64,000 bases of DNA from assembly GCA_965207225.1 (NCBI GenBank), contig CBDBLV010000004.1:64001-128000 (forward strand), given 5' to 3'. A program made the position numbers and the translations under genes. Position 1 is the stretch's first letter. Each line of letters begins with the position of its first letter. Of this stretch, positions 1 through 64,000 are shown piece after piece. Below the pieces are notes generated by a model. The model was not told the origin of the DNA and made no database searches. It was given only the letters and a program-made list of their open reading frames with translations. The DNA comes from Dehalococcoidia bacterium. GTDB lineage: Bacteria; Chloroflexota; Dehalococcoidia; Plut-88900.

Positions 1-2
1 TG

Positions 3-1094
3 GAGCGGACGGACTCGCCGTTCCTGGTGGCGCTGGTCGGGGCGGCGCGGCTTCTGCCGATGGGGACGCTGGGGTTCGTGGCGGGGACGCAGGCCGACAG
101 GTGGCCTCGAAAGAGCATGTTGGTCGGGGCACAGGGTTTGAACTTCGTGCTGTCGGCGGGAATGGGAGTGGCCCTGCTGCTCGACCTGCTGGAGCTGTGG
201 CAGATGTACCTAGGGGCATTTCTCATCGGGATTGCCTGGGCAATCGACTACCCGGTGAGGCATTCGATAATCCGAGACGTGGTGCCGGAGGACGTGGTGG
301 TGAACGCGATGGCGATAAACGTGGCGTCGTGGATGGGGTCGGCGATGGTGGGGAGGTGGGTGGCGGGATGGATGCTGGACGTGGCGGGGCCGGGGGAGGC
401 GTACATATTCATCGCGGTGTCGGTGCTGCTGGGTCTGCTTTTCGTGCTTCGGGTACCGGTGCCGAGGGCAGTCAAAGTGGCCGCGGTGCCTGAGTCGATG
501 ATCAAGAGCGTGACGTCGGGGCTGAGGTACGTGTGGGGGAACGGACCAATTAGAGGCGTGCTGCTAATCACTCTCGGGGCGAACATACTACTGTTTCCAC
601 ACATACAGCTGCACGCGGTGTTTGCGAGGGACGTGTATAACGTGGGGGCCACGGGGCTGGGGTTCCTGAGCGGGATGGACGGACTGGGATCGATGATTGG
701 GTCGATCACGATAGCGGCACTGGGGACGCTGAGATACAGGGGCCGGATATTCGTCGTGGGGTCAACGGTGCTGGGGATAGGGGTGCTGCTGTTCAGCCTG
801 ACCCCGACGTTTGGGCTGGCGTTGCTGGCGCTGCTGTTTGCAGGATTCGGGCAGGGAGGCTTCACGACGATGCAGACGACGATAGCGACGACGGCGTCGA
901 CGCCGGAGATGAGGGGTCGGGCGATGGGTGCGGTGGCAATGGCGATCGGGTCTCTGCCGCTGGGGATGGTATACATCGGGGCGCTGGCGGAGTGGATCGG
1001 GGTGCAGAGGGCGGTAACGTACAGCAGCGTGGCCTTCTTGGTAGTGGTGCTGCTGACGGCGGTGACGCAGCCGGGGATCCGTCGGGTGGGGTGA
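3..1094 (+). CDS. MFS transporter (5'-truncated by window edge)
   Basis: Frame is open from base 3 (ERTDSPFLVALVG). Motif-A-like GTQADRWPRK, many hydrophobic helices, C-terminal PEMRGRAMG. Confidence 0.9.
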   Translation, partial: ERTDSPFLVALVGAARLLPMGTLGFVAGTQADRWPRKSMLVGAQGLNFVLSAGMGVALLLDLLELWQMYLGAFLIGIAWAIDYPVRHSIIRDVVPEDVVVNAMAINVASWMGSAMVGRWVAGWMLDVAGPGEAYIFIAVSVLLGLLFVLRVPVPRAVKVAAVPESMIKSVTSGLRYVWGNGPIRGVLLITLGANILLFPHIQLHAVFARDVYNVGATGLGFLSGMDGLGSMIGSITIAALGTLRYRGRIFVVGSTVLGIGVLLFSLTPTFGLALLALLFAGFGQGGFTTMQTTIATTASTPEMRGRAMGAVAMAIGSLPLGMVYIGALAEWIGVQRAVTYSSVAFLVVVLLTAVTQPGIRRVG

Positions 1095-1123
1095 GGGGGG
1101 AGGGTCCCACCCTGGGGAGAGGA

Positions 1124-1175
1124 ATCACCCTCACCCTAGCCCTCTCCCATCGAGGGAGAGGGGACAGGACCCCAC
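1124..1175 (+). repeat. REP-like palindrome family A (TCACCCTCACCCTAGCCCTCTCCC..GGGAGAGGGG)
   Basis: Hairpin CCCTCTCCC/GGGAGAGGG; similar copies at ~7610, 14839 and 30771. Confidence 0.8.
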
Positions 1176-1211
1176 CCCCACGGAGAATCTAAGAATAAGG
1201 AGTATGGATAG

Positions 1212-2279
1212 ATGAAATTTGGGTTGTTTTTCTTTGCGGAGAATCCGGAGGAGTTTAGGACACCGAATGCTGAGAACTACCGGCAAGCGTTGGAGCTGAC
1301 GGAACTGGCGGAGGACCTGGGGTTCGATCAGGTATGGACTGCGGAGCACCACTTCGACGCGCAGTATCCGCCCAACCCATTCATCCTCTGCGCGGCGATG
1401 GCGGCGAGGACGAGCCGGATAAGGATCGGGACGAACATCTGCATACTGCCGCTGCACCACCCGCTGATCGTGGCGGAGAATGCGGCGATGGTGGACGTGC
1501 TGTCGAATGGGCGGTTCGACCTGGGGCTGGGGGTGGGGTACGAGAAGACGGAATTCGAGACGCTGGACGTGCCGAGGAGGGAGCGAGGCCGGCGGATGGA
1601 GGAGGGGTTGCAGTCGATCATCGGGCTGATGACGGAGGAGAAATTCACGTTCAGGGGTCGGCACTTCCACTTTGACGGGGTGACGATGCTGCCCCGGCCC
1701 GTGCAGAAGCCGCACCCACCGATATGGGTGGCGGCAGAGAAGAGGCCCGTGGGTGACGAGATACCACCAGCAATCGAGAGGGCGGCGAAGTACGGGTGTC
1801 ACCTGACGGGGCCGCGGGACCCGGAGATGCTCGGGCCGTACGAGAGGGCACTGAGGAAGTACGGTCGGGAGCCGGGGGAGTATTTCAGGAACGTCATCCG
1901 CAACTGCTATGTCGGGGAGACGAAGGAGCAGGCGTGGAGGGACTATGCTCCCCATGCGCTGGCGCAGATGCGAGGGTATCTGCCCAAGTACACGGAGGCG
2001 GGGATATTCGAGACGATGGCGGGTGAGATGTTCGGGAGGCTGCCGCTACCGAGTGCGGAGGAGTTGCCGGGCCTCGCGGAGTCGGGGGAGGTGCACTTCT
2101 TGGGGAAGCCGTTTGTGGTCGGGACGCCGGATGAGGTGTGTCGGGCGGTGGAGGAGGACGAGAGTCGGGGGATCACGCATTTCCTGGCGTGGATGCAGAT
2201 AGGGGGGATGGATGCGAGAAAGACGAGGAGCTCGATGAGGTTGTTTGCGCGAGAGGTGATGCCGCATTTTCGGGGGTGA
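1212..2279 (+). CDS. LLM-class flavin-dependent oxidoreductase (luciferase-like monooxygenase)
   Basis: MKFGLF start; WTAEHHF, HPLIVAENAAMVDVLSNGRFDLGLGVG, PRPVQKPHPPIW, FAREVMPHF. AAGGAG SD upstream. Confidence 0.93.
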   Translation: MKFGLFFFAENPEEFRTPNAENYRQALELTELAEDLGFDQVWTAEHHFDAQYPPNPFILCAAMAARTSRIRIGTNICILPLHHPLIVAENAAMVDVLSNGRFDLGLGVGYEKTEFETLDVPRRERGRRMEEGLQSIIGLMTEEKFTFRGRHFHFDGVTMLPRPVQKPHPPIWVAAEKRPVGDEIPPAIERAAKYGCHLTGPRDPEMLGPYERALRKYGREPGEYFRNVIRNCYVGETKEQAWRDYAPHALAQMRGYLPKYTEAGIFETMAGEMFGRLPLPSAEELPGLAESGEVHFLGKPFVVGTPDEVCRAVEEDESRGITHFLAWMQIGGMDARKTRSSMRLFAREVMPHFRG

Positions 2280-2337
2280 GGGCGTTGTTGGAGGAGATGG
2301 GCTGGAAATGCGTGTGCCATCTCCCTCTCCCACATCA

Positions 2338-2460
2338 AGGAACCCTCACCCCCTTGATCCCCCTCTCCCTTAGGGCCTTCAAGGGAGAGGGGGAAACAAG
2401 AACAGAGGCCCGCGCCTTCGCCATAGGCGAAGGCGCGGGCCTCTAGTTCAGTACTGGGGG
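2338..2460 (+). repeat. Composite ~120-145 bp two-hairpin repeat element, copy 1
   Basis: GGAACCCTCACCCCCTTGATCCCCCTCTCCC-TTAGGGCCTT-AAGGGAGAGGG..AAGAACAGAGGC[hairpin]GCCTCTAGTTCAGTACTGGGG; homologous to 28918-29062 and 35899-35996. Confidence 0.85.
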
Positions 2461-2534
2461 GAGGGATTCCGGCTCGGAGCGGAAGGATGACGGGGTTAGA
2501 CAGCTAGGGCACCCGGGAATCTGGATGACGCGTG

Positions 2535-2560
2535 AGATTCCTCGCGAGGCCTCGGAATGG
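2535..2560 (+). repeat. REP-like family B (AGATTCCTCGCGGGGCATCGGAATGACA consensus)
   Basis: GATTCC..GGAAT palindrome; about 10 copies in intergenic regions of the window. Confidence 0.75.
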
Positions 2561-2578
2561 TATAAGGGGGGAGGGCGG

Positions 2579-5500
2579 TCAGGAGGCGGGTTGGGTGGTG
2601 GGAGGGGCGGTGGCGACCATTTGGGCGGCGACTAGCTGGGCGTAGAGGCCGTTGAGCTCCATTAGCTCGTCGTGGGTGCCTTCTTCAACTTTGCGGCCTG
2701 CGTCCAGCACTACGAGCTTGTCGGCGTCCCGGACGGTGGAGAGTCGGTGGGCGATGATGACGGTGCTTCTGCCGGTCATGAGTCGGTTGAGGGCCTGGCG
2801 GACCTGGTGTTCGCTGACGGCGTCAAGGTGGGATGTTGCTTCGTCGAGGATTAGGACGGGGGCGTTCTTGAGGAGAGCCCGGGCGATGGATATGCGCTGG
2901 CGCTGACCGCCGGAGAGCTGCATGCCTCGCTCGCCGACCACGGTGTCGTATCCCTCGGGGAAGGAGGCTATGAAGTCGTGGGCGTTGGCCTGTCGGGCGG
3001 CTTCTTCTATTTCTTCCTGGGTGGCGTCAAACTTGCCGAGGGCGATATTGTCGCGGATGCTAGCGTTGAAGAGGTAGGTGTCCTGTGTGACAAAAGCGAT
3101 GCTGTCGCGGAGGGGGTCGAGCCTGAATTCCTTGAGGTCATGGTCGCCTAGCGAGACCTCACCGGTCTGGGGGTCCCAGAAGCGCATGAGAAGGTAGGCA
3201 CAGGTGGTCTTGCCCGCCCCGGACCTTCCGACGAGGGCCACGGTCTGGCCGGGCTCGACGGTGAAGCTGACATCGGAGACGGCCTGGGGGAGGTCGGGGC
3301 CGTAGGCGAAGGAAGCGGCGTTGAATCGGACCAGAGGGGCCTTTGCCACGGCGGGTTGTCCGGGGGCGGCGACGCCCGGGCCATCGGCGACGGGGAGGGG
3401 TTCATCGTGGACGGCAAAGACTCGTCGGCCTGCGGCGAGGGTCTCCATGAGGTCCTTGGCGGTGCGGGCGATGTCGGAGACCGGGGAGAAGGTGGAGAGG
3501 GCGAGGAGGGCGGCGAGGGGAAGGTCGGGGCGGTCCATACGGCCTTCCAGGACGAGCCATGCACCCATTGCCAGAACAGCGAGGCCCCCGAGGCCCGTGA
3601 CCGCTTCGATGAAGGCGGTCTGGGAGTCCTGGGCCTTCTTGGCCTTGGTCTGACTTCCAGCGAAGTCCCAACCCCGCTCCCGGATATCGCCAGTGCGGGT
3701 CGGGCCCTGGCCGAAGGCGGCGATTTCGCGCATGCCCTGGATGTTATCGACCATCTGAGCATGGATGCCGCCGAGCTTGCTCAGGACTTCGTCGCCGAGG
3801 CGTTCATTGGTCTTCTGGTCATAGAAGGGTCGGATGGCAACGGCGAGAAGGAAGGGCAAGAGGACGATTGCCAACGGCCAGGAGATGAGGGCCAGAGTGA
3901 TAAGAACTGCAAGGGGCACGATAAAAGCCACGAAAGCCGGACTGATGGTGTGGGCGAAGAAATATTCGATCCTTTCGATGTCGCCGCCGACGACGCCAAC
4001 GATGTCTCCTGAGCGGCGCTTGACCAGATAAGCGGGGGCGATGGAGTCCATCTTCCGGTACATGTCGATACGCATTTCGGCGAGGAGTCGGTAGGCAAGA
4101 TCGTGAGAGAGCCAGCCCTCGGCCCAGGTGAAGAAGGCGGTCAGGGGAGCAAACACCCCTAGCAGAATGAGATAGAGGGTAAGGTCCCCGCCGCGGAAGA
4201 CCTGGCCGACCAGCAAGGCGCTAACGACGCCCAAACCGATGATGGATCCATGGTGGGCTATGCCGAGGACGAAGGTGACTACCTGCTGCTTCCACCAGGG
4301 GTTGATGAGGGTCATCAATCGACGGAGGATAGTGAGGGCGCCCATGGGTTGGGCGGGTCCGATGTCCGTGGGTGCAGGTTCGAAGACTTCGTCGGGGATT
4401 GTGGGGGGTTGGGCATCGGGTGTGGCGGCTCCATCGACGGAGGAGGCTGCACGAGTCGGTTTGACAGCGAATCCTGCGGCTTGCTGGTCAGCCATGAGCC
4501 GGGAGTAGACCCCACCGGCATTTATCAATTCGGCATGGGGGCCGACCTCTACGAGTCGGCTGTCATCGAGGACGAGGATACGGTCGGCGCCAACGATGCT
4601 GGAGAGGCGGTGGGCAATGATGAGGGTGGTGCGGCCCTGCATAAGGCGGTCGAGGGCTTCCTGGATGAGGGCCTCATTCTCGGCATCAACGCTGGAGAGG
4701 GCCTCGTCGAGGACCAGTATCGGGGCATTCTTCAGAAGGGCCCGGGCGATGGCAATTCGCTGTCGCTGACCGCCGGAGAGCCGGATGGCGCGCTCGCCGA
4801 CGTAGGTATCGTAGCCCTGGGGAAGCTGGGATATGAACTCGTGGGCGTTGGCGGCTCGGGCGGCGGCTTCCAATTCCTCCTGGGTGGCGTCCTGCTTGCC
4901 GAATCGGAGGTTGTCGGCGACGGTGCCGTGGAAGAGGTAGGTGTCCTGGGTGACAACGGAGATGTGCTCACGGATGTGGTCCAGGGGGAGGTCTCTCAGG
5001 TCCTGGCCACCTAGCAGGATGCGGCCTTTCTGGGGATCGAAGAAGCGGTAAACGAGCCAGACAATGGTGGACTTACCAGCGCCACTGGGCCCGACCAGAC
5101 CAAGTTTCTCGCCTTGGCCGAGGGTAAAGGAGACATCTTCGAGGGCGTTTCCTCGGCCCTGGTCGTAGGCGAAGGTGACGTTCTCGAACTTGATCTCGGG
5201 GGTGAGGGTGGGCGTCTCGGCGACAGTTGGTTTTTCGGGGTCCTTGATTTCCACGGACTCAGCCATGAGGTTGAAGATACTCTGGGCGGCGGCGCTGACG
5301 ATCATGCCCTTGTGGTAGAGCATGGTGAGCTCGCGGAGGGGCTTGAAGACCTCGACGCCGAACATCATGACGATAAGGAGGGTGCGGATCTCCATGTCGC
5401 CGGCTGCGACCCTACCGGCGCCCACCCCAAGGGCCACGGCGGCGCCCGCCGAAATGCCCAGTACGGTCACGCCGCCAGTCGCTATGTTGGCGGCGAGGAC

Positions 5501-6205
5501 ACCCATAGTGCTCCGGTAGAGGGTCCGCGCACGGTCGGCGAGGCGGTCGCCGTGTCTGCCGCTCTGGCCGAAGGCCTTGAGGGTGGCGAGGCCCTGGACG
5601 CCATCCAGGAAGTCGGCGCCGAGGGAACCGTAGGAGCGGTAGCGGTGCATGCTGCTCTTCTGATTCCAACTGTGAAAAACAGCGGGAGCGACGAGGGTGA
5701 AGAGGGCAAAACCAAGGAAGATCAGGGCCACGGGCCAATCCAGGACGGCCATGAATACAAAGATAAGGATGGGGGCGATGGCTGCAATCAGAATCTGGGG
5801 AAGGTACTGTCCGAAGAAGGTCTCAAGGCCTTCAACACCATCGCCGAGGGTGAGAATGACACCGCCGGTGCGTCGTTGGTCGAAGTGGCCCGGTCCGAGG
5901 GCCAGGCAGTGCTGGTAGAGATTCTCACGGATCTTGATCTTGACGATGCTGGAGGTGTGGTGGGCGGTGCCGTTCTGGAGGTACTGGAAGATGCCGCGAA
6001 CACCGATAAGGATGGCGACACCGATCATAGGAAAAGCGAGGGAGGAGTACTCGGCCTCGCCGCGGAAGACCCGGGCGATGACGATGGCGAAAATTGCGAG
6101 GCCTGCGACACCGGCTCCGACCGCGATCAGACCCAATACAGTGGAAAGGAGAATTCGGAGCCGGACGCCCTTCGTGAGTTGGAACAGTCTGATGTCGAAG
6201 TACAT
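2579..6205 (-). CDS. Fused full-length ABC transporter (TMD-NBD-TMD-NBD), CydDC/IrtAB-like
   Basis: Two Walker A motifs (GPSGAGKST, GRSGAGKTT), two LSGGQRQR signatures, two LDEA Walker B motifs and two TM blocks. Start placed at MYFDIRL (ATG 6205). Confidence 0.9.
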   Translation of the reverse strand: MYFDIRLFQLTKGVRLRILLSTVLGLIAVGAGVAGLAIFAIVIARVFRGEAEYSSLAFPMIGVAILIGVRGIFQYLQNGTAHHTSSIVKIKIRENLYQHCLALGPGHFDQRRTGGVILTLGDGVEGLETFFGQYLPQILIAAIAPILIFVFMAVLDWPVALIFLGFALFTLVAPAVFHSWNQKSSMHRYRSYGSLGADFLDGVQGLATLKAFGQSGRHGDRLADRARTLYRSTMGVLAANIATGGVTVLGISAGAAVALGVGAGRVAAGDMEIRTLLIVMMFGVEVFKPLRELTMLYHKGMIVSAAAQSIFNLMAESVEIKDPEKPTVAETPTLTPEIKFENVTFAYDQGRGNALEDVSFTLGQGEKLGLVGPSGAGKSTIVWLVYRFFDPQKGRILLGGQDLRDLPLDHIREHISVVTQDTYLFHGTVADNLRFGKQDATQEELEAAARAANAHEFISQLPQGYDTYVGERAIRLSGGQRQRIAIARALLKNAPILVLDEALSSVDAENEALIQEALDRLMQGRTTLIIAHRLSSIVGADRILVLDDSRLVEVGPHAELINAGGVYSRLMADQQAAGFAVKPTRAASSVDGAATPDAQPPTIPDEVFEPAPTDIGPAQPMGALTILRRLMTLINPWWKQQVVTFVLGIAHHGSIIGLGVVSALLVGQVFRGGDLTLYLILLGVFAPLTAFFTWAEGWLSHDLAYRLLAEMRIDMYRKMDSIAPAYLVKRRSGDIVGVVGGDIERIEYFFAHTISPAFVAFIVPLAVLITLALISWPLAIVLLPFLLAVAIRPFYDQKTNERLGDEVLSKLGGIHAQMVDNIQGMREIAAFGQGPTRTGDIRERGWDFAGSQTKAKKAQDSQTAFIEAVTGLGGLAVLAMGAWLVLEGRMDRPDLPLAALLALSTFSPVSDIARTAKDLMETLAAGRRVFAVHDEPLPVADGPGVAAPGQPAVAKAPLVRFNAASFAYGPDLPQAVSDVSFTVEPGQTVALVGRSGAGKTTCAYLLMRFWDPQTGEVSLGDHDLKEFRLDPLRDSIAFVTQDTYLFNASIRDNIALGKFDATQEEIEEAARQANAHDFIASFPEGYDTVVGERGMQLSGGQRQRISIARALLKNAPVLILDEATSHLDAVSEHQVRQALNRLMTGRSTVIIAHRLSTVRDADKLVVLDAGRKVEEGTHDELMELNGLYAQLVAAQMVATAPPTTQPAS

Positions 6206-6381
6206 AAGCCAGCGGTCGGAGGCCAGGCCCCGGGGCATAGGCCGCCTGTCGGAGCCCGACAAGAGATTATATATTCAAGATGGGGTATTGTAAACACGTT
6301 TGGACCATGTATCCGAGGAGCTTGCTGGACTGCTAAAATTCCCGCAAGCCAAAAATGACCGTGAAAGGAACCTAGCGAGCG

Positions 6382-7521
6382 ATGAAAGATTACGTAGCCG
6401 TTGACGTGGACGGGCACATCATGGAGCCGCCCGACCTCTTCGAAAGGAATCTGGAGCCGAAATATCGTGACAGGGCATACAAGCTGGTGGTGGACGATGA
6501 GGGTATCGAGCATCCGGTGATGGACAACGTGTGGCTGGACGACACCCGGCCCCCGGGGACGGTTTCCGTGTACGGGGCAGTGGACAAGCCGATAGAAGAC
6601 TACCTGGGGGCGAAGGTGCACTACCGAGAGTCGATGGTGCCCGGGGCATGGGTGCCCGAAGCGCGGCTGAAAGTAATGGACGAGGAGGGCATAGACATAG
6701 CGCTTTTTTACCCTTCGCTGGGGCTGGACTGGGAGAGCTCTTGCGATGACGCCGACCTCGTTGCGGCACATTGCCGGGTGTACAACGACTGGCTAATCGA
6801 CTTTTGCAAGACTGACCCGAACAGGCTGGTGCCAATTGCCCACATTTCCTTCATGGACGTGGAGCAGGCGGTGGAGGAGACGCGTCGGGTGGCGGGGTTG
6901 GGGGCGAAGGGTCTGATGATGCTTGCGTTCCCGCCACGCAACGGGCAACCGTACGGTGAGCCGGTCTACGATCTGATCTGGGCGGAGGCGGAGAGCCTCG
7001 GGTTGCCAGTGGGGATTCACGTACACGGGGGCGGGACACGGTTCGGCGGGGACTACTTCTACCCGCACCCGTGGAAGGCATCCTGGTGGTGGTGGTTCGT
7101 GACCGCGGGAGAGTTCGTCATCGATTCGTTTACGTCGATGTTCCAGGGCGGGATGTTCGACAGGTTCCCGAACCTGCAGGTTATTGCGCTGGAGTCGGGG
7201 TGCGGGTGGCTGGCGTACTGGCTGGAGCGGATGGACGAATATTTCGAGAGGTACGGCTTCGAGACTCCGATGCAACTGGACAGGCCCAGCGAGTATTTCC
7301 ACCGGCAGTGCTGGATCTCCATGGAGCCGAGCGAGAAGATCGGGCTGACGATGATGCAGCTGCTGGGGGCGGACCGGTTTTTGTGGGCGTCGGATTATCC
7401 GCATTCGGATGCTGAGATGGGGACAGTGGCGCAGCTGAAGAGAAACCTGGCCGATCTGCCCGATTCGGAGTTCAGGAAGGTGCTGGGGGAGAATGCGGTG
7501 AGGTTGTATGGTCTTTCGTGA
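6382..7521 (+). CDS. Amidohydrolase family protein (amidohydro_2)
   Basis: DVDGHIMEP, MDEEGID, YNDWL, IHVH, LESGCGWL, WASDYPHSD. Confidence 0.92.
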   Translation: MKDYVAVDVDGHIMEPPDLFERNLEPKYRDRAYKLVVDDEGIEHPVMDNVWLDDTRPPGTVSVYGAVDKPIEDYLGAKVHYRESMVPGAWVPEARLKVMDEEGIDIALFYPSLGLDWESSCDDADLVAAHCRVYNDWLIDFCKTDPNRLVPIAHISFMDVEQAVEETRRVAGLGAKGLMMLAFPPRNGQPYGEPVYDLIWAEAESLGLPVGIHVHGGGTRFGGDYFYPHPWKASWWWWFVTAGEFVIDSFTSMFQGGMFDRFPNLQVIALESGCGWLAYWLERMDEYFERYGFETPMQLDRPSEYFHRQCWISMEPSEKIGLTMMQLLGADRFLWASDYPHSDAEMGTVAQLKRNLADLPDSEFRKVLGENAVRLYGLS

Positions 7522-7609
7522 GGCGACATAACGGATGGAAGACTGGGGGGTCAGTGAGAGTGTGCGGTGTTGAGACTGCACATAACGCATACGCTATGCA
7601 AAACAGATA

Positions 7610-7692
7610 ATCACTCTCACCCCAGCCCTCTTTCTTGACGGGATAGGGGACCGGACCCCGCCCCAGATTCCTCGCGGGGCATCGGAATGACA
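7610..7692 (+). repeat. Tandem REP-like family A (degenerate) plus family B
   Basis: TCACTCTCACCCCAGCCCTC..GGGATAGGGGA followed by AGATTCCTCGCGGGGCATCGGAATGACA (7665-7692). Confidence 0.8.
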
Positions 7693-7740
7693 GTTGGGCG
7701 AATGCGCTGTCGAAATTCGAAGATTTAAATTGGAGGAGTT

Positions 7741-8646
7741 ATGCCGAAGATAGGGCTGGTGGGGCTGGGGGTTATCGGGCAGATCTATGCCGTCAACTTG
7801 ATAAAAGCCTTTGGCCCCATAAATGTCTACGACGTGGACCGGCCTCACATGGCGGTGGCCAGAAGCCTAGGAGGGATAGTGTGTGAGAGTGGGGAGGAAC
7901 TGGCAGCAGCGTCGGAGGTCGTTGTCCTGGCACTGCCCAACCCCGAGGCAGTACGAGCCGCAATGGGTAAACAGAACGGCCTGCTGGAGGGTGCAGTACC
8001 CGGAACCGTCATAGTGGACCTGAGCACAATTGACCCTATGACGGCATTGGAAATGTTTCAGGTTGCCAAAGAGCAGGGTGTGGACTACCTGGACTCGCCG
8101 ATAAGCGGGGGTCAGCCAGGCGGGGCGGGAACGGACGGGGCAAGGGCGGCGAACGTGACGTTCATGGTAAGCGGGGACAAGGCAGCGTTTGAAAGGGCGA
8201 GACCGGTGATGGAGGCCTTGGGCGAGAAATTCTTCTTCCTCGGCAAGGCCGGAACGGGGACTAGAGTGAAGCTGTTGAGCAATTTCGTGAGCGGGATGGT
8301 GAACCTGATTTCGGCGGAGGCTTTTGCTCTCGGGGCGGCGGCGGGTATCGACGCCAAGACGTTGATGGATGTGTTCGACGAGACGGATGCGGACTGCTAT
8401 TTCATGCAGAACTACGTGCGGCCCCGGATTGAACGGGGTGACTTCGAGCCGGGTTTTTCCATTGACTTGCAATACAAAGACCTGCGGCTGATGAGTGAGT
8501 GGGCACGGGAGGAGGGAATCCCCGTGCCTATCAATGACCTAGGCGTGCAGCTGTACCAGATGGCTCGGGCAGCGGGGCTTGGAGGGAAGGACCTGGTGGA
8601 GTCGGTGAATTATTGGGCACGGGTGTCGGGGATTGAGACTCCCTAA
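7741..8646 (+). CDS. NAD(P)-dependent beta-hydroxyacid dehydrogenase (3-hydroxyisobutyrate dehydrogenase family)
   Basis: IGLVGLGVIG Rossmann motif, VDLSTIDP, LDSPISGG, G-x-G-xx-VKL-x-N, PGFS..LQYKDL. GGAGGAG SD. Confidence 0.9.
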   Translation: MPKIGLVGLGVIGQIYAVNLIKAFGPINVYDVDRPHMAVARSLGGIVCESGEELAAASEVVVLALPNPEAVRAAMGKQNGLLEGAVPGTVIVDLSTIDPMTALEMFQVAKEQGVDYLDSPISGGQPGGAGTDGARAANVTFMVSGDKAAFERARPVMEALGEKFFFLGKAGTGTRVKLLSNFVSGMVNLISAEAFALGAAAGIDAKTLMDVFDETDADCYFMQNYVRPRIERGDFEPGFSIDLQYKDLRLMSEWAREEGIPVPINDLGVQLYQMARAAGLGGKDLVESVNYWARVSGIETP

Positions 8647-8669
8647 CAGAAACTGAAGCCCAGACCGGG

Positions 8670-9812
8670 CTATAGGCCGTAGAGACGGGCGCAGTTGTCC
8701 CAGAGGATCTTACGGAGGCTTTCGCGTGGGAAGTCGAGGGTGAGGAGCATATCGACGGACTTGGGGTAGCGGCTGTCGGGGTGGGGATAGTCGGTGGAGA
8801 AGACGATATTGTCGTCGCCGAGCCAGTCGATGGTGTATTTGCCGGGCTCTTCGTCGGCCTCCACGGAGGTGAAGCACTGGCGCTTGAAGTAGTCGGAGGG
8901 CATGTGGGGCATTTTGTCCTTCAGGGCTGACTCCCGGTGTTCGTAGTGCTCGTCCATGCGCCATATCCAGAAGGGCGCCCAGCTACAGTTGCCCTCCAGG
9001 AAGGCGAACCGGACGCCCGGGAATCGCTCCGTGACGCCGCCCATGATGATGGCGAGGCAGGCATACATCTGCTCGATGGGGTGGGCAGCAAGGTGCTCGG
9101 TGGTCCAGAGGTTTTCGTGGTGGCCATCGAAGCGTTCACCCATGGCTACGGGGAGCTCACAGGGGGTGCCTTCGTGGAAGCCGACGGCCAGATCGTGAGT
9201 CTGACACTCGGCCCATAGGCGGTCATAGTAGGGGTGGTTCCAGTTACGGCCCTGGACTGGATTAGGTCGGAGGAAGATGCTCCTGAAAGCGTAGTCATTG
9301 GCGACGCGTCGGGTCTCGGTGACGGCGGCGTCGATGTTCTGGGCGGGGACCATGCCGGAGCCAAACATCCTGGTGGGGCTGCCCTGGCAGAACTCAGCGA
9401 GCCAGTCGTTGTAAGCGCGAGAGATAGCCGCAGCAAGATCATCGTCGTCGTAGACCTTGGCGTGGGCGAAGAGGCCCATGGAAGGGAAGAGAAGGGCGAG
9501 GTCAAGACCCTCGGCGTCCATGGCCTCAACCTGGGTGTCGGGGCCCCAGCCCCGGTCCTGGAAGGAGAGAAACTCGTCGAGGCGGCCGTAGCGCCTGGCA
9601 AGGTCGACGTACATGTCGCCTTCGTCGGCGAAGTTGTCCTGATCCCGGGCGATGACGCGGCCATCGTGCTTGAGGCGTAGATCCATGAAGTACTCTTCGG
9701 CACCGACGGGGGCATGGTCCCGGAAGTCGGGGGGCATGTAGGTCTGCCAGAGGTCGGCGGGTTCCATGACGTGCATGTCACTGTCGATGACTTTGAAGCC
9801 GTCTTTTGCCAT
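8670..9812 (-). CDS. Amidohydrolase family protein (amidohydro_2)
   Basis: DSDMHVMEP, AYNDWL, FHEG, LEGNCSW, FSTDYPHPD, DNCARLY. Confidence 0.92.
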   Translation of the reverse strand: MAKDGFKVIDSDMHVMEPADLWQTYMPPDFRDHAPVGAEEYFMDLRLKHDGRVIARDQDNFADEGDMYVDLARRYGRLDEFLSFQDRGWGPDTQVEAMDAEGLDLALLFPSMGLFAHAKVYDDDDLAAAISRAYNDWLAEFCQGSPTRMFGSGMVPAQNIDAAVTETRRVANDYAFRSIFLRPNPVQGRNWNHPYYDRLWAECQTHDLAVGFHEGTPCELPVAMGERFDGHHENLWTTEHLAAHPIEQMYACLAIIMGGVTERFPGVRFAFLEGNCSWAPFWIWRMDEHYEHRESALKDKMPHMPSDYFKRQCFTSVEADEEPGKYTIDWLGDDNIVFSTDYPHPDSRYPKSVDMLLTLDFPRESLRKILWDNCARLYGL

Positions 9813-9855
9813 TGTAGTGCCCCCTCCCTCAGGGCATTTTCCACCCTCAGGATGG

Positions 9856-10464
9856 TTACTGCAATGGGGTGATGCGCATGGCGAGGCGGGGGAGCCAGTT
9901 GCGGGGACGGGTGACTATTGGGCCTCGGACGACCTTAAAGCCGGCGCGTTGGAAGATGGGTTCGGCACCGAAGAAGATGTTGTCATCTCCCGTGCGCTCG
10001 TTTCCAGCCCTGGGGTAGGCCTCGACGGCAGGGGCGCCGTTGTCGAAGGCGTACTGGGCGGCGGCGCGAACGAGGGCCACGGCGATGCCCTGGCCCCGGG
10101 CGGCGGTGCGGACGGTGACACAGGGGATAACCCAGACGTTTTCATCGTCGACGCGGGGCGTGGCGCGTGACTTTGCGACGCGGGTGAGTTCGTCCCTGGG
10201 GGCGACGGCGGCCCAGCCGACGGGTTCTTGGCCCCGGTAGGCGAGGATGCCAGGGGCGATAGGGCGTCGGGCCAGGTCTTCCATGGCGATGCGGCGTCGG
10301 TTAGCCCCGGAGCCTTCACCGGGAAGCTTGTTCCACTGGGGTCCAGAGACCCGGGGGAACATGCACCAGCAACTACTACCCCAGCTTCCGCGGAGGACGA
10401 CTTTGAGGTCATCCATCAAGTCGGGGGTGAGGGGCTTGAAGGTGAGGGAGGTTATATTGGTCAT
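9856..10464 (-). CDS. GNAT family N-acetyltransferase
   Basis: CWCM motif, VGWAAVAPR, acetyl-CoA motif ARGQGIA, AVEAYP, FQRAGF. Start placed at ATG 10464. Confidence 0.85.
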   Translation of the reverse strand: MTNITSLTFKPLTPDLMDDLKVVLRGSWGSSCWCMFPRVSGPQWNKLPGEGSGANRRRIAMEDLARRPIAPGILAYRGQEPVGWAAVAPRDELTRVAKSRATPRVDDENVWVIPCVTVRTAARGQGIAVALVRAAAQYAFDNGAPAVEAYPRAGNERTGDDNIFFGAEPIFQRAGFKVVRGPIVTRPRNWLPRLAMRITPLQ

Positions 10465-10648
10465 CAGGCTATCTTCACAAGGGCGATTGCGGCCCGAGGG
10501 CTCCGAGTCCTTGTTGTGACCAGTAGTGCATCCAGGTAAGGCCCGCCAGTACCCAAGGCGCAATTGGGCTAAACAACGCCTAGGGTTGTGTCGACAGGGG
10601 TTGGGAGGTACCGGTTGGAAGGAGGCCTATGGCCTGATGTGACCGTTA

Positions 10649-10912
10649 TTACCAGCGGGGGCGTCGGGGCTCTTTGGGTCGGGCCCGGTCAACGGTAAGG
10701 GGTCTGCCTTTGAGCTCCTTGCCGTTAAGGGCTTGAATCGCAGCTTCACCTTCTCCATCGTCCGTCATCTCGACGAAGCCGAAACCGCGTGAGCGGCCGG
10801 AATAAGGGTCGGTAATCACGCGGGCTGAGTCGACGGCACCGTAGGGGTCGAAAGCTTCTTTCAACTCCTCATCGGTCAGACTATACGGAAGGTTGCCGAC
10901 GAAAATGTTCAT
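10649..10912 (-). CDS. RRM-domain RNA-binding protein
   Basis: RNP2 IFVGNL, RNP1 RGFGFVEM; GGAGG SD upstream. Confidence 0.96.
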   Translation of the reverse strand: MNIFVGNLPYSLTDEELKEAFDPYGAVDSARVITDPYSGRSRGFGFVEMTDDGEGEAAIQALNGKELKGRPLTVDRARPKEPRRPRW

Positions 10913-11003
10913 GAACAGGTCCTCCAGGGCCTAGTATCTCCTGCTTCTTGGTCCATAAACGGCCGCTTAGCGCGTCCATATACAGATGCTGAAGTCGGGG
11001 TGC

Positions 11004-11012
11004 ATTCTATCA
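11004..11012 (-). promoter_or_regulatory. Putative extended -10 promoter (TGaTAGAAT) of the RRM gene
   Basis: TG-n-TAGAAT about 90 bp upstream of the ATG in an AT-rich patch; no well-spaced -35. Confidence 0.4.
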
Positions 11013-11146
11013 TAGAAAGAGGAAATGCAACTACCTCTCGGGGTTGTTACGCAATTGCGAAAAGTGGGGTGAGTCGGACGGAGCCGATACCCAGTTGCCT
11101 GTCCTTGAGAGCGCTGGTAATACCGGGCATGGCATGACCCGGCTCC

Positions 11147-11174
11147 AGATCCCTCACAGGGCATCGGAATGACA
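11147..11174 (+). repeat. REP-like family B copy
   Basis: AGATCCCTCACAGGGCATCGGAATGACA. Confidence 0.75.
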
Positions 11175-11288
11175 GGTTAATGCGCCGGGTTTGCGGGCAG
11201 TGGGTATAATCAGGAGCAGTCCTTGGCATTGCGATGGTCTGAATTTCAAGATTTCTGAAGACCGCCGGGTATTGGGGGAACTAGGGAC

Positions 11289-11669
11289 ATGGGTGCGCGG
11301 CGACAGTTTATAGACGTGACTTATTCGTTCTTTGTCGCGCTGGCGATTGCGCTGATCCTCTTTTTGACTGTTCACGCGGTGCAGTCCCGACCGGACATTG
11401 CCGAGGAGACGCGAGAGCGGGTAGGGTTCCTGCTGCTGTTCCCACTATCGATCGCGATAATCACTGGCACGGTCGGCTTTGGGTTGGCTCTGCTGAACTG
11501 GAGGGAGTGGCGCCTGCTGCTCCTGGCATTCCTAGGCGTGGGGAGCCTGTTGAACGCGATACTCGACGTGTCCGATGCGCTGACGTACTTTGTGGTGGCG
11601 GTTTTCCTGGCGGTCGGGATGTATTTCGCGCTGGAGTGGTTCGGGATCAGGAGGCGGCGCAGGGTCTAA
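11289..11669 (+). CDS. Hypothetical 4-TM membrane protein
   Basis: Four hydrophobic segments and an Arg-rich C-terminus; fills the gap between genes. Confidence 0.7.
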   Translation: MGARRQFIDVTYSFFVALAIALILFLTVHAVQSRPDIAEETRERVGFLLLFPLSIAIITGTVGFGLALLNWREWRLLLLAFLGVGSLLNAILDVSDALTYFVVAVFLAVGMYFALEWFGIRRRRRV

Positions 11670-11677
11670 GGTCGGGG

Positions 11678-12307
11678 CTAGGCGCGGAAGGCGACCATGA
11701 GGCCGTCCCGTAGGGTGAGGAGGACGTTGTTGACCCGCGGATCATTGGTAACGTAGTCGTTCAGGGCGACTATGGCCCTGTCGCTCTCATCCTTCGGGTC
11801 CAAGACCTTGCCCGACCAGAGCGTATTATCTACGGTTATGACGCCATTAGGCGAAATCAGGTCTATACACTTCTTGTAGTAGTTGAGGTAGTTGGTCTTG
11901 TCGGCGTCTATGAAGACGAGGTCGAAGGGGCCGGAGAGGGTTTCGAGGGTCTCAAGGGCAGGGCCGACGCGGAGGTCGATCTTCTTGCCGTGGGGTGATT
12001 TGGCGAAGAATTCGCGGGCGAGGGGTCTGGGTTCGATGTCGCAGGTTATGAGTTGGCCGTCGTCGGGCAGGGCGTGGGCCATCATGAGGGCGCTGAAACC
12101 GGTGAAGGTGCCGATTTCGAGGACTCGCTTTGCGCCGGAGACGCGGATGAGGGCCTGGAGGAGGGTGCCGATCATCTGGTCGGAGAGCATTTCGGCGTCG
12201 GGTGCGGAGTTGTAGGTGGCCTGCCTAAGCTCCTCCATGATGGGGGGGAGGGGGGTGGTGTGGGCGAAGGCGTAGTCGTCGATTTCTCGGGGGACGATTC
12301 CGATCAT
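11678..12307 (-). CDS. O-methyltransferase (caffeoyl-CoA/COMT-like, Methyltransf_3)
   Basis: VLEIGTFTGFS, FDLVFIDADK, VDNTLWSG, LRDGL. Confidence 0.93.
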   Translation of the reverse strand: MIGIVPREIDDYAFAHTTPLPPIMEELRQATYNSAPDAEMLSDQMIGTLLQALIRVSGAKRVLEIGTFTGFSALMMAHALPDDGQLITCDIEPRPLAREFFAKSPHGKKIDLRVGPALETLETLSGPFDLVFIDADKTNYLNYYKKCIDLISPNGVITVDNTLWSGKVLDPKDESDRAIVALNDYVTNDPRVNNVLLTLRDGLMVAFRA

Positions 12308-12332
12308 GGGATACTCCTGGGGGTGATTGGGG

Positions 12333-13466
12333 TTAGTTGAACTGGGGTATAACGCGTTCCGAGAAGAGGGCGAGGCTGCGCATCACCTGCTGGAAGCTGA
12401 GGCCGGGGAAGTTGAGGAAGAGGGCGATGTGCTGGCAGTTTAGCTCGGTACGGTAGCGTTCGATCTGTTCGGCGACTGAGTCGGGGGTGCCGACCATGAT
12501 GAGATCGTGCTTGAGCTGGAAGTCAAACCAGTCGAGGTCCAGGTCGCCGTCTTCAGTTTCTCCGTCTACAAAGGAGTCTTTGGACGCCTTCTCGGGGTCG
12601 CGCTTGTTCCAGACGCCGAGCATGTTGGCACCCGGCCTGACGGCTTCCACGGCCTCTTCCATGGTGTCAGCGACGTAGGTTGCGATCATGACGGCCAGCT
12701 TGTCACCGAAGTTGTTATCTTCGCCTCTCGATTCCCGGGCTGCGTCGTAGTAGGTGTTCCAGATCTCCCTGATCTTGCCAAGGGAGACGGTCTGGCACAT
12801 GGTGGAGATGCCGCGCTTGCCGGCCAATTCGTGAGAACTGTTGGAAGTGGACATCTGGAAGATGGGTGGGTGGGGCTTCTGGACGGGCTTTGGGTGAACG
12901 CCGAGGGCGATCATCTCACCATCCGGGGCGTGGAACCTAGAGTCGTGGGCCCAGGAGTTGGGCTCGTGCCAGCCGGGTTCCGGGAAGGTGAAGTGGTTGC
13001 CGCGATAGCTAAATGCTTCCTGTTCCCAGGCGCCGATTATCACGTCGAGGCATTCGTTGAAGTACTCGGAATTGAGTTTGGGGTTGCGGCGGTCGCCCGT
13101 GGCAGTGAACTGGGCCGAGGCGCGTGTATCGAAGCCCCGAGCGATGCCGAAGTCGACGCGTCCGTCAGTGAAGTTGTCGAGGAGAGCGATGCCCTCGGCG
13201 ACTCGAAGGGGGTGCCAGTCGGGGAGGATGGTGCCGCACTGTCCGATTCTGAGTCGGTCGCTGTTCTTTATGAGGCCCGCGCCCATGAGGATGGGGTTGG
13301 GGGAGGCACGATACCAGCCATCCCATGCGAAGTGGTGCTCGGCGAGCCAGAGGCCGGTGAAGCCGCCCTGGTCGATGAGGCGAACCTCCTGGTGCATTTC
13401 GTCCATGAGGGTGTCCCAGGCGTATTGCTCTCCGACGTGGTAGTAGGGTGTGCAGTCGAACCTCAT
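12333..13466 (-). CDS. LLM-class flavin-dependent oxidoreductase (tandem paralogue)
   Basis: WLAEHHF, HPLRVAE, GRVDFGIARG, PKPVQKPHPPI. Confidence 0.93.
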   Translation of the reverse strand: MRFDCTPYYHVGEQYAWDTLMDEMHQEVRLIDQGGFTGLWLAEHHFAWDGWYRASPNPILMGAGLIKNSDRLRIGQCGTILPDWHPLRVAEGIALLDNFTDGRVDFGIARGFDTRASAQFTATGDRRNPKLNSEYFNECLDVIIGAWEQEAFSYRGNHFTFPEPGWHEPNSWAHDSRFHAPDGEMIALGVHPKPVQKPHPPIFQMSTSNSSHELAGKRGISTMCQTVSLGKIREIWNTYYDAARESRGEDNNFGDKLAVMIATYVADTMEEAVEAVRPGANMLGVWNKRDPEKASKDSFVDGETEDGDLDLDWFDFQLKHDLIMVGTPDSVAEQIERYRTELNCQHIALFLNFPGLSFQQVMRSLALFSERVIPQFN

Positions 13467-13524
13467 TTGTTACCTCTTGTGCTCGTGGGGGGCGCGGGTG
13501 TGGCGAATTCCCTCACCTCTCATA

Positions 13525-13636
13525 CTTCGAGTGCCTCAGCATGAGCGGCCCAGGCCCCTCCAGGTTGGAACAGGCAAAGGTCCCGCCGAGGGGAAGGGGA
13601 CACCACCCCAGATTCCTCGCGGGCATCGGAATGACA
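13525..13636 (+). repeat. REP-like family C (CTTCGAGTGCCTCAGCATGAGCGG) plus family B
   Basis: Family C at 13525-13548 and family B at 13610-13636, between LLM paralogues. Confidence 0.8.
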
Positions 13637-13667
13637 TTTGCCGACAGCTGCTTGACTAGAGAAGAGG

Positions 13668-14819
13668 CTAGGCATGAGAGAACCGGGGGATGATGTGTTC
13701 GGAGAAGAGGGAGAGAGACTTCATTACCTGCTGGAAGGAGAGGCCGGGGAAGTTCAGGAATAAGGCGATGTGCCGGCAGCCTGTCTGGGAGGTTATGCGT
13801 TCGATTTGCTCGGAGACGGAGTCGGGGGAGCCGACCATTATGAGGTCGTGCTTTAGCTGGAAGTCGAACCAGTCGGAGTCAAAGTCGTCATCGTCCATCT
13901 CCTCTTCAGTGAGGGTGGCGAGTCGGGCCTTGTGAGGGTTCACTGACGACCATGCTGCGAGGCGGTTGGCGCCCGGGCGGACAGCTTGGACTGCCTCTTC
14001 ATAGGTGTCGGCGATGAAGGTGGGGCGCATGACGGCAACGCCTTCGCCGGTCTGGAGCTTATAGCCGAGTCTGTCGGAGGCGGCCTGGTTGTGGGCGGCG
14101 AAGGCCTCGTTAATTCTGCCCTTGGAGAGAGAGGCGCACATGGCATTGTAGCCCTTGGCCCCGGCATAGCCGAAGGAACCGGCGGACTCGGCCATGATGT
14201 AGACCGGGGGTCGGGGCTTCTGGTAGGGGCGGGGGGTTACGCCCAAGGCAATAAGCTCACCGTCCTCTGCATGGTACTTGGGGTCTCTGATGAGCTTGTT
14301 GGTCTCGTACCAGCCGGGGGAGGGGTAAGTGAAGAACTCGCCATTGTAGGAAAAGGAGTCGTTTTCGAGGGCGGCGACAGCGATTTCGAGAATTTCGCGG
14401 AAGAGGGCGCGGTTATGGGAGGGATCAAGGCGGCGGTCGGCCTCTTTCGAGAACTGGACTGTGGAGCGGGTGTTGATTCCACGTCCGGCTCCGAAGTCGA
14501 CGCGGCCTTTAGTGAGCTGGTCGAGGAAGGCGATGTCCTCGGCGACTCGGATGGGGTTCCAGTCGGGGAGGATGGCGCCGCACTGGCCGACGCGCATCCT
14601 GTCACTCTCGGCGATGAGGTCGGCGCCGACGAGGATGGGGTCGGTCGGGGCCCGGTACCAGCCGTCCCAAGCGAAATGGTGCTCTGCGAGCCAGAGGCCG
14701 GTGAAGCCACCCTGGTCCATAAGCCGGACTTCCTCGCGCATCTCCTTGACGAGGGTGTGCCAAGAGTAGTCCTCGCCTACGTGGTAGTAGGGCGTGCTGT
14801 CGAATCTTATGCTTGACAT
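13668..14819 (-). CDS. LLM-class flavin-dependent oxidoreductase (tandem paralogue)
   Basis: WLAEHHF, NPIRVAEDIA, GRVDFGAGRG, PRPYQKP. Confidence 0.93.
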   Translation of the reverse strand: MSSIRFDSTPYYHVGEDYSWHTLVKEMREEVRLMDQGGFTGLWLAEHHFAWDGWYRAPTDPILVGADLIAESDRMRVGQCGAILPDWNPIRVAEDIAFLDQLTKGRVDFGAGRGINTRSTVQFSKEADRRLDPSHNRALFREILEIAVAALENDSFSYNGEFFTYPSPGWYETNKLIRDPKYHAEDGELIALGVTPRPYQKPRPPVYIMAESAGSFGYAGAKGYNAMCASLSKGRINEAFAAHNQAASDRLGYKLQTGEGVAVMRPTFIADTYEEAVQAVRPGANRLAAWSSVNPHKARLATLTEEEMDDDDFDSDWFDFQLKHDLIMVGSPDSVSEQIERITSQTGCRHIALFLNFPGLSFQQVMKSLSLFSEHIIPRFSHA

Positions 14820-14838
14820 ATTGTGGGGCCCGGGGAAG

Positions 14839-14880
14839 GATCACCCTCACCCTAGCCCTCTCCCGTCGAGGAAGAGGGGA
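14839..14880 (+). repeat. REP-like family A copy
   Basis: GATCACCCTCACCCTAGCCCTCTCCCGTCGAGGAAGAGGGGA. Confidence 0.8.
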
Positions 14881-14888
14881 AAGAATCT

Positions 14889-16019
14889 CTAGCTGAAGCG
14901 GGGGATTATCTTGGTGGCGGCGAGTTCCAGGGAGTGCATCACCTGCTGGAAGGAGAGGAGGGGGATGTTGAGGAAGAAGGCGAGGTGGGGGCAACCGGTC
15001 TCGGACTCCAGGCGTTCGATCTGCTCGGAGACCGTTTCGGGGGAGCCGACGAGGATGAGGTCGTGTTTTAGCTGGAAGTCGAACCAGTCGAGGTCAAGGT
15101 CACCTTCTTCAAGCTCTTCTTCACTGACCATAATCTTGCGGATTTTGTCCGGGTCGGTGGTAATCCAAGAGGCGAGGAGGTTAGTGCCTTCGCGGGCATC
15201 GGCGACGGCCTGCTCATGGGTGTCGGCTATGTAGGTGGGACGCATGACGGCCAGGTTCTGCCCATAGGGGAGGTCTCGGCCCGCAGCCTCCGAAGCGGCG
15301 TTGTTGTATGCCCGCCAAGCGTCCTTGATGCGGCCGTGGGAGATTGAGAAGCACATGGCCCCGATGCCCATCTTTGCGGAGTAGACATGGGAGCCGGCGG
15401 ATTCCACCATGTTGAAGACGGGCGGGTGGGGCCGCTGGAAAGGCCTGGGGGTGATACCAAGGGCCTTGAGCTCGCCGTCATCGTTGTGGAAGCGGGAGTC
15501 GAGGCCCAGGGGGTTGGTCTCCTTCCAGCCGGGAGCGGGGTAGGTGAAGTACTCGCCCTGGTAGGTGAGGGCCTCGTTGCGCCATGCGCCGAGGATGACT
15601 TCCAGGGTCTCGTTGAAGAGGGCGCGGTGTTCTTCATTGCGGCGGTCTGCTTCCTCACGGAACTGGATAGTGGCGCGGTTGTTGATGCCACGAGCGACGC
15701 CAAAGTCGACGCGGCCCTTAGTGAGCTGGTCGAGGAGGGCGATGTCCTCGGCGACGCGGATGGGGTTCCAGTCGGGGAGTATGGTGCCGCACTGGCCGAC
15801 ACGGAGGCGGTCGCTTTCACCTATGAGGTCGGTGCCGAGGAGGATGGGGTTTGGGGAGGCTCGGTACCAGCCGTCCCAGTGAAAGTGGTGCTCGGCGAGC
15901 CAAATGCCAGTGAATCCGCCCTGGTCCATGAGACGGACTTCTTCGCGCATTTCGTCGACGAGGGTTTCCCATTCGTAGTCTTCGCCTACGTGGTAGTAGG
16001 GGGTGGAGTCAAAGCGCAT
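14889..16019 (-). CDS. LLM-class flavin-dependent oxidoreductase (tandem paralogue)
   Basis: WLAEHHF, NPIRVAEDIA, GRVDFGVARG, PRPFQRPHPP. Confidence 0.93.
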   Translation of the reverse strand: MRFDSTPYYHVGEDYEWETLVDEMREEVRLMDQGGFTGIWLAEHHFHWDGWYRASPNPILLGTDLIGESDRLRVGQCGTILPDWNPIRVAEDIALLDQLTKGRVDFGVARGINNRATIQFREEADRRNEEHRALFNETLEVILGAWRNEALTYQGEYFTYPAPGWKETNPLGLDSRFHNDDGELKALGITPRPFQRPHPPVFNMVESAGSHVYSAKMGIGAMCFSISHGRIKDAWRAYNNAASEAAGRDLPYGQNLAVMRPTYIADTHEQAVADAREGTNLLASWITTDPDKIRKIMVSEEELEEGDLDLDWFDFQLKHDLILVGSPETVSEQIERLESETGCPHLAFFLNIPLLSFQQVMHSLELAATKIIPRFS

Positions 16020-16171
16020 TCGTTGTCTCCCGGGTCAGGTGTCCGATGCGAGAACAAAGGAGGGGGCCGCCGGGGCGATTATATACCATGGACACTCTAA
16101 AGGTGCGTGTAGGAAGCAGTCAGGCGAGCACCATCCCTCTGGATTCCTGGCTCCGCAGGAATGCCGAGACC

Positions 16172-17305
16172 CTACGTGAAGCGGGGCATGACCTTTTCGG
16201 CAAAGAGGGTGAGGCTCTTCATGGTCTTTTCGAAGGTAAGGCCGGGGAAGTTGAGGAAGAGGGTCATGTGGTCGCAGTTGACGGTTTCACGCAGGCGGTG
16301 GATGTCTTCGGCGACGGTGTCGGGTGTGCCGATGCAGACAAGGCCGTGCTTGCGCTGGAAGTCGAGCCACGGGAGATTAAAGTCGCCAGGGTCAAGTTCG
16401 TCCTCGGTGGCCATGGCGGAGTAGGCCTTGACGGGGTTGTGGGAGTACCACCTGCCAAGCTGCTTCGAGCCCCAACTGACGTCTTCAATAGCCTGTTCGT
16501 AGGTTTCGGCGACGTAGGTGGGCCTTACGACACAGAGTTTCTCTCCGAAGGCGACATCGCGGTGTTGGGCCCGGGACATGGCTTCCCGGTGAGCGGCCCA
16601 TGCTTCCTTAATCTTGCCGATGGATATGGACTGACAGAAGACGCCAAGGCCACGGCTACCTGCGAACTTGTGAGAGCCGAGGGAGTCGGCCATCTGCCAG
16701 ATGGGGGGGTGGGGCTTCTGGAAGGGCTTGGGGAAAACGCCCATGGCTTTCAACTCGCCGCCGGGGGCGTGGTAGTCGGGGTCGTAGACCATGGGGTTGG
16801 ACTCGACCCAGCCGGGGACCGGGAACTTGTAGAACCTGCCTTCGTGCCGGAAGGCTTCCTGGGTCCAGGCACCGACGATAATGTCCAGGGACTCGGAGAA
16901 GAGGGCGTAGTTGGACTCCTGGTTGCGCCTGTCGGCGTCCAGGTTGAACTGAATGGAGGCGCGGGTGTCGATGCCGCGGGCGATGCCGAAGTCGACGCGG
17001 CCCTTGGTGAACTGATCCATGAGGGCAACGTCCTCGGCGACGCGAAGCGGGTGCCAGTCGGGGAGGACGACGCCGCATTGGCCGAACCTGAGGCGGTCAC
17101 TGAAGCGGGAGAGGCGGGTGCCCAAAAGGATGGGATTGGGGGCGGAGTTGTACCAGCCGTCCCAGGCGAAGTGGTGCTCGGCGAGCCAGAAGGTGGTGAA
17201 ACCGGCCTGGTCGGCGAACTTGACCTGGGTCTCGGCTTCGTCGACAAGCTTCTCCCAAGGGTAGGTCTCGCCTACATGGGTGTAGAGGGTGACGTCAAAG
17301 CGCAT
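16172..17305 (-). CDS. LLM-class flavin-dependent oxidoreductase (tandem paralogue)
   Basis: WLAEHHF, HPLRVAEDVA, GRVDFGIARG, PKPFQKPHPPIW. Confidence 0.93.
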   Translation of the reverse strand: MRFDVTLYTHVGETYPWEKLVDEAETQVKFADQAGFTTFWLAEHHFAWDGWYNSAPNPILLGTRLSRFSDRLRFGQCGVVLPDWHPLRVAEDVALMDQFTKGRVDFGIARGIDTRASIQFNLDADRRNQESNYALFSESLDIIVGAWTQEAFRHEGRFYKFPVPGWVESNPMVYDPDYHAPGGELKAMGVFPKPFQKPHPPIWQMADSLGSHKFAGSRGLGVFCQSISIGKIKEAWAAHREAMSRAQHRDVAFGEKLCVVRPTYVAETYEQAIEDVSWGSKQLGRWYSHNPVKAYSAMATEDELDPGDFNLPWLDFQRKHGLVCIGTPDTVAEDIHRLRETVNCDHMTLFLNFPGLTFEKTMKSLTLFAEKVMPRFT

Positions 17306-17380
17306 GAGTGGTGGTTCTCTTTTCGGTTGGGAACGGCAGTTTGCACCCAGTTCGGGGATGCTGCCTGAATGATGTAGCTC

Positions 17381-18259
17381 CTATGAGAGCTTATCTGTGA
17401 TCTCCTTGTATTCGCGGAAGGCGTCGAGGTGGTTGGCTACGGTGTCGAGGCCGCAGTTCATGGTGTCGAGGTAGAACTTGTTTCCACCGATTTCGTGCCA
17501 GGCAGTGACGTAGTCTGCGATTTGATTCATGGGCATGTCGTCGAGATTAATCTGAACGGCGATCTCGATGTCGTTCGGGTCCCGACCCGCCTCCAGGGCA
17601 GCATTCCGGATAACCTCCAGCTTCTTCTTAGCGTTGCCAGGGTGATCGGTGGTCGGGAACCAGCCATCGCCGAGGCGCCCCGTTCTCTGAAGGACAGGGT
17701 AGGCGTCGCCGCCAATCCAGAGGGGTATGGGCTGCTGGACGGGGAAGGGCTTCATACCAGCCTGTCGGATGGTGTGCCAGCGGCCCTGGTAGTTGACGAC
17801 TTTTTTGGTCCAAAGGGCGCGCATGACGTCGATCTGCTCCTCGATGCGCTTGCCCCGGTTGTGGAAGTCCTCGCCGAGGGCCTCGAACTCCACGGGGTTC
17901 CAGCCGACGGCGATGCCGAGCACCAGGCGGCCGTTGCTGAGGTTGTCGACCTCGGCAGCCTGCTTGGCAATGAGGGTTGTCTGGCGCTGGGGTAGGATGA
18001 CTATGCCGGTGATGAGCTTGATGCGCTCGGTGATGGCGGCGGCGTAGCCGAGAAGGACCATGATCTCGTGGAAGTTGTCGTCGATGTCATAGAAAAAGTC
18101 GACACCGCTGTTGTTGTAGAAGTCGGTGTTGGCGCCCAGGACGTGGTCATAAACGACGAGGCCCTCGAAGCCCATCTCTTCGCTGGCCTGTATGATCTCT
18201 TTCGCGGGCCCCGGCTCCGAGCCTATCTCGGTCTGGGGGAATACGACTCCGAAATCCAT
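17381..18259 (-). CDS. LLM-class, probably F420-dependent, oxidoreductase
   Basis: MDFGVVFPQTEIG, YDHVLG, ILPQRQT.LIAKQAAEVD.LSNGRL, GWNPVEFEALG, IPLWIGG, GDGWFP. Confidence 0.88.
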   Translation of the reverse strand: MDFGVVFPQTEIGSEPGPAKEIIQASEEMGFEGLVVYDHVLGANTDFYNNSGVDFFYDIDDNFHEIMVLLGYAAAITERIKLITGIVILPQRQTTLIAKQAAEVDNLSNGRLVLGIAVGWNPVEFEALGEDFHNRGKRIEEQIDVMRALWTKKVVNYQGRWHTIRQAGMKPFPVQQPIPLWIGGDAYPVLQRTGRLGDGWFPTTDHPGNAKKKLEVIRNAALEAGRDPNDIEIAVQINLDDMPMNQIADYVTAWHEIGGNKFYLDTMNCGLDTVANHLDAFREYKEITDKLS

Positions 18260-18268
18260 GACGGCCTC

Positions 18269-19330
18269 CTATCTCTTTCTTCCGGTGAGTATATATCGGG
18301 TGGGGAGGGGGTGGTCGGGTTCTTTGACGTCGGCGAATCCGGCGTTGGTCATCAGGCGGCGAAGCTGGCCCTGGGTGATCATGCCGCAGCCGACTAGGGC
18401 CTCGTGGAGCTGGACGCCGGCCATCATCTGGTAGGCGGGGTTGTCGCGGTAGTCGGCTGGGGAGTCGGGGTAGGGAAGCTCAGAGACTATGATAGCGCCG
18501 CCGGGGCGCAGGGCCTTGTGCGCTCGATTGAGGACGTTTTCGTAGGAGTCGGGGCCGCCGACCTCGTGGAGGGTGACGTTCATGGTGAGGAGGTCGAAGG
18601 CAGAGTCGTAGTCCATGGCGTTGGCGTCGGCTTCCATTACCCGGGCGCGTTCGCCTAGACCGGAGTCGTCAATGGCCTGGAGAGCTAAGGCTGTGCTGGG
18701 CGCGTCGTACTCGATGCCGAGGACACGGGCGTTGGGGAAACGCCTAGCGTAGTGGACGACGCCGTATCCGGCGCCGGCGCCTATATCCAGGATGTCCAAG
18801 CTCGACATAATGACATCATTGGATAGGACTTGGGGAAGGACGGAGTCGGTGATGACGGCGTAGTCGGGCTTGGTCATGTTCTTGAGGGCCTCGAGGAGCC
18901 AAGGGTCGTGCTCGCTTCTCGGCCAGGTGCCGCCGTTGGGCAGGTATTTCGGGAAAGCATGCAGGTCTTGATGGAGGGCGGCGTTGAACTGGATTCGTCC
19001 GCCCAGGAAGAGGGGATCGGTCGGGTCAAGGAGGACGGACTGCATGTGAGGGGTGAGGCAGTAGCCTGAGGTCTCGTCCCAATCTAGCATTTCGTAGGCG
19101 TAGGCGGCGCGGCACCAGATGGCGACGTAGCGGGTTTCGTAATCGAGGCGCTTAGCCAGTACCTCGTCGCTGATTCCCTGCCCGCCACCCTGGGAGATTC
19201 CTGCAAAGAGGCCGGACTTGAGGCCGATGTCGGCGACCCACGTTGCCTGGTAGCCGAGGATGTAGTCGACGAGCTTGCGCCAAGCGGCTTGCTTGCCGGG
19301 CTGTTGCGTTGTGGCCTGTTCGGGTGTCAA
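18269..19330 (-). CDS. Class I SAM-dependent methyltransferase with N-terminal winged-helix-like domain
   Basis: ILDIGAGAG SAM motif, FDL, LHE, ALRPGG. Start placed at TTG 19330 because the longer ORF overlaps the divergent gene. Confidence 0.85.
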   Translation of the reverse strand: MTPEQATTQQPGKQAAWRKLVDYILGYQATWVADIGLKSGLFAGISQGGGQGISDEVLAKRLDYETRYVAIWCRAAYAYEMLDWDETSGYCLTPHMQSVLLDPTDPLFLGGRIQFNAALHQDLHAFPKYLPNGGTWPRSEHDPWLLEALKNMTKPDYAVITDSVLPQVLSNDVIMSSLDILDIGAGAGYGVVHYARRFPNARVLGIEYDAPSTALALQAIDDSGLGERARVMEADANAMDYDSAFDLLTMNVTLHEVGGPDSYENVLNRAHKALRPGGAIIVSELPYPDSPADYRDNPAYQMMAGVQLHEALVGCGMITQGQLRRLMTNAGFADVKEPDHPLPTRYILTGRKR

Positions 19331-19403
19331 GGTAGCACTCGTCGATTGAAGAATGGGGCCGGTCGGGTAATAATACCCCGAAATCCAGCACACCGGACAA
19401 GGA

Positions 19404-22400
19404 ATGAGCATGTTCAAAATCGGGATAGACGTAGGGGGAACGTTCACGGACCTGGTGGTCACGAGGTCGGGGGAGGGGCCCCGGTTATACAAGACGCCTT
19501 CGACGCCTCAGGACCCCTCTGAGGGGGTGTTGGACGGGCTTCGGGACGTGGCGGAGGACTACGGGCTGGGGATGACGGAGCTGTTGTCCAATACGTCGAT
19601 GGTCATACACGGGACGACAGTGGCAACGAACACGCTGGTGGAGCGGAAGGGGGCGGGAGTAGGGCTGGTGACTACGGGAGGATTCCGGGACCTGTTGGAA
19701 ATGCGAGAGGGCATGAAGGAGGACCGTTACAACCTTCGGATGAAACAGATGGAAGCCCTGGTGCCCCGGTATCTGCGAATCGGGGTGCCGGAGCGCACCC
19801 GGGCGGACGGTTCGATAAAGGAGGAATTGGACGAGGATGCGGTGGCGGAGACGGTTAAGGAGATGCTTGGGGAGGGGGTTGAATCGCTGGCGGTGTGCTT
19901 CCTGTTTTCGTACCTGAACCCGGAGCACGAGCGTCGGGTGGGGGAGATTATCGAGAGGCTGGCGCCGGGGATGTACACGTCGCTCTCGCACGAGATTCTG
20001 CCGCAGATCAAGGAGTTCGACCGGCTGAGCACGACGGTGGTGAACTCGTATGTCGGGCCGGTGTTCGGCAGGTACCTGACGCGGCTGAAGGAGCGGCTGG
20101 TGGCGTTCAGCAATGACAACGACATCCTGATAATGCAGTCAAACGGCGGCGTGACGCCTATCAACGATTCGAAGAACCAGGCGGTGAAGGCGATCCTGTC
20201 GGGGCCGGCGGGCGGGGTGGCGGGGGCGCAGAGCTTCGGAGAGCTGGTGGGAGAGAGCAACCTGATCGGGTTCGACATGGGTGGCACGAGCACGGACATA
20301 TCGCTTATAGAGGACGGCGTCCCGCACGTGACAACGGAGCAGTTCGAGGGCGGGTGGAAGATTGCGGTGCCAATGATAGACATCCACACGCTGGGGGCGG
20401 GGGGCGGGAGCATAGCGCGGGTTGATCCGGGAGGAATACTGAGGGTCGGGCCAGAGAGTGCGGGGGCAGAACCGGGGCCTGCGTGTTACGGGAAGGGCGG
20501 CGACAAGCCGACGGTTGCGGACTCCAACCTCGTTTTGGGGTTCCTATCGGAGACGAATTTCCTGGGGGGCAGGGAGGCGTTGGACAAGGACAAGGCGGAG
20601 AAAGCGATCAGCAAGAACATCGGAGGGCTGGGGCTGTCGACGGTGGAGGCGGCGTACGGCGTGCACCAGGTGGTGTCGACGAACATGGCGGAGGGGATAC
20701 GCTTGCTGGCGGCAAGGCGGGGAGTCGACCCACGGGACTTCTCTCTGGTGGCGTTTGGGGGATCGGCGGGGCTGCACGTAAGCGAGATAGCAAGGCAGCT
20801 ACACATTGAGCAGGTGTACGTGCCCTCGACTGCGCCTGTTTTGTCGGCGTACGGGATGCTGTCAACGGACCTGCGGTACGACTTCTCGCTTTCTCACCCT
20901 GTGAGTCTCGACAGTATTGACCTGAGGGAGGTGAGACGGCTGGCGGGGGAGATGGAGGAGAGGGGTCGGGTGAGGCTGCGGGAACAGGGGCTGGAGGACG
21001 AGGAAATCCGGGTGTCGGTGTCGGCGGACATGCGGTACCTGGACCAGATATTCGAGGTGAACGTGCCGGTGCCCGACCTGTCGCAGGAGGACTCGGCGGT
21101 GCTGGAGCAGTGGTCAGCTAACCTGCACCGGAGGTACCAGGAGCTTTATTCGTACCAGCAGTCGGACCAGGAGATAAGGCTTGTGACGCTACGGGCGTCG
21201 GTGTTTGGGGCCTTGCCCTCGGTAGATCTGCCCAAGCCGGAAGCCAGAGGCAAGGTGGAGGATGCGCTGAAGGGTGAACGAAGGGTCTACCTGGGCGAGT
21301 GGGCAGAGGTCCCGGTCTACGACATGGAGAAGCTGCCTGCGGGGTGGGAGATGGAGGGGCCGGCGATCGTGGAGTCGGACTTCACTACGATACTCGTACA
21401 GGCTGGGGACCAGGCGTCGGCGGACGGGTACGGCGGGATGCGGATGCAGGTAGCGATAGAGGAGGAAACGGAGGAGAAGGGTCAAGGGGGCAAGCCGGAC
21501 CCGATCACGGTGGCGGTGGTGGAGAGCCGGTTGAACACGATTGCGCTGGAGATGGCGGAGGTGATGATCCGGACATCGATGTCTCAGATCTTGAATTCGA
21601 GTCGGGACTTTTCGACGGCGATAATCGATGCGGACTGCCAGCTGGTGGCCCAGGGTGAAGGGATCCCGGTGCATATAAGCGCGTTACCGCTGGCAGGGAA
21701 GGCAGTGAAGGAGTATTTCGGGGAGCGGATATACGAAGGGGACATGTTCGCGCTTAACGACCCGTATTTCGGGGGGAGTCATATCCCGGACATCACGGTG
21801 ATCCTGCCTATCTTCTATGAGGGAAAGCTGCAGTTCTTTGCCGTGAACAGGGCGCACCACAGCGACGTGGGAGGGGCGACACATGGCGGGTACAACCCCT
21901 CGGCGAGCGAGATTTACCAAGAGGGGATCAGGATTCCCCCGCTGAAGCTGATAGAAAAGGGCGTGCCCCGGGATGACGTGCTGCAGATGCTGTCGGCGAA
22001 CGTGAGGCACCCGGAGAACTTCCTCGGGGACTTGCAGGCGCAGTTCGGGTCGGTGAGGATTGCGGCGCGTCGCATCACGAACATGCTGGACAGATACGGG
22101 GCGGAGGGGCTCAAAGCGTCGGTTGACGAGATCCTGCGTGGGACGGAGGTGCAGGTAAGGGACATGATCTCCTCGTGGCCCGACGGGGTGTACAAGGGGG
22201 AATCGCTGATCGATGACGACGGCTTCGGAGCGGAGATGGTGCCGATCCGGGCCACGGTGACGATAGACGGGGACAGGATGACCATCGACCTAAGCGAGTC
22301 GAGCAAGCAGGTCACGGGATTCATCAACAGCGCGTACGCGAACACGAGGTCGCTAGCGCACGTATCCCTGATGTACATGGCGCCCTTCGACGTGGCGAGG

Positions 22401-23126
22401 AACGAGGGATCGATGAGGCCGATCACGGTGGTGGCGCCCAAGGGTCTTATCGTGAATCCCAACCCGCCTGCGCCTGTGACGATGAGCACCAATCACTGCG
22501 GCGAGGAGATCGTGGAGGCGGTGTTCAGGGCGATGGTGCAAGCGGTACCTGATGCGGTGACGGCAGGCTTTTCTCGACGGCTGAGGTATGCGATCACGGG
22601 CGAAGACCCGAGCAATGGCCGGCGGTTTATCTGGCACTTCTTCCTCGGGAGGGGGGGAGGAGGGGCGTCGAGCGGGTTTGACGGGTGGTCAAACGTGGGG
22701 GAGATCAACGTGGCGGGAGGAATCCGGAGCCCAAGCGTTGAGGTGACGGAGGAGCGTTTCCCGTTTTTCATACCGCGCTACGAACTGCTGCCTGACTCGG
22801 GCGGGGATGGGCGGTGGAGGGGAGGACTCGGGAGCGTGGTGGAATTGGTGTACGAGGGGTCGCCCGGGGCCCGGCTGAACACGGCGGGAGACGGGATAGT
22901 GAATGCACCTTTCGGGCTGCTGGGGGGAAGTCCGGGATGGGCCCATCGGTACAGCATCCTCTCCAACGGGAGCGAACGCGTTTTACATTCGAAGGAGACG
23001 GGCGTGCCGGTGAAACCCGGCGACATAATCCTCTGCTACGCGGCGGGGGGTGGGGGCTACGGCGACCCTTCGCTACGAGACGAAGACTTGAGAAAACAGG
23101 ACTTCAGGAATGGCTACTGTACATAA
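19404..23126 (+). CDS. Fused hydantoinase A/B (5-oxoprolinase-like ATP-dependent amidohydrolase)
   Basis: IGIDVGGTFTD, HGTTVATN, SGPAGG, DMGGTSTD, GAGGGS in the A part; NDPYFGGSH, HHSDVGG, GGGGYGDP in the B part. Confidence 0.95.
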   Translation: MSMFKIGIDVGGTFTDLVVTRSGEGPRLYKTPSTPQDPSEGVLDGLRDVAEDYGLGMTELLSNTSMVIHGTTVATNTLVERKGAGVGLVTTGGFRDLLEMREGMKEDRYNLRMKQMEALVPRYLRIGVPERTRADGSIKEELDEDAVAETVKEMLGEGVESLAVCFLFSYLNPEHERRVGEIIERLAPGMYTSLSHEILPQIKEFDRLSTTVVNSYVGPVFGRYLTRLKERLVAFSNDNDILIMQSNGGVTPINDSKNQAVKAILSGPAGGVAGAQSFGELVGESNLIGFDMGGTSTDISLIEDGVPHVTTEQFEGGWKIAVPMIDIHTLGAGGGSIARVDPGGILRVGPESAGAEPGPACYGKGGDKPTVADSNLVLGFLSETNFLGGREALDKDKAEKAISKNIGGLGLSTVEAAYGVHQVVSTNMAEGIRLLAARRGVDPRDFSLVAFGGSAGLHVSEIARQLHIEQVYVPSTAPVLSAYGMLSTDLRYDFSLSHPVSLDSIDLREVRRLAGEMEERGRVRLREQGLEDEEIRVSVSADMRYLDQIFEVNVPVPDLSQEDSAVLEQWSANLHRRYQELYSYQQSDQEIRLVTLRASVFGALPSVDLPKPEARGKVEDALKGERRVYLGEWAEVPVYDMEKLPAGWEMEGPAIVESDFTTILVQAGDQASADGYGGMRMQVAIEEETEEKGQGGKPDPITVAVVESRLNTIALEMAEVMIRTSMSQILNSSRDFSTAIIDADCQLVAQGEGIPVHISALPLAGKAVKEYFGERIYEGDMFALNDPYFGGSHIPDITVILPIFYEGKLQFFAVNRAHHSDVGGATHGGYNPSASEIYQEGIRIPPLKLIEKGVPRDDVLQMLSANVRHPENFLGDLQAQFGSVRIAARRITNMLDRYGAEGLKASVDEILRGTEVQVRDMISSWPDGVYKGESLIDDDGFGAEMVPIRATVTIDGDRMTIDLSESSKQVTGFINSAYANTRSLAHVSLMYMAPFDVARNEGSMRPITVVAPKGLIVNPNPPAPVTMSTNHCGEEIVEAVFRAMVQAVPDAVTAGFSRRLRYAITGEDPSNGRRFIWHFFLGRGGGGASSGFDGWSNVGEINVAGGIRSPSVEVTEERFPFFIPRYELLPDSGGDGRWRGGLGSVVELVYEGSPGARLNTAGDGIVNAPFGLLGGSPGWAHRYSILSNGSERVLHSKETGVPVKPGDIILCYAAGGGGYGDPSLRDEDLRKQDFRNGYCT

Positions 23127-24354
23127 GGGAAACGATTGCGACCTGGTTATCGCAGGAGCGGGGATCGCGGGGGCGAGCCTTGCGGTGTCGATGGCCCGTG
23201 CGGGGTACGGGGTTCTGCTGGTAGAGGCAACGACCGAGTTCAGGGACCGGGTAAGGGGAGAGTTCATCTTCCCTTGGGGCGTTGTCGAGGCGGGGAGGCT
23301 GGGAGTCTACGACGAGATTCTCGGGGCGGGGGGGCACCATGTTTTCTGGATGGACATGTACGGCGGTCCCAAGCGGTTGTTCCACGGCGACCTGGTGAAC
23401 GACACGGGGGCAGGGGTGTCGGCGGTGACTTTCTTTCACCCGACGATGCAAAGGAGCCTTATGGAGGCGGCGACTGAGTCGGGAGTGACGGTGGTGCGAG
23501 GGACGCGGGTGAAGGGGCTGGAGCGAGTGGGGGGGCAAATCGTGTTGCGAACGGAGGGAACGGTGGCGGAGGAGTTCAGGTGCCGGATGCTCGTGGGAGC
23601 GGATGGGAGGGGGTCGCAGACCCGGGCTTTGGGAGGGTTCCGGGTGAGTCGGGACCCGGATTCCAACATGGTTGCAGGGTTGCTTTTCGACGACATGGGG
23701 GTGGCTGACGATGCGGCACACCATTGGGCCAATCCTAACGCGGGGATAGCGGCAATCCTGTTTCCGCAGGGGAAGGGTCGGGTGCGGGCATATTACTGCC
23801 ACAGGTGGGACGCAGGATACAGGCTGAGTGGCGGTAAGGACGAGGAGAAGTTCATAGAAGGGTTCCTAAGGACGGGGGCGCCGGAGGAGGTGTTCTCGGG
23901 GGCGAGGCCCGCGGGGCCTCTGGCGACGTTCGAAGGGGCGCATACGTGGGTCGACCACCCGTACATGGACGGCGTGGCATTGATAGGGGATGCGGCAGCG
24001 ACGGGGGACCCGACGTGGGGGCAGGGGCTTTCGACGAGCCTGCGGGACTCGCGGCTTTTGAGGGACGCCCTGGTGTCGAATGAGGACTGGGAGTCGGCGG
24101 GGCATGCCTATGCGTCGGGGCACGACGCCTTTTACGAGATAAATCACACCTACGAAGTCTGGACAAGCCACCTGCTGATGGACCCGAATTCTCGGGAGCT
24201 CAGGGCTCGGGCGGTGCCGAAGTTGAAGATGGACCCGTTCGGGCACATGCACGCCTTCTACATCGGGCCGGACAGGTCGCTGGACGAGCGGTCGCACGCG
24301 GAGTTCTTTGCGGAGGTGGAGGACGTGGGGGTGGCCACGTCAGAAAGGCGATAA
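23110..24354 (+). CDS. FAD-dependent monooxygenase/oxidoreductase
   Basis: GAGIAG, VGADGRGS, LIGDAA..DPTWGQG; overlaps the upstream stop codon. Confidence 0.9.
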   Translation: MATVHKGNDCDLVIAGAGIAGASLAVSMARAGYGVLLVEATTEFRDRVRGEFIFPWGVVEAGRLGVYDEILGAGGHHVFWMDMYGGPKRLFHGDLVNDTGAGVSAVTFFHPTMQRSLMEAATESGVTVVRGTRVKGLERVGGQIVLRTEGTVAEEFRCRMLVGADGRGSQTRALGGFRVSRDPDSNMVAGLLFDDMGVADDAAHHWANPNAGIAAILFPQGKGRVRAYYCHRWDAGYRLSGGKDEEKFIEGFLRTGAPEEVFSGARPAGPLATFEGAHTWVDHPYMDGVALIGDAAATGDPTWGQGLSTSLRDSRLLRDALVSNEDWESAGHAYASGHDAFYEINHTYEVWTSHLLMDPNSRELRARAVPKLKMDPFGHMHAFYIGPDRSLDERSHAEFFAEVEDVGVATSERR

Positions 24355-25116
24355 ATGACAACCGAAAACATTCAACGCATCTATCTGGACGGCCGGCACT
24401 ACGATCTGGCCTACAGGAACTTCACGGAAGATGTCGATTTCTGGATCGGGGAGGCGAAGCGTCACGGGGGGCCGATACTGGAACTGGCGTGCGGGACTGG
24501 ACGGATAGCTATTCCGCTGGCGAGGGAAGGGCTTGAGGTGACGGGGCTGGACCTGGTGGGGTCGATGCTGGAGCAGGCGCGGGTGAATTCGGAGGCGGAG
24601 GGGCTGGAAATCGAGTGGGTAGAGGCAGACATGCGATATTTCTCCCTGGGAAAGACGTTCCCGCTTATCATCTGCCCCTCACAGAGCATGTCGCGGATAT
24701 TGAAGGTCGAGGACTTCGAGAATTGTCTGTCTCGGGTCAAGGAGCATCTGACGCCGGCCGGGGTGTTCATAATGGAGCTGTACAACCCGTCGATGGAGAT
24801 CCTCGGTCAGGGGGAGGACAGGGCACCGTTCCTAGAGTACGAACATCCGGACGGCGATGGGACGGTGCGGGTAAATGTCAGCAGCACTTACGACACTGCG
24901 ACTCAGATCCAGCACCTGATACTGCACTATTCACTGCCGGAGGTGAAAGAGCAGCCGACGGAGCATATCAACATCCGGATGTATTTTCCTCAGGAACTGG
25001 AGGCCCTACTCAGATACAATGGGTTCGAGGTGGTGGAGAAGTATGGGAACTTCGAGGGTAAGGGATTTGAGTCGGGGGACGAGTACCAGGTGGTGGTGTG
25101 CGGGGTGAGTCCCTAA
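24355..25116 (+). CDS. Class I SAM-dependent methyltransferase
   Basis: ILELACGTGR, GLDL, ADMR, HLTPAG; start directly follows the upstream stop. Confidence 0.92.
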   Translation: MTTENIQRIYLDGRHYDLAYRNFTEDVDFWIGEAKRHGGPILELACGTGRIAIPLAREGLEVTGLDLVGSMLEQARVNSEAEGLEIEWVEADMRYFSLGKTFPLIICPSQSMSRILKVEDFENCLSRVKEHLTPAGVFIMELYNPSMEILGQGEDRAPFLEYEHPDGDGTVRVNVSSTYDTATQIQHLILHYSLPEVKEQPTEHINIRMYFPQELEALLRYNGFEVVEKYGNFEGKGFESGDEYQVVVCGVSP

Positions 25117-25149
25117 GACGCTCCCCGCCCATGCCGCCCATTAGACCTC

Positions 25150-25195
25150 CTTCGAGAGCCTTAGGACGGGCTTCGATTCCGCCCAGGGTGAGCGG
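25150..25195 (+). repeat. Two tandem REP-like family C units
   Basis: CTTCGAGAGCCTTAGGACGGG plus CTTCGATTCCGCCCAGGGTGAGCGG. Confidence 0.65.
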
Positions 25196-25294
25196 AATGA
25201 TGCCCGGCACCCGTAGGACATAGCCTAAATCTTCATTTACAATCCTCTGCGCCCCCGTGCGATTTCTGAATTCTGAAGTGGGGCGAGACGCTAG

Positions 25295-26539
25295 ATGGCA
25301 GTAGAATCCCAAGCCCTGAGCAGCGACACCGAGGAGAGAATCGGATTTCGGTGGGTGGTGCTGTCCTATTTGGGGCTGGCCAACGGGACGGTGGTGCTGT
25401 TCGTGCTTTCGCTGGGGGTCTTACTGCCATCGATCTCCGATGATCTCGGGCTGTCGCCGACGGCGCAGGGGCTGCTGGGATCGTCGGCGCTGTTCGGGAA
25501 CCTGGTGCTGGCGTTGCCGTTGAGCATCGTGCTGTCCCGGTACAGGGGCAGGGTGGTGCTGCTGGGGGCGCTGGTGGGGATGAGCCTGTTCGGGCTTGGG
25601 CAGGCATGGGCGCCGATATTCGTGGTACTGCTGGTAAGCCGGTGGCTGTTCGGGCAAGCGGCGGCAGCGATGCACCCGGCCAGGACGCTGCTGATAAACC
25701 AGTGGTTCCCGCGCCGAGAGATCATCTTCGCCAACGGTATTTTCAACGGGACTTACGGGGTCGCGGCACTGGCGGCCCTTGTGCTGGTGCCCTTCGTTCT
25801 GGAATGGCTGGACGACAACTGGCGGCTGGTAATCCTGTGCTGCAGTCTGCCCATATTCGCGTACACGCTACTGTGGGCGGTACACGGTCGTAGGGAGAGG
25901 ACTGTGGCCTCGGCGACGCAGGGTGCCAAGGAGAGGTTAGACCTGGGGAAGGTGCTGGGGCAGCCGGTGCTCTGGATTGTCGGGCTGGGGATGCTGGGGC
26001 TGAACCTGATGTGGAGCTCCCTGATCACATTCTGGCCGACCTTGCTGCTCGAGGAGTACGACATCTCTATCAAGACGTCGGGGCAGATGTTTGCGATGGC
26101 GGCGATGCTGGAGGGGGTGGGGAGCGTGGTTGTGGGTTACCTGGTGGCCAAGTGGGCGCGAAGGGACGTGATGGGTCCGACGATAGCGGCACTGGGGACG
26201 GTGGTGACCGTGGGGTCAGTGGGGATGGCGTGGACGGGGAGCATACCGCTGCTGATCATGTTCGCGCTGCTGCACGGGGTGGGATTCTCGCTGGTGCCCT
26301 TCGTATGGACTTTGCCGTACAGGATCCAGGGTTTCGGGGCGCGGGACATAGCGGTGGGCATCGGCTTCATTGAGACGTGCCTGCTGGCGGGAGGGGCCAT
26401 AGGGCCGGCGATGACGGGAGTCATCCAGGACGCCACCGGAGACCTGCGCCTAGCAATGCTGATAGCCTGCTCCTTCGCGGCGGCGATAGCAGTTGCGGGG
26501 CTGGTAGTGACCGTACGCGGACTAGGGAGTCGAGACTAA
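25295..26539 (+). CDS. MFS transporter
   Basis: About 12 hydrophobic segments; WFPRRE...ANGI, G.IQDATG. Confidence 0.88.
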   Translation: MAVESQALSSDTEERIGFRWVVLSYLGLANGTVVLFVLSLGVLLPSISDDLGLSPTAQGLLGSSALFGNLVLALPLSIVLSRYRGRVVLLGALVGMSLFGLGQAWAPIFVVLLVSRWLFGQAAAAMHPARTLLINQWFPRREIIFANGIFNGTYGVAALAALVLVPFVLEWLDDNWRLVILCCSLPIFAYTLLWAVHGRRERTVASATQGAKERLDLGKVLGQPVLWIVGLGMLGLNLMWSSLITFWPTLLLEEYDISIKTSGQMFAMAAMLEGVGSVVVGYLVAKWARRDVMGPTIAALGTVVTVGSVGMAWTGSIPLLIMFALLHGVGFSLVPFVWTLPYRIQGFGARDIAVGIGFIETCLLAGGAIGPAMTGVIQDATGDLRLAMLIACSFAAAIAVAGLVVTVRGLGSRD

Positions 26540-27672
26540 AGACCGTAGATCCCCCGGGCATTGAGGCCCATAACCTTGTCCCGGTCGTCGGGGGGGAGGG
26601 TTTCGAGGCTCTCCTTCAGGCGGGTGACGGGGGCTTCGCAGGAATCACTGTGGGGGTAGTCGAAGGCCCAGACGAGGCGGTCGGCGCCGATGAGGTTGGC
26701 GGTCGGGGCGCCGAGCTCGTCGTCGGGTTCCATGGAGATCCATCCCCGTTCGCTGAAGTATTCGCTGGGCTTCATCTTAAGGGATGTAGTGAAACCTATA
26801 AGCTCGAAGACCTCGTCCATCCTTTCGAGGAAATAGGCCATCCACAAGCAGCCGGATTCGAGGAGGATGATCTTCAGTTCGGGGAACCGGTCGAAGACCG
26901 TGCCCTGGAAGAAGCTGCAGAAGCTGTGCATGAGCTCGGTGGACTCCACGGTGAAGGTCCACCAGGACGGGTGCTTGACCTCGGGGTGGAGGATGGAGGA
27001 TGCCGAAGTGCCGGCGGAGCCGACGTGGAGGGTCACGGGGACGTCCTGGTCCTGGTGCTCGGCCCAGAGAGGATCCCAGTGGGAGGAGCCCCAGGAGATG
27101 TCTCTGGGCGGCCCGGAGGGGCCCTGGATGGCCTTCTTTTCCAGGCCCGAGAAACGCTTCATCTCGGAGACGCTTAGCTCAACATCGTGCCAGGGGAGGG
27201 TAAGGGCGGGGACGAGGCGGTCGGGGTGGGCGGAGCAGAAGTCGACGATCCAGTCGTTGTAGACGGTGCAGTAGGCGTTGGAGAGGGCGGGGTCCTGGAG
27301 GCGGGCGAAGGCGAGGCCGACGGTGGGGTAGAGGATGCTGATGTCGATGCCCTCGGCGGTCATCATCTTGACGCGCTCGTCGGGGTCCCAGGCACCCGGG
27401 ACACGGGCGAGGGACTGTTCCCAGGTGAAGTCGCGCTTTTCGAAGACGTGCTCCTTGCGCCAGGCCTGGGTCGTTCCGATGGCGGCGACGTTGGCGCTGC
27501 GGCCCTTGGAGTAGGTGCTGGTCATCACACCGTCGAAGCTCCAGTACTCGAGGCCCTCGTCGTCGATATCGATGCGGAGGGCGCGGGAGCGGTAGTCGGG
27601 GGCGATGTTTTCGGTCCAGAGGTGTGCAGGTTCGAGGACGTGGCCGTCTACGTCGATGAGTGGGGTTGACAT
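26536..27672 (-). CDS. Amidohydrolase family protein (amidohydro_2)
   Basis: DVDGHVLEP, VYNDW, LHVG, LESGCLW, WAFDYPHSD. Confidence 0.92.
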   Translation of the reverse strand: MSTPLIDVDGHVLEPAHLWTENIAPDYRSRALRIDIDDEGLEYWSFDGVMTSTYSKGRSANVAAIGTTQAWRKEHVFEKRDFTWEQSLARVPGAWDPDERVKMMTAEGIDISILYPTVGLAFARLQDPALSNAYCTVYNDWIVDFCSAHPDRLVPALTLPWHDVELSVSEMKRFSGLEKKAIQGPSGPPRDISWGSSHWDPLWAEHQDQDVPVTLHVGSAGTSASSILHPEVKHPSWWTFTVESTELMHSFCSFFQGTVFDRFPELKIILLESGCLWMAYFLERMDEVFELIGFTTSLKMKPSEYFSERGWISMEPDDELGAPTANLIGADRLVWAFDYPHSDSCEAPVTRLKESLETLPPDDRDKVMGLNARGIYGL

Positions 27673-27733
27673 TGGGTTACCGCCTTTCGGAGAGTGGTCT
27701 CAATTCTACGCCAATAGACATAATGATGGCTGG

Positions 27734-28216
27734 CTACTGTTCGAGGTTGGGGGTGGGTTGGGGACGGGTACGGATGCCCGGGATGAAGCGGAGGGCGAGA
27801 ATGAATAGGATGCCGGTTATGGCGCCGACGGCGGCGAATATGCCAGCGCCTTCGAAGCCACCGAGGAAGGCTCCGACGACTGCTCCGGTGAGCGTGGCTG
27901 TGCCAGCGACCAGGAATCGGAGTTCGATTTCAAGGAGACGCAGGGGGACGATGAGAATTCCCGTAAGGGCGCCGGTGACCAGGCCGATGGCGCCAACGGC
28001 GGCGGCCGAGCGGGGCACCTCCACGGAGCCGCCGATGATGAGGCCGAGGAAGGCTCCCAGAGCGGCCCCGGCAATTGCGCCGCCCAAAGCCCCGAGAAAG
28101 AAGCCGCTCACGAGCCAGACCAGACACTTGCCGGACACGACGCCCATGAGGCGAAGGCGTCGGGGGAAGGCGGATGGGGATTCGGGGTGAGTGTCCAAGT
28201 TGGATTCAGGGGACAT
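27734..28216 (-). CDS. Hypothetical Gly/Ala-rich (glycine-zipper) membrane protein
   Basis: Repeated GxxxG helices (GALGGAIAGAALGAFLG, GAVVGAFLGG); start uncertain. Confidence 0.65.
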   Translation of the reverse strand: MSPESNLDTHPESPSAFPRRLRLMGVVSGKCLVWLVSGFFLGALGGAIAGAALGAFLGLIIGGSVEVPRSAAAVGAIGLVTGALTGILIVPLRLLEIELRFLVAGTATLTGAVVGAFLGGFEGAGIFAAVGAITGILFILALRFIPGIRTRPQPTPNLEQ

Positions 28217-28313
28217 GATGCAAGGTTCCGATGGGGATATGTTAAAGCACGGGGGACGGGTGCGCCAATGAGCGGGAGGGCATGGGGCAACATCCGATTT
28301 GACATATAGTTGC

Positions 28314-28429
28314 TTGATTGAAGGGAGATTGAACTTGATTGAACCCTGATTGAACTTGATTGAAGGCTGATTGTTCTTGATTGAACGTTGATTGAACATT
28401 GATTGAACTCGTAGCTGTTTTGATTGAAC
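28314..28429. repeat. Tandem array of ten (TT)GATTG(AA) units with 10/11-bp period
   Basis: GATTG starts at 28316, 28327, 28337, 28348, 28358, 28369, 28379, 28390, 28401 and 28422. Confidence 0.92.
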
Positions 28430-28510
28430 GACGCCTGAAGGGGGAAAAAATTCATAGGGGCGATTTTTTGGTTGAGTGTGACTGAGGTTAAGATTGACAT
28501 AATGATGGGA

Positions 28511-28810
28511 TTAAAGGCTGAGGTTGCGCTCTAACTTTTCGTTGAGATCGTAGAGGGCGGAGCGCCGGCGGGGGTGGTCAGCGGGGAGTTCGGAGATGAA
28601 GATGAGGGTATCGATGATGTAGCCGGGCTGGGCTTTTTTGCTGCGGCGGGTCTTGCGCTGGACGTTGAGGAACCATCGGTGGAGGAAGGGATAGGGGGCG
28701 AGGGATGGAAGGAGGGATTCCTGTACGCGCTTGGATGCAAGGCCGTGTCTCAGGCGGTTTCGGTTTCCTTTGGGTGCGCCGGCACCGGGGCGCTTTCCTC
28801 CTGAGGGCAT
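28511..28810 (-). CDS. Small basic hypothetical protein with N-terminal GAPKGNRN..HG motif (terminase-small-subunit-like, putative DNA binding)
   Basis: MPSGGKRPGAGAPKGNRNRLRHG; AAGGAAG SD and a sigma70-type promoter upstream. Confidence 0.7.
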   Translation of the reverse strand: MPSGGKRPGAGAPKGNRNRLRHGLASKRVQESLLPSLAPYPFLHRWFLNVQRKTRRSKKAQPGYIIDTLIFISELPADHPRRRSALYDLNEKLERNLSL

Positions 28811-28829
28811 GGGGTTGTCACTTCCTTTG

Positions 28830-28874
28830 GAATAAATGTTTAGTAAGTATGTACAATTAGGGAGTTCGGGTCAA
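28830..28874 (-). promoter_or_regulatory. sigma70-type promoter TTGACC-N17-CATACT with a possible degenerate LexA box near +1
   Basis: -35 at 28869-28874, -10 at 28846-28851. GAATaaatGTTT (28830-28841) versus GAAC-N4-GTTC. Confidence 0.5.
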
Positions 28875-28917
28875 GGGGGATTGGCGCGGTTTGGGGAGAT
28901 ACCCCCTACCCTACAGA

Positions 28918-29062
28918 GGAACCCTCACCCCCTTGGTCCCCCTCTCCCCCTCGAGGGACTCGGGGCAGGCTCTTAGGGCCTTTAAGGGAGAGGGAGAGAA
29001 AAGAACAGAGGCAGAGGTTGGCGCTTCAGCGCCAACCTCTGCCTCTAGTTCAATACTGGGGA
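28918..29062 (+). repeat. Composite two-hairpin repeat element, copy 2 (family C-like unit inserted in the first loop)
   Basis: Same scaffold as 2338-2460, with extra CTCGAGGGACTCGGGGCAGGC at ~28950-28970. Confidence 0.85.
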
Positions 29063-29112
29063 AGAGGGTGAGAGGTGTTAGACTAGATGTAAGACTAATC
29101 TTCGATTTGGCG

Positions 29113-30756
29113 GTGACCGATTTGACTTTCAGCCCGCTTCGACGCTTCCAAAAAACGACAAAGTTCCTGGTGGTTTCGGCGATTTCCTTAATCTGCCTGG
29201 CTGTATTGCTGGTTGGGTGCGGGGGAGGGGACGAAGCGGAACCGACCGCGGTGGAGGAGCTTACACCGGTGTCGGTATCCAGCCCTGAATCGACCGAGCC
29301 GACAGCAACATCGGCAATTTCGACGCCAGCACCCTCGGTGGATGAACCCGAACCGGCAGCAGAAACTGAGGGTGAAGGGGACAGCAAGGTCGAGCTGCTG
29401 TACAGGATTACCAGGAACAGGGTTGGAGAGCCGGGCAACGCGGAGGCAGTAGCGGCCATCCGGGAGATTGGGGACTCGGGGGACCCAGCTTTTGTGGTCG
29501 GGTTGAGCGACATTATCCAAGTGCCTTTGACGAGGGATGAGCTGCTATTCAATGCCGAGCAGGTGATCCCGACCATGCAGATGCTATCGGGACAGGAGAT
29601 TGCGTACGATGGAAAGTCCTGGGTCGAGTGGGTGGCGCAGCAGCCCGATTTGAGGCTGCCGGAGGGCTATTTCGGGTGGAAGGTTGACCTGCTGAGCCAA
29701 ATCGACTCCAGATTCAGGAACTACTTCACCATCGACGGAAGCGAAGGGCTGATGGACCCGGCAGACATAGACCTGGACCTGAGATTCATGGTGTGGGGCG
29801 GGGTGTTCCAGGATGACGGATCGGCGAGGTCGATACCATCACTGGTCAATCCGGCTATGGTGTCGGCGGAGGAGGCGGTGTACCTGAGGGACGACGACAG
29901 GGTGTTCGGAGTGTCGATAAACGGAGACTCGCGGGCGTATCCGTTGAGGATCATGAACTGGCACGAGATGGCAAACGACGTGGTCGGGGGTGTGCCGGTG
30001 GCGCTGGCGTACTGCACGCTTTGCGGGTCGGGGATCCTGTACGAGACGCAGGTGGAAGACGAGACGTACGTGTTTCGGAGCTCGGGGCTGCTGTATTTCA
30101 GCAACAAGCTGATGTACGACCTGACGACCGGCGGACTCTGGAACCAGTTCACGGGGATTCCCGTGACGGGATCGCTTGCGGGGTCGGGGGTGGAGTTGAA
30201 CGTGCGACCCGTGACCCTTACGACGTGGGGAGACTGGCTGGCATCGCACCCCGACACGCTGGCCATGGACGTAGACACGGGATTTCCTCGCAACTATTCA
30301 TCTGAAGGGGTGCCGGGTGCGGCGTACGTGGACTATTTCAGCAGCCCTGATCTCTGGTTCCCGGTGAACGTGTACGACGAGCGGCTGCAGGTGAAGGACG
30401 TGGTGTACGGGGTTGAGATCGGAGGGGAGGCAAAGGCGTATCCAGTGGACGTTGTCGGGGAAGAGGTCCTGGTCAACGATGAGGTCGGGGGGACGAACAT
30501 CGTTCTGCTGGGCAATCCAGGAACCAAGGCGGTGGAGGTGTTCGAGCGTGGAGATGTGGAGTTCGTGGGGCTCGTGACGGAGAACGGTATGACAACTCTT
30601 ACCGACGCGGATGGGATTGAGTGGCGGGTTACGGATTCACAGCTGGAGTCGGGGGACGGGAACATGACGCTGGCGAGGGTAGGGGGAAGGACGAGCTTCT
30701 GGTTCGGGTGGCGGGCGTTCTTCCCTGAGACGGAGTTGTACGGGGGTGGGGGGTAG
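29113..30756 (+). CDS. DUF3179 domain-containing lipoprotein
   Basis: Lipobox LLVGC, Pro/Thr/Glu linker, RAYPLRIMNWHEMAND, YCTLCGSG, SGLLY.SN.LMYD, FWFGW.AFFPET. Start moved past the repeat to GTG 29113. Confidence 0.85.
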   Translation: MTDLTFSPLRRFQKTTKFLVVSAISLICLAVLLVGCGGGDEAEPTAVEELTPVSVSSPESTEPTATSAISTPAPSVDEPEPAAETEGEGDSKVELLYRITRNRVGEPGNAEAVAAIREIGDSGDPAFVVGLSDIIQVPLTRDELLFNAEQVIPTMQMLSGQEIAYDGKSWVEWVAQQPDLRLPEGYFGWKVDLLSQIDSRFRNYFTIDGSEGLMDPADIDLDLRFMVWGGVFQDDGSARSIPSLVNPAMVSAEEAVYLRDDDRVFGVSINGDSRAYPLRIMNWHEMANDVVGGVPVALAYCTLCGSGILYETQVEDETYVFRSSGLLYFSNKLMYDLTTGGLWNQFTGIPVTGSLAGSGVELNVRPVTLTTWGDWLASHPDTLAMDVDTGFPRNYSSEGVPGAAYVDYFSSPDLWFPVNVYDERLQVKDVVYGVEIGGEAKAYPVDVVGEEVLVNDEVGGTNIVLLGNPGTKAVEVFERGDVEFVGLVTENGMTTLTDADGIEWRVTDSQLESGDGNMTLARVGGRTSFWFGWRAFFPETELYGGGG

Positions 30757-30770
30757 GCGCCACGCCCGGG

Positions 30771-30987
30771 GATCACCCTCACCCCAGCCCTCTCCCGTCG
30801 AGAGGGCTTTGCGTAACTTGCTGTTGGGGGAATCCCCCCCAGAATCCGCTCGACCCTTCGAGTGGCCTCAGGATGAGCGGATTCTGCCCCGCCCGTGGAG
30901 CTCGGGCATGCAACTGACTTGTGTTGCTGTCAGTATCTTGTAGGACCGACCAGCGCTTGAGATTCCTCGCGGGGCCTCGGAATGACA
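30771..30987 (+). repeat. Cluster of REP-like families A, C and B between convergent genes
   Basis: A at 30771-30806, C at 30846-30880, B at 30960-30987. Confidence 0.8.
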
Positions 30988-31005
30988 GGCGAGTACGGAG
31001 TAGTG

Positions 31006-31947
31006 TTAGCGGTAGTGGACCTGGGCGTTGATGCGTGTCTCTAAGGTGTCAGCGATTTCTTCTGCGAAGGAGGAGCCGACGCGGGAGAAGAGCCTCTGGA
31101 AGAGGGGGCGGCGGGGTCGGGCGTAGGAGATCTTGGGAGGGACATGGCCCAGTTCCGAGGCGAGGGCGATGGCCCTATCCATGTCGCCGACCTCGTCGAT
31201 GAGGCCGTACTCGACGGCTTTCTTGCCGGTGAAGATCTCGCCGGTGGCGTATTCCTTGACCTTGTCGGGGGTCATGCGGCGGGAGGCGGCGACGATGTCG
31301 ACGAATATGTCGAAAAACTGGGTGATGAGCTCGTCGCGCTTTTGCATTTCTTCTTTGGTCGGGTCACGGTAGAAGGCGCCCATATCCTTGTATTCGCCGC
31401 TCTTGGAGACGGTGACGTCTATGCCGATGCGCTTGAGAAGGTCCTTGGCCACGGGGCCGATGGAGATGACTCCGATGGAGCCGATGATGGAGCTGGGAAG
31501 GGCGACTATCTTCGTTGCGCCACAGGCGGCCATGTAGGCGCCGGAAGCGCCTATGCCCCTGACAAAGGCGATGACGGGCTTCCGGGCTGCGAGCCGGGTG
31601 ATGGCGCCGTAGAGGTACTCGGAGGCGGGGGCGGAGCCTCCGGGGGAGTCGATTTCAAGGATTACGGCCCGGACGCGCTTGTCTTCCTTGAGTCCATCGA
31701 TGAGATGGACGTACTCGCCGACCTTGGCACCGCCCTGAATGGCCCCGAAAAGCTCCACGATGGCGATACGGGGCTGAATGGGAAGGGCGAGGCCCCAGAA
31801 TGTGGGGCGGGAGTCGACAGCGGCGGCGGTTGCGGCGCTGGCAAGGTAGTGGCCGGTGACGCTGGTAAAGCGTCGGGCGGCTTCGTAGCCGATTCCTGCG
31901 CCTATGAGGCTAATGGGGAGAAGGTAGGCGTCTCTGGGGAGTTTCAT
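31006..31947 (-). CDS. sppA: Signal peptide peptidase SppA (S49, short form)
   Basis: IDSPGGS, GASGAY, IGSIGV, KSGEYKD, TGEIFTG..A...GLID. Confidence 0.92.
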   Translation of the reverse strand: MKLPRDAYLLPISLIGAGIGYEAARRFTSVTGHYLASAATAAAVDSRPTFWGLALPIQPRIAIVELFGAIQGGAKVGEYVHLIDGLKEDKRVRAVILEIDSPGGSAPASEYLYGAITRLAARKPVIAFVRGIGASGAYMAACGATKIVALPSSIIGSIGVISIGPVAKDLLKRIGIDVTVSKSGEYKDMGAFYRDPTKEEMQKRDELITQFFDIFVDIVAASRRMTPDKVKEYATGEIFTGKKAVEYGLIDEVGDMDRAIALASELGHVPPKISYARPRRPLFQRLFSRVGSSFAEEIADTLETRINAQVHYR

Positions 31948-31961
31948 TGGTCCTCCGGGGG

Positions 31962-32399
31962 CTATTCCACAGGGTTGTTCGATTTAACGGTGGGATCGGG
32001 TTTCGGGGAGGGGCGGCGGTCGAAGGCCCGGACGGCGAGAAGAGAGAAGGCAAAGCCCAACAAGCCGCCTCCTGCGCCAAAGCCGATGGTCTCCCACATA
32101 CACCCCTGCCAGAACCTTGCGGCGGTGCCCTCGGGGCAGAAGAAGGCATCGGCCACGGCGACCCCGATCAGTCCGAAGGCGAACACGCAAAAGAGTCCAA
32201 CCACGAATCGGCCAATTGACCATTGGCGAGTAAACCAGACACCGCGTGCATAGAGGCCCCTTATCCACCGGTGACGGTACACGGGCCGGGGCACGACCGC
32301 ACGTTGAGGCGGCGCGAAGAGGACCTCGTCCGGATAAGGAAGGACTTCTTGGGAACTGCTGGCGGCAGGATTGGGACCGCCAAGGCTTTCGTCGGGCAA
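31962..32399 (-). CDS. Hypothetical 2-TM membrane protein
   Basis: Two hydrophobic helices flanking a Cys-x11-Cys loop; fits tightly between the MFS gene and sppA. Confidence 0.6.
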   Translation of the reverse strand: MPDESLGGPNPAASSSQEVLPYPDEVLFAPPQRAVVPRPVYRHRWIRGLYARGVWFTRQWSIGRFVVGLFCVFAFGLIGVAVADAFFCPEGTAARFWQGCMWETIGFGAGGGLLGFAFSLLAVRAFDRRPSPKPDPTVKSNNPVE

Positions 32400-32411
32400 T
32401 TCGCAGACCTC

Positions 32412-33881
32412 TCAGGGGTTCGGGAGGGGCGGGGCGGTTTCGCCGGGCCCGCTACCTTTTAATTTTACATCACCGCCGGGGCGTTTCATAAGGAAGGTCG
32501 GGAGGAGGGCGGCGAGGGAGACTATGAGGGCGACGATGAAGAAACCGCGGAAGACGGTGAGGCCAGCCTGAGAGACCTGGGAGACGTAGTCGGGGTCTGT
32601 GAAGGAAAGGTCGATGCCACGGACGAGGAAATCGAAGCGGTCGGTGCCCCAGGCGGCGATGGCGGCAAGGCCCACGGTCATACCCATCAACCGCATTACG
32701 GTGAGAAGACCCGAGGCCGATCCCCGGTGCTCGGTGGGGGCGGAGTCGACGGCGGCGGCGGCGATGGGGGCGATGACGAGGCCGAACCCGAAGCCGCCGA
32801 TGACGAGGTGGATAGTGAGGTCGGGGTCGGCGAGGGTGGTGTCCCAGCCCTGCATGAGGAAGAAAGAGACGGCAGCGAAGATGAGGCCGAGGGCGGTCGG
32901 GAGCCGGTAGCCGAGTCGGGACACGGCCAGCCCTCCAAGGATTCCGCCGACGGGCACGGCTGCAGTGAAGCGGACCAGCCTGAGACCACCTTCGAGGGAG
33001 TCTTCGCCCATGACGGTGTTGGTTATTAGGGGCACGTTGACCATGGCGATGATTAGGCCGACTCCGATAAGGAAATGGGTGAGATTTGCGCCGGAGAAGG
33101 TGGCGCGCTGGAAGAGCCGGGGGTCGATGAGGGGATAGGGGATGCGCTTTTCCCTGATGATGAATCCGGCGGCGAGGGCCAGGGAGAGGACTATACCGAC
33201 GGCGGCGAGGGGTGGGGAGTCGGACCAGCGGGAAATGGACAGGGTGAGGATGACGAGGGCGAGCATGAGCCAGAAGCCGCCCAGGTAGTCGACGGGGGTC
33301 TTGCGGCCGGTGCCACCGGGGACAAGGAGCAGGAGGAGCAGGATGGAGAGAGCTACGAGGGGCACGTTGATCCAGAAGACCCATCGCCAGTCCAGGAAAC
33401 GGTCGATGAGGGCGCCCCACATGGGGCCTATGACGCCTCCGAACTCGGCGGAGGCACCGAGAAGGCCGAGGGCGGGGGCCCGGCGGCCGGGGGGGAAAAG
33501 GTGGCCGATCATGGCGATAGTGACCGGGATGACAGCTCCTCCCCCAACGGCCTGGAGGATTCGGTAGCCGACCAGGGGCCAGAGGTCGTTGGCTATGGCG
33601 CAGAGGACGGAACCGCCGGCAAACAGGAGCATGGCAGAAACGTAGACCTGCCGGTGGCCGTAGACGTCGGATAGCTTACCGATAAGGGGCATACCGCAGG
33701 TGTAGCCGAGGAGGTAGCCAGTGATGATCCAGGAGACCTGGCTCAGATCGTCGACGCCGAGGCGGAAGTCGCCCATGATGCTGGGGAGGATGGTGACGAC
33801 GACGACCTGGTCGTCGGCGGCGATGAAGACGCCGAAGCAGGCGGCGAGGATGGGGACGTAGGGGCTTCGGGGGCGAATCAT
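32412..33881 (-). CDS. 14-TM MFS transporter, DHA2 family, P55/Rv1410c-like
   Basis: FIAADDQVVVVTILP.IM, WIITGYLLGY..GMPLIGKLSDVYGHR, ALGLLGASAEFGGVIGP, WRWVFWINVP. Confidence 0.88.
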   Translation of the reverse strand: MIRPRSPYVPILAACFGVFIAADDQVVVVTILPSIMGDFRLGVDDLSQVSWIITGYLLGYTCGMPLIGKLSDVYGHRQVYVSAMLLFAGGSVLCAIANDLWPLVGYRILQAVGGGAVIPVTIAMIGHLFPPGRRAPALGLLGASAEFGGVIGPMWGALIDRFLDWRWVFWINVPLVALSILLLLLLVPGGTGRKTPVDYLGGFWLMLALVILTLSISRWSDSPPLAAVGIVLSLALAAGFIIREKRIPYPLIDPRLFQRATFSGANLTHFLIGVGLIIAMVNVPLITNTVMGEDSLEGGLRLVRFTAAVPVGGILGGLAVSRLGYRLPTALGLIFAAVSFFLMQGWDTTLADPDLTIHLVIGGFGFGLVIAPIAAAAVDSAPTEHRGSASGLLTVMRLMGMTVGLAAIAAWGTDRFDFLVRGIDLSFTDPDYVSQVSQAGLTVFRGFFIVALIVSLAALLPTFLMKRPGGDVKLKGSGPGETAPPLPNP

Positions 33882-33891
33882 TGCCTTTGGG

Positions 33892-34635
33892 TCAAGAGTC
33901 AGCCCCGAGGTCGGGCATGGCGATTTCGACGGGGATATCGAAGTCGGAGGGAAGGATGGTGCGGGTGATGTCGGGGGCCTCGTCGGAGGACATGGGGCCG
34001 ACCATGTGGATCCTGTAGACGAGGGAGCCGTCCTTGCCAATCCAGATGCCGACATCGATGGGGAGGCCGGGCTCGGCGGAGGGGGCGATGGAAGTTAGCT
34101 GGGCGGAATCGATGACCGAGGTGATGTGGTAGGTTGCCACGCCGTCAACCTCGGCTTCGCCTTCCAGGACGGGGTCTACAGCGTCGCGGATGATGCCGCT
34201 GATGCCGGTTGTGGGGTCAAGCAAGGCAGAGCTAATGACTCCACCTTCGATCTCCTCGAATTCCTTGGTGAAGGGGTTGGTGAGGAAAGTACGGTCGCCT
34301 ATAGCGACGAGGGTGACGTCGAAGAAGAGGTTTCCGGCAAAGGCCCCTATTTCTGCCTGGAGACGGTCTGGGGCGGCTACGTCACCGGTGACATCCTCCA
34401 TTACAAGGCCGAAGGCGATGGGGGTGCCGCCGTTTTCGTGGGTCATGGTGAACTTGAAGAAATCCAGGGCTTCGAAGCGGTCGGCAGCATCAGCAAGGAT
34501 AACGACCGGGTCGGGGGCGGGGGGCGGGGTGGTTGTCGGGGCTTCGGGTTCCGCCGTCCCACACGACACGAAGAGGGAGAAGCCGATAATGGCCAGGATG
34601 CCGATGAAGAGCGTTGTCCGGCGCTTGTAGGGCAT
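33892..34635 (-). CDS. LppX/LprAFG (LprG-like) lipoprotein
   Basis: Lipobox FVSC, Pro-rich linker, GDVAAPD, LLDPTTGIS, GEAEVDGVATYHI, VGIWIG, DFDIPVEI. Confidence 0.78.
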   Translation of the reverse strand: MPYKRRTTLFIGILAIIGFSLFVSCGTAEPEAPTTTPPPAPDPVVILADAADRFEALDFFKFTMTHENGGTPIAFGLVMEDVTGDVAAPDRLQAEIGAFAGNLFFDVTLVAIGDRTFLTNPFTKEFEEIEGGVISSALLDPTTGISGIIRDAVDPVLEGEAEVDGVATYHITSVIDSAQLTSIAPSAEPGLPIDVGIWIGKDGSLVYRIHMVGPMSSDEAPDITRTILPSDFDIPVEIAMPDLGADS

Positions 34636-34791
34636 GTCTTTAGGTGGAGGGTCTCGGGGGCCTGGGTTGGGGGCATGTTATAGCAACGGACAGGGGCGCG
34701 CCACAATATGCAGGGGCCGAGCCCCTTCCCCCGTGATAGAATGCCGCGCGAGCCCTTCTGCCGGTCCGTACTGCACCAAGGGGAGCTTTCT

Positions 34792-35436
34792 ATGGAAGAC
34801 GCACCAATCCTGGCATTGATACTTGTTGCGCTCGGCGGGTTTGTAATCGGGTCGGTCCCGACGGCTGTCCTCGTTGTCAAACGATTTACAGGGAAGGACG
34901 TGATGACGCTGGGCACGGGGAATGTCGGGACGATGAATACGCTGCGAGCGACGAACTCGAAGAAGTTGACTCTCCTGGTGCTCTTTGGGGACATGAGCAA
35001 GGGAGCGCTGGCGTTATTGTTGGGATGGGGAGTGGCGACGGGATTCGGGTACGTGCCGAATCTGGTGATGACGGTGGGAGGAATAGCGTCGATTGTCGGG
35101 CACAACTACTCGGTCTTTCTGAAGCTCAAGGGCGGAAAAGGGCTGGCGACGGGGGTCCCGGTGCTGCTGCACATAGAGCCGGCGCTAGTGGGTGTCTGGA
35201 TAGCGGTGTTCCTGATCACGGTGGCGCTGACCAGGCTGATGGTCGGGGGGCAGATAATGGGGACGGCCGCTGCAGCGCTGGTAGGGTTGTTTGTCTATCC
35301 ACAGACGGCGATTCCGGCGGGAATCCTGGCGGCGATTATCTTTGTGAAGCACGCCCCGCGGATCAAGAACATCATCGAGGGGACCGAGCCGAAGATGTAC
35401 TACAAAATCCGGAAATCGGGAGGGGAAGGGGGCTGA
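34792..35436 (+). CDS. plsY: Glycerol-3-phosphate acyltransferase PlsY
   Basis: IGSVP, GTGNVGTMN..R, DMSKG, GHNYSVFL.LKGGKGLAT, KH..RI..II.GTE. Confidence 0.92.
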   Translation: MEDAPILALILVALGGFVIGSVPTAVLVVKRFTGKDVMTLGTGNVGTMNTLRATNSKKLTLLVLFGDMSKGALALLLGWGVATGFGYVPNLVMTVGGIASIVGHNYSVFLKLKGGKGLATGVPVLLHIEPALVGVWIAVFLITVALTRLMVGGQIMGTAAAALVGLFVYPQTAIPAGILAAIIFVKHAPRIKNIIEGTEPKMYYKIRKSGGEGG

Positions 35437-35714
35437 GGTTTGAGTGGGGGATTGCAGTCGGAATGGACATAAGGCCTTTGGCTGGACATAAGGATGGCGG
35501 ATTTCAGGGTTGAGGGACATAAGACGGGGGGCCGGGGTCGGGTTGTTGGGGTGGTGAAACGTTTGGTGGTCAGCGCGATTTCATAGCTGGATTAAGGGAA
35601 TTTGGAGGCCGCCAGGATACTTGCGAAACGACAGAACTTCATGCTGATCAAGGTGTTACTTTACCAAGGTTATATGAATTATTATGTCTAGTATCTATGC
35701 CTTCTTTGGTATGT

Positions 35715-35742
35715 AGCTGACATAACAGATATAGTGCGAAGT
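35715..35742 (-). other. dif-like Xer recombination site
   Basis: Minus strand reads ACTTCGCACTA-TATCTG-TTATGTCAGCT (11-6-11), in an AT-rich intergenic patch. Confidence 0.55.
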
Positions 35743-35840
35743 GTTGTTGATGGGTGTTTGGGGGTGGGGGAAGTCGGATTTTGATGAGGTGCATGGAGTG
35801 GGGTTGTGGGTGACGATGGTGAGTGGTGGGCCAGCGCCTT

Positions 35841-36032
35841 AGATCCCTCGCGGGGCATCGGGATGGGAGGGGGGAGGGAACGCCTCCTGACCCCACGGGG
35901 AACCCTCTCCCCCTTGATCCCCCTCTCCCTTAGGGCCTTTGAGGAAGAGGGGGAGAGAAGAACAAAGGCAGACGCACTGTGCTTCAGCACTGGGAAGGCG
36001 AGGGATGGATTCCGGCTCCGGGGCTGGAGTGA
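35841..36032 (+). repeat. Family B copies flanking composite element copy 3 (35899-35996, second hairpin truncated)
   Basis: AGATCCCTCGCGGGGCATCGGGATG; GGAACCCTCTCCCCCTTGATCCCCCTCTCCCTTAGGGCCTTTGAGGAAGAGGGGG..AAGAACAAAGGC..TTCAGCACTGGG; GGATTCCGGCTCCGGGGCTGGAGTGA. Confidence 0.8.
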
Positions 36033-36049
36033 GGGATTAGAGGCGATTA

Positions 36050-37033
36050 TCAGAAGGTTTCGGGGTGGAGGAGGGTCTGGAGGAGTTGCTGGGCGGCGGT
36101 GTGGGGGTCCAGGGCGCCGGATGCGACCTCGTCGACGAGGTTGGAGAGGGTTGGGTCGGAGGAAAGGAGGTGTTGGGCTTCCCGGTCGACGTGGTTGCGG
36201 ATGGCTTCGAAGAGTTCACGCTTGCGTCGTTCGCTGCGGCGTCGGGCCAGGAGTCCCGATTGCTCTGATACACCTCTGTGCTCGACTATAGCGTCGACCA
36301 GGGCGTCGATGCCGACACCTTCCACGGCCTTTGTAGACAGGACCCTGGGGACCCATTCCCTGGGCCTGGTATCCCAGCTGATGGCGGCGGTGATATCGCG
36401 AACGACGGCATCGGCGCCCGGGCGGTCGGCCTTGTTGACGACGAAGAGGTCGGCGATCTCCATGAGGCCGGCTTTCATGGCCTGCATGGCATCACCACCT
36501 TCGGGGACAACGGCGACGATCACGGTGTCGGCGAGGCCCATGATGTCTAGCTCGGCCTGACCTACGCCCACGGTCTCTACTATGGTTACATCGGTGCCGA
36601 AGACGTCGAGGAGCTTCACGGCGTCACGGGTACACCTGGGGAGGCCGCCCTGACTGCCCCTGGTGGCCATGCTTCGGATGTAGACGCCCGGGTCCTTGTA
36701 GTGTCTCTGCATGCGGACGCGGTCGGCGAGGATAGCGCCTCCGGTGAAGGGGCTGGTGGGGTCGGCGGCGAGAATGCCAACCTTTGGAGCAACGGATGAG
36801 CCGTTCCAGCCCTCTTGCGACCTCAGGTGGGAGGCGATCCTATCTACCAGCGTGCTCTTGCCTGCACCGGGTGGCCCCGTGATGCCTACGGTGTAGGAGC
36901 GGCCGACGTGGGGGCTGATGTGCCGGAGGAGGGTTTGGGAGTCGGGGCCTGATCTTTCGACGAGGGTGATGGAGCGGGCCAGGGCACGCTTGTCTCCGGC
37001 GAGGAGGTTATCTATGAGGTTGGGTTCGAGCAC
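36050..37033 (-). CDS. meaB: Methylmalonyl-CoA mutase-associated GTPase MeaB/ArgK
   Basis: RALARSITLVE, GITGPPGAGKST, DPTSPFTGGAIL.DRVRM, ETVGVGQ, KAGLMEIAD, NKAD. Confidence 0.93.
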   Translation of the reverse strand: MLEPNLIDNLLAGDKRALARSITLVERSGPDSQTLLRHISPHVGRSYTVGITGPPGAGKSTLVDRIASHLRSQEGWNGSSVAPKVGILAADPTSPFTGGAILADRVRMQRHYKDPGVYIRSMATRGSQGGLPRCTRDAVKLLDVFGTDVTIVETVGVGQAELDIMGLADTVIVAVVPEGGDAMQAMKAGLMEIADLFVVNKADRPGADAVVRDITAAISWDTRPREWVPRVLSTKAVEGVGIDALVDAIVEHRGVSEQSGLLARRRSERRKRELFEAIRNHVDREAQHLLSSDPTLSNLVDEVASGALDPHTAAQQLLQTLLHPETF

Positions 37034-37088
37034 TCAGGATGTCTTTTCTAAGGAGGTGATGGGAAATCCGGGTGTGGGGCCCAGTACC

Positions 37089-37116
37089 GGATTCCTAGCG
37101 GAGCATCGGGATGACA
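37089..37116 (+). repeat. REP-like family B copy
   Basis: GGATTCCTAGCGGAGCATCGGGATGACA. Confidence 0.7.
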
Positions 37117-37231
37117 GTTGTTCATCGGGACAGATTATAAGGGTAATGGTGGGGTGTCGGAGTTTGGCACTATTGTAGAATTGGTCATTCCCATAACGCC
37201 CGCCGTGCGCCAGCTTGAGAGGAGAGACGAA

Positions 37232-38434
37232 ATGGACCAAGTCGAATACCTGCGGCAGCTCCGGAGCGGTCCGATAGAGAAGGAGCTTCCATTCACGCAA
37301 GAGGAGTACGACGCTCGGGTCAACAAGGTAAGGGCCGAGATGGCGGCGGACGGGCTGGATGGGTTGATCGTGATGTCGCCGGCGAACCTACACTATCTTT
37401 CGGGGTACTACACGTTCTCGGTCTCCAACCTGACTGCGCTGGTGCTGCCGACTGAGGGTGAGGCGGGTGTGGTGACGGCATCGTGCGAGATCCCGGCAGC
37501 GGTGCTGTCGGGATGGGTGGAGGACGTGGTGAGCTTTGCCTGGGACGAGGGAGGCCTGGTGGCGTCCAAGGTGGCGGCGATGCTCGAAACTCGGGGGTTA
37601 GGGGACAAGCGTATAGGTATAGAGATGGACCGTGGAGGACCGGTACCGGAACTGGTTGCAGAGCTGGGGCGGATTATGCCCAATATGTCGATAGTGGATG
37701 CATCAGACCTGGTGACTAGGGTGAAGAAGATCAAGTCGGCGAAGGAACTGGAATACATGCGGGAGGCGGGGAGGATGTCGGTTGCGGGGGCTAATGCGTC
37801 ACTTCAAGCGATCGGGCCCGGGGTGACGGACAACGAGCTGGCGCAGGTGGGATATTCAACGATAATCGGGGCGGGGAGTGAATTTATGTCAACTGACCCG
37901 ATAGTGACGACCGGGGCTCGGGCGAGCTGGCACCATACAACGTTTCGCAGGCTGCCGTTGAATCAGGGTGACGTGGCTTTCCTGGAATACAGCGGCTGTT
38001 ACCACAGGTACAACGCCCCGATCATGAGGACGGGGGTGCTGGGCGAGCCTTCGGGTGACGTGCGCAGGATAGCGGATGCGGTGGAGAGGACGCTCAACCT
38101 GGTGATAGAGAATGCGAAGGGCGGCCGGACCTCCCACGACGTGGCCCTGGCTGTGCACAAAGGTTATGCAGGGATGGAAGATGAGATGTGGTTTATGGGG
38201 ATATGCGGGTACAGCGTCGGGGTCGGGTTCCCGCCGACGTGGGCGGACGGGGCGGCGTTCATAGCCGAGGGGAACGATACGGTGCTGGAGCCGGGCATGA
38301 CGTTCCACTTGCCGATCATGTTTCGGGTGCCGCGGAAGTTCGGGGTGGGGATGAGTGAGACGATTGCGATAACGGAGGATGGGTGCGATGTGCTCACGGA
38401 AGAGAGTCGGGGGTTGTACGTGGGTGGGGTGTAA
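37232..38434 (+). CDS. M24 pita-bread-fold hydrolase (creatinase/ectoine hydrolase-like)
   Basis: PFT.EEY..R..KVR..M, NLHYLSGY, KSAKE, GYSVGVGFPP.W, PGMTFHL. GAGGAG SD before ATG 37232. Confidence 0.85.
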   Translation: MDQVEYLRQLRSGPIEKELPFTQEEYDARVNKVRAEMAADGLDGLIVMSPANLHYLSGYYTFSVSNLTALVLPTEGEAGVVTASCEIPAAVLSGWVEDVVSFAWDEGGLVASKVAAMLETRGLGDKRIGIEMDRGGPVPELVAELGRIMPNMSIVDASDLVTRVKKIKSAKELEYMREAGRMSVAGANASLQAIGPGVTDNELAQVGYSTIIGAGSEFMSTDPIVTTGARASWHHTTFRRLPLNQGDVAFLEYSGCYHRYNAPIMRTGVLGEPSGDVRRIADAVERTLNLVIENAKGGRTSHDVALAVHKGYAGMEDEMWFMGICGYSVGVGFPPTWADGAAFIAEGNDTVLEPGMTFHLPIMFRVPRKFGVGMSETIAITEDGCDVLTEESRGLYVGGV

Positions 38435-38461
38435 GGGCGCCTTAGGAGCGGACATCTCCCC

Positions 38462-38537
38462 CCGCTCGTACTTCGAGAGCCTCAGCACGAGCGACCCCAT
38501 CCTGGGGATGGATTCCCGATCGGAGTCGGGAATGACG
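38462..38537 (+). repeat. REP-like family C plus family B between convergent genes
   Basis: CCGCTCGTACTTCGAGAGCCTCAGCACGAGCG; GGATTCCCGATCGGAGTCGGGAATGAC. Confidence 0.78.
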
Positions 38538-38548
38538 GAGTAAAGTAG

Positions 38549-39313
38549 CTATTGGGCGGTCCAGCCTCCGTCAACGGGCATGGCGTGGCCGGTGACGAAG
38601 GATGCGGCGTCGGAGCAGAGCCAGACTACGGTCTCGCCGATCTCTTCGGGTCGGCCCATTCGCCCGGAGGGTGACAGGCCGGTGACCCAGGGCTCGAGGC
38701 CCGGGTCTTCATCCATCAGCTTTCTCACGGAGGTGGTGGGGACGTGGGCGGGGCAGATGGCGTTGACGCGGATACCCTGGTCGGCGTATTCGAGGGCGGC
38801 GGCCCTGGTCAGCCCGACCACGCCGTGCTTGGCGGCGACGTAGGCGGCGGTCCCGACGGCCCCGGCGATACCGTAGATGGACGAAGTGTTGACTATGGCG
38901 CCGGCGCCCTGCTCGAGCATTATGGAGATCTCTCGCCTCATGCAGTACCAGATGCTGTTGAGGTTGATCTCGACAACGTGAAGCCAGTCCTCGACGCGGT
39001 ACTGGTGGGTCATGGGTCGGCCCATGCCGCCGCCACCGCCGGCGTTGTTGTGAGCGCAGTCAAGGCGGCCGTAGAGTTCGATAGTCTTCTGGACCAGGGC
39101 GTCGACCTGCTCGACGCTAGTGACGTCGCAGGGGACAAAGGTAGCTTCGCCGCCGGACTCACGTATCAGGGCGACGGTTTGTGAACCGCCGACCTCGTCG
39201 ATGTCGGAAACGACGACCCTTGCACCTTCACGGGCAAAGGCCCGGGCGGAGGCGCGGCCAAGGCCATCGCCTGCTCCGGTGACGAGGGCGACTTTGTTCT
39301 GCATTGCTCCCAC
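38549..39313 (-). CDS. SDR family oxidoreductase
   Basis: TGAGDGLG, NNAG, YVAAK, IRVNAICP, VDGG. Confidence 0.93.
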   Translation of the reverse strand: MGAMQNKVALVTGAGDGLGRASARAFAREGARVVVSDIDEVGGSQTVALIRESGGEATFVPCDVTSVEQVDALVQKTIELYGRLDCAHNNAGGGGGMGRPMTHQYRVEDWLHVVEINLNSIWYCMRREISIMLEQGAGAIVNTSSIYGIAGAVGTAAYVAAKHGVVGLTRAAALEYADQGIRVNAICPAHVPTTSVRKLMDEDPGLEPWVTGLSPSGRMGRPEEIGETVVWLCSDAASFVTGHAMPVDGGWTAQ

Positions 39314-39349
39314 GAATCCAGTCCTCCCGGCTAGTCTATTCGAAGATGT

Positions 39350-40672
39350 TCAACCAGTCGAGTAGGATCGTTCCTTCAGGGAGTTGATGAGCTCCGGTCG
39401 GTGGTCGGGGTGGGCGATGTTGATTAGGGCCTGAGCGCGCTGGGTGTTGGTCTTACCGAGGAGGGCGGCGACACCGTACTCGGTGACTACGTAGTCGGCG
39501 AAGCTGCGGGGGATGGTGACAGAGGCCCCAGCGTCGAAATGATGCAAGATCCTTGATAGGCCGTCGGGGGTGGTGGAGCGGAGGACTGTGATGGAGCGAC
39601 CTCCCCTGGAAGCGAGGGCCCCGATGACGAACTCCTGCTGGCCACCGGGGCCGTTGATGGGCCGGGGGCCGGGGGCGGACTCGACGTTGATCTGGCCTGT
39701 GAGGTCGACGGAGGCGGCGCCGTTGAAGGCGACCATGTTGTCGTGAGCGGAGATTACGCTTAGGTCGTTGGTGTAGTCGACGTCCCGGACCTCTACCTTG
39801 GGATTGTCTGCGGCGAGGTCCATCTCCTCACCCGCTCCGGCGAGGGCCGAGGTGACAGCGATGCCCCTGTTGAGGGTCTTCCGGCTACCGTTGATGACGC
39901 CTTCTTCTATGAGGGGCAGAATCCCAGGGCACATCACCTCGCTATGGATGCCGAGGTCGGACTTGTTGTCGAACAGCCCGGCCCGGGGGAGGGACATGCC
40001 GACGCGGCCCCAACCTATCTGGATGGTGTCGCCGTCGCGGAGGAGGGTGTTGGCGTGGCGGGCGATTTCTCGGACAAGGTTGTCGGGGGGCGGGACGGAG
40101 TGGTAGAGGACGGGGCCGGTGTCGGGGTTGAGGACGAAGTAGTCGATGTCGGAGACGTGGATGGAGTTGGTGCCGAAGGTGCGGAAGGTGCGGGGGTCGA
40201 CCTCGGCGATTACGAGCCGAGCGGCGGAGGCGTAGGAGCGCTTGTTCCAGAGGCTGTGGCCGAAGCTGCAGAAGCCGTTTTGGTCGGGAGGGGAGACGAC
40301 GGTGAAGAAGATGTCGGGGCGGTGGTCTTCCAGGCCGCGCTCCTGGACGTTCTTGAACATGAGGGTGAAGAGGGCGGGCATGTAGTCGGCGCGTCCGTCC
40401 TCGAGGAAGGGACGGTAGGTATAGCGGTAGGAGTTCTGGACCTGAACGTTGAAGGCAGGGGCGATGCCGGGGTCGAACCAGCCGAGCTCGTTGGCGGGGC
40501 CTGCGCAGAGGATGGTTACGTTCTCGATATCGCCAGCCCGGGCCTGGAGGGCGGAGGAGAGGAGTCGGGGCTCTTCGCCGAGGGTGATGACGACTCGGTC
40601 GCCGGATTTGACGTGGGAGACGGCTTGTTCAAGGGATACCGTGCGGGAACGGTAGTGGTCGGGCCAGCCCAT
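39350..40672 (-). CDS. Acetyl-CoA hydrolase/transferase (4-hydroxybutyrate CoA-transferase-like)
   Basis: VSPPD..GFCSFG, DGDTIQIG, LGIHSE, DLTGQ, GGQ.EF, VVTEYGVA.L, IAHPDHR. Confidence 0.9.
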   Translation of the reverse strand: MGWPDHYRSRTVSLEQAVSHVKSGDRVVITLGEEPRLLSSALQARAGDIENVTILCAGPANELGWFDPGIAPAFNVQVQNSYRYTYRPFLEDGRADYMPALFTLMFKNVQERGLEDHRPDIFFTVVSPPDQNGFCSFGHSLWNKRSYASAARLVIAEVDPRTFRTFGTNSIHVSDIDYFVLNPDTGPVLYHSVPPPDNLVREIARHANTLLRDGDTIQIGWGRVGMSLPRAGLFDNKSDLGIHSEVMCPGILPLIEEGVINGSRKTLNRGIAVTSALAGAGEEMDLAADNPKVEVRDVDYTNDLSVISAHDNMVAFNGAASVDLTGQINVESAPGPRPINGPGGQQEFVIGALASRGGRSITVLRSTTPDGLSRILHHFDAGASVTIPRSFADYVVTEYGVAALLGKTNTQRAQALINIAHPDHRPELINSLKERSYSTG

Positions 40673-40692
40673 GTGCTGAACCCCCTTGGAGG

Positions 40693-41841
40693 CTAGGCTG
40701 CTACGGTGGCTTTTGCCAGCTTTTGGACGATTAGCCTTTTGAGGTCGGGGAGGCCGGTGGAGCGGAGGGCGGAGATGGCGACCATGTCCTCGGGCATGTC
40801 GAGCCAGTCGGGACCCGGGGTACCGTTGGTGGGGCCGTGGCCGTTGGATGGGAGGAGATCCATTTTGTTAAGGACTACGATGGAGGGTTTCTTTGATAGT
40901 CCAAGCTCGTCTAGGATACGGTGGACTTCTTCGACGTGCTCGGGGGCGTTGGGGTGAACGACGTCTACAACATGGAGGAGGAGATCGGCGTCGGTTAGCT
41001 CTTCCAGGGTGGCCCGGAAGGCGGCGACGAGGATTGCGGGGAGTTTCTGGATGAAGCCCACGGTATCGGTGAGGAGGACGGGGCCTATGGGGTCGATGTG
41101 CCAACGTCGGGTGACGGGGTCCAGGGTGGCGAAGAGCTTGTCTGCAGCGAGGACTCCGGCGCCGGTCAGGGTGTTAAGGAGTGTGCTCTTGCCGGAGTTG
41201 GTATAGCCGACGAGGGCCACGACGGGCAGGCCGCGCCTGCGCCGGTCCTCCCGGTAGAGGTTGCGGTGGGTCCTGACGTCCTCGATTTCCTGCTTCAGTC
41301 GATGGATCTTTGCGCGGACGAGGCGGCGGTCGGTCTCGAGCTGGGACTCACCCGGGCCCCGGGTGCCGATGCCACCGCCGAGCCTCTCCAGGTGTTTCCA
41401 CTGACCTGCGAGCCTCGGGAGGAGGTATTCGTGCTGGGCAAGTTCAACCTGAAGCCGGCCTTCCCGGGTCCGGGCGCGGTCGGCGAAGACATCGAGGATG
41501 AGGGCGGTGCGGTCGATTACCTTAACTTTGAGCTTGTCTTCGAGGGCGCGCTGCTGGGAGGGTGAAAGCTCGTCATCGACGATGACGGTGCGGTAGTGAA
41601 GTTCACCCTTGAGGGCCTTGACCTCTTCGATCTTGCCCTTGCCGAGGTAGGTCTGAACGGGCCGGGGGAGCTGTTGGGAAACGATTCCCACCACCTCTGC
41701 GCCGGCGCTTTTGGAGAGTTGGGCAAGTTCGTCAAGGGAGTCCTGGAGGCGCCACAAGCTGTCGGCGCCCTTGACGGCTGATCCGATGAGGAGGGCTTTC
41801 TCGGGGGTGGGGTGGGTGGATATGGATATGGTGCGGCCTAT
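40693..41841 (-). CDS. hflX: GTPase HflX (probable ATA start at 41841; first canonical start is TTG 41757)
   Basis: DRTALILDVF, GIGTRGPGE, VGYTNSGKST, LFATLD, DTVGF, NKMD. The N-terminal EKALLIG strand lies upstream of the TTG. Confidence 0.92.
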   Translation of the reverse strand: MGRTISISTHPTPEKALLIGSAVKGADSLWRLQDSLDELAQLSKSAGAEVVGIVSQQLPRPVQTYLGKGKIEEVKALKGELHYRTVIVDDELSPSQQRALEDKLKVKVIDRTALILDVFADRARTREGRLQVELAQHEYLLPRLAGQWKHLERLGGGIGTRGPGESQLETDRRLVRAKIHRLKQEIEDVRTHRNLYREDRRRRGLPVVALVGYTNSGKSTLLNTLTGAGVLAADKLFATLDPVTRRWHIDPIGPVLLTDTVGFIQKLPAILVAAFRATLEELTDADLLLHVVDVVHPNAPEHVEEVHRILDELGLSKKPSIVVLNKMDLLPSNGHGPTNGTPGPDWLDMPEDMVAISALRSTGLPDLKRLIVQKLAKATVAA

Positions 41842-42134
41842 GGGTGCCTCCCCTGCATTGAGGTAAGGGACTCACGGGAACCGGAAAGAACCAGCTTTTT
41901 TTCTAGTCGGTCGAGTTGGCGCATGTGGCGAGCAAACATACGCTGGTGGATTCTGTGTTCCTTGAATACCATCTGATCATGGGCCCGGGCCATGTCAAGC
42001 TCTTCCTGGGAGATAAATACACCCATGCAGGTGCGGGCCCACTGCTCATGCCTGGTTTCGACTTCTTCTATTAGACGCCGCAGTGCCTTCTTGCGGGCCT
42101 GTACGTATCCATATGTGCCTTGAGGAGTCATCAT
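41838..42134 (-). CDS. Hypothetical 98-aa helical protein
   Basis: ORF fills the dapL-hflX gap and its stop overlaps the proposed hflX start; no recognisable motif. Confidence 0.5.
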   Translation of the reverse strand: MMTPQGTYGYVQARKKALRRLIEEVETRHEQWARTCMGVFISQEELDMARAHDQMVFKEHRIHQRMFARHMRQLDRLEKKLVLSGSRESLTSMQGRHP

Positions 42135-42201
42135 CTATAGTTCAGTGAACTAACTGCCACAGGGTTTTCCCGCGGGCAAGTAGGTTCGTGAGACCCTGAG
42201 A

Positions 42202-43362
42202 TCAAGAGGCGAGGGACTCAATGCGGGCGAGGGCTTCGTCTATGCGGTCGTCGGGGAGGGAGAAGGAGAGGCGGATGTAGCCCTCGCCCTGCTGCCCGTA
42301 GCCCGAGCCGGGGGTGACGACGACGGCAACTTCGTCGATGAGTTTGGAGCAGTACTCGGCGGAGGTGTAGCCCTCGGGGACCCGGGCCCAGATGTAGAAG
42401 CTGGCCTGGGGGACCTGGACCCGGAGGCCGAGCTTGGCAAGACCGGCGACGAGCTTGTCGCGGCGGCGCTGGTAGATGGCCACGTTCTCCTCGACGCAGT
42501 CCTGGGGGCCTTCAAGGGCCTCGAGGGCCATGTACTGGATGGCCTGGGGCAGGCCGGAGTCCATGTTGGATTTGACGGTGTTAAGGGCGTTGATCAGCTC
42601 GGCGTTGCCGACGGCCATAGCGACTCGCCAGCCGGTCATGTTGTAGGTCTTGGAGAAGGAGTGGAACTCAATTCCCACGTCCTTGGCGCCAGGAGCTTCC
42701 AAGAAGCTGTGGGGCCGGTAGCCTTCGAAGCCGATCTCGCTGTAAGGGGCATCGTTGCAGACCGCAATGTCGTGCTTCTTGGCGAAGTCGACGACCTGGG
42801 AGTAGAAGTCAACGCCGGCCACTGCGCCGGTAGGGTTGTTGGGGTAGTTAATCCAGAGCACCCTGGCCCGGTCCATAATGTGGGAGGGGATGTCTTCCAG
42901 GTCGGGGAGGTAGCCGTTCTCCTCCATGAGAGGCACGGGATAGCTCTCTCCGCCTGCAAAGAGGGTGCCCATGGAGTAGACGGGGTATGCGGGGTCGGGG
43001 ACGAGGGCGATATCGCCGGGGTCGATGAGGCAGAAGGCGACGTGGGCGATACCCTCCTTGGACCCAATTAGCGAGATAACTTCGGAGTTGGGGTCGAGAT
43101 CGACGTCGAACCTGGACTTGTACCAGTCGGCGACGCCCTTGCGGAATTCGGGGAGGCCGTCGGACTCGGGATAGCGGTGGTTGGCCGGGACCTGGCTTTC
43201 CTTGTGCAGGCGTTCAAGCAGGTGGGGCGGGGTGGGGAGGTCGGGGTCACCGATGGCGAAGCTTATGACATCGTGGCCTTCAGCCTTTTTCTGGGCGATC
43301 TTCTGGTTTATGGCGACGAAGAGGTAGGGGGGTATGGCGTCGAGGCGCTTGGCGATTCTCAA
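42202..43362 (-). CDS. dapL: LL-diaminopimelate aminotransferase
   Basis: IPPYLF, IGDPD, LIGSKEG, NYPNNPTGA, SFSKTYNMTGWR; adjacent to dapF. Confidence 0.9.
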   Translation of the reverse strand: MRIAKRLDAIPPYLFVAINQKIAQKKAEGHDVISFAIGDPDLPTPPHLLERLHKESQVPANHRYPESDGLPEFRKGVADWYKSRFDVDLDPNSEVISLIGSKEGIAHVAFCLIDPGDIALVPDPAYPVYSMGTLFAGGESYPVPLMEENGYLPDLEDIPSHIMDRARVLWINYPNNPTGAVAGVDFYSQVVDFAKKHDIAVCNDAPYSEIGFEGYRPHSFLEAPGAKDVGIEFHSFSKTYNMTGWRVAMAVGNAELINALNTVKSNMDSGLPQAIQYMALEALEGPQDCVEENVAIYQRRRDKLVAGLAKLGLRVQVPQASFYIWARVPEGYTSAEYCSKLIDEVAVVVTPGSGYGQQGEGYIRLSFSLPDDRIDEALARIESLAS

Positions 43363-43379
43363 TCCTGTCTCCTTTGGAA

Positions 43380-44240
43380 TCAGTTGTAGTTGGGCTCTTC
43401 CCAGACGCCGGTGAAGACGTATTCGGCGGGGCCGGAAAGATAAACGTTGCCCTCTCCTTCCCAGTCGATGACGAGAGTGCCGCCGGGAAGCGTGACGTTG
43501 GTACGGTTATCGGCGGGGCCGTGGAGCCGAGAGGCGACGCCGATGGCACATGCGCCGGTGCCGCAGGCAAGGGTCTCGCCGACACCGCGCTCCCAGACCC
43601 GGGCCTTTACCTGGCCCTTTTCGATTATGTTAACTATTTCGAAATTGACCCGGGCGGGGAAGAAGGGGTGGTGTTCCATTCGAGGCCCGACATCGTGGAG
43701 GGGAAACTCATCGACGGGGGTGTCGGTGAAGTGGACGGCGTGGGGGTTGCCCATAGAAACGCAAGTGACGGACACGGTGCGGTCTCCCAGTTCGACAGGG
43801 TAGTCCTTGACGATATCCGGGCCCTCATCAAGGGCGACCGGGACATCGGAGGGCCGGAGGCGGGCGGGGCCCATGGAGGCACGGACTGAGGAGACACTGC
43901 CGTTATTTCGGAACAGCTCTATCTCGCCCACTGCACCCAAGGTCTGGACTACGAGCCGATCCTGAGGGGCTGAAACCACGCCTTGCTCGACTACGTACTT
44001 GGAGAACATACGGATACCGTTTCCGCAGGCCTCGGCCTCCGAGCCGTCAGGGTTGTAGATTTGCATACGGCAATCGGCGACATCCGAGTCACGGATGAGG
44101 AGGATGCCGTCGCCGCCGACGCCGAAGTGCCGGTCGCAGATATCAACGGCCAGTCGGGACCAGTCCTTTTCGACTTCTCGGGCGTCGATGAGGATGTAGT
44201 CGTTGCCGATGCCGTGCATCTTAGTAAAGTTTATGGTCAT
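43380..44240 (-). CDS. dapF: Diaminopimelate epimerase
   Basis: FTKMHGIGND, EACGNG, SMGNPH, ERGVGETLACGTG. Confidence 0.97.
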   Translation of the reverse strand: MTINFTKMHGIGNDYILIDAREVEKDWSRLAVDICDRHFGVGGDGILLIRDSDVADCRMQIYNPDGSEAEACGNGIRMFSKYVVEQGVVSAPQDRLVVQTLGAVGEIELFRNNGSVSSVRASMGPARLRPSDVPVALDEGPDIVKDYPVELGDRTVSVTCVSMGNPHAVHFTDTPVDEFPLHDVGPRMEHHPFFPARVNFEIVNIIEKGQVKARVWERGVGETLACGTGACAIGVASRLHGPADNRTNVTLPGGTLVIDWEGEGNVYLSGPAEYVFTGVWEEPNYN

Positions 44241-44243
44241 GGC

Positions 44244-45170
44244 TTACTCTTGTGTCTCCGATACAAACCCGGTCACCAGTTTGGTTACCTGATCGACGTA
44301 GTTTTCGCTTATATCATACCAGTTGATCCTGTGATCACCGGCCTTGAACCAGGCGGCTTGATGGCGGATAAGGCGATGGGTCTCGGTCTTTGTTTTCTCG
44401 GTTGCCTCTTCGAGGGTTGATTCGCCGCTCAGGTACGAACCAAGCTGTTTATAACCCACTCCCGACATTGAAGGCAAGTCGAGGCTGTAACCGCGCATGA
44501 GCAGGTCGCTGACCTCGTCCACGAAGCCTGCTTCGATCATGGCGTCGACACGGGCATCGGAGCGTCGGTGGAGGAGGTCCCGGGGGGCGGTGAGGCCGAT
44601 TATGAGAGTGGGATAGTCGAGGCCTTTCTTACTCACCTGTTTGGAGAAGGGGATGCCGGAGATTTCGAAGACTTCCAGGGCTCGGATGACGCGGCGGACG
44701 TTGCGGGCATCTATGGTAGCTGCGGCGTCGGGATCCACGGCGTTGAGCCGGTCGTGGAGAGCCCGGTTTCCGAGTGTCGCGGCTTCATTTTCGAGGCGGG
44801 CGCGGAGGTTGGGGTTGGGGGGGACGTGGGGGATGGACATGCCTTCTAGGAGGCCCCAGACGTAGAGGCCGCTGCCGCCAACGAGAACGGGAAGCTTGTT
44901 CCGGGACTGGATGTCTTCAACGACGGCGTGGGCGCTTTCCAGGTAGAGGGCGAGGTTGAACTGCTCGTCGGGGTCTATGAGGTTGTAGAGGTGGTGGGGG
45001 ACTCGGGCGAGGTCCTCGGGAGGGGGCTTGGCGGTGCCGATGTCCATGTGGCGGTAGACCTGCCGGCTATCGGCGTTGATTATTTCGCCGGGGAGGGTCT
45101 CGGCGAGGTGCAGCGCCAGGGCGCTCTTGCCCGTGGCGGTGGGCCCGACTATGGCGACAAGACCGGGCAA
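44244..45170 (-). CDS. miaA: tRNA dimethylallyltransferase
   Basis: GPTATGKS, DSRQVY, DIGTAKP, VGGSGLY, RRVIRALE. Confidence 0.97.
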   Translation of the reverse strand: MPGLVAIVGPTATGKSALALHLAETLPGEIINADSRQVYRHMDIGTAKPPPEDLARVPHHLYNLIDPDEQFNLALYLESAHAVVEDIQSRNKLPVLVGGSGLYVWGLLEGMSIPHVPPNPNLRARLENEAATLGNRALHDRLNAVDPDAAATIDARNVRRVIRALEVFEISGIPFSKQVSKKGLDYPTLIIGLTAPRDLLHRRSDARVDAMIEAGFVDEVSDLLMRGYSLDLPSMSGVGYKQLGSYLSGESTLEEATEKTKTETHRLIRHQAAWFKAGDHRINWYDISENYVDQVTKLVTGFVSETQE

Positions 45171-45172
45171 GG

Positions 45173-45937
45173 TCAGCCTGGGCGGGAGGTGGCGGTGACT
45201 ATGCCGGTGAAGTCATCGGGGTCGAGGCTAGCACCGCCGACAAGAGCGCCGTCAATCCCGGGAGAGGAGATGAAGTCGGCGATGTTGGAGGACTTGACGC
45301 TGCCGCCGTAGAGAATTCGGGCGCTCTGGGCGGCCGTCTTGCCAAGTTTCTCGGAGATTGTGCGGCGGATTAAGGATATGGCTTGCTCAGCGTCGGATGC
45401 GGACGCGGCTTTTCCGGTCCCGATGGCCCAGATAGGCTCGTAGGCAACGACAAAGTTGGCGTCCGCCGACACTTCGTGCAAGCCCCTCGTGACCTGCCGG
45501 GTGAGTACATCATCGGTAGTGCCCGATTCGCGTTGGTCAAGGCTTTCCCCGACGCACATGATTGGAGTCAGGCCGTGGGCCAGTGCAGCGTGGACTTTGC
45601 GGTTGACGAAGGCGTCGTCCTCTCCAAAGAGGGTGCGGCGCTCTGAGTGGCCAATGATGACGTAGTGACAGAGGCCTGAGAGCATGGTAGGGGAGATTTC
45701 GCCGGTGAAAGCGCCCCTGGGGTCGGGGTGGAGGTTCTGGGCCCCTAGCTTGAGGGTTGTGCCCTTGATGGCTTCACCTACGGTTGTGAGGGAGATGTAG
45801 GGAGGACAAAGGAGGGTTTCAACGTCAGAAATGCCGTTGAGGTTGGATGCCAGGGCCTCGGCGAGGGTGCGGGCTTCCTGGACAGTGGTGTTCATTTTCC
45901 AGTTGCCGGCGATCAGGGGGAGTCGGGTGGGGGGCAT
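45173..45937 (-). CDS. tpiA: Triosephosphate isomerase
   Basis: AGNWKMN, GHSERR, AYEPIWAIGTG, YGGSV, LVGGASL. Confidence 0.98.
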   Translation of the reverse strand: MPPTRLPLIAGNWKMNTTVQEARTLAEALASNLNGISDVETLLCPPYISLTTVGEAIKGTTLKLGAQNLHPDPRGAFTGEISPTMLSGLCHYVIIGHSERRTLFGEDDAFVNRKVHAALAHGLTPIMCVGESLDQRESGTTDDVLTRQVTRGLHEVSADANFVVAYEPIWAIGTGKAASASDAEQAISLIRRTISEKLGKTAAQSARILYGGSVKSSNIADFISSPGIDGALVGGASLDPDDFTGIVTATSRPG

Positions 45938-45957
45938 CGAGCTACTATCTCCGTGGG

Positions 45958-47178
45958 CTATGCACCGAATTTGATTAGCTTGCCGGCGTGGGCGAGGGCC
46001 AGGGGCATGACGTCGGTGGCGGGGAATTCACCGAGGACACCTTGGGCGCAGGCCCATTCGGTGAACTCGGTGACGGGGTCGGGTCGGGACCAGGGGGCCC
46101 ACATCATGAAGGGGACCGGGTGCCAGCTGTGGTTGGCCCAGGTGGCGGGCGTGGAGTGGTCACCGGCGACTAAAAAGACGTCGGGGTGGAGGTCGATGAT
46201 CTTCTTTAGCGGGACGTCAACCTCTTCCAGCGCTCTTACCTTGGCGTCAAAGTTGCCGTCTTCGCCTGCGGTGTCGGCGCCCTTGTAGTGGATGAAGAAG
46301 AAATCGTGGTTGTTGTAGTTGGCGATCATTGCGTCGACTACGTCGGCGAATCCGGGGCCCTTGGCCATGACCTTCATGCCAACGAGTCGTGCAAGGCCCC
46401 GGTACATGGGGTATGTGGCGATGCCGAGGGGGTTGAGCTTGTAGACCTCTGACATGGAGGGCATATCCGGGAGCTTGGAAAAACCGCGGAGGGTCACCAT
46501 GTTTGCGGGGCTTTCGGCGTCCTTGAGGACCTCTTTGATCTTGTCGACGGCGGCGTTGACGATGTCTGCGGTGGGTTGGGCGTCGGGGTGGGTGGGGCGG
46601 ACGGGAGGAGGAACAACGCCGTTGACCTGATCGTCGGTATCTGCGAGGTGTTCGCTGAGGCCTGGGCCCCGGAAGACGATTACGAAGCGGTGGGACTCGA
46701 CAGGGTGGACCTCAACCTTTGCACCTTCGACCTCAATGTTGTCCAGGAGACGGCATAGCTCCCGGGACTCGCTGGAGGCCAGGCGGCCGGCGCGGCGGTC
46801 AGTGATCACGCCGTCCTCGTCGACGGTGCAGAAGTTGCCACGTGCGGCAAGGTCGTCGGGGATGAGTTCCACTCCGATGCCGGCAGCCTCAAGGACACCG
46901 CGCTTTATGAGGTTGGTGACGGGGTCGTAGCCGAAGAGGGAGAGATGGCCGGGGCCGCTGCCAGGAATGATGCCCCGGGCCACGGGGATTGTGAGGCCGC
47001 ACATTGCTTGAGAGGCAATGTAGTCCAAATTGGGGGTGTTGGCAGTCTCCAGCTCGGCCTTGCCCGTATCGGGGTGGGGGAGTCCGCCGAGGCCGTCAAT
47101 GACGAGAAAGACGATCTTTGAGTCGGTGACACGGGAGACCTGGGAGATTAGCTGCTGGCTTCCGTTGAAGTTAACCAT
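45958..47178 (-). CDS. apgM: 2,3-BPG-independent phosphoglycerate mutase (archaeal-type ApgM)
   Basis: IDGLGG, PGSGPGHLSLFGYDP, DRRAGR, YPMYRGLA, GDHSTP, HSWHPVP. Confidence 0.92.
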   Translation of the reverse strand: MVNFNGSQQLISQVSRVTDSKIVFLVIDGLGGLPHPDTGKAELETANTPNLDYIASQAMCGLTIPVARGIIPGSGPGHLSLFGYDPVTNLIKRGVLEAAGIGVELIPDDLAARGNFCTVDEDGVITDRRAGRLASSESRELCRLLDNIEVEGAKVEVHPVESHRFVIVFRGPGLSEHLADTDDQVNGVVPPPVRPTHPDAQPTADIVNAAVDKIKEVLKDAESPANMVTLRGFSKLPDMPSMSEVYKLNPLGIATYPMYRGLARLVGMKVMAKGPGFADVVDAMIANYNNHDFFFIHYKGADTAGEDGNFDAKVRALEEVDVPLKKIIDLHPDVFLVAGDHSTPATWANHSWHPVPFMMWAPWSRPDPVTEFTEWACAQGVLGEFPATDVMPLALAHAGKLIKFGA

Positions 47179-47181
47179 TAA

Positions 47182-48369
47182 TCAGGCGTCCATAAGTGCG
47201 GCAACACCGGGGAGGATGCTGCCGCCGAGGAATTCGAGGGATGCACCGCCGCCCGTGGAGACGTGATCCATCTTGTCGGCGAGTCCGAAGGCGGCTACGG
47301 CGTCGGCGGTGGAGCCGCCGCCCACCACTGTCGTGGCGTCGGAATCTGCGAGGGCCTGCGCCATCTGTCGGGTGCCGTAGGAGAAGGCGGGGAATTCGTA
47401 GACGCCCATAGGCCCATTCCAGAAGACGGTCTTCGCACGCATTATGTAATCTTTGAAGAGGGTAACGGTTTCGGGGCCGATGTCCAGGATGAGGGAGTCG
47501 GGGGGCACCTGGGTTGCGAGAACGGTCTCGGGCGCAGCGTTGGCGTCGAACTCCCTGGCAACCACAACATCGCGGGGAAGGGCCACGGTCACGCTTCCCT
47601 GTTCACCCTGGGCCATGATGCCGGAAACGAATTCCAAGGAATCCTCTTCGAAAATCGAGCGGCCGATCTCGAGTCCCATGGCCTTGAAGAAGGTGGCGCA
47701 CATTCCGCCGCCAACCAGAAGAACGTCCAGCTTTTTCATGAGCCTCCGGGCGACGGCGATCTTGTCGCTGATCTTAGCGCCGCCGAAGAGGACGGTGAGG
47801 GGTCGGGCGGGGTTTTCGGAGGCCAAGCCGAGGTATTTCAGCTCCTTGTCCAGGAGCAACCCTGCAACCGAGGGGAGGTGGTGGGCGACGCCCTCCGTGG
47901 AGGCGTGGGCGCGGTGGGCCGCTCCGAAAGCGTCGTTTACAAAGAGATCCGCCAGACCCGCTAAAGAAGCGGCGAAGCCAGGGTCATTGGATTCTTCGCG
48001 GGAGTCGAAGCGGAGGTTTTCGAGGAAGAGGATGTCGCCGGGAGAAAGAGATGTGGCTTGCGACATTACGCCGTTGCCCACAATGCCGTCAGCGAGGGGC
48101 ACGGGCAAGTCGATGAGTTCGGAGAGGCGTCGGGCGACGGGGGCGAGGCGCAATGATTCGTCGATCTTACCCTTGGGTCGACCCATGTGGGAGCAGAGGA
48201 CAAGGCTCGCGCCGCGGTCGAGGAGGAGTCGGAGGGTGGGGATGGATGCGCGGATGCGGCTGTCGTCGAGGATGGCGCCGGTGTCGGGGTCGAGGGGGAC
48301 GTTGAAGTCGACGCGGACGAGGACCCGCTTGCCGGATACGTCTATGTCGTTAACCGTTTTCTTGGGCAT
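47182..48369 (-). CDS. pgk: Phosphoglycerate kinase
   Basis: RVDFNVP, LENLRF, DAFGAAHRAHAS, WNGPMG, STGGGASLE. Confidence 0.98.
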   Translation of the reverse strand: MPKKTVNDIDVSGKRVLVRVDFNVPLDPDTGAILDDSRIRASIPTLRLLLDRGASLVLCSHMGRPKGKIDESLRLAPVARRLSELIDLPVPLADGIVGNGVMSQATSLSPGDILFLENLRFDSREESNDPGFAASLAGLADLFVNDAFGAAHRAHASTEGVAHHLPSVAGLLLDKELKYLGLASENPARPLTVLFGGAKISDKIAVARRLMKKLDVLLVGGGMCATFFKAMGLEIGRSIFEEDSLEFVSGIMAQGEQGSVTVALPRDVVVAREFDANAAPETVLATQVPPDSLILDIGPETVTLFKDYIMRAKTVFWNGPMGVYEFPAFSYGTRQMAQALADSDATTVVGGGSTADAVAAFGLADKMDHVSTGGGASLEFLGGSILPGVAALMDA

Positions 48370-48379
48370 AGTTGGAAGG

Positions 48380-49003
48380 TTAGGGGGCTACGGTAAGGCC
48401 GCATACTTCTTCGATGGCCTCGCGGGAGATTGCTCCCTGGCGCAGAATGGCGGGGGAGTCGCCAGAGACGTCGACGATGGTGGAGGGAAGGGCACCGGGG
48501 CACGGGCCCCGGTCGATAATCAGGTCAACTTTGCCGTCAAGTTGTTCGGCGACATCCTGGGCGGTGATGGGGTTGGGGCCTCCACCAAGGTTCGCACTGG
48601 TGCCGGTTATGGGGGCGCCGAGTCGAGCGCATAGTTCTCGGGGTACTGGATGATCGGGGACGCGGACGGCGACTGTCGTGCCCCAACTGTTGGCGAGGCT
48701 TGGGATGTCGAGGCGACAGCGGACTACGAGGGTGAGGGCGCCGGGCCAGAAGGCGGACGCCAAGGCTTGAGCAAGACCTCCTGTTTGGTCGGAGACGAGG
48801 GACAAGTCGTCGGGGGAGGAGAGGAGGAGGGGGACGGGCTTGGAGTCAGGCCTGCCCTTGGCTTGGTAGAGGCGTCGGACGGCGGAATCGATGAAAGGGT
48901 GGGCGCCGAGGCCGTAGAGGGTGTCGGTGGGGAAGGCGACGAGGCCGCCGCCCTGAAGAATGGTAATTGCCTGTTCGATGTCCGGTGCGCCGGAGGTTGA
49001 CAT
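48380..49003 (-). CDS. tsaC: L-threonylcarbamoyladenylate synthase (TsaC/YrdC)
   Basis: VAFPTDTLYGL, KGRP, WPGALT, VRVPDHP, TSANL, PSTIVD. Confidence 0.94.
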   Translation of the reverse strand: MSTSGAPDIEQAITILQGGGLVAFPTDTLYGLGAHPFIDSAVRRLYQAKGRPDSKPVPLLLSSPDDLSLVSDQTGGLAQALASAFWPGALTLVVRCRLDIPSLANSWGTTVAVRVPDHPVPRELCARLGAPITGTSANLGGGPNPITAQDVAEQLDGKVDLIIDRGPCPGALPSTIVDVSGDSPAILRQGAISREAIEEVCGLTVAP

Positions 49004-49042
49004 TGAGCAGCTGCGTGGACGTGTTTTTGAGGCGAATTTGCC

Positions 49043-49078
49043 TTGACTGAGTATAGCACGGGTGCTAATCTGAGACAG
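49043..49078. promoter_or_regulatory. Overlapping divergent promoters for the guaA-pur (+) and tsaC-pgk (-) operons
   Basis: + strand: TTGACT(49043-48)-N17-TAATCT(49066-71) with TG extension. - strand: TGcTATACT (49050-49058). Confidence 0.55.
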
Positions 49079-49096
49079 AGATCACCAGGAGGTTCC

Positions 49097-50779
49097 TTGG
49101 CGGACAAGGGAGCCACAAATGCAAGCCGCAGAGTAGCGGTTTCCGATGATCTAGAAGTCTCCACCTACCTAGAAATAGCGGGCCGTAAGGTAGGGCAATC
49201 GGAGACCCCCCACACCGGCGCGGCGCCTGAGCACGCCTCCCAGCCAGAGACGGTTGTCGTCCTGGATTTCGGGTCGCAGTACAGCATGTTGATAGCGCGA
49301 CGGGTGCGGGAGTGCAACGTCTACTGCGAAATCCTGCCTTTCGACGCGCCGCCCGAGCAGGTAGCCAGGCTCAAACCCAAGGGGTTCATCCTTTCGGGGG
49401 GTCCGGCGAGCGTGTACGAAGCCGATGCTCCGATGGCGCCAGCGTACATCTACGAAAGCAAGGCGCCAGTGCTGGGCATCTGCTACGGGATGCAGGCGCT
49501 GACTCACCAGCTGGGGGGCCGGGTGTCGTCGGGGCTGAAGAGGGAGTACGGGCACGCCGTGCTGAGGCAGAACGTGGCCGACCACCCGATATTTAAGGGT
49601 TTGCCGCTGGAGATGCCGGTGTGGATGAGTCACGGGGACGAGATCTCGGAGCCTCCGCCGGGGTTTTCGAGCCTGGCATATACGGACAATGCACCGGTGG
49701 CGGTGCTGGGAAACGACCAGGGAATAATCGGGCTCCAGTTCCACCCGGAGGTGTCCCACACGCCCAACGGTACGGACATCCTGAAGAACTTCCTGTACGA
49801 AGTGTGCGGGTGCAAGGGGACGTGGACCCCGGCGAGCTTCATTGTAGAGGCGACGGACAGGATCCGGGAACAGGTCAGGGGAGGGAAGGTGATCTGTGCG
49901 CTGTCCGGGGGTGTGGACTCGGCGGTGACGGCGGCGCTGGTGCACAGGGCTATCGGGGACCAGCTGACATGTATTTTCGTAGACAACGGACTATTGCGGC
50001 GGGAGGAAGCGGAGAGGATAAAGACAGTATTTGAGCGACACTTGAACCTGAACCTCATGTATGTGGATGCCGAGGACCAGTTTCTAGAAAAGCTGGAAGG
50101 GGTGACGGACCCTGAGAAGAAAAGACACATCATCGGGGAGGAGTTCATCAAGGTATTCGAGGATATGGCCGGGGAACTGGGAGAGGTGGACTACCTAGCG
50201 CAGGGGACTCTGTACCCGGACGTAATCGAGAGCCTGCCGCCGAAGGACGCTCCGTCAGTGACTATCAAGACGCATCACAACGTCGGGGGGCTGCCGGAGG
50301 TGATGAAGCTGTCGCTGGTGGAGCCGCTGAGGCAGCTGTTCAAGGACGAGGTGAGGGAGGTGGGTGACGAGCTTGGTATGCCAGAGGAGATGGTGTACCG
50401 GCAGCCGTTCCCGGGCCCCGGGCTGGCCATCCGCATCATCGGGGAGGTGACTAGAGAGAGGCTGGAGATGCTGCGGAGCGCCGACTGGATTGTGATGGAC
50501 GAGATAAAGGCCAGCGGTCTGTACAGGAAGCTGTGGCAAAGCTTTGCGGTACTGACGCCACTGCAGACGGTGGGTGTGATGGGAGATTTTCGCACCTACG
50601 GGAACATGGTCGCGATCCGGGCCGTGACCAGCGAGGATGCTATGACCGCAGACTGGGCCCGTCTCCCCTACGACGTGCTGGCCCAGATTTCAAATCGCAT
50701 CGTGAACGAGGTCCCGGGCGTTAACCGGGTGGTGTACGACATTTCCAGCAAGCCGCCTTCGACCATTGAGTGGGAGTAG
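49097..50779 (+). CDS. guaA: GMP synthase (glutamine-hydrolysing)
   Basis: [53 protein letters not shown] before TTG 49097. Confidence 0.97.
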
Positions 50780-50812
50780 GACGAGGGAGAACTCGACCGG
50801 GGTGAAACACAC

Positions 50813-52096
50813 GTGAACATCCTGGTCGTTGGAAACGGGGGTCGGGAGCACGCGCTGGCCTGGAAGCTGGCCCAGAGTCCACGTACCAACAAGCTGTTCG
50901 TCGCGCCCGGGAACGGGGGCACGAGGCAGATCGCTGTGAACCTGGATATTTCGGCGACTGATATTGATAGGCTCTTGACGGCTGTGGAAAAGCATAGGGT
51001 TGACTTGACGGTGGTCGGGCCGGAGGCGCCGCTGGCCGAGGGCCTGGTAGACCGGTTCGAGGGGCTGGGGCTGCGGGTTTTCGGGCCGACCAAGGCCGCG
51101 GCCCGGCTGGAATCGTCCAAGATATTCGCGAGGGAAGTGATGAGCCGGGCGGGGGTGCCGTGTGCAAACGGCAGGGATTTCTCATCGGCGGAGGAGGCGC
51201 ACGGCTATTTGGACGAGGTCGGGGCTCCGGTGGTGGTGAAGGCCGATGGATTGGCGGCGGGAAAGGGTGTGACGGTGGCATCGACGTTGGAGGAAGCGCA
51301 CCAGGCAGTCGAGGAAGCGATGGTGGGTCGGGTGTTCGGGGAGGCGGGGGAGAGGGTGATCATCGAGGAGTGCCTGGAGGGTCGAGAGGTCAGCCTGTTC
51401 GTGTTCACGGACGGGATGGCGGTGTCGGGGCCGGTGACGGCGTGCGACTACAAGAGGCAGCTAGACGGAGACAGGGGCCCCAACACAGGGGGCATGGGCT
51501 GCTACAGCCCGGCGGAGTTCCTGACCGAGACGCAAGAGCGGGAGCTTCGGGACACGATCACCTTACCGATAATCCAGACCATGTCGAAGATGGGATGTCC
51601 TTACAAAGGCGTCCTGTACACGGGCCTGATGATGACGGAGGAAGGGCCGAGGGTGCTGGAGTTCAACGTCAGGCTGGGGGACCCGGAGGCGCAGGTTGTG
51701 CTGCCGAGGCTGGAATCGGACCTGGTGGAAATCATCGATGCGGTGGTGAGCGATCGGCTGTCGGAAGTCGAGGTGAAATGGAGCCCTGAGTCCATGATGT
51801 GCGTGGTGCTGGCGTCGGGGGGGTATCCGGGGAAGTATGAGACGGGGCAGACGATTTCAGGGTTGGATTCTTTGGAGCCCGAAGCCCTAGTTTTCCATGC
51901 AGGAACATTTTATGATTTTGAGTCGGAGAAGTTAGTGACCTCCGGCGGCCGCGTGCTGAGCGTGGGCGGTGGGGAGCGGAGTTTAGAAGAGGCTCGGGAG
52001 CGGGTCTATGAGAACGTGGGAAAGGTCGGGTTTGAGGGGGCGCAATATCGTAAGGACATTGGCCTCGCGGGAGAGGCCGTAACAACAGGAGATTAG
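50813..52096 (+). CDS. purD: Phosphoribosylamine-glycine ligase
   Basis: [45 protein letters not shown]. Confidence 0.98.
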
Positions 52097-52097
52097 G

Positions 52098-52562
52098 ATG
52101 CCTTTAGTCGGAATAATTATGGGTAGCCCATCGGACGAACCCTACGCCAAAGAAACTACGGATATCCTGGACAAGCTGGGGATATCCCATGAGGTGAATT
52201 TCCTATCGGCGCACAGGACACCGGAGAAGGCCCGGGAGTACGGGATAACGGCCCGGGAGAGAGGCCTGGAGGTGCTGATAGCCGGGGCAGGAATGGCTGC
52301 CCATTTGCCGGGCGTTATGGCAAGTTGGACAACCCTGCCAGTGATCGGCGTGCCGCTGCCGGGAAGCGACCTTGACGGGCTCGACTCCCTCCTAGCAATA
52401 GTGCAGATGCCGGCGGGAATCCCGGTGGCAACGGTGGCCATAGGGAAGGCCGGGGCCAGGAATGCAGCGTTCTTCGCTGCGCAGATCCTTGCGCTCAAGC
52501 ATCCGGAGATTGCAGAGGCGCACGAAGCACACCGGGCGCGCCTGAACTCGGGCCAGCGTTAA
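52098..52562 (+). CDS. purE: N5-CAIR mutase
   Basis: [33 protein letters not shown]. Confidence 0.97.
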
Positions 52563-53878
52563 TGATCCCTCGGTACTCAAGGCCGGCAATGGCCCGGGTG
52601 TGGGCTGATGATGCCCGTTATGACAAGTGGCTGCAGATAGAAGTCGCCGTCTGCGAGGCTTGGGCTGAAGAGGGAGTTATACCCGCCGAAGAGATGGAGC
52701 TGATCCGCGGCGCCTCCTACGACCTCTCGATATTCGACGAGGCGATGAAGGAGACGAAGCACGACATGACGGCGTTCCTGAGGGCCATGTACCCGAGCGT
52801 CGGGGCGGGGGCGCGATACCTGCACCTTGGCCTGACGACATCGGACGTGTGGGACACAGCGCTGAGCATGCAGATGGTGGAGGCCGTGGACCTGCTGCTG
52901 GTGGAGGTTGACCGGCTGATAGGAGCGCTGGAAACGCAGGCAAGGAAGCACAAGGACACGGTGATGATCGGACGGACGCACGGGGTGCACGCCGAGCCGA
53001 TCACCTTCGGGCTGAAGCTGGCGCTCTGGGTGGACGAGATGAGGCGGAACCGGGAGCGGATGGAGCGTGTCAGGGAGTCGGTGGGTGTGGGGAAGATCTC
53101 GGGGGCGGTGGGTACTTATGCGCTGGTGTCGCCTGAGATTGAGGCGAGGGTTTGCCGGAGGCTGGGATTGAGGCCCGCTCAGATATCGAGCCAGATTGTG
53201 CAGCGGGACATCCATGCGGAGTTTGCTATGACGCTTGCGCTGGTTGGGGCTTCGCTGGAGAAGTTCGCCACGGAGCTGCGGGGCCTGCAGCGAACGGAGA
53301 TCCTGGAGGTGGAGGAGCCGTTCGGGAAGGGGCAGACGGGGTCTTCGGCGATGCCGCACAAGCGTAACCCAATCATCGGGGAGAGGATTTGCGGGCTGGC
53401 GAGGGTCATGCGTGGCAACGTGGTGGCGGCGCTGGAGGACGTGGCGCTGTGGAACGAGCGAGACATCAGCCACTCGTCAGTTGAGCGGATCATATTGCCG
53501 GATACGTGCCTGGCGCTGGACTATTGCCTGGACTTGTTCACCGGGGTCATAGAGGGTATGGCGGTGTACAGCAACAACATGCTCAGGAACCTGGAGTCGA
53601 CGCGGGGGCTGGTGTTTTCACAGAGGGTGTTGACGAGGCTCATCGAGTCGGGGCTGGACAGGAACGAGGCATACGGGATCGTACAGAAGCACTCGCTGGC
53701 GGCCTGGACTGAAGGCAAGGACTTCAGGAAGCTGCTGGTCGAGGACCGAGAAGTAACGGAACGGCTCTCAAAAGAGGAATTGGAATCACTATTTGAATAC
53801 GGGTTCTATCTGCGCCACGTCGACGAGGTGTTCAGTCGGCTTGGCTTGAATAAGGTTGAAACAGGTGGAGAAAGATGA
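52562..53878 (+). CDS. purB: Adenylosuccinate lyase
   Basis: MIPRY, GRTHGVHAEP, GSSAMPHKRNP, ERDISHSSVER. Confidence 0.98.
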   Translation: MIPRYSRPAMARVWADDARYDKWLQIEVAVCEAWAEEGVIPAEEMELIRGASYDLSIFDEAMKETKHDMTAFLRAMYPSVGAGARYLHLGLTTSDVWDTALSMQMVEAVDLLLVEVDRLIGALETQARKHKDTVMIGRTHGVHAEPITFGLKLALWVDEMRRNRERMERVRESVGVGKISGAVGTYALVSPEIEARVCRRLGLRPAQISSQIVQRDIHAEFAMTLALVGASLEKFATELRGLQRTEILEVEEPFGKGQTGSSAMPHKRNPIIGERICGLARVMRGNVVAALEDVALWNERDISHSSVERIILPDTCLALDYCLDLFTGVIEGMAVYSNNMLRNLESTRGLVFSQRVLTRLIESGLDRNEAYGIVQKHSLAAWTEGKDFRKLLVEDREVTERLSKEELESLFEYGFYLRHVDEVFSRLGLNKVETGGER

Positions 53879-54768
53879 CGACTGCTCTTACGGACTCCGG
53901 AATGGCCAACATATTGTACCGGGGCAAGGTGCGAGACACGTACGAGGTTGAAGACAAGCTGCTTATGGTGGCAACGGACCGGATTTCGGCGTTTGACGCG
54001 GTGCTGCCGACGGGGATACCAGGCAAGGGGAAGATACTGTCACTGATGTCGGCGTTCTGGTTCGGGCTGACGGAGAAGCTGGTGCCTAACCACTACATCG
54101 CGATGGCGGGGGACTCTGAGGGTCTAGGAGAGCTGGCGGGGGCGGTGGAGGCGATGAACGTGCCGCAGGAGGTGCTGGACAGGGCGATGGTGGTGAAGAA
54201 GGCGGAACGCATCGACATCGAGTGCATAGTGAGGGGGCACATCACGGGATCGGCGTGGTCGGAGTACAAGAGGCAAGGCACGGCAGGAACGCTGCCGATG
54301 CCCGCCGGGCTGCAGGAGTCGCAGGTGTTCCCTGAGCCGCTGTTCACGCCCACCACAAAGGCGGAAGAGGGTCACGACGAGAACATGACCTACCAGCAGG
54401 TGCAGGACATGGTCGGGAACGAGATGGCGGACCTGCTCCGGGACACTAGCATTGCTGTCTACAGCTATGCCCGGGAGTTCGCGGCGGAGCGGGGGATAAT
54501 CATCGCCGACACGAAGATGGAGTTCGGGATGATCGACGGGAAGCTGCACCTGATTGACGAGCTGCTTACACCGGACTCGAGTAGGTTCTGGGATGCGGAT
54601 GATTTCGAGGTGGGGAAGTCGCAGCAGAGCTTCGACAAGCAGTACGTGAGGGACTGGCTGGTGGAGTCGGGGTGGGACCGAGAGCCGCCCGCGCCACCCC
54701 TCCCCGACGAGATAGTTAACCGAACCGCCGAGCGTTATGAGCAGGCTTATCGTCGGTTGACAGGCTGA
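53875..54768 (+). CDS. purC: SAICAR synthetase
   Basis: GKVRD, TDRISAFD, FTPTTKA, ADTKMEFG, LTPDSSRFW, DKQYVRDWL. Confidence 0.98.
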   Translation: MTTALTDSGMANILYRGKVRDTYEVEDKLLMVATDRISAFDAVLPTGIPGKGKILSLMSAFWFGLTEKLVPNHYIAMAGDSEGLGELAGAVEAMNVPQEVLDRAMVVKKAERIDIECIVRGHITGSAWSEYKRQGTAGTLPMPAGLQESQVFPEPLFTPTTKAEEGHDENMTYQQVQDMVGNEMADLLRDTSIAVYSYAREFAAERGIIIADTKMEFGMIDGKLHLIDELLTPDSSRFWDADDFEVGKSQQSFDKQYVRDWLVESGWDREPPAPPLPDEIVNRTAERYEQAYRRLTG

Positions 54769-54819
54769 AAGCCGAAATGGGATACTGGATTGTGAACTCA
54801 GGTACGAATAGAGGCTAAA

Positions 54820-55452
54820 TTGGCAAGACGCAGAGGGCCCGTGGGCCCGCCTTCCGGCAAGTCCTTCTGGCAGAAATACCAGTGGTTTATCATCGCTGGC
54901 GTGGCGCTGTTCTTCGTGATCACGGTGATTGCGCCCGCATTGACCAACACCCCCGAAGAGGAAATGACGACGGACGAAACACCTGTTGATCCGGGCGCCG
55001 TTACCTCCGTTCCCGGGGAGTTCTATTTCAGGGCCACCAGCGCTGAGCATATAGAGTGGGGTGCGCGGGGTTCCGGGTACGCGTCGGACCCGCCGACGTC
55101 GGGGCAGCACTACTCGGTGCCCGGGCAGGCGCCGACGAACTGGGGGGCCTACTCCAGCCCGGTACAGGATGAAATACTGATTCACAACATGGAGCATGGC
55201 GGGATAATCGCCTACTACCTGCCGTCGGCGCCGCCGGCGGACGTGGAACAGCTGCGGCAGTTCATCACGAACCAGCCGGGATATCCGCGAGGGTTTGTAA
55301 TGGCGCCCCGCTCCCGACTTCCCGCCAACATTACCCTGGCCGCGTGGGAGTATTACCTGCCGGTTTTCCAGTACAACGAGGCCACCATGCAGGCGTTCAT
55401 CGACGCGCACTACGACCGGGGCCCGGAAACCCTGGACGGGACCTTGAGATAG
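54820..55452 (+). CDS. DUF3105 domain-containing membrane-anchored protein
   Basis: N-terminal TM helix; Y.SDPPTSG.H, WG.Y, IHNMEHG, LAAW, GPE. Confidence 0.85.
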   Translation: MARRRGPVGPPSGKSFWQKYQWFIIAGVALFFVITVIAPALTNTPEEEMTTDETPVDPGAVTSVPGEFYFRATSAEHIEWGARGSGYASDPPTSGQHYSVPGQAPTNWGAYSSPVQDEILIHNMEHGGIIAYYLPSAPPADVEQLRQFITNQPGYPRGFVMAPRSRLPANITLAAWEYYLPVFQYNEATMQAFIDAHYDRGPETLDGTLR

Positions 55453-55470
55453 GGTCCCGAACGCGCCCGG

Positions 55471-55719
55471 ATGTACCTTGCAAAGGTCCGCGTAACTCTT
55501 AAGCCGACCGTGAACGACCCCCAGGGCCTTACGATCCTGGGGGCTCTTCATTCCCTGGGATTTTCATCGGCGCGTGAAGTCAGGGCGGGGAAGTATTTGG
55601 AGGTGCGGGTGGATGAGGGGAGTCGGTGGGAAGCCGAAGCGAAGGTGGAGCAGATGTGTGAGAAGCTGCTGGCGAACCCCGTGATTGAGAGCTATTCGTT
55701 CGAGGTGGAGGAAGGGTAG
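55471..55719 (+). CDS. purS: FGAM synthase subunit PurS
   Basis: V.LKP.VNDPQG, VRAGK, MCEKLLANPVIE. Confidence 0.96.
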   Translation: MYLAKVRVTLKPTVNDPQGLTILGALHSLGFSSAREVRAGKYLEVRVDEGSRWEAEAKVEQMCEKLLANPVIESYSFEVEEG

Positions 55720-55787
55720 GGAGCGGCTCCGGGCGATCTTGGTCGCCTGAGGCTTAGGGGACGTTTGGCGGTTGTGGGCCACCCCCA

Positions 55788-56015
55788 CGCTCACACTTCG
55801 AGTGCCTCAGCATGTGCGGCCCCACCCAGGGGATGGGGCAGGAGACACGTTGACGGGCATGAATATGTTGACCGAGGGAGTGATGCTTGAGATCCCTCGC
55901 GGGGCCTCGGGATGACAGGGCAATAGGTGGGTGGTGGGAGGTAGAACGCGTCGGGTTGTTTGTACCTGGGCCACTCCCCTCCGCTCGACCCTTCGACCCT
56001 GCTCAGGGTGAGCGG
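55788..56015 (+). repeat. Cluster of REP-like C-B-C units between the convergent pur and his operons
   Basis: C at 55788-55819, B at 55890-55917, C at 55981-56015. Confidence 0.8.
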
Positions 56016-56067
56016 CCCCACACCGGGGAGGGAGGTTTGCAGATTCTGCCCCAAGAAGAACTGGGAC

Positions 56068-56667
56068 CTAGGTCTCGATGACGCCCTTGGTGCTGGGGAC
56101 CTGGGAGGCGGTGCGGGTGTCGATGCGGGAGGCGGCATCCATCGATTTGGCGAGGGCCTTGAATAACGACTCTATTTTGTGGTGGTCGTTGAGTCCGGCG
56201 ATGAACTTGGCGTGGATATTGAACCGTCCCTCGATGGCGAAGGTCTCGAGGAAGTGCCGGGCCATGTCTGCGGTGAGGCCACCCACGACGGGCTGGGTGA
56301 AGGAAACGTCGACCTCCGCGTAGCCCCGACCCCCGAGATCCAAAGCGACCAGGGACAGGGCCTCGTCCAATGGGACGAGGGCGTGGGACATCCTGACTAT
56401 GCCCTTGCGGTCGCCGAGGGCCTGACCGAAGGCCTGCCCCAGGAGGATGGCTACGTCCTCCACGACGTGGTGGCCGTCGGGGTCCGAGGTGCTTTTGGCA
56501 CGGACGTTGAGGTCGAAGGCGCCGTGTCGGGCGAGCTGGGAAAGCATGTGGTCGAGCATCGGGACACCAGTCTCAACACTGTACTGGCCGGTGCCGTCTA
56601 TCTTCACCTCGATGGAGATGTCGGTCTCTCCGGTCTTGCGTTCGAGGAGGGCGTGCCTGTCAGCCAT
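56068..56667 (-). CDS. hisB: Imidazoleglycerol-phosphate dehydratase (monofunctional)
   Basis: RKTGETDI, DHML, HHVVED, PLDEAL, NDHHKIE, PSTKG; no phosphatase domain. Confidence 0.97.
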   Translation of the reverse strand: MADRHALLERKTGETDISIEVKIDGTGQYSVETGVPMLDHMLSQLARHGAFDLNVRAKSTSDPDGHHVVEDVAILLGQAFGQALGDRKGIVRMSHALVPLDEALSLVALDLGGRGYAEVDVSFTQPVVGGLTADMARHFLETFAIEGRFNIHAKFIAGLNDHHKIESLFKALAKSMDAASRIDTRTASQVPSTKGVIET

Positions 56668-57784
56668 TGATCTCCGGGCCTATCTCCGTGAGGGCATCGG
56701 CGAGGCGGTCGGTCTCTTCCGGCCTCCCGACGCTGATGCGGAAGCAGTTCTTCAGGTTTGGCCTATCATAATACCGGACGAAGATCTTGCGCTGCTTTAG
56801 GAGCCGGTAAATCTGCTCTCCGTCTCCACGGGTCACGTTGCAGAGGATGTAGTTGCCCTCCGAGGAGACGGGTGAGAGGTAGTCCAGGTCCTGCAGGATG
56901 TCAAAGAGTCGGGCTCTTTCGCTCACCAGGGCCCTTACGTTGTCCATAAGGTAGTCCAGGTCTCCCAGGGACTCCAGAGCGGCGATTTGGGCGAAAACGC
57001 TGACGTTGTAGGGCTGCTTGATCTGGTTGAGGTAGGCGTAGACCTCGGGGGAGACGATGGCGTAGCCGATGCGGACTCCGGCGAGGCCCGCCCACTTGCT
57101 AAATGTGCGCACGACCATGAGAGTTTCGTAGTCGTTGACGAGGTCGGCGACAGTGTGGCCCGCGAACTCGTAATAAGCCTCGTCGATTACGACATAGAGG
57201 CCCATCTCCAGCAGCTCGACGACCTGCTCCCGGGGGATGCTGTTGCCGGTAGGGTTGTTGGGGGAGGCCAGAAAGATGAGCTTGGTGCGCTCGTCAACGG
57301 CGGCACGGATGGCATTGAGGTCTATGGCGTAGTCAGGGGTGCGATCAAGCTCGACCAACTGTCCACCAGCGACATCGGTGAGGAACTTGTACATGCCGAA
57401 AGTGGGTACGCAGCTCAAGACCTTGTCGCCGGGTTCCAGAAGGAGGCGGACGATCATGTCGAGGACTTCGTCGGAGCCGTTGCCAACGATAATGTTCTCG
57501 GGGGCGAGGCCCGCGTACTCGGCGAGGGCGGAGCGGAGGGTGCGCTGCTCAGCGTCGGGGTAGGCGTGGAGAGCCTCACTTTCGGCGATGGCCTTGAGGA
57601 CTCGGGGGGAGGGGCCGTAGGGGTTTTCGTTGGCGTCGAGCTTGACCGGCGGCAACTGCTGCGACGACTCCTCGGGCTCGGCGACGAGGCGTTCTACGGG
57701 GACGACAGGGGTGTAACCCGTAAGGTGCCGGAGGTCGGGGCGCATGAGGTCTCGGATTGACGGTCGAGATTTTTCGCTGGTCAT
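56660..57784 (-). CDS. hisC: Histidinol-phosphate aminotransferase
   Basis: KLDANENPYGP, GNGSDE, SPNNPTG, DEAY, RTFSKWAGLAGVRIGY. Confidence 0.96.
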   Translation of the reverse strand: MTSEKSRPSIRDLMRPDLRHLTGYTPVVPVERLVAEPEESSQQLPPVKLDANENPYGPSPRVLKAIAESEALHAYPDAEQRTLRSALAEYAGLAPENIIVGNGSDEVLDMIVRLLLEPGDKVLSCVPTFGMYKFLTDVAGGQLVELDRTPDYAIDLNAIRAAVDERTKLIFLASPNNPTGNSIPREQVVELLEMGLYVVIDEAYYEFAGHTVADLVNDYETLMVVRTFSKWAGLAGVRIGYAIVSPEVYAYLNQIKQPYNVSVFAQIAALESLGDLDYLMDNVRALVSERARLFDILQDLDYLSPVSSEGNYILCNVTRGDGEQIYRLLKQRKIFVRYYDRPNLKNCFRISVGRPEETDRLADALTEIGPEING

Positions 57785-57786
57785 CT

Positions 57787-59133
57787 TCAGTCCCTGGTGT
57801 TGCTGAGGGAAGGCTGGGGTGTACGGACCTCCAGGGAGCGGGCGTGGGAGTCGAAGCCCTCCTGCCTTGCGATCCGGATTCCATGGGGCAAGAGGGGGGT
57901 CGATTCCTCCTCCGAGAGGGAGATGATGGAGGTCGATTTGAGGAAATCGTTGACGCCGAGCGCGGAGCTAAAGCGGGCTGCGCCGGCGGTGGGGAGGGCG
58001 TGGCTCGGGCCTGCGACGTAATCCCCGAGGACGTGGGGAGAGTGGTCTCCCAGGAAAAGGGCCCCGGAGTTCCTCACCAGATCCACGTAGCTTTCGGAAT
58101 CTTGAACCATGAGGCAGAGGTGCTCCGGGGCATATAGGTTGGACAGTTCAATGGCCTGCTCTATGGAGTCGGTCACGATGATTGCGCCGTTGGCGTCCAT
58201 GGACCTGGTGAGGATATCAAGTCGCTCGGAGCGGCTTCGGAGGTCGGAGAGTTCGGATTCTACGCTTTGGGCTAGAGATGGAGAGTTGGTGATGAGGATG
58301 GAGACGGAGTCGGGGTCGTGTTCGGCCTGCGCGAGGATGTCGGCGGCGCACCAGGCCGGTGAAACGTGTTCGTCGGCGATGGTGACGGCCTCAGTCGGGC
58401 CCTGGATGGTGTCGATGCCGACCGTTCCAAAGACCATGCGCTTGGCGGTCTGCACGAAAACGTTGCCGGGGCCGAATATCTTGTCGACGGCGGGGACGGA
58501 TTCGGTGCCGTAGGCGAGGGCGGCGATTGCCTGTGCTCCCCCGACGGCAAACACCCTATCCACACGAGCGATAGCGGCAGCAGCGAGGACTACGGGAGCG
58601 ATTGAGCCGTCCGGGCGGGGGGGTGTGACCAGGATCACTTCCCGGACGCCGGCAACTCGGGCGGGGATGGCTGTCATGAGGACGGTGGATGGGTAGACAG
58701 CGGTGCCGCCGGGAACGTAGAGGCCAGCCCTCTCGATGGACGTGACCCGCTGCCCAAGTCCCTTGCTCCTGAAATCACGGATGGCGTGGCGTGCTAGCTC
58801 GGTCTGGTAGGCCTCAATGCGTTGGGCGGCGAACCTGAGGGAATCGGCGACGTGGACCGGGATTTCATCCAGGGCTTCGTTCAACTGGGACTGGGGAACT
58901 TCAAAGCGGTCGGGGGAGAGATCGTGGATACGGAAAACATAGTCAAACAGGGCAGAGTCGCCCTTGGTGCGGACGTCGTCGAGGATGCGAGATACGGCGT
59001 CGGACAGGGAGAGAGGCTCGCCGAATACGCGCTCAATGCCGGCGGCGACCCCGGGGTTAATGGAGTCGTCGGGGGCGGCGTGAAGGCGGTGGAGGAAAGC
59101 GCGGGCCTCGTTGAGGTCGGTAATAACCCTCAC
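57787..59133 (-). CDS. hisD: Histidinol dehydrogenase
   Basis: YVPGG.AVYPST, GGAQAIAALAYG, GPGN, QAEHD, APEHL, GDYVAGPSHALPT. Confidence 0.97.
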   Translation of the reverse strand: MRVITDLNEARAFLHRLHAAPDDSINPGVAAGIERVFGEPLSLSDAVSRILDDVRTKGDSALFDYVFRIHDLSPDRFEVPQSQLNEALDEIPVHVADSLRFAAQRIEAYQTELARHAIRDFRSKGLGQRVTSIERAGLYVPGGTAVYPSTVLMTAIPARVAGVREVILVTPPRPDGSIAPVVLAAAAIARVDRVFAVGGAQAIAALAYGTESVPAVDKIFGPGNVFVQTAKRMVFGTVGIDTIQGPTEAVTIADEHVSPAWCAADILAQAEHDPDSVSILITNSPSLAQSVESELSDLRSRSERLDILTRSMDANGAIIVTDSIEQAIELSNLYAPEHLCLMVQDSESYVDLVRNSGALFLGDHSPHVLGDYVAGPSHALPTAGAARFSSALGVNDFLKSTSIISLSEEESTPLLPHGIRIARQEGFDSHARSLEVRTPQPSLSNTRD

Positions 59134-59876
59134 GATAGATACTCCCCGGCAATGACGACGAACTGGTCGATAGCCTTGGCCCGATAGGCGGCAATGACAT
59201 GGTCGGGGGCCTGAGCCCTGGCTTTCTCGAGGAGGTCGGGGCCCCGGGCGATGACGGAATTCATGGTGTTTTCGTCGTCTTTAAGGTGTTGGGGGAGGGC
59301 CTTCCTGACGAATCGCCTGAGGTGGTCCCAGCCGAGGTCCATGGAGGTGCGCTCGGTCATGACCTCCTTCCAGCGGCCCAAGAGTTCGGGGTCTATGAAG
59401 GATACGTTGACACCGACATCGGAGCTTTTGAGGGCATCGAGAACGGCGTCCAAGTCCCGGATGCCGTTGCGTTCCCGCTTGTCCATGTCGAACTGGAGGA
59501 CACGGTCGAGGACGTTGGTTATGGGGTCGGAGGGGGCCTTTTTGCCGAAGCAGGGGCGATAGACCTGGGCTATCCAGTATTCGTCGGTGACGAGGTGGCA
59601 CATATAGCCGAGGACGAAGGCGCGGGTCTCGTGGCCGAGGCCTGCGGCGTCGGCTAGCTCGGGGTAGGTCTCGAAGAGGCCCTGGATGCCCCTGCCAGGC
59701 TCGTCCTTTGCGAGGTCAAAGAAGTGGGTGCTGTAGCGGTCCCACCCGGCGAGGTTCCGGACGTCGGGGGCGGTGGAGCCGAGGAGGTAGCTGCCGGAGT
59801 AGTCGGACAGGAGGGGGTGGCCCAGGGCTCGGGCGGCGTCATCGGCAAAGGAGATGTGAAGCGAGGTGTTGGGCAT
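59130..59876 (-). CDS. Zinc-dependent phospholipase C family (PLC/P1 nuclease fold) protein
   Basis: MP....H, LGSTAPD, THF, GYMCHLVTD. Start ATG 59876 lies 7 bp after the hisG stop, and the stop overlaps the hisD GTG. Confidence 0.8.
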   Translation of the reverse strand: MPNTSLHISFADDAARALGHPLLSDYSGSYLLGSTAPDVRNLAGWDRYSTHFFDLAKDEPGRGIQGLFETYPELADAAGLGHETRAFVLGYMCHLVTDEYWIAQVYRPCFGKKAPSDPITNVLDRVLQFDMDKRERNGIRDLDAVLDALKSSDVGVNVSFIDPELLGRWKEVMTERTSMDLGWDHLRRFVRKALPQHLKDDENTMNSVIARGPDLLEKARAQAPDHVIAAYRAKAIDQFVVIAGEYLS

Positions 59877-59883
59877 CCGACCG

Positions 59884-60903
59884 CTATACGGAAGTCTCAA
59901 CGGAGGCCCGGCCGAGCTGTTCGAGCAGGTTGTCGTATGCCGAGCACTTTGCCTCGAATACGTAGGTGGTCGGGAACAGGATGATGCCGTTGCCGCCGAT
60001 TGCACGAAGGTGGTCAAGGGCGGTGATGACCTTATCCCGGCCAACCACCATGGTAACGGCGTACCAACCAGTCTGGCCCTCCTTGCTGAATACCTGGGAG
60101 ACGGTCGGGCCTTCGATGCCGGCGATCTCGGGGTGGTCCTGGATGTGGCCGGCGATCTGCTCGGGGGAGTCTCCACGGATGTTGGCGATAATGCTGTAGT
60201 ATTCGGAGGCCCGGAGATGTCCTTCAATAAGTTCCAGCATTATCCGGACGCCAGCGAGGGCTTCTTCATCATTGCTGAGAAGGTCTCGGTTGGCAAACAA
60301 GCAGGCCTGAGATTTTACGACCGTCCCGCCGGAGATGGTCTTGAGCTGGTTCTCCCGCAGGGTGTTGCCGCTGGACGTGATGTCTACGATGAAGTCGGCG
60401 TAACCCATGGCGGGAGCGGCTTCCAGGGTGCCGCCCGCTTCGATGATAGAGAACTTGGAGACACCCCGTTCTTGCAGGTATTTTCCGGTGAGTCGGGGGT
60501 ACTTAGTGGCGACACGGAGGGGTTTGCCCTGGGTGACGTACTTCCCCGAAAGGTCCACGAGGTCATCTGCATTGGAAATATCTTCCCAGGACTCGGGGAC
60601 GGCGATCACGAGATCGGCCCCGCGAAAGCCCAGGCTTTCAACGAGGAGCATGCCAGCGCCATCATCGGGGTGGGCTTCAAGGTACTGGTCCAGGCCTGCA
60701 ATGCCTATCTCGGCGGCGCCGGCTTCTACCTGGCGCGGGATATCGGCGGCGCGCTGGAAAAGGACTACGGCGTCCGGGACGGCGGGCATGCGGCCCGTGT
60801 AGCGTCGGGAGGTGACCCTCTGAACAGCGAGGCCACAGGAATCAAGGAAATCAAGGGTCGGGTCCTGCCAGTCGGCGTTGCTGGGGAGGGCTATGCGGAG
60901 CAT
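59884..60903 (-). CDS. hisG: ATP phosphoribosyltransferase (long form)
   Basis: LRIALP, RAADIP, RVATKYP, GTLEAAP, DITSSGNTLREN.L, plus a C-terminal regulatory domain (GPTVS). Confidence 0.95.
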   Translation of the reverse strand: MLRIALPSNADWQDPTLDFLDSCGLAVQRVTSRRYTGRMPAVPDAVVLFQRAADIPRQVEAGAAEIGIAGLDQYLEAHPDDGAGMLLVESLGFRGADLVIAVPESWEDISNADDLVDLSGKYVTQGKPLRVATKYPRLTGKYLQERGVSKFSIIEAGGTLEAAPAMGYADFIVDITSSGNTLRENQLKTISGGTVVKSQACLFANRDLLSNDEEALAGVRIMLELIEGHLRASEYYSIIANIRGDSPEQIAGHIQDHPEIAGIEGPTVSQVFSKEGQTGWYAVTMVVGRDKVITALDHLRAIGGNGIILFPTTYVFEAKCSAYDNLLEQLGRASVETSV

Positions 60904-60977
60904 GGTCTCTGGGGAGGGTTGTAGAGCGGTCTATTCATAAGTTCAAGCGGGTAAATTCTAACCTAGGTGGGAAGGGG

Positions 60978-61394
60978 TCAGCGGGCGCAGAGGAATTCGA
61001 ATTCCACGAAGAAGCCGGGTCGGGCGAGGGCGGCGATTCTTCTCAGCTGGCCTGCGGCAGGTTTAACTTCTACGTCCTTGAAGCAGTCAGCCCATATCTG
61101 GAAGATGGCGGGGTGATGCTCTGCCATGTCGACTTCCATGGTGTAGGTGGCTTCGACGCGGATTACGTCATCAAGGGACCAGCCTTCGTCGTTTAGCATG
61201 CCGACCAGTGAGTCGAAGACGGCCCGGGTCTGGGCTACGGGGTCGCCGGGGTGGCGGACGTTGCCTTCGGGGTCGGCGTCTATCTGGCCGGTAAGGAAAA
61301 GAAGCTCGCTAAAGTTGGAGACTTTAAGCCCCCAATTGAATACGTGGCTACGGTCGGGGGCGTTTGGCTGGAGCAGGGCTTTCTTGGTGGCCAT
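60978..61394 (-). CDS. RidA/YjgF family protein
   Basis: LFLTGQI, AQTRAVFDSL..ML, DVIRV, ALARPG..VE.E. Confidence 0.85.
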   Translation of the reverse strand: MATKKALLQPNAPDRSHVFNWGLKVSNFSELLFLTGQIDADPEGNVRHPGDPVAQTRAVFDSLVGMLNDEGWSLDDVIRVEATYTMEVDMAEHHPAIFQIWADCFKDVEVKPAAGQLRRIAALARPGFFVEFEFLCAR

Positions 61395-61448
61395 GGTTGT
61401 GGCTCCTTTGTTGGTTTGTTGTGCTTAGGGACTATGCGGGCGGAGAGT

Positions 61449-61474
61449 CGGGCGACCAGCCGGTCGCCTCTGCG
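61449..61474. repeat. Short intergenic palindrome (GGCGACC-N4-GGTCGCC), REP-like
   Basis: 7-bp perfect stem; single copy in the window. Confidence 0.35.
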
Positions 61475-61572
61475 GGGGAATAGAAGGGCAGTGGGACAAT
61501 TTGGAAGTTGCTGTAGTTAGTGGCGCATTGGAAGTCCTCGGGGCCTTGGAATGAGCATTGAAGGGCAGAGGT

Positions 61573-62286
61573 TTAAGTGCGGATCATGATGCCGCCGTCT
61601 ACGAAGAAGGGTTCGCCGGTAGTGAAGGAGCAGGAGTCGGAGGCGAGATAGACGAGGACGCCGGCAAGGTCCTCGGGCCTGCCCCAGCGCTGGGTCGGGA
61701 TGTAGCGCCGGACCTTGTCGGGGAGGGCGTCATCGGAGTCGACGATCCAGCCGCCGACGATGGCGTTGACGCGGATGTTGTCCCGGGCCCACTCGAGGCC
61801 CAGGGCCCGGGTGAGGTGAATGACCCCCGCCTGGGCGGCGGAGAAGGCGGCCTCGTTGACAACCACCCGGGCACCCAGGCCGGAGGCAATATTGACGATG
61901 TGGCCGCTCTGCTGGGCGAGCATGCGGCCGGAGGCAGCCTGACAGGAGACAAAGACAGAGTCTAGGTTATGGTCTATTGCCCTGCGCCATTCTTCGTAGG
62001 ACATTTCGGAGAGGGGCTTGGCGAAGTCTTCCGCAAGGTCATTGACCAGGATGTCAATGCCAGCCATTCCGGCCATGGCGCTGGCAACGGCGGGCTGGAG
62101 GCCGGATGCATCCCGGAACCAGGGGACTGCAGCGGAGGCGGGGGGAGGGGTGACTCCCTCCGGGTGGACGACGGTGAGGATTGCGCCGGCTTCGGTCAGG
62201 GCGTCAGCCAGGACGGAGGCGTTGATGCCGCAACGGGTGACCAGGACGGTCTTCTTGTCCTTAAGGTTGAAGGGAGCGGGGGACAT
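61573..62286 (-). CDS. SDR family protein (atypical N-terminus and catalytic motif)
   Basis: IDILVN, IVNIAS, FSAAQ in place of YxxxK, NIRVNAI, RWGRPED, VDGG. Confidence 0.85.
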   Translation of the reverse strand: MSPAPFNLKDKKTVLVTRCGINASVLADALTEAGAILTVVHPEGVTPPPASAAVPWFRDASGLQPAVASAMAGMAGIDILVNDLAEDFAKPLSEMSYEEWRRAIDHNLDSVFVSCQAASGRMLAQQSGHIVNIASGLGARVVVNEAAFSAAQAGVIHLTRALGLEWARDNIRVNAIVGGWIVDSDDALPDKVRRYIPTQRWGRPEDLAGVLVYLASDSCSFTTGEPFFVDGGIMIRT

Positions 62287-62287
62287 G

Positions 62288-63103
62288 TCAGGCCTCCGGG
62301 GTCGGGGTGAGGGGCTGGTAGCCCCATGGCGCGTATGCGCCGATGAGGGCAGCGCCGTCCACCATGACGTTCTCGCCGGTCATGTAGGAAGAGGCATCGG
62401 AGCAGAGGAGGAGGACGAGGTCGACGAGATCCCTGGCCGTAGCGACGTAGCCCACGGGGATGAAACGGTGGGAACGATCTTCTATGGGCTTTTCCATGTC
62501 CTCCGGGAGGGTGTGGAAGAGGCCGGGGACGACGCAGTTGACGTTGACGTTGTCCCGGGCCCACTGCATGGCAAGGACCCGAGTTAGCTGGATGACGCCC
62601 GCCTTGGCCACACCGTACATGACCTGACCGCGTTGGGTGCCATAGCCGAATCCCGACGAAACGTTGATGATCTTTCCATACTGCTGCTCGACCATGTACT
62701 TGCCCGCGGCCCGGGCACAGAAAAAGGAGCCTGTGAGCTCGCCGTCTATGCCCCTGTGCCAAACCTCGTCGGTGATTTCCCAGACGGCTTTTTCAGGGTC
62801 GTCGGCGCCGGAGATTCCGGCGTTGTTGATGAGGATATCGATGCGGCCGAAATGGGAGACGGTACGGTCTACGAGGGCATTTACCTGGGAGGAGTCGGTG
62901 ACATCGGTGGGGACGGCTAAAGCCCTATGCCCCGTGGCATGTATGTCGTCCACAGTCTGCTGGAGGGGCCCTGGTCTACGACCTGCTACAACGACCGAAG
63001 CGCCGAGCTTGCCCAGCCCAATGGCCACCTCCCTGCCCAGACCCGAGCCACCGCCCGTGACAAGGGCCACGCGTCCCGAAAAGTCGTATGGGTCAGTAGT
63101 CAT
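62288..63103 (-). CDS. SDR family oxidoreductase
   Basis: TGGGSGLG, NNAG, YGVAK, VNCVVPG, VDG. Confidence 0.92.
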   Translation of the reverse strand: MTTDPYDFSGRVALVTGGGSGLGREVAIGLGKLGASVVVAGRRPGPLQQTVDDIHATGHRALAVPTDVTDSSQVNALVDRTVSHFGRIDILINNAGISGADDPEKAVWEITDEVWHRGIDGELTGSFFCARAAGKYMVEQQYGKIINVSSGFGYGTQRGQVMYGVAKAGVIQLTRVLAMQWARDNVNVNCVVPGLFHTLPEDMEKPIEDRSHRFIPVGYVATARDLVDLVLLLCSDASSYMTGENVMVDGAALIGAYAPWGYQPLTPTPEA

Positions 63104-63113
63104 CAGTTCAGCC

Positions 63114-63920
63114 TCAAGTGTGCAGGGTCACTTCGCCGGAAACGAGGGTTTTGAGTTCGCCGTCTTCGGTGCGGAGAAGCAGTCGGCCGAACTCGTCAAC
63201 GTCTTTAGCGAGGCCCACTTCGACGAAACCGGCCATGTCCTCCCTGCGCCATTGTACACGAACCTGCTGTCCCAAGGTGACCAGATATGAGCGCCACAGG
63301 TCCAACAGGTCCGCGCCTGAGAGGGCTTCCAAATAGAGTTTCTCCAGGTGAAAAAGGAGCGCGCAGAAGACTTGGACACGGGAGACGGGTTGGCCTAGCT
63401 GGGCACGTAGCGCTGTAGCAGGTGGAGAGATTTGGGCGAGGGATTCGGGGGTCTGGTTTACATTGATGCCTATGCCTGCGTTGACGTAGGGCTTGCCGCT
63501 GCGGTCTCGGCTGGAGGTGAGGAGAATACCCGAGGTCTTCTTGCCATTGAGCAAAACATCATTGGGCCACTTGATGCGCGGTTCCAGGCACGTGGCGGTC
63601 TCTATGGCGCGGGCGACGGCGAGGGAACAGACGATGTGGAGCCGGGCGGTGATGGGGGGTGGGGGGCGCAGGATGATGGAAACGGCAATGGTGGTGTTTT
63701 TCTCGGCGACCCACTCCCGTTCGAAGCGGCCGCGGCCGGCAGTCTGGTCATCGGCCACAACAGCCGTGCCCTCGGGGGCGCCGGCCAGGGCCTTCATGTC
63801 GGCGACGTCCATGGTGGTGGGGAGGGATTCGTAGAAGAAAAGCTCGCGGCCGATGAAGGAAGTGGAGAGGTTGCGGCTTATGAAGTCGTAGGTGAAGGGT
63901 TCGGAGTCGGAAGGGGTCAA
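63114..63920 (-). CDS. birA: Biotin--[acetyl-CoA carboxylase] ligase (no HTH domain)
   Basis: QTAGRGR, KWPND, K..GIL, GIGINVN, GRLLL, SGEV. Confidence 0.94.
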   Translation of the reverse strand: MTPSDSEPFTYDFISRNLSTSFIGRELFFYESLPTTMDVADMKALAGAPEGTAVVADDQTAGRGRFEREWVAEKNTTIAVSIILRPPPPITARLHIVCSLAVARAIETATCLEPRIKWPNDVLLNGKKTSGILLTSSRDRSGKPYVNAGIGINVNQTPESLAQISPPATALRAQLGQPVSRVQVFCALLFHLEKLYLEALSGADLLDLWRSYLVTLGQQVRVQWRREDMAGFVEVGLAKDVDEFGRLLLRTEDGELKTLVSGEVTLHT

Positions 63921-64000
63921 GAAGCGAGCTCCATGTCCCTGAGGATGGCGTGAGCGGCGTTGTGGCCAGGGGCACCGGAAACGTAGCCGCCCGGGTGAGT
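63917..64000 (-). CDS. C-terminus of a phytoene-dehydrogenase-like NAD(P)/FAD oxidoreductase (partial)
   Basis: THPGGYVSGAPGHNAAHAILRDMELAS*; its TGA overlaps the birA TTG. Confidence 0.8.
   Translation of the reverse strand, partial: THPGGYVSGAPGHNAAHAILRDMELAS

Follow-up and report, generated by a model that had tools for sequence, protein, structure and literature searches.

Among the steps of amino-acid biosynthesis, dephosphorylation of histidinol phosphate (step 8 of histidine biosynthesis, EC 3.1.3.15) most frequently remains without an assigned gene, with hisN missing in 42 of 208 prototrophs in the GapMind 2026 study (PMC13759103). Such gaps lead to false auxotrophy calls in uncultured bacteria. 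The activity has been demonstrated for the HAD-type N-terminal domain of HisB, the PHP-type proteins HisJ and HisK, the IMPase-type HisN and SerB-like HAD proteins. HisN (TIGR02067; Kulis-Horn 2017, PMC5516325) is a metal-dependent phosphomonoesterase that may be encoded in a his cluster. In enterobacteria the HAD domain (TIGR01261) is fused to hisB and lies within the hisG-D-C-B block, so that this block encodes steps 1 and 6 to 10. HisJ and HisK (TIGR01856) have a TIM-like barrel with a multinuclear metal site of His and Asp residues.

The Zn-dependent phospholipase C/GPI-PLD domain (PF00882) is an all-alpha domain of about 250 aa. Characterised PF00882 enzymes cleave phosphodiesters, and phosphomonoesters are also among the substrates of nuclease P1, which belongs to the same superfamily. 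The three Zn ions of phospholipase C are ligated by the N-terminal residue, His, Asp, His, His, Asp and then His, His, Glu/Asp; Trp1 is a metal ligand in both phospholipase C and nuclease P1. The characterised bacterial phospholipases C are secreted by means of a leader and belong to a context of secreted toxins or lipases.

A PF00882-like gene between hisG and hisD

The stretch of DNA analysed here, referred to as the window, comprises 64,000 nucleotides of a Dehalococcoidia bacterium (contig CBDBLV010000004.1, positions 64,001 to 128,000). On its minus strand it holds hisG, a gene which we call PLCl, hisD, hisC and hisB in this order. hisG (59884..60903) encodes an ATP phosphoribosyltransferase of the long form with a C-terminal regulatory domain (339 aa; PF01634 138 bits, PF08029 44 bits). 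Its TAG stop codon at 59884-59886 is separated by 7 bp (59877..59883) from the ATG of PLCl at 59876. PLCl (59130..59876) is an open reading frame for a PF00882-like metallohydrolase of 248 aa with the stop codon at 59130-59132. This TGA overlaps the GTG start of hisD (59133-59131) in the tetranucleotide GTGA (59130..59133), which suggests translational coupling of PLCl and hisD; the N-terminus of HisD was alignable with 30 orthologues. Histidinol dehydrogenase, encoded by hisD (57787..59133; PF00815, 492 bits), uses the product of the phosphatase step, and histidinol-phosphate aminotransferase, encoded by hisC (56660..57784; PF00155, 225 bits), makes its substrate. hisB (56068..56667) codes for a 199-aa imidazoleglycerol-phosphate dehydratase only, with PF00475 as its sole domain and no HAD phosphatase domain. 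Coordinates and Pfam matches thus bore out the gene order with its 7 bp spacer and GTGA junction and the dehydratase-only HisB, both of which the first-pass annotation had read from this DNA. Rfam families were not detected in the window at gathering score, and a scan of 55400-61600 for promoters and terminators gave no signal exceeding that of shuffled sequences.

PLCl scored 29.7 bits against PF00882 (Zn_dep_PLPC; E 7.2e-7) and passed the cut-off of 26.8; a search of NCBIfam gave no match. The PF00882 match was confined to residues 7-98, corresponding to profile positions 2-93 of 167, and did not cover the whole catalytic domain. In a sample of 151 genomes of the class, PLCl reached the cut-off in 49, with a best score of 43.5 bits and a longest match spanning profile positions 1-127. 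Ten residues, H7, D38, H51, H94, D98, R47, D124, R125, Q128 and W169, were conserved without exception in all 85 family sequences, and a proline followed directly after the start codon in 84 of 84. Like the PF00882 enzymes and nuclease P1, PLCl has the ordered ligands H...D...H...HxxxD; its extreme N-terminus is conserved as well and might ligate a metal ion in the manner of Trp1. Beyond H94, however, there is no invariant His, the region being occupied by D124, R125 and Q128. Thus, the third Zn site of phospholipase C with its His/His/Glu ligands has no counterpart in PLCl, and measured against the general ligand scheme the protein lacks a full set for three Zn ions and keeps at most two sites. 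The N-terminus reads Met-Pro with the invariant H7 five residues on, and by inspection no signal peptide is apparent. In contrast to the secreted phospholipases C the protein is apparently cytoplasmic. Retention of the His/Asp motifs and absence of a signal peptide agreed with what had been noted at first sight of the sequence.

The AF2 model of PLCl was all-alpha with a pLDDT of 92.8. Foldseek found 0 matches in the PDB at E <= 0.001; the best hit had an E of 0.26 and none was a phospholipase C or nuclease P1; Foldseek may overlook all-alpha relatives. The family profile gave a best E of 0.15 against PDB sequences, and two distant relatives of PLCl had no relevant match in the PDB either. With a confident model and no fold match, the phospholipase C/nuclease P1 fold that was initially ascribed to the protein is putative: the PF00882 match behind it passes the cut-off but is half-length, and Foldseek lent it no support.

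Conservation of the linkage in Dehalococcoidia

In 77 of 80 related loci hisG ended at most 400 nt upstream of PLCl, and in 77 of 80 hisD started at most 500 nt downstream of it. The linkage was kept among these loci at identities of PLCl ranging from 33 to 98%. The three exceptions lie at contig ends or have a hisD that is truncated, as in locus L026, where it follows hisZ-hisG-PLCl. Within the class sample PLCl was present in 81 of 151 genomes, i.e. in about half, and in none of the seven genomes devoid of hisD. It adjoined hisD in 80 of the 81 carriers, as judged by eye from the coordinates; in the remaining carrier, G038, the genes are split over two contig ends. Pairwise distances of PLCl and HisD from 31 loci were correlated with a Mantel r of 0.885, a value that was reached in 0 of 999 permutations. 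The slot between hisG and hisD is retained for PLCl in at least 29 family-level groups. The hisG-PLCl-hisD arrangement is far beyond chance, and PLCl belongs to the hisG-PLCl-hisD-hisC-hisB block as a fixed gene that is inherited together with it. The check on synteny across Dehalococcoidia proposed in the first-pass annotation therefore came out in favour of conservation.

PLCl accompanies the long HisG as well as the short HisG with HisZ, which rules out that it is linked to one HisG type. Presence of the gene follows clades, families being nearly all-or-none. Distant relatives of PLCl from other classes of the phylum were not associated with histidine biosynthesis, with his genes inside ~6 kb at 0 of 9 loci. 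D124, R125, Q128 and W169, invariant in the his-linked clade, are absent from the non-linked relatives. This clade-specific set of residues suggests a specialised function of the his-linked proteins.

Known phosphatases in the genome and in the class

Outside the window, the same genome carries hisH-hisA (C4:541986-543340) and hisF with a fused hisIE (C3:336637-338198). Together with hisG, hisD, hisC and hisB every step of the pathway except the phosphatase is assigned. The fused hisIE rules out PLCl as a replacement for HisE. The best scores in this genome were 30 bits for the HisJ model (TIGR01856; cut-off 90), 152 bits for the HisN model (TIGR02067; cut-off 275) and 29 bits for TIGR01656 (cut-off 84), and the HisB N-domain model TIGR01261 had no match, in an assembly with a completeness of 92% and a contamination of 8%, which bears on such absences. 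The check for known phosphatases proposed in the first-pass annotation thus also came out in its favour for the window's own genome, in which HisB-N, HisJ/HisK and HisN do not reach curated cut-offs and all other his steps are present. A phosphatase of known type was not found beside hisH-hisA or hisF-hisIE; none of nine scanned neighbours of these two clusters belonged to a phosphatase family. Two generic IMPases of the genome have SuhB/ImpA-type motifs and not HisN motifs, by criteria taken from Kulis-Horn 2017 (PMC5516325). In addition the genome encodes small PHP-domain proteins, two at the least and probably three (one search gave three matches), of a family present in 108 of the 151 class genomes. 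These IMPases and small PHP proteins are the remaining candidates that may carry out the phosphatase step.

Complementarity between PLCl and the known phosphatases was not borne out across the class. HisN exceeded its cut-off in six of the 151 genomes and the HisJ family in four, and all six and all four also carry PLCl. When the threshold was relaxed to E <= 1e-12, HisJ-family matches appeared in ten genomes, 10/10 of them carriers; a HisN-model score of at least 225 bits was attained in 20 of 81 carriers versus 6 of 63 hisD-bearing non-carriers. In motif 5 the co-occurring IMPases are of the HisN type, and in motif 6 they have a residue other than Gly. TIGR01261 did not exceed its cut-off in any of the 151 genomes, nor was a classical SerB found in any of them. 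Altogether a histidinol phosphatase of any known type was recognised at curated cut-offs in only 10 of 151 genomes, while hisD is present in 144.

In family f38 a HisN-type IMPase is part of the same cluster, which reads hisZ-hisG-PLCl-hisD-hisC-hisB-DUF6941-IMPase, and PLCl keeps every invariant residue there; the five genomes are related and count as one independent case. The HisN-type genes of families f16, f22, f4 and f59 were near his genes at 0 of 9 loci. Across the 80 PLCl loci, no IMPase, HAD or PHP genes were found inside ~6 kb of PLCl, and the only cases in the scan were the IMPases of the f38 loci, which were retrieved apart from the 80, and an IMPase beside hisD at the non-carrier locus L100.

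PLCl is absent from 63 genomes that possess hisD. Of 20 non-carrier loci 18 hold hisG, and all 18 keep hisG followed by hisD, mostly abutting. A common gene in place of PLCl was not seen in these 20 loci, insertions being heterogeneous; genes for SbcCD, MarR, GGDEF and HEPN proteins occur as passengers in other his operons of the class. A paralogue of PLCl elsewhere in the non-carriers was ruled out, as 69 of 70 PF00882 matches in the class were PLCl itself and the other was weak (20.5 bits). Because most of the 63 hisD-bearing non-carriers are also without known phosphatases, some unrecognised enzyme already performs the step in this class, and the same could hold for the window's genome.

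Candidate functions of PLCl

With every other his step present and no HisB-N, HisJ or HisN over cut-off, a phosphatase role is the best single reading of PLCl. We tentatively propose, on contextual evidence, that it is a cytoplasmic metal-dependent phosphohydrolase of histidine synthesis, most probably the histidinol-phosphate phosphatase. That PLCl could fill this step had been suggested from the sequence at the outset; conserved synteny and the gap in the window's own genome support the suggestion in part, while the missing complementarity, the 63 sister genomes without PLCl and the other phosphatase candidates of the genome count against it.

In the mechanism we envisage, H7, D38, H51, H94 and D98 would coordinate a pair of metal ions in the manner of Zn-dependent phospholipase C and nuclease P1, and the N-terminal Pro, exposed by removal of Met, may be a further ligand. 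R47 and R125 would bind the phosphate, and the subfamily-specific D124, Q128 and W169 would account for recognition of the substrate's aminoimidazole moiety. Histidinol would then be set free for HisD, the putative translationally coupled partner of PLCl.

The proposed reaction would be the same as that of HisN and of HisJ/HisK. Yet PLCl matches PF00882 only and lies outside the families with demonstrated activity. It is unrelated in sequence to HisN, which it resembles as a putative metal-dependent phosphomonoesterase encoded in a his cluster, and the HisN-type genes accompany PLCl and do not replace it. In contrast to the barrel of HisJ/HisK it is all-alpha and has no PHP match; its metal site would be chemically analogous to the His/Asp site of the PHP proteins. 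Unlike the HAD domain of enterobacterial HisB it is not fused to the dehydratase, but as part of the same hisG-D-C-B block it would complete the same set of steps.

Extending the proposal from one protein to the whole group is just as tentative: the his-linked clade with its DRxxQ motif may be a further, non-homologous family of histidinol-phosphate phosphatases, a two-metal remnant of the phospholipase C/nuclease P1 type with an N-terminal Pro ligand. In that case the HisN-type IMPases found alongside PLCl would have a different function. They may, for instance, act as phosphoserine phosphatases, a role reported for such IMPases elsewhere and in keeping with the lack of classical SerB in the sample of 151 genomes. 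In a search largely without subscription journals we found no literature tying PF00882 to histidine synthesis and none on histidinol phosphatase in Dehalococcoidia. If the proposal holds, PLCl closes the gap that most commonly remains in amino-acid biosynthesis in about half of the Dehalococcoidia, including SAR202-type lineages, and metabolic reconstruction improves for a class abundant in marine, soil and subsurface habitats. The histidinol-phosphate phosphatases, a textbook example of non-orthologous displacement, would then gain a new fold.

PLCl might instead be an accessory hydrolase of the pathway with a substrate other than histidinol phosphate. It could split a phosphodiester or pyrophosphate bond of an intermediate or side product, or remove pyrophosphate and so pull the HisG reaction; lineages with PLCl would gain efficiency, and those without it would still make histidine. 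The position directly downstream of hisG and the dispensability of PLCl in the 63 hisD-bearing genomes fit such a role, as do the coexistence of HisN-type IMPases with a PLCl whose invariant residues are intact in 20 of 81 carriers and the link of PF00882 to phosphodiester cleavage. On the other hand, the pathway is without any known step of this kind, the fused hisIE already covers the PR-ATP pyrophosphohydrolase, and no particular substrate is indicated. Furthermore, the start/stop overlap of PLCl is with hisD, and PLCl lies next to hisD just as consistently as it does to hisG (77 of 80 loci each). We consider an accessory hydrolase possible, if rather unlikely.

Clade-wise presence of PLCl and the lack of his linkage in its distant relatives would also fit a gene unrelated to histidine, e.g. 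for a housekeeping phosphoesterase or a lipid-head-group hydrolase, that entered the slot between hisG and hisD a single time in an ancestor and has been carried along ever since. As related genomes are not independent of one another, the large number of loci may go back to a small number of events, and obvious passengers do occur in other his operons of the class. Unlike these scattered passengers, PLCl has kept its exact slot with tight or overlapping junctions in at least 29 family-level groups and down to 33% identity, and the his-linked clade has invariant residues of its own (D124, R125, Q128, W169). We consider mere capture unlikely.

HisD is a Zn enzyme, and PLCl, which overlaps its start and adjoins it in nearly all carriers irrespective of HisG type, could supply Zn to HisD, act as its Zn buffer, or modulate either HisG or HisD, the His/Asp site then binding metal only. 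However, the invariant R47 and R125 near the metal ligands resemble what would be a phosphate-binding catalytic site and not that of a carrier. The known Zn chaperones belong to other families. Weak evidence in the same direction is that PLCl was not found fused to HisD or to any other domain among proteins of 435-2000 aa. Such a non-catalytic partner appears very unlikely.

If PLCl is not the phosphatase, then an operon that ranks among the best studied contains a conserved tenth gene whose role is yet to be assigned. The reading of PLCl as a genuine phospholipase C, implied by the PF00882 match and by the automatic name 'zinc dependent phospholipase C family protein' in the source annotations, is hardly credible given a profile match restricted to the N-terminal half, no third Zn site, no signal peptide, no fold match to solved structures and a setting of amino-acid biosynthesis. 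Should PLCl be the histidinol-phosphate phosphatase, this name would be corrected on at least 480 species genomes.

The his block and step 8

The his block comprises five genes that run in one direction on the minus strand: hisG (59884-60903; long form, PF01634 and PF08029), PLCl (59130-59876), hisD (57787-59133), hisC (56660-57784) and hisB (56068-56667). PLCl is a 248-aa ORF with a PF00882 match. Its ATG is separated by 7 bp from the hisG stop codon (TAG), while its TGA stop is overlapped by the GTG start of hisD in a GTGA. HisB has 199 aa and consists of the dehydratase domain alone. Gene order, spacing, overlap and the dehydratase-only HisB had been described correctly in every checkable particular by the first-pass annotation, which proposed PLCl as a non-orthologous histidinol-phosphate phosphatase (step 8).

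The genome (4.03 Mb, 5 contigs, completeness 92%, contamination 8%) carries further his clusters on contigs C4 (hisH-hisA, C4:541986-543340) and C3 (hisF-hisIE, C3:336637-338198); their nine scanned neighbours included no phosphatase family. None of the known types reached its curated cut-off in this genome. Best scores were 30 bits for the HisJ family (TIGR01856, cut-off 90), 152 and 119 bits for HisN (TIGR02067, cut-off 275) and 29 bits for the HAD domain (TIGR01656, cut-off 84), with no match to the HisB N-terminal model (TIGR01261, cut-off 140). On both IMPases inositol-monophosphatase models scored as high as the HisN model or nearly so, and both bear SuhB/ImpA-type features (GSAAL, or Gly fourth after the motif-6 Asp), by which Kulis-Horn et al. 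exclude HisN (PMC5516325). Two PHP + PHP_C proteins of about 225 aa are encoded at C4:263524-264195 (L002) and C4:363376-364002 (L003), next to ogg/GHMP-kinase and holA; the family search of the class counted three matches in this genome. HisJ and HisK belong to the PHP superfamily, as do these small proteins. The IMPases and small PHP proteins are weaker step 8 candidates beside PLCl. Because the other steps are assigned and no phosphatase exceeds its cut-off, step 8 is the sole unassigned his step. Among the genes of the his clusters, PLCl alone is not a known his gene.

Genomic context argues strongly for a role of PLCl in histidine synthesis. The sole open step, a fitting chemistry and the coupling to hisD point to step 8, so that histidinol-phosphate phosphatase is our best single guess, albeit a tentative one. 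If true, the novelty would lie in the scaffold, both the reaction and the evolutionary pattern being known. Reviews count three superfamilies of this phosphatase (PMC9798254), and a SerB-like HAD type was also proposed (PMC5764234). Our literature search, with most subscription journals and supplementary tables outside its scope, returned no mention of PF00882 and no relevant link of histidinol phosphatase with phospholipase C or with Dehalococcoidia.

Known phosphatases across the class

If PLCl were the substitute phosphatase of the class, the known types would be expected in genomes without it (non-carriers) and not in those that have it (carriers). This complementarity failed in 151 evenly drawn Dehalococcoidia genomes, where the trend was opposite. 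HisN exceeded its cut-off in six genomes, all carriers of family f22, and scores of at least 225 bits on the HisN model occurred in 20/81 carriers (f16, f22, f38 and single genomes of f34 and f58) vs 6/63 hisD-bearing non-carriers. HisJ-family matches at E <= 1e-12 were confined to ten genomes, all carriers, with four over the cut-off. The HAD domain model exceeded its cut-off in 14 carriers and 18 non-carriers; since the HisB-specific N-terminal model did so in 0/151 genomes (top 98 bits vs 140), these 32 matches are probably GmhB-like. The small PHP + PHP_C family was present in 108/151 genomes (1 to 7 copies each), whether or not they had PLCl.

The strong IMPases have a HisN-type motif 5 (Asp flanked by aromatics) and, in motif 6, a residue other than Gly. 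In family f38 the cluster reads hisZ-hisG-PLCl-hisD-hisC-hisB-DUF6941-IMPase (the last two at L094:9168-10504 and L096:9100-10350, also in L093, L095 and L097). This IMPase scored 230 bits on the HisN model, its top NCBIfam match, and all invariant PLCl residues are kept. The five f38 genomes are kin and thus count as one independent case. HisN-type genes of f16, f22, f4 and f59 were near his genes in 0/9 loci.

The failed complementarity is softened by reports of HisN-like IMPases acting on phosphoserine in the presence of a second histidinol phosphatase (GapMind 2026, PMC13759103), and by classical SerB (TIGR00338) being found in 0/151 genomes at E <= 1e-15. Thus the IMPases co-occurring with PLCl may serve a different function. 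Redundancy at this step is also known: C. glutamicum has the two histidinol phosphatases HisN and Cg0911 (PMC5516325). With SerB and an above-threshold HisB N-terminal domain both at 0/151, several textbook small-molecule phosphatases seem to be missing from the class.

About 43 of the 63 hisD-bearing non-carriers had no HisN-model match of at least 225 bits and no HisJ-family or HAD-domain match, and kept a full his cluster. The class must already possess an unrecognised step 8 enzyme, which on grounds of parsimony could serve the carriers too. The 63 non-carriers speak for the alternative of PLCl as an accessory hydrolase with a different substrate, which we consider rather unlikely. In 20 non-carrier loci hisG was held by 18, all ordered (hisZ-)hisG-hisD and mostly followed by hisC and hisB, with hisG mostly abutting hisD. 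No shared gene replaced PLCl there, and the occasional insertions were unrelated to each other.

Some his loci showed other neighbours. Non-carrier G057 has a 218-aa metallo-beta-lactamase-fold gene (Lactamase_B_3; L114:5132-5785) directly upstream of hisD, possibly a further lineage-specific hydrolase occupying the PLCl slot. A PSP1-domain gene follows hisD in G057 (L114:7203-8066) and in G081 (L115:7170-7823). Passengers in other his operons of the class (L104:1586-4851; L102:2543-5964; L105:4996-5421) were SbcC/SbcD-like genes between hisC and hisB, a MarR regulator, an amidohydrolase and a 7TM-PAS-GGDEF protein between hisD and hisC, and a HEPN gene between hisG and hisD. In non-carrier G007 a 370-aa generic IMPase (L100:4675-5784), 39% identical to the second IMPase of the window's genome (L005), adjoins hisD divergently.

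Linkage of PLCl to his genes

With one genome scanned per species, relatives of PLCl turned up in at least 480 species; the best 80 loci were all from Dehalococcoidia or Chloroflexota MAGs. The synteny, which the first-pass annotation had proposed to check, was conserved. In 77 of these 80 loci hisG (long or short form) ended within 400 nt upstream (two others had no room and one only 748 nt of upstream sequence), and in 77 hisD started within 500 nt downstream, the exceptions being two contig ends and L026, which reads hisZ-hisG-PLCl followed by a truncated hisD. In the class sample PLCl was present in 81/151 genomes, 56/110 genera and 60/108 high-quality genomes, and hisD in 144/151. PLCl adjoined hisD in 80/81 carriers (coordinates judged by eye); in G038 the two genes lie at the ends of separate contigs. 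None of the seven hisD-less genomes had PLCl.

By clade, families were almost all-or-none. Pairwise distances of PLCl and HisD were correlated (Mantel r 0.885; 0/999 permutations as high), with PLCl evolving faster (mean p-distance 0.605 vs 0.471). In a phylum sample of 301 genomes, 17 outside the class had weak relatives, in 15 cases with a match confined to the profile's N-terminal third to half, and 0/9 loci examined had his genes nearby. Thus the linkage is a property of one clade in one class, held over deep divergence. A passenger carried along might fit the clade-wise distribution; it fits poorly with linkage of such depth, and we regard it as improbable.

The PLCl protein

PLCl scored 29.7 bits on PF00882 (Zn-dependent phospholipase C; cut-off 26.8), confined to residues 7-98, i.e. 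profile positions 2-93 of 167, and matched no NCBIfam model. A word-indexed search gave 100 related proteins of about 250 aa, the organism-labelled ones being from Dehalococcoidia or Chloroflexi MAGs. The few that bore a source name were called either 'zinc dependent phospholipase C family protein' or 'hypothetical protein'. When 1.84 billion representatives were searched with a profile, 721 clusters matched at E <= 0.001, with 426 remaining at 1e-10 and 145 at 1e-30.

H7, G33, P37, D38, R47, H51, F52, Y91, H94, D98, D124, R125, Q128 and W169 were invariant in 85 his-linked sequences. The order and spacing H...D...H...HxxxD presumably correspond to metal sites one and two of phospholipase C / nuclease P1, and no invariant His follows H94 in the his-linked sequences to form a third. 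Pro directly follows the start codon in 84/84 his-linked sequences. In phospholipase C and nuclease P1 the N-terminal Trp1 serves as a metal ligand; removal of Met from the Met-Pro start might likewise provide PLCl with a new N-terminus as a ligand. A metal-handling or partner role would suit the metal motif; we hold it to be quite doubtful. That PLCl is a real phospholipase, as the Pfam name would have it, is hardly credible for a gene so consistently placed between hisG and hisD.

The AlphaFold2 model (31 sequences) was all-alpha with a pLDDT of 92.8 and a pTM of 0.91. Foldseek against the PDB gave nothing at E <= 0.001 (top E 0.26, TM < 0.3, an unrelated helical protein), the family profile reached just E 0.15 against all PDB sequences, and two distant relatives gave nothing relevant; neither Foldseek nor the sequence and profile searches of the PDB revealed a solved relative. 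Hence the PLC/P1 fold assigned in the first-pass annotation has the half-length Pfam match and the motif in its favor, and gained no support from structure comparison.

Distant relatives keep H7, D38, R47, H51, H94 and D98 and lack D124-R125-xx-Q128 and W169. Thus the N-terminal half appears to be a metal-binding core common to both groups, and what defines the his-linked clade lies in the C-terminal half. The same pattern, an H/D/R/H/HxxxD core without DRxxQ and W169, was seen at L126-L134, loci from other classes (G381, G179, family f83), whose settings are unrelated, the adjoining genes being a PRK-type kinase, an esterase, amidohydrolases, a PLP enzyme and glmS.
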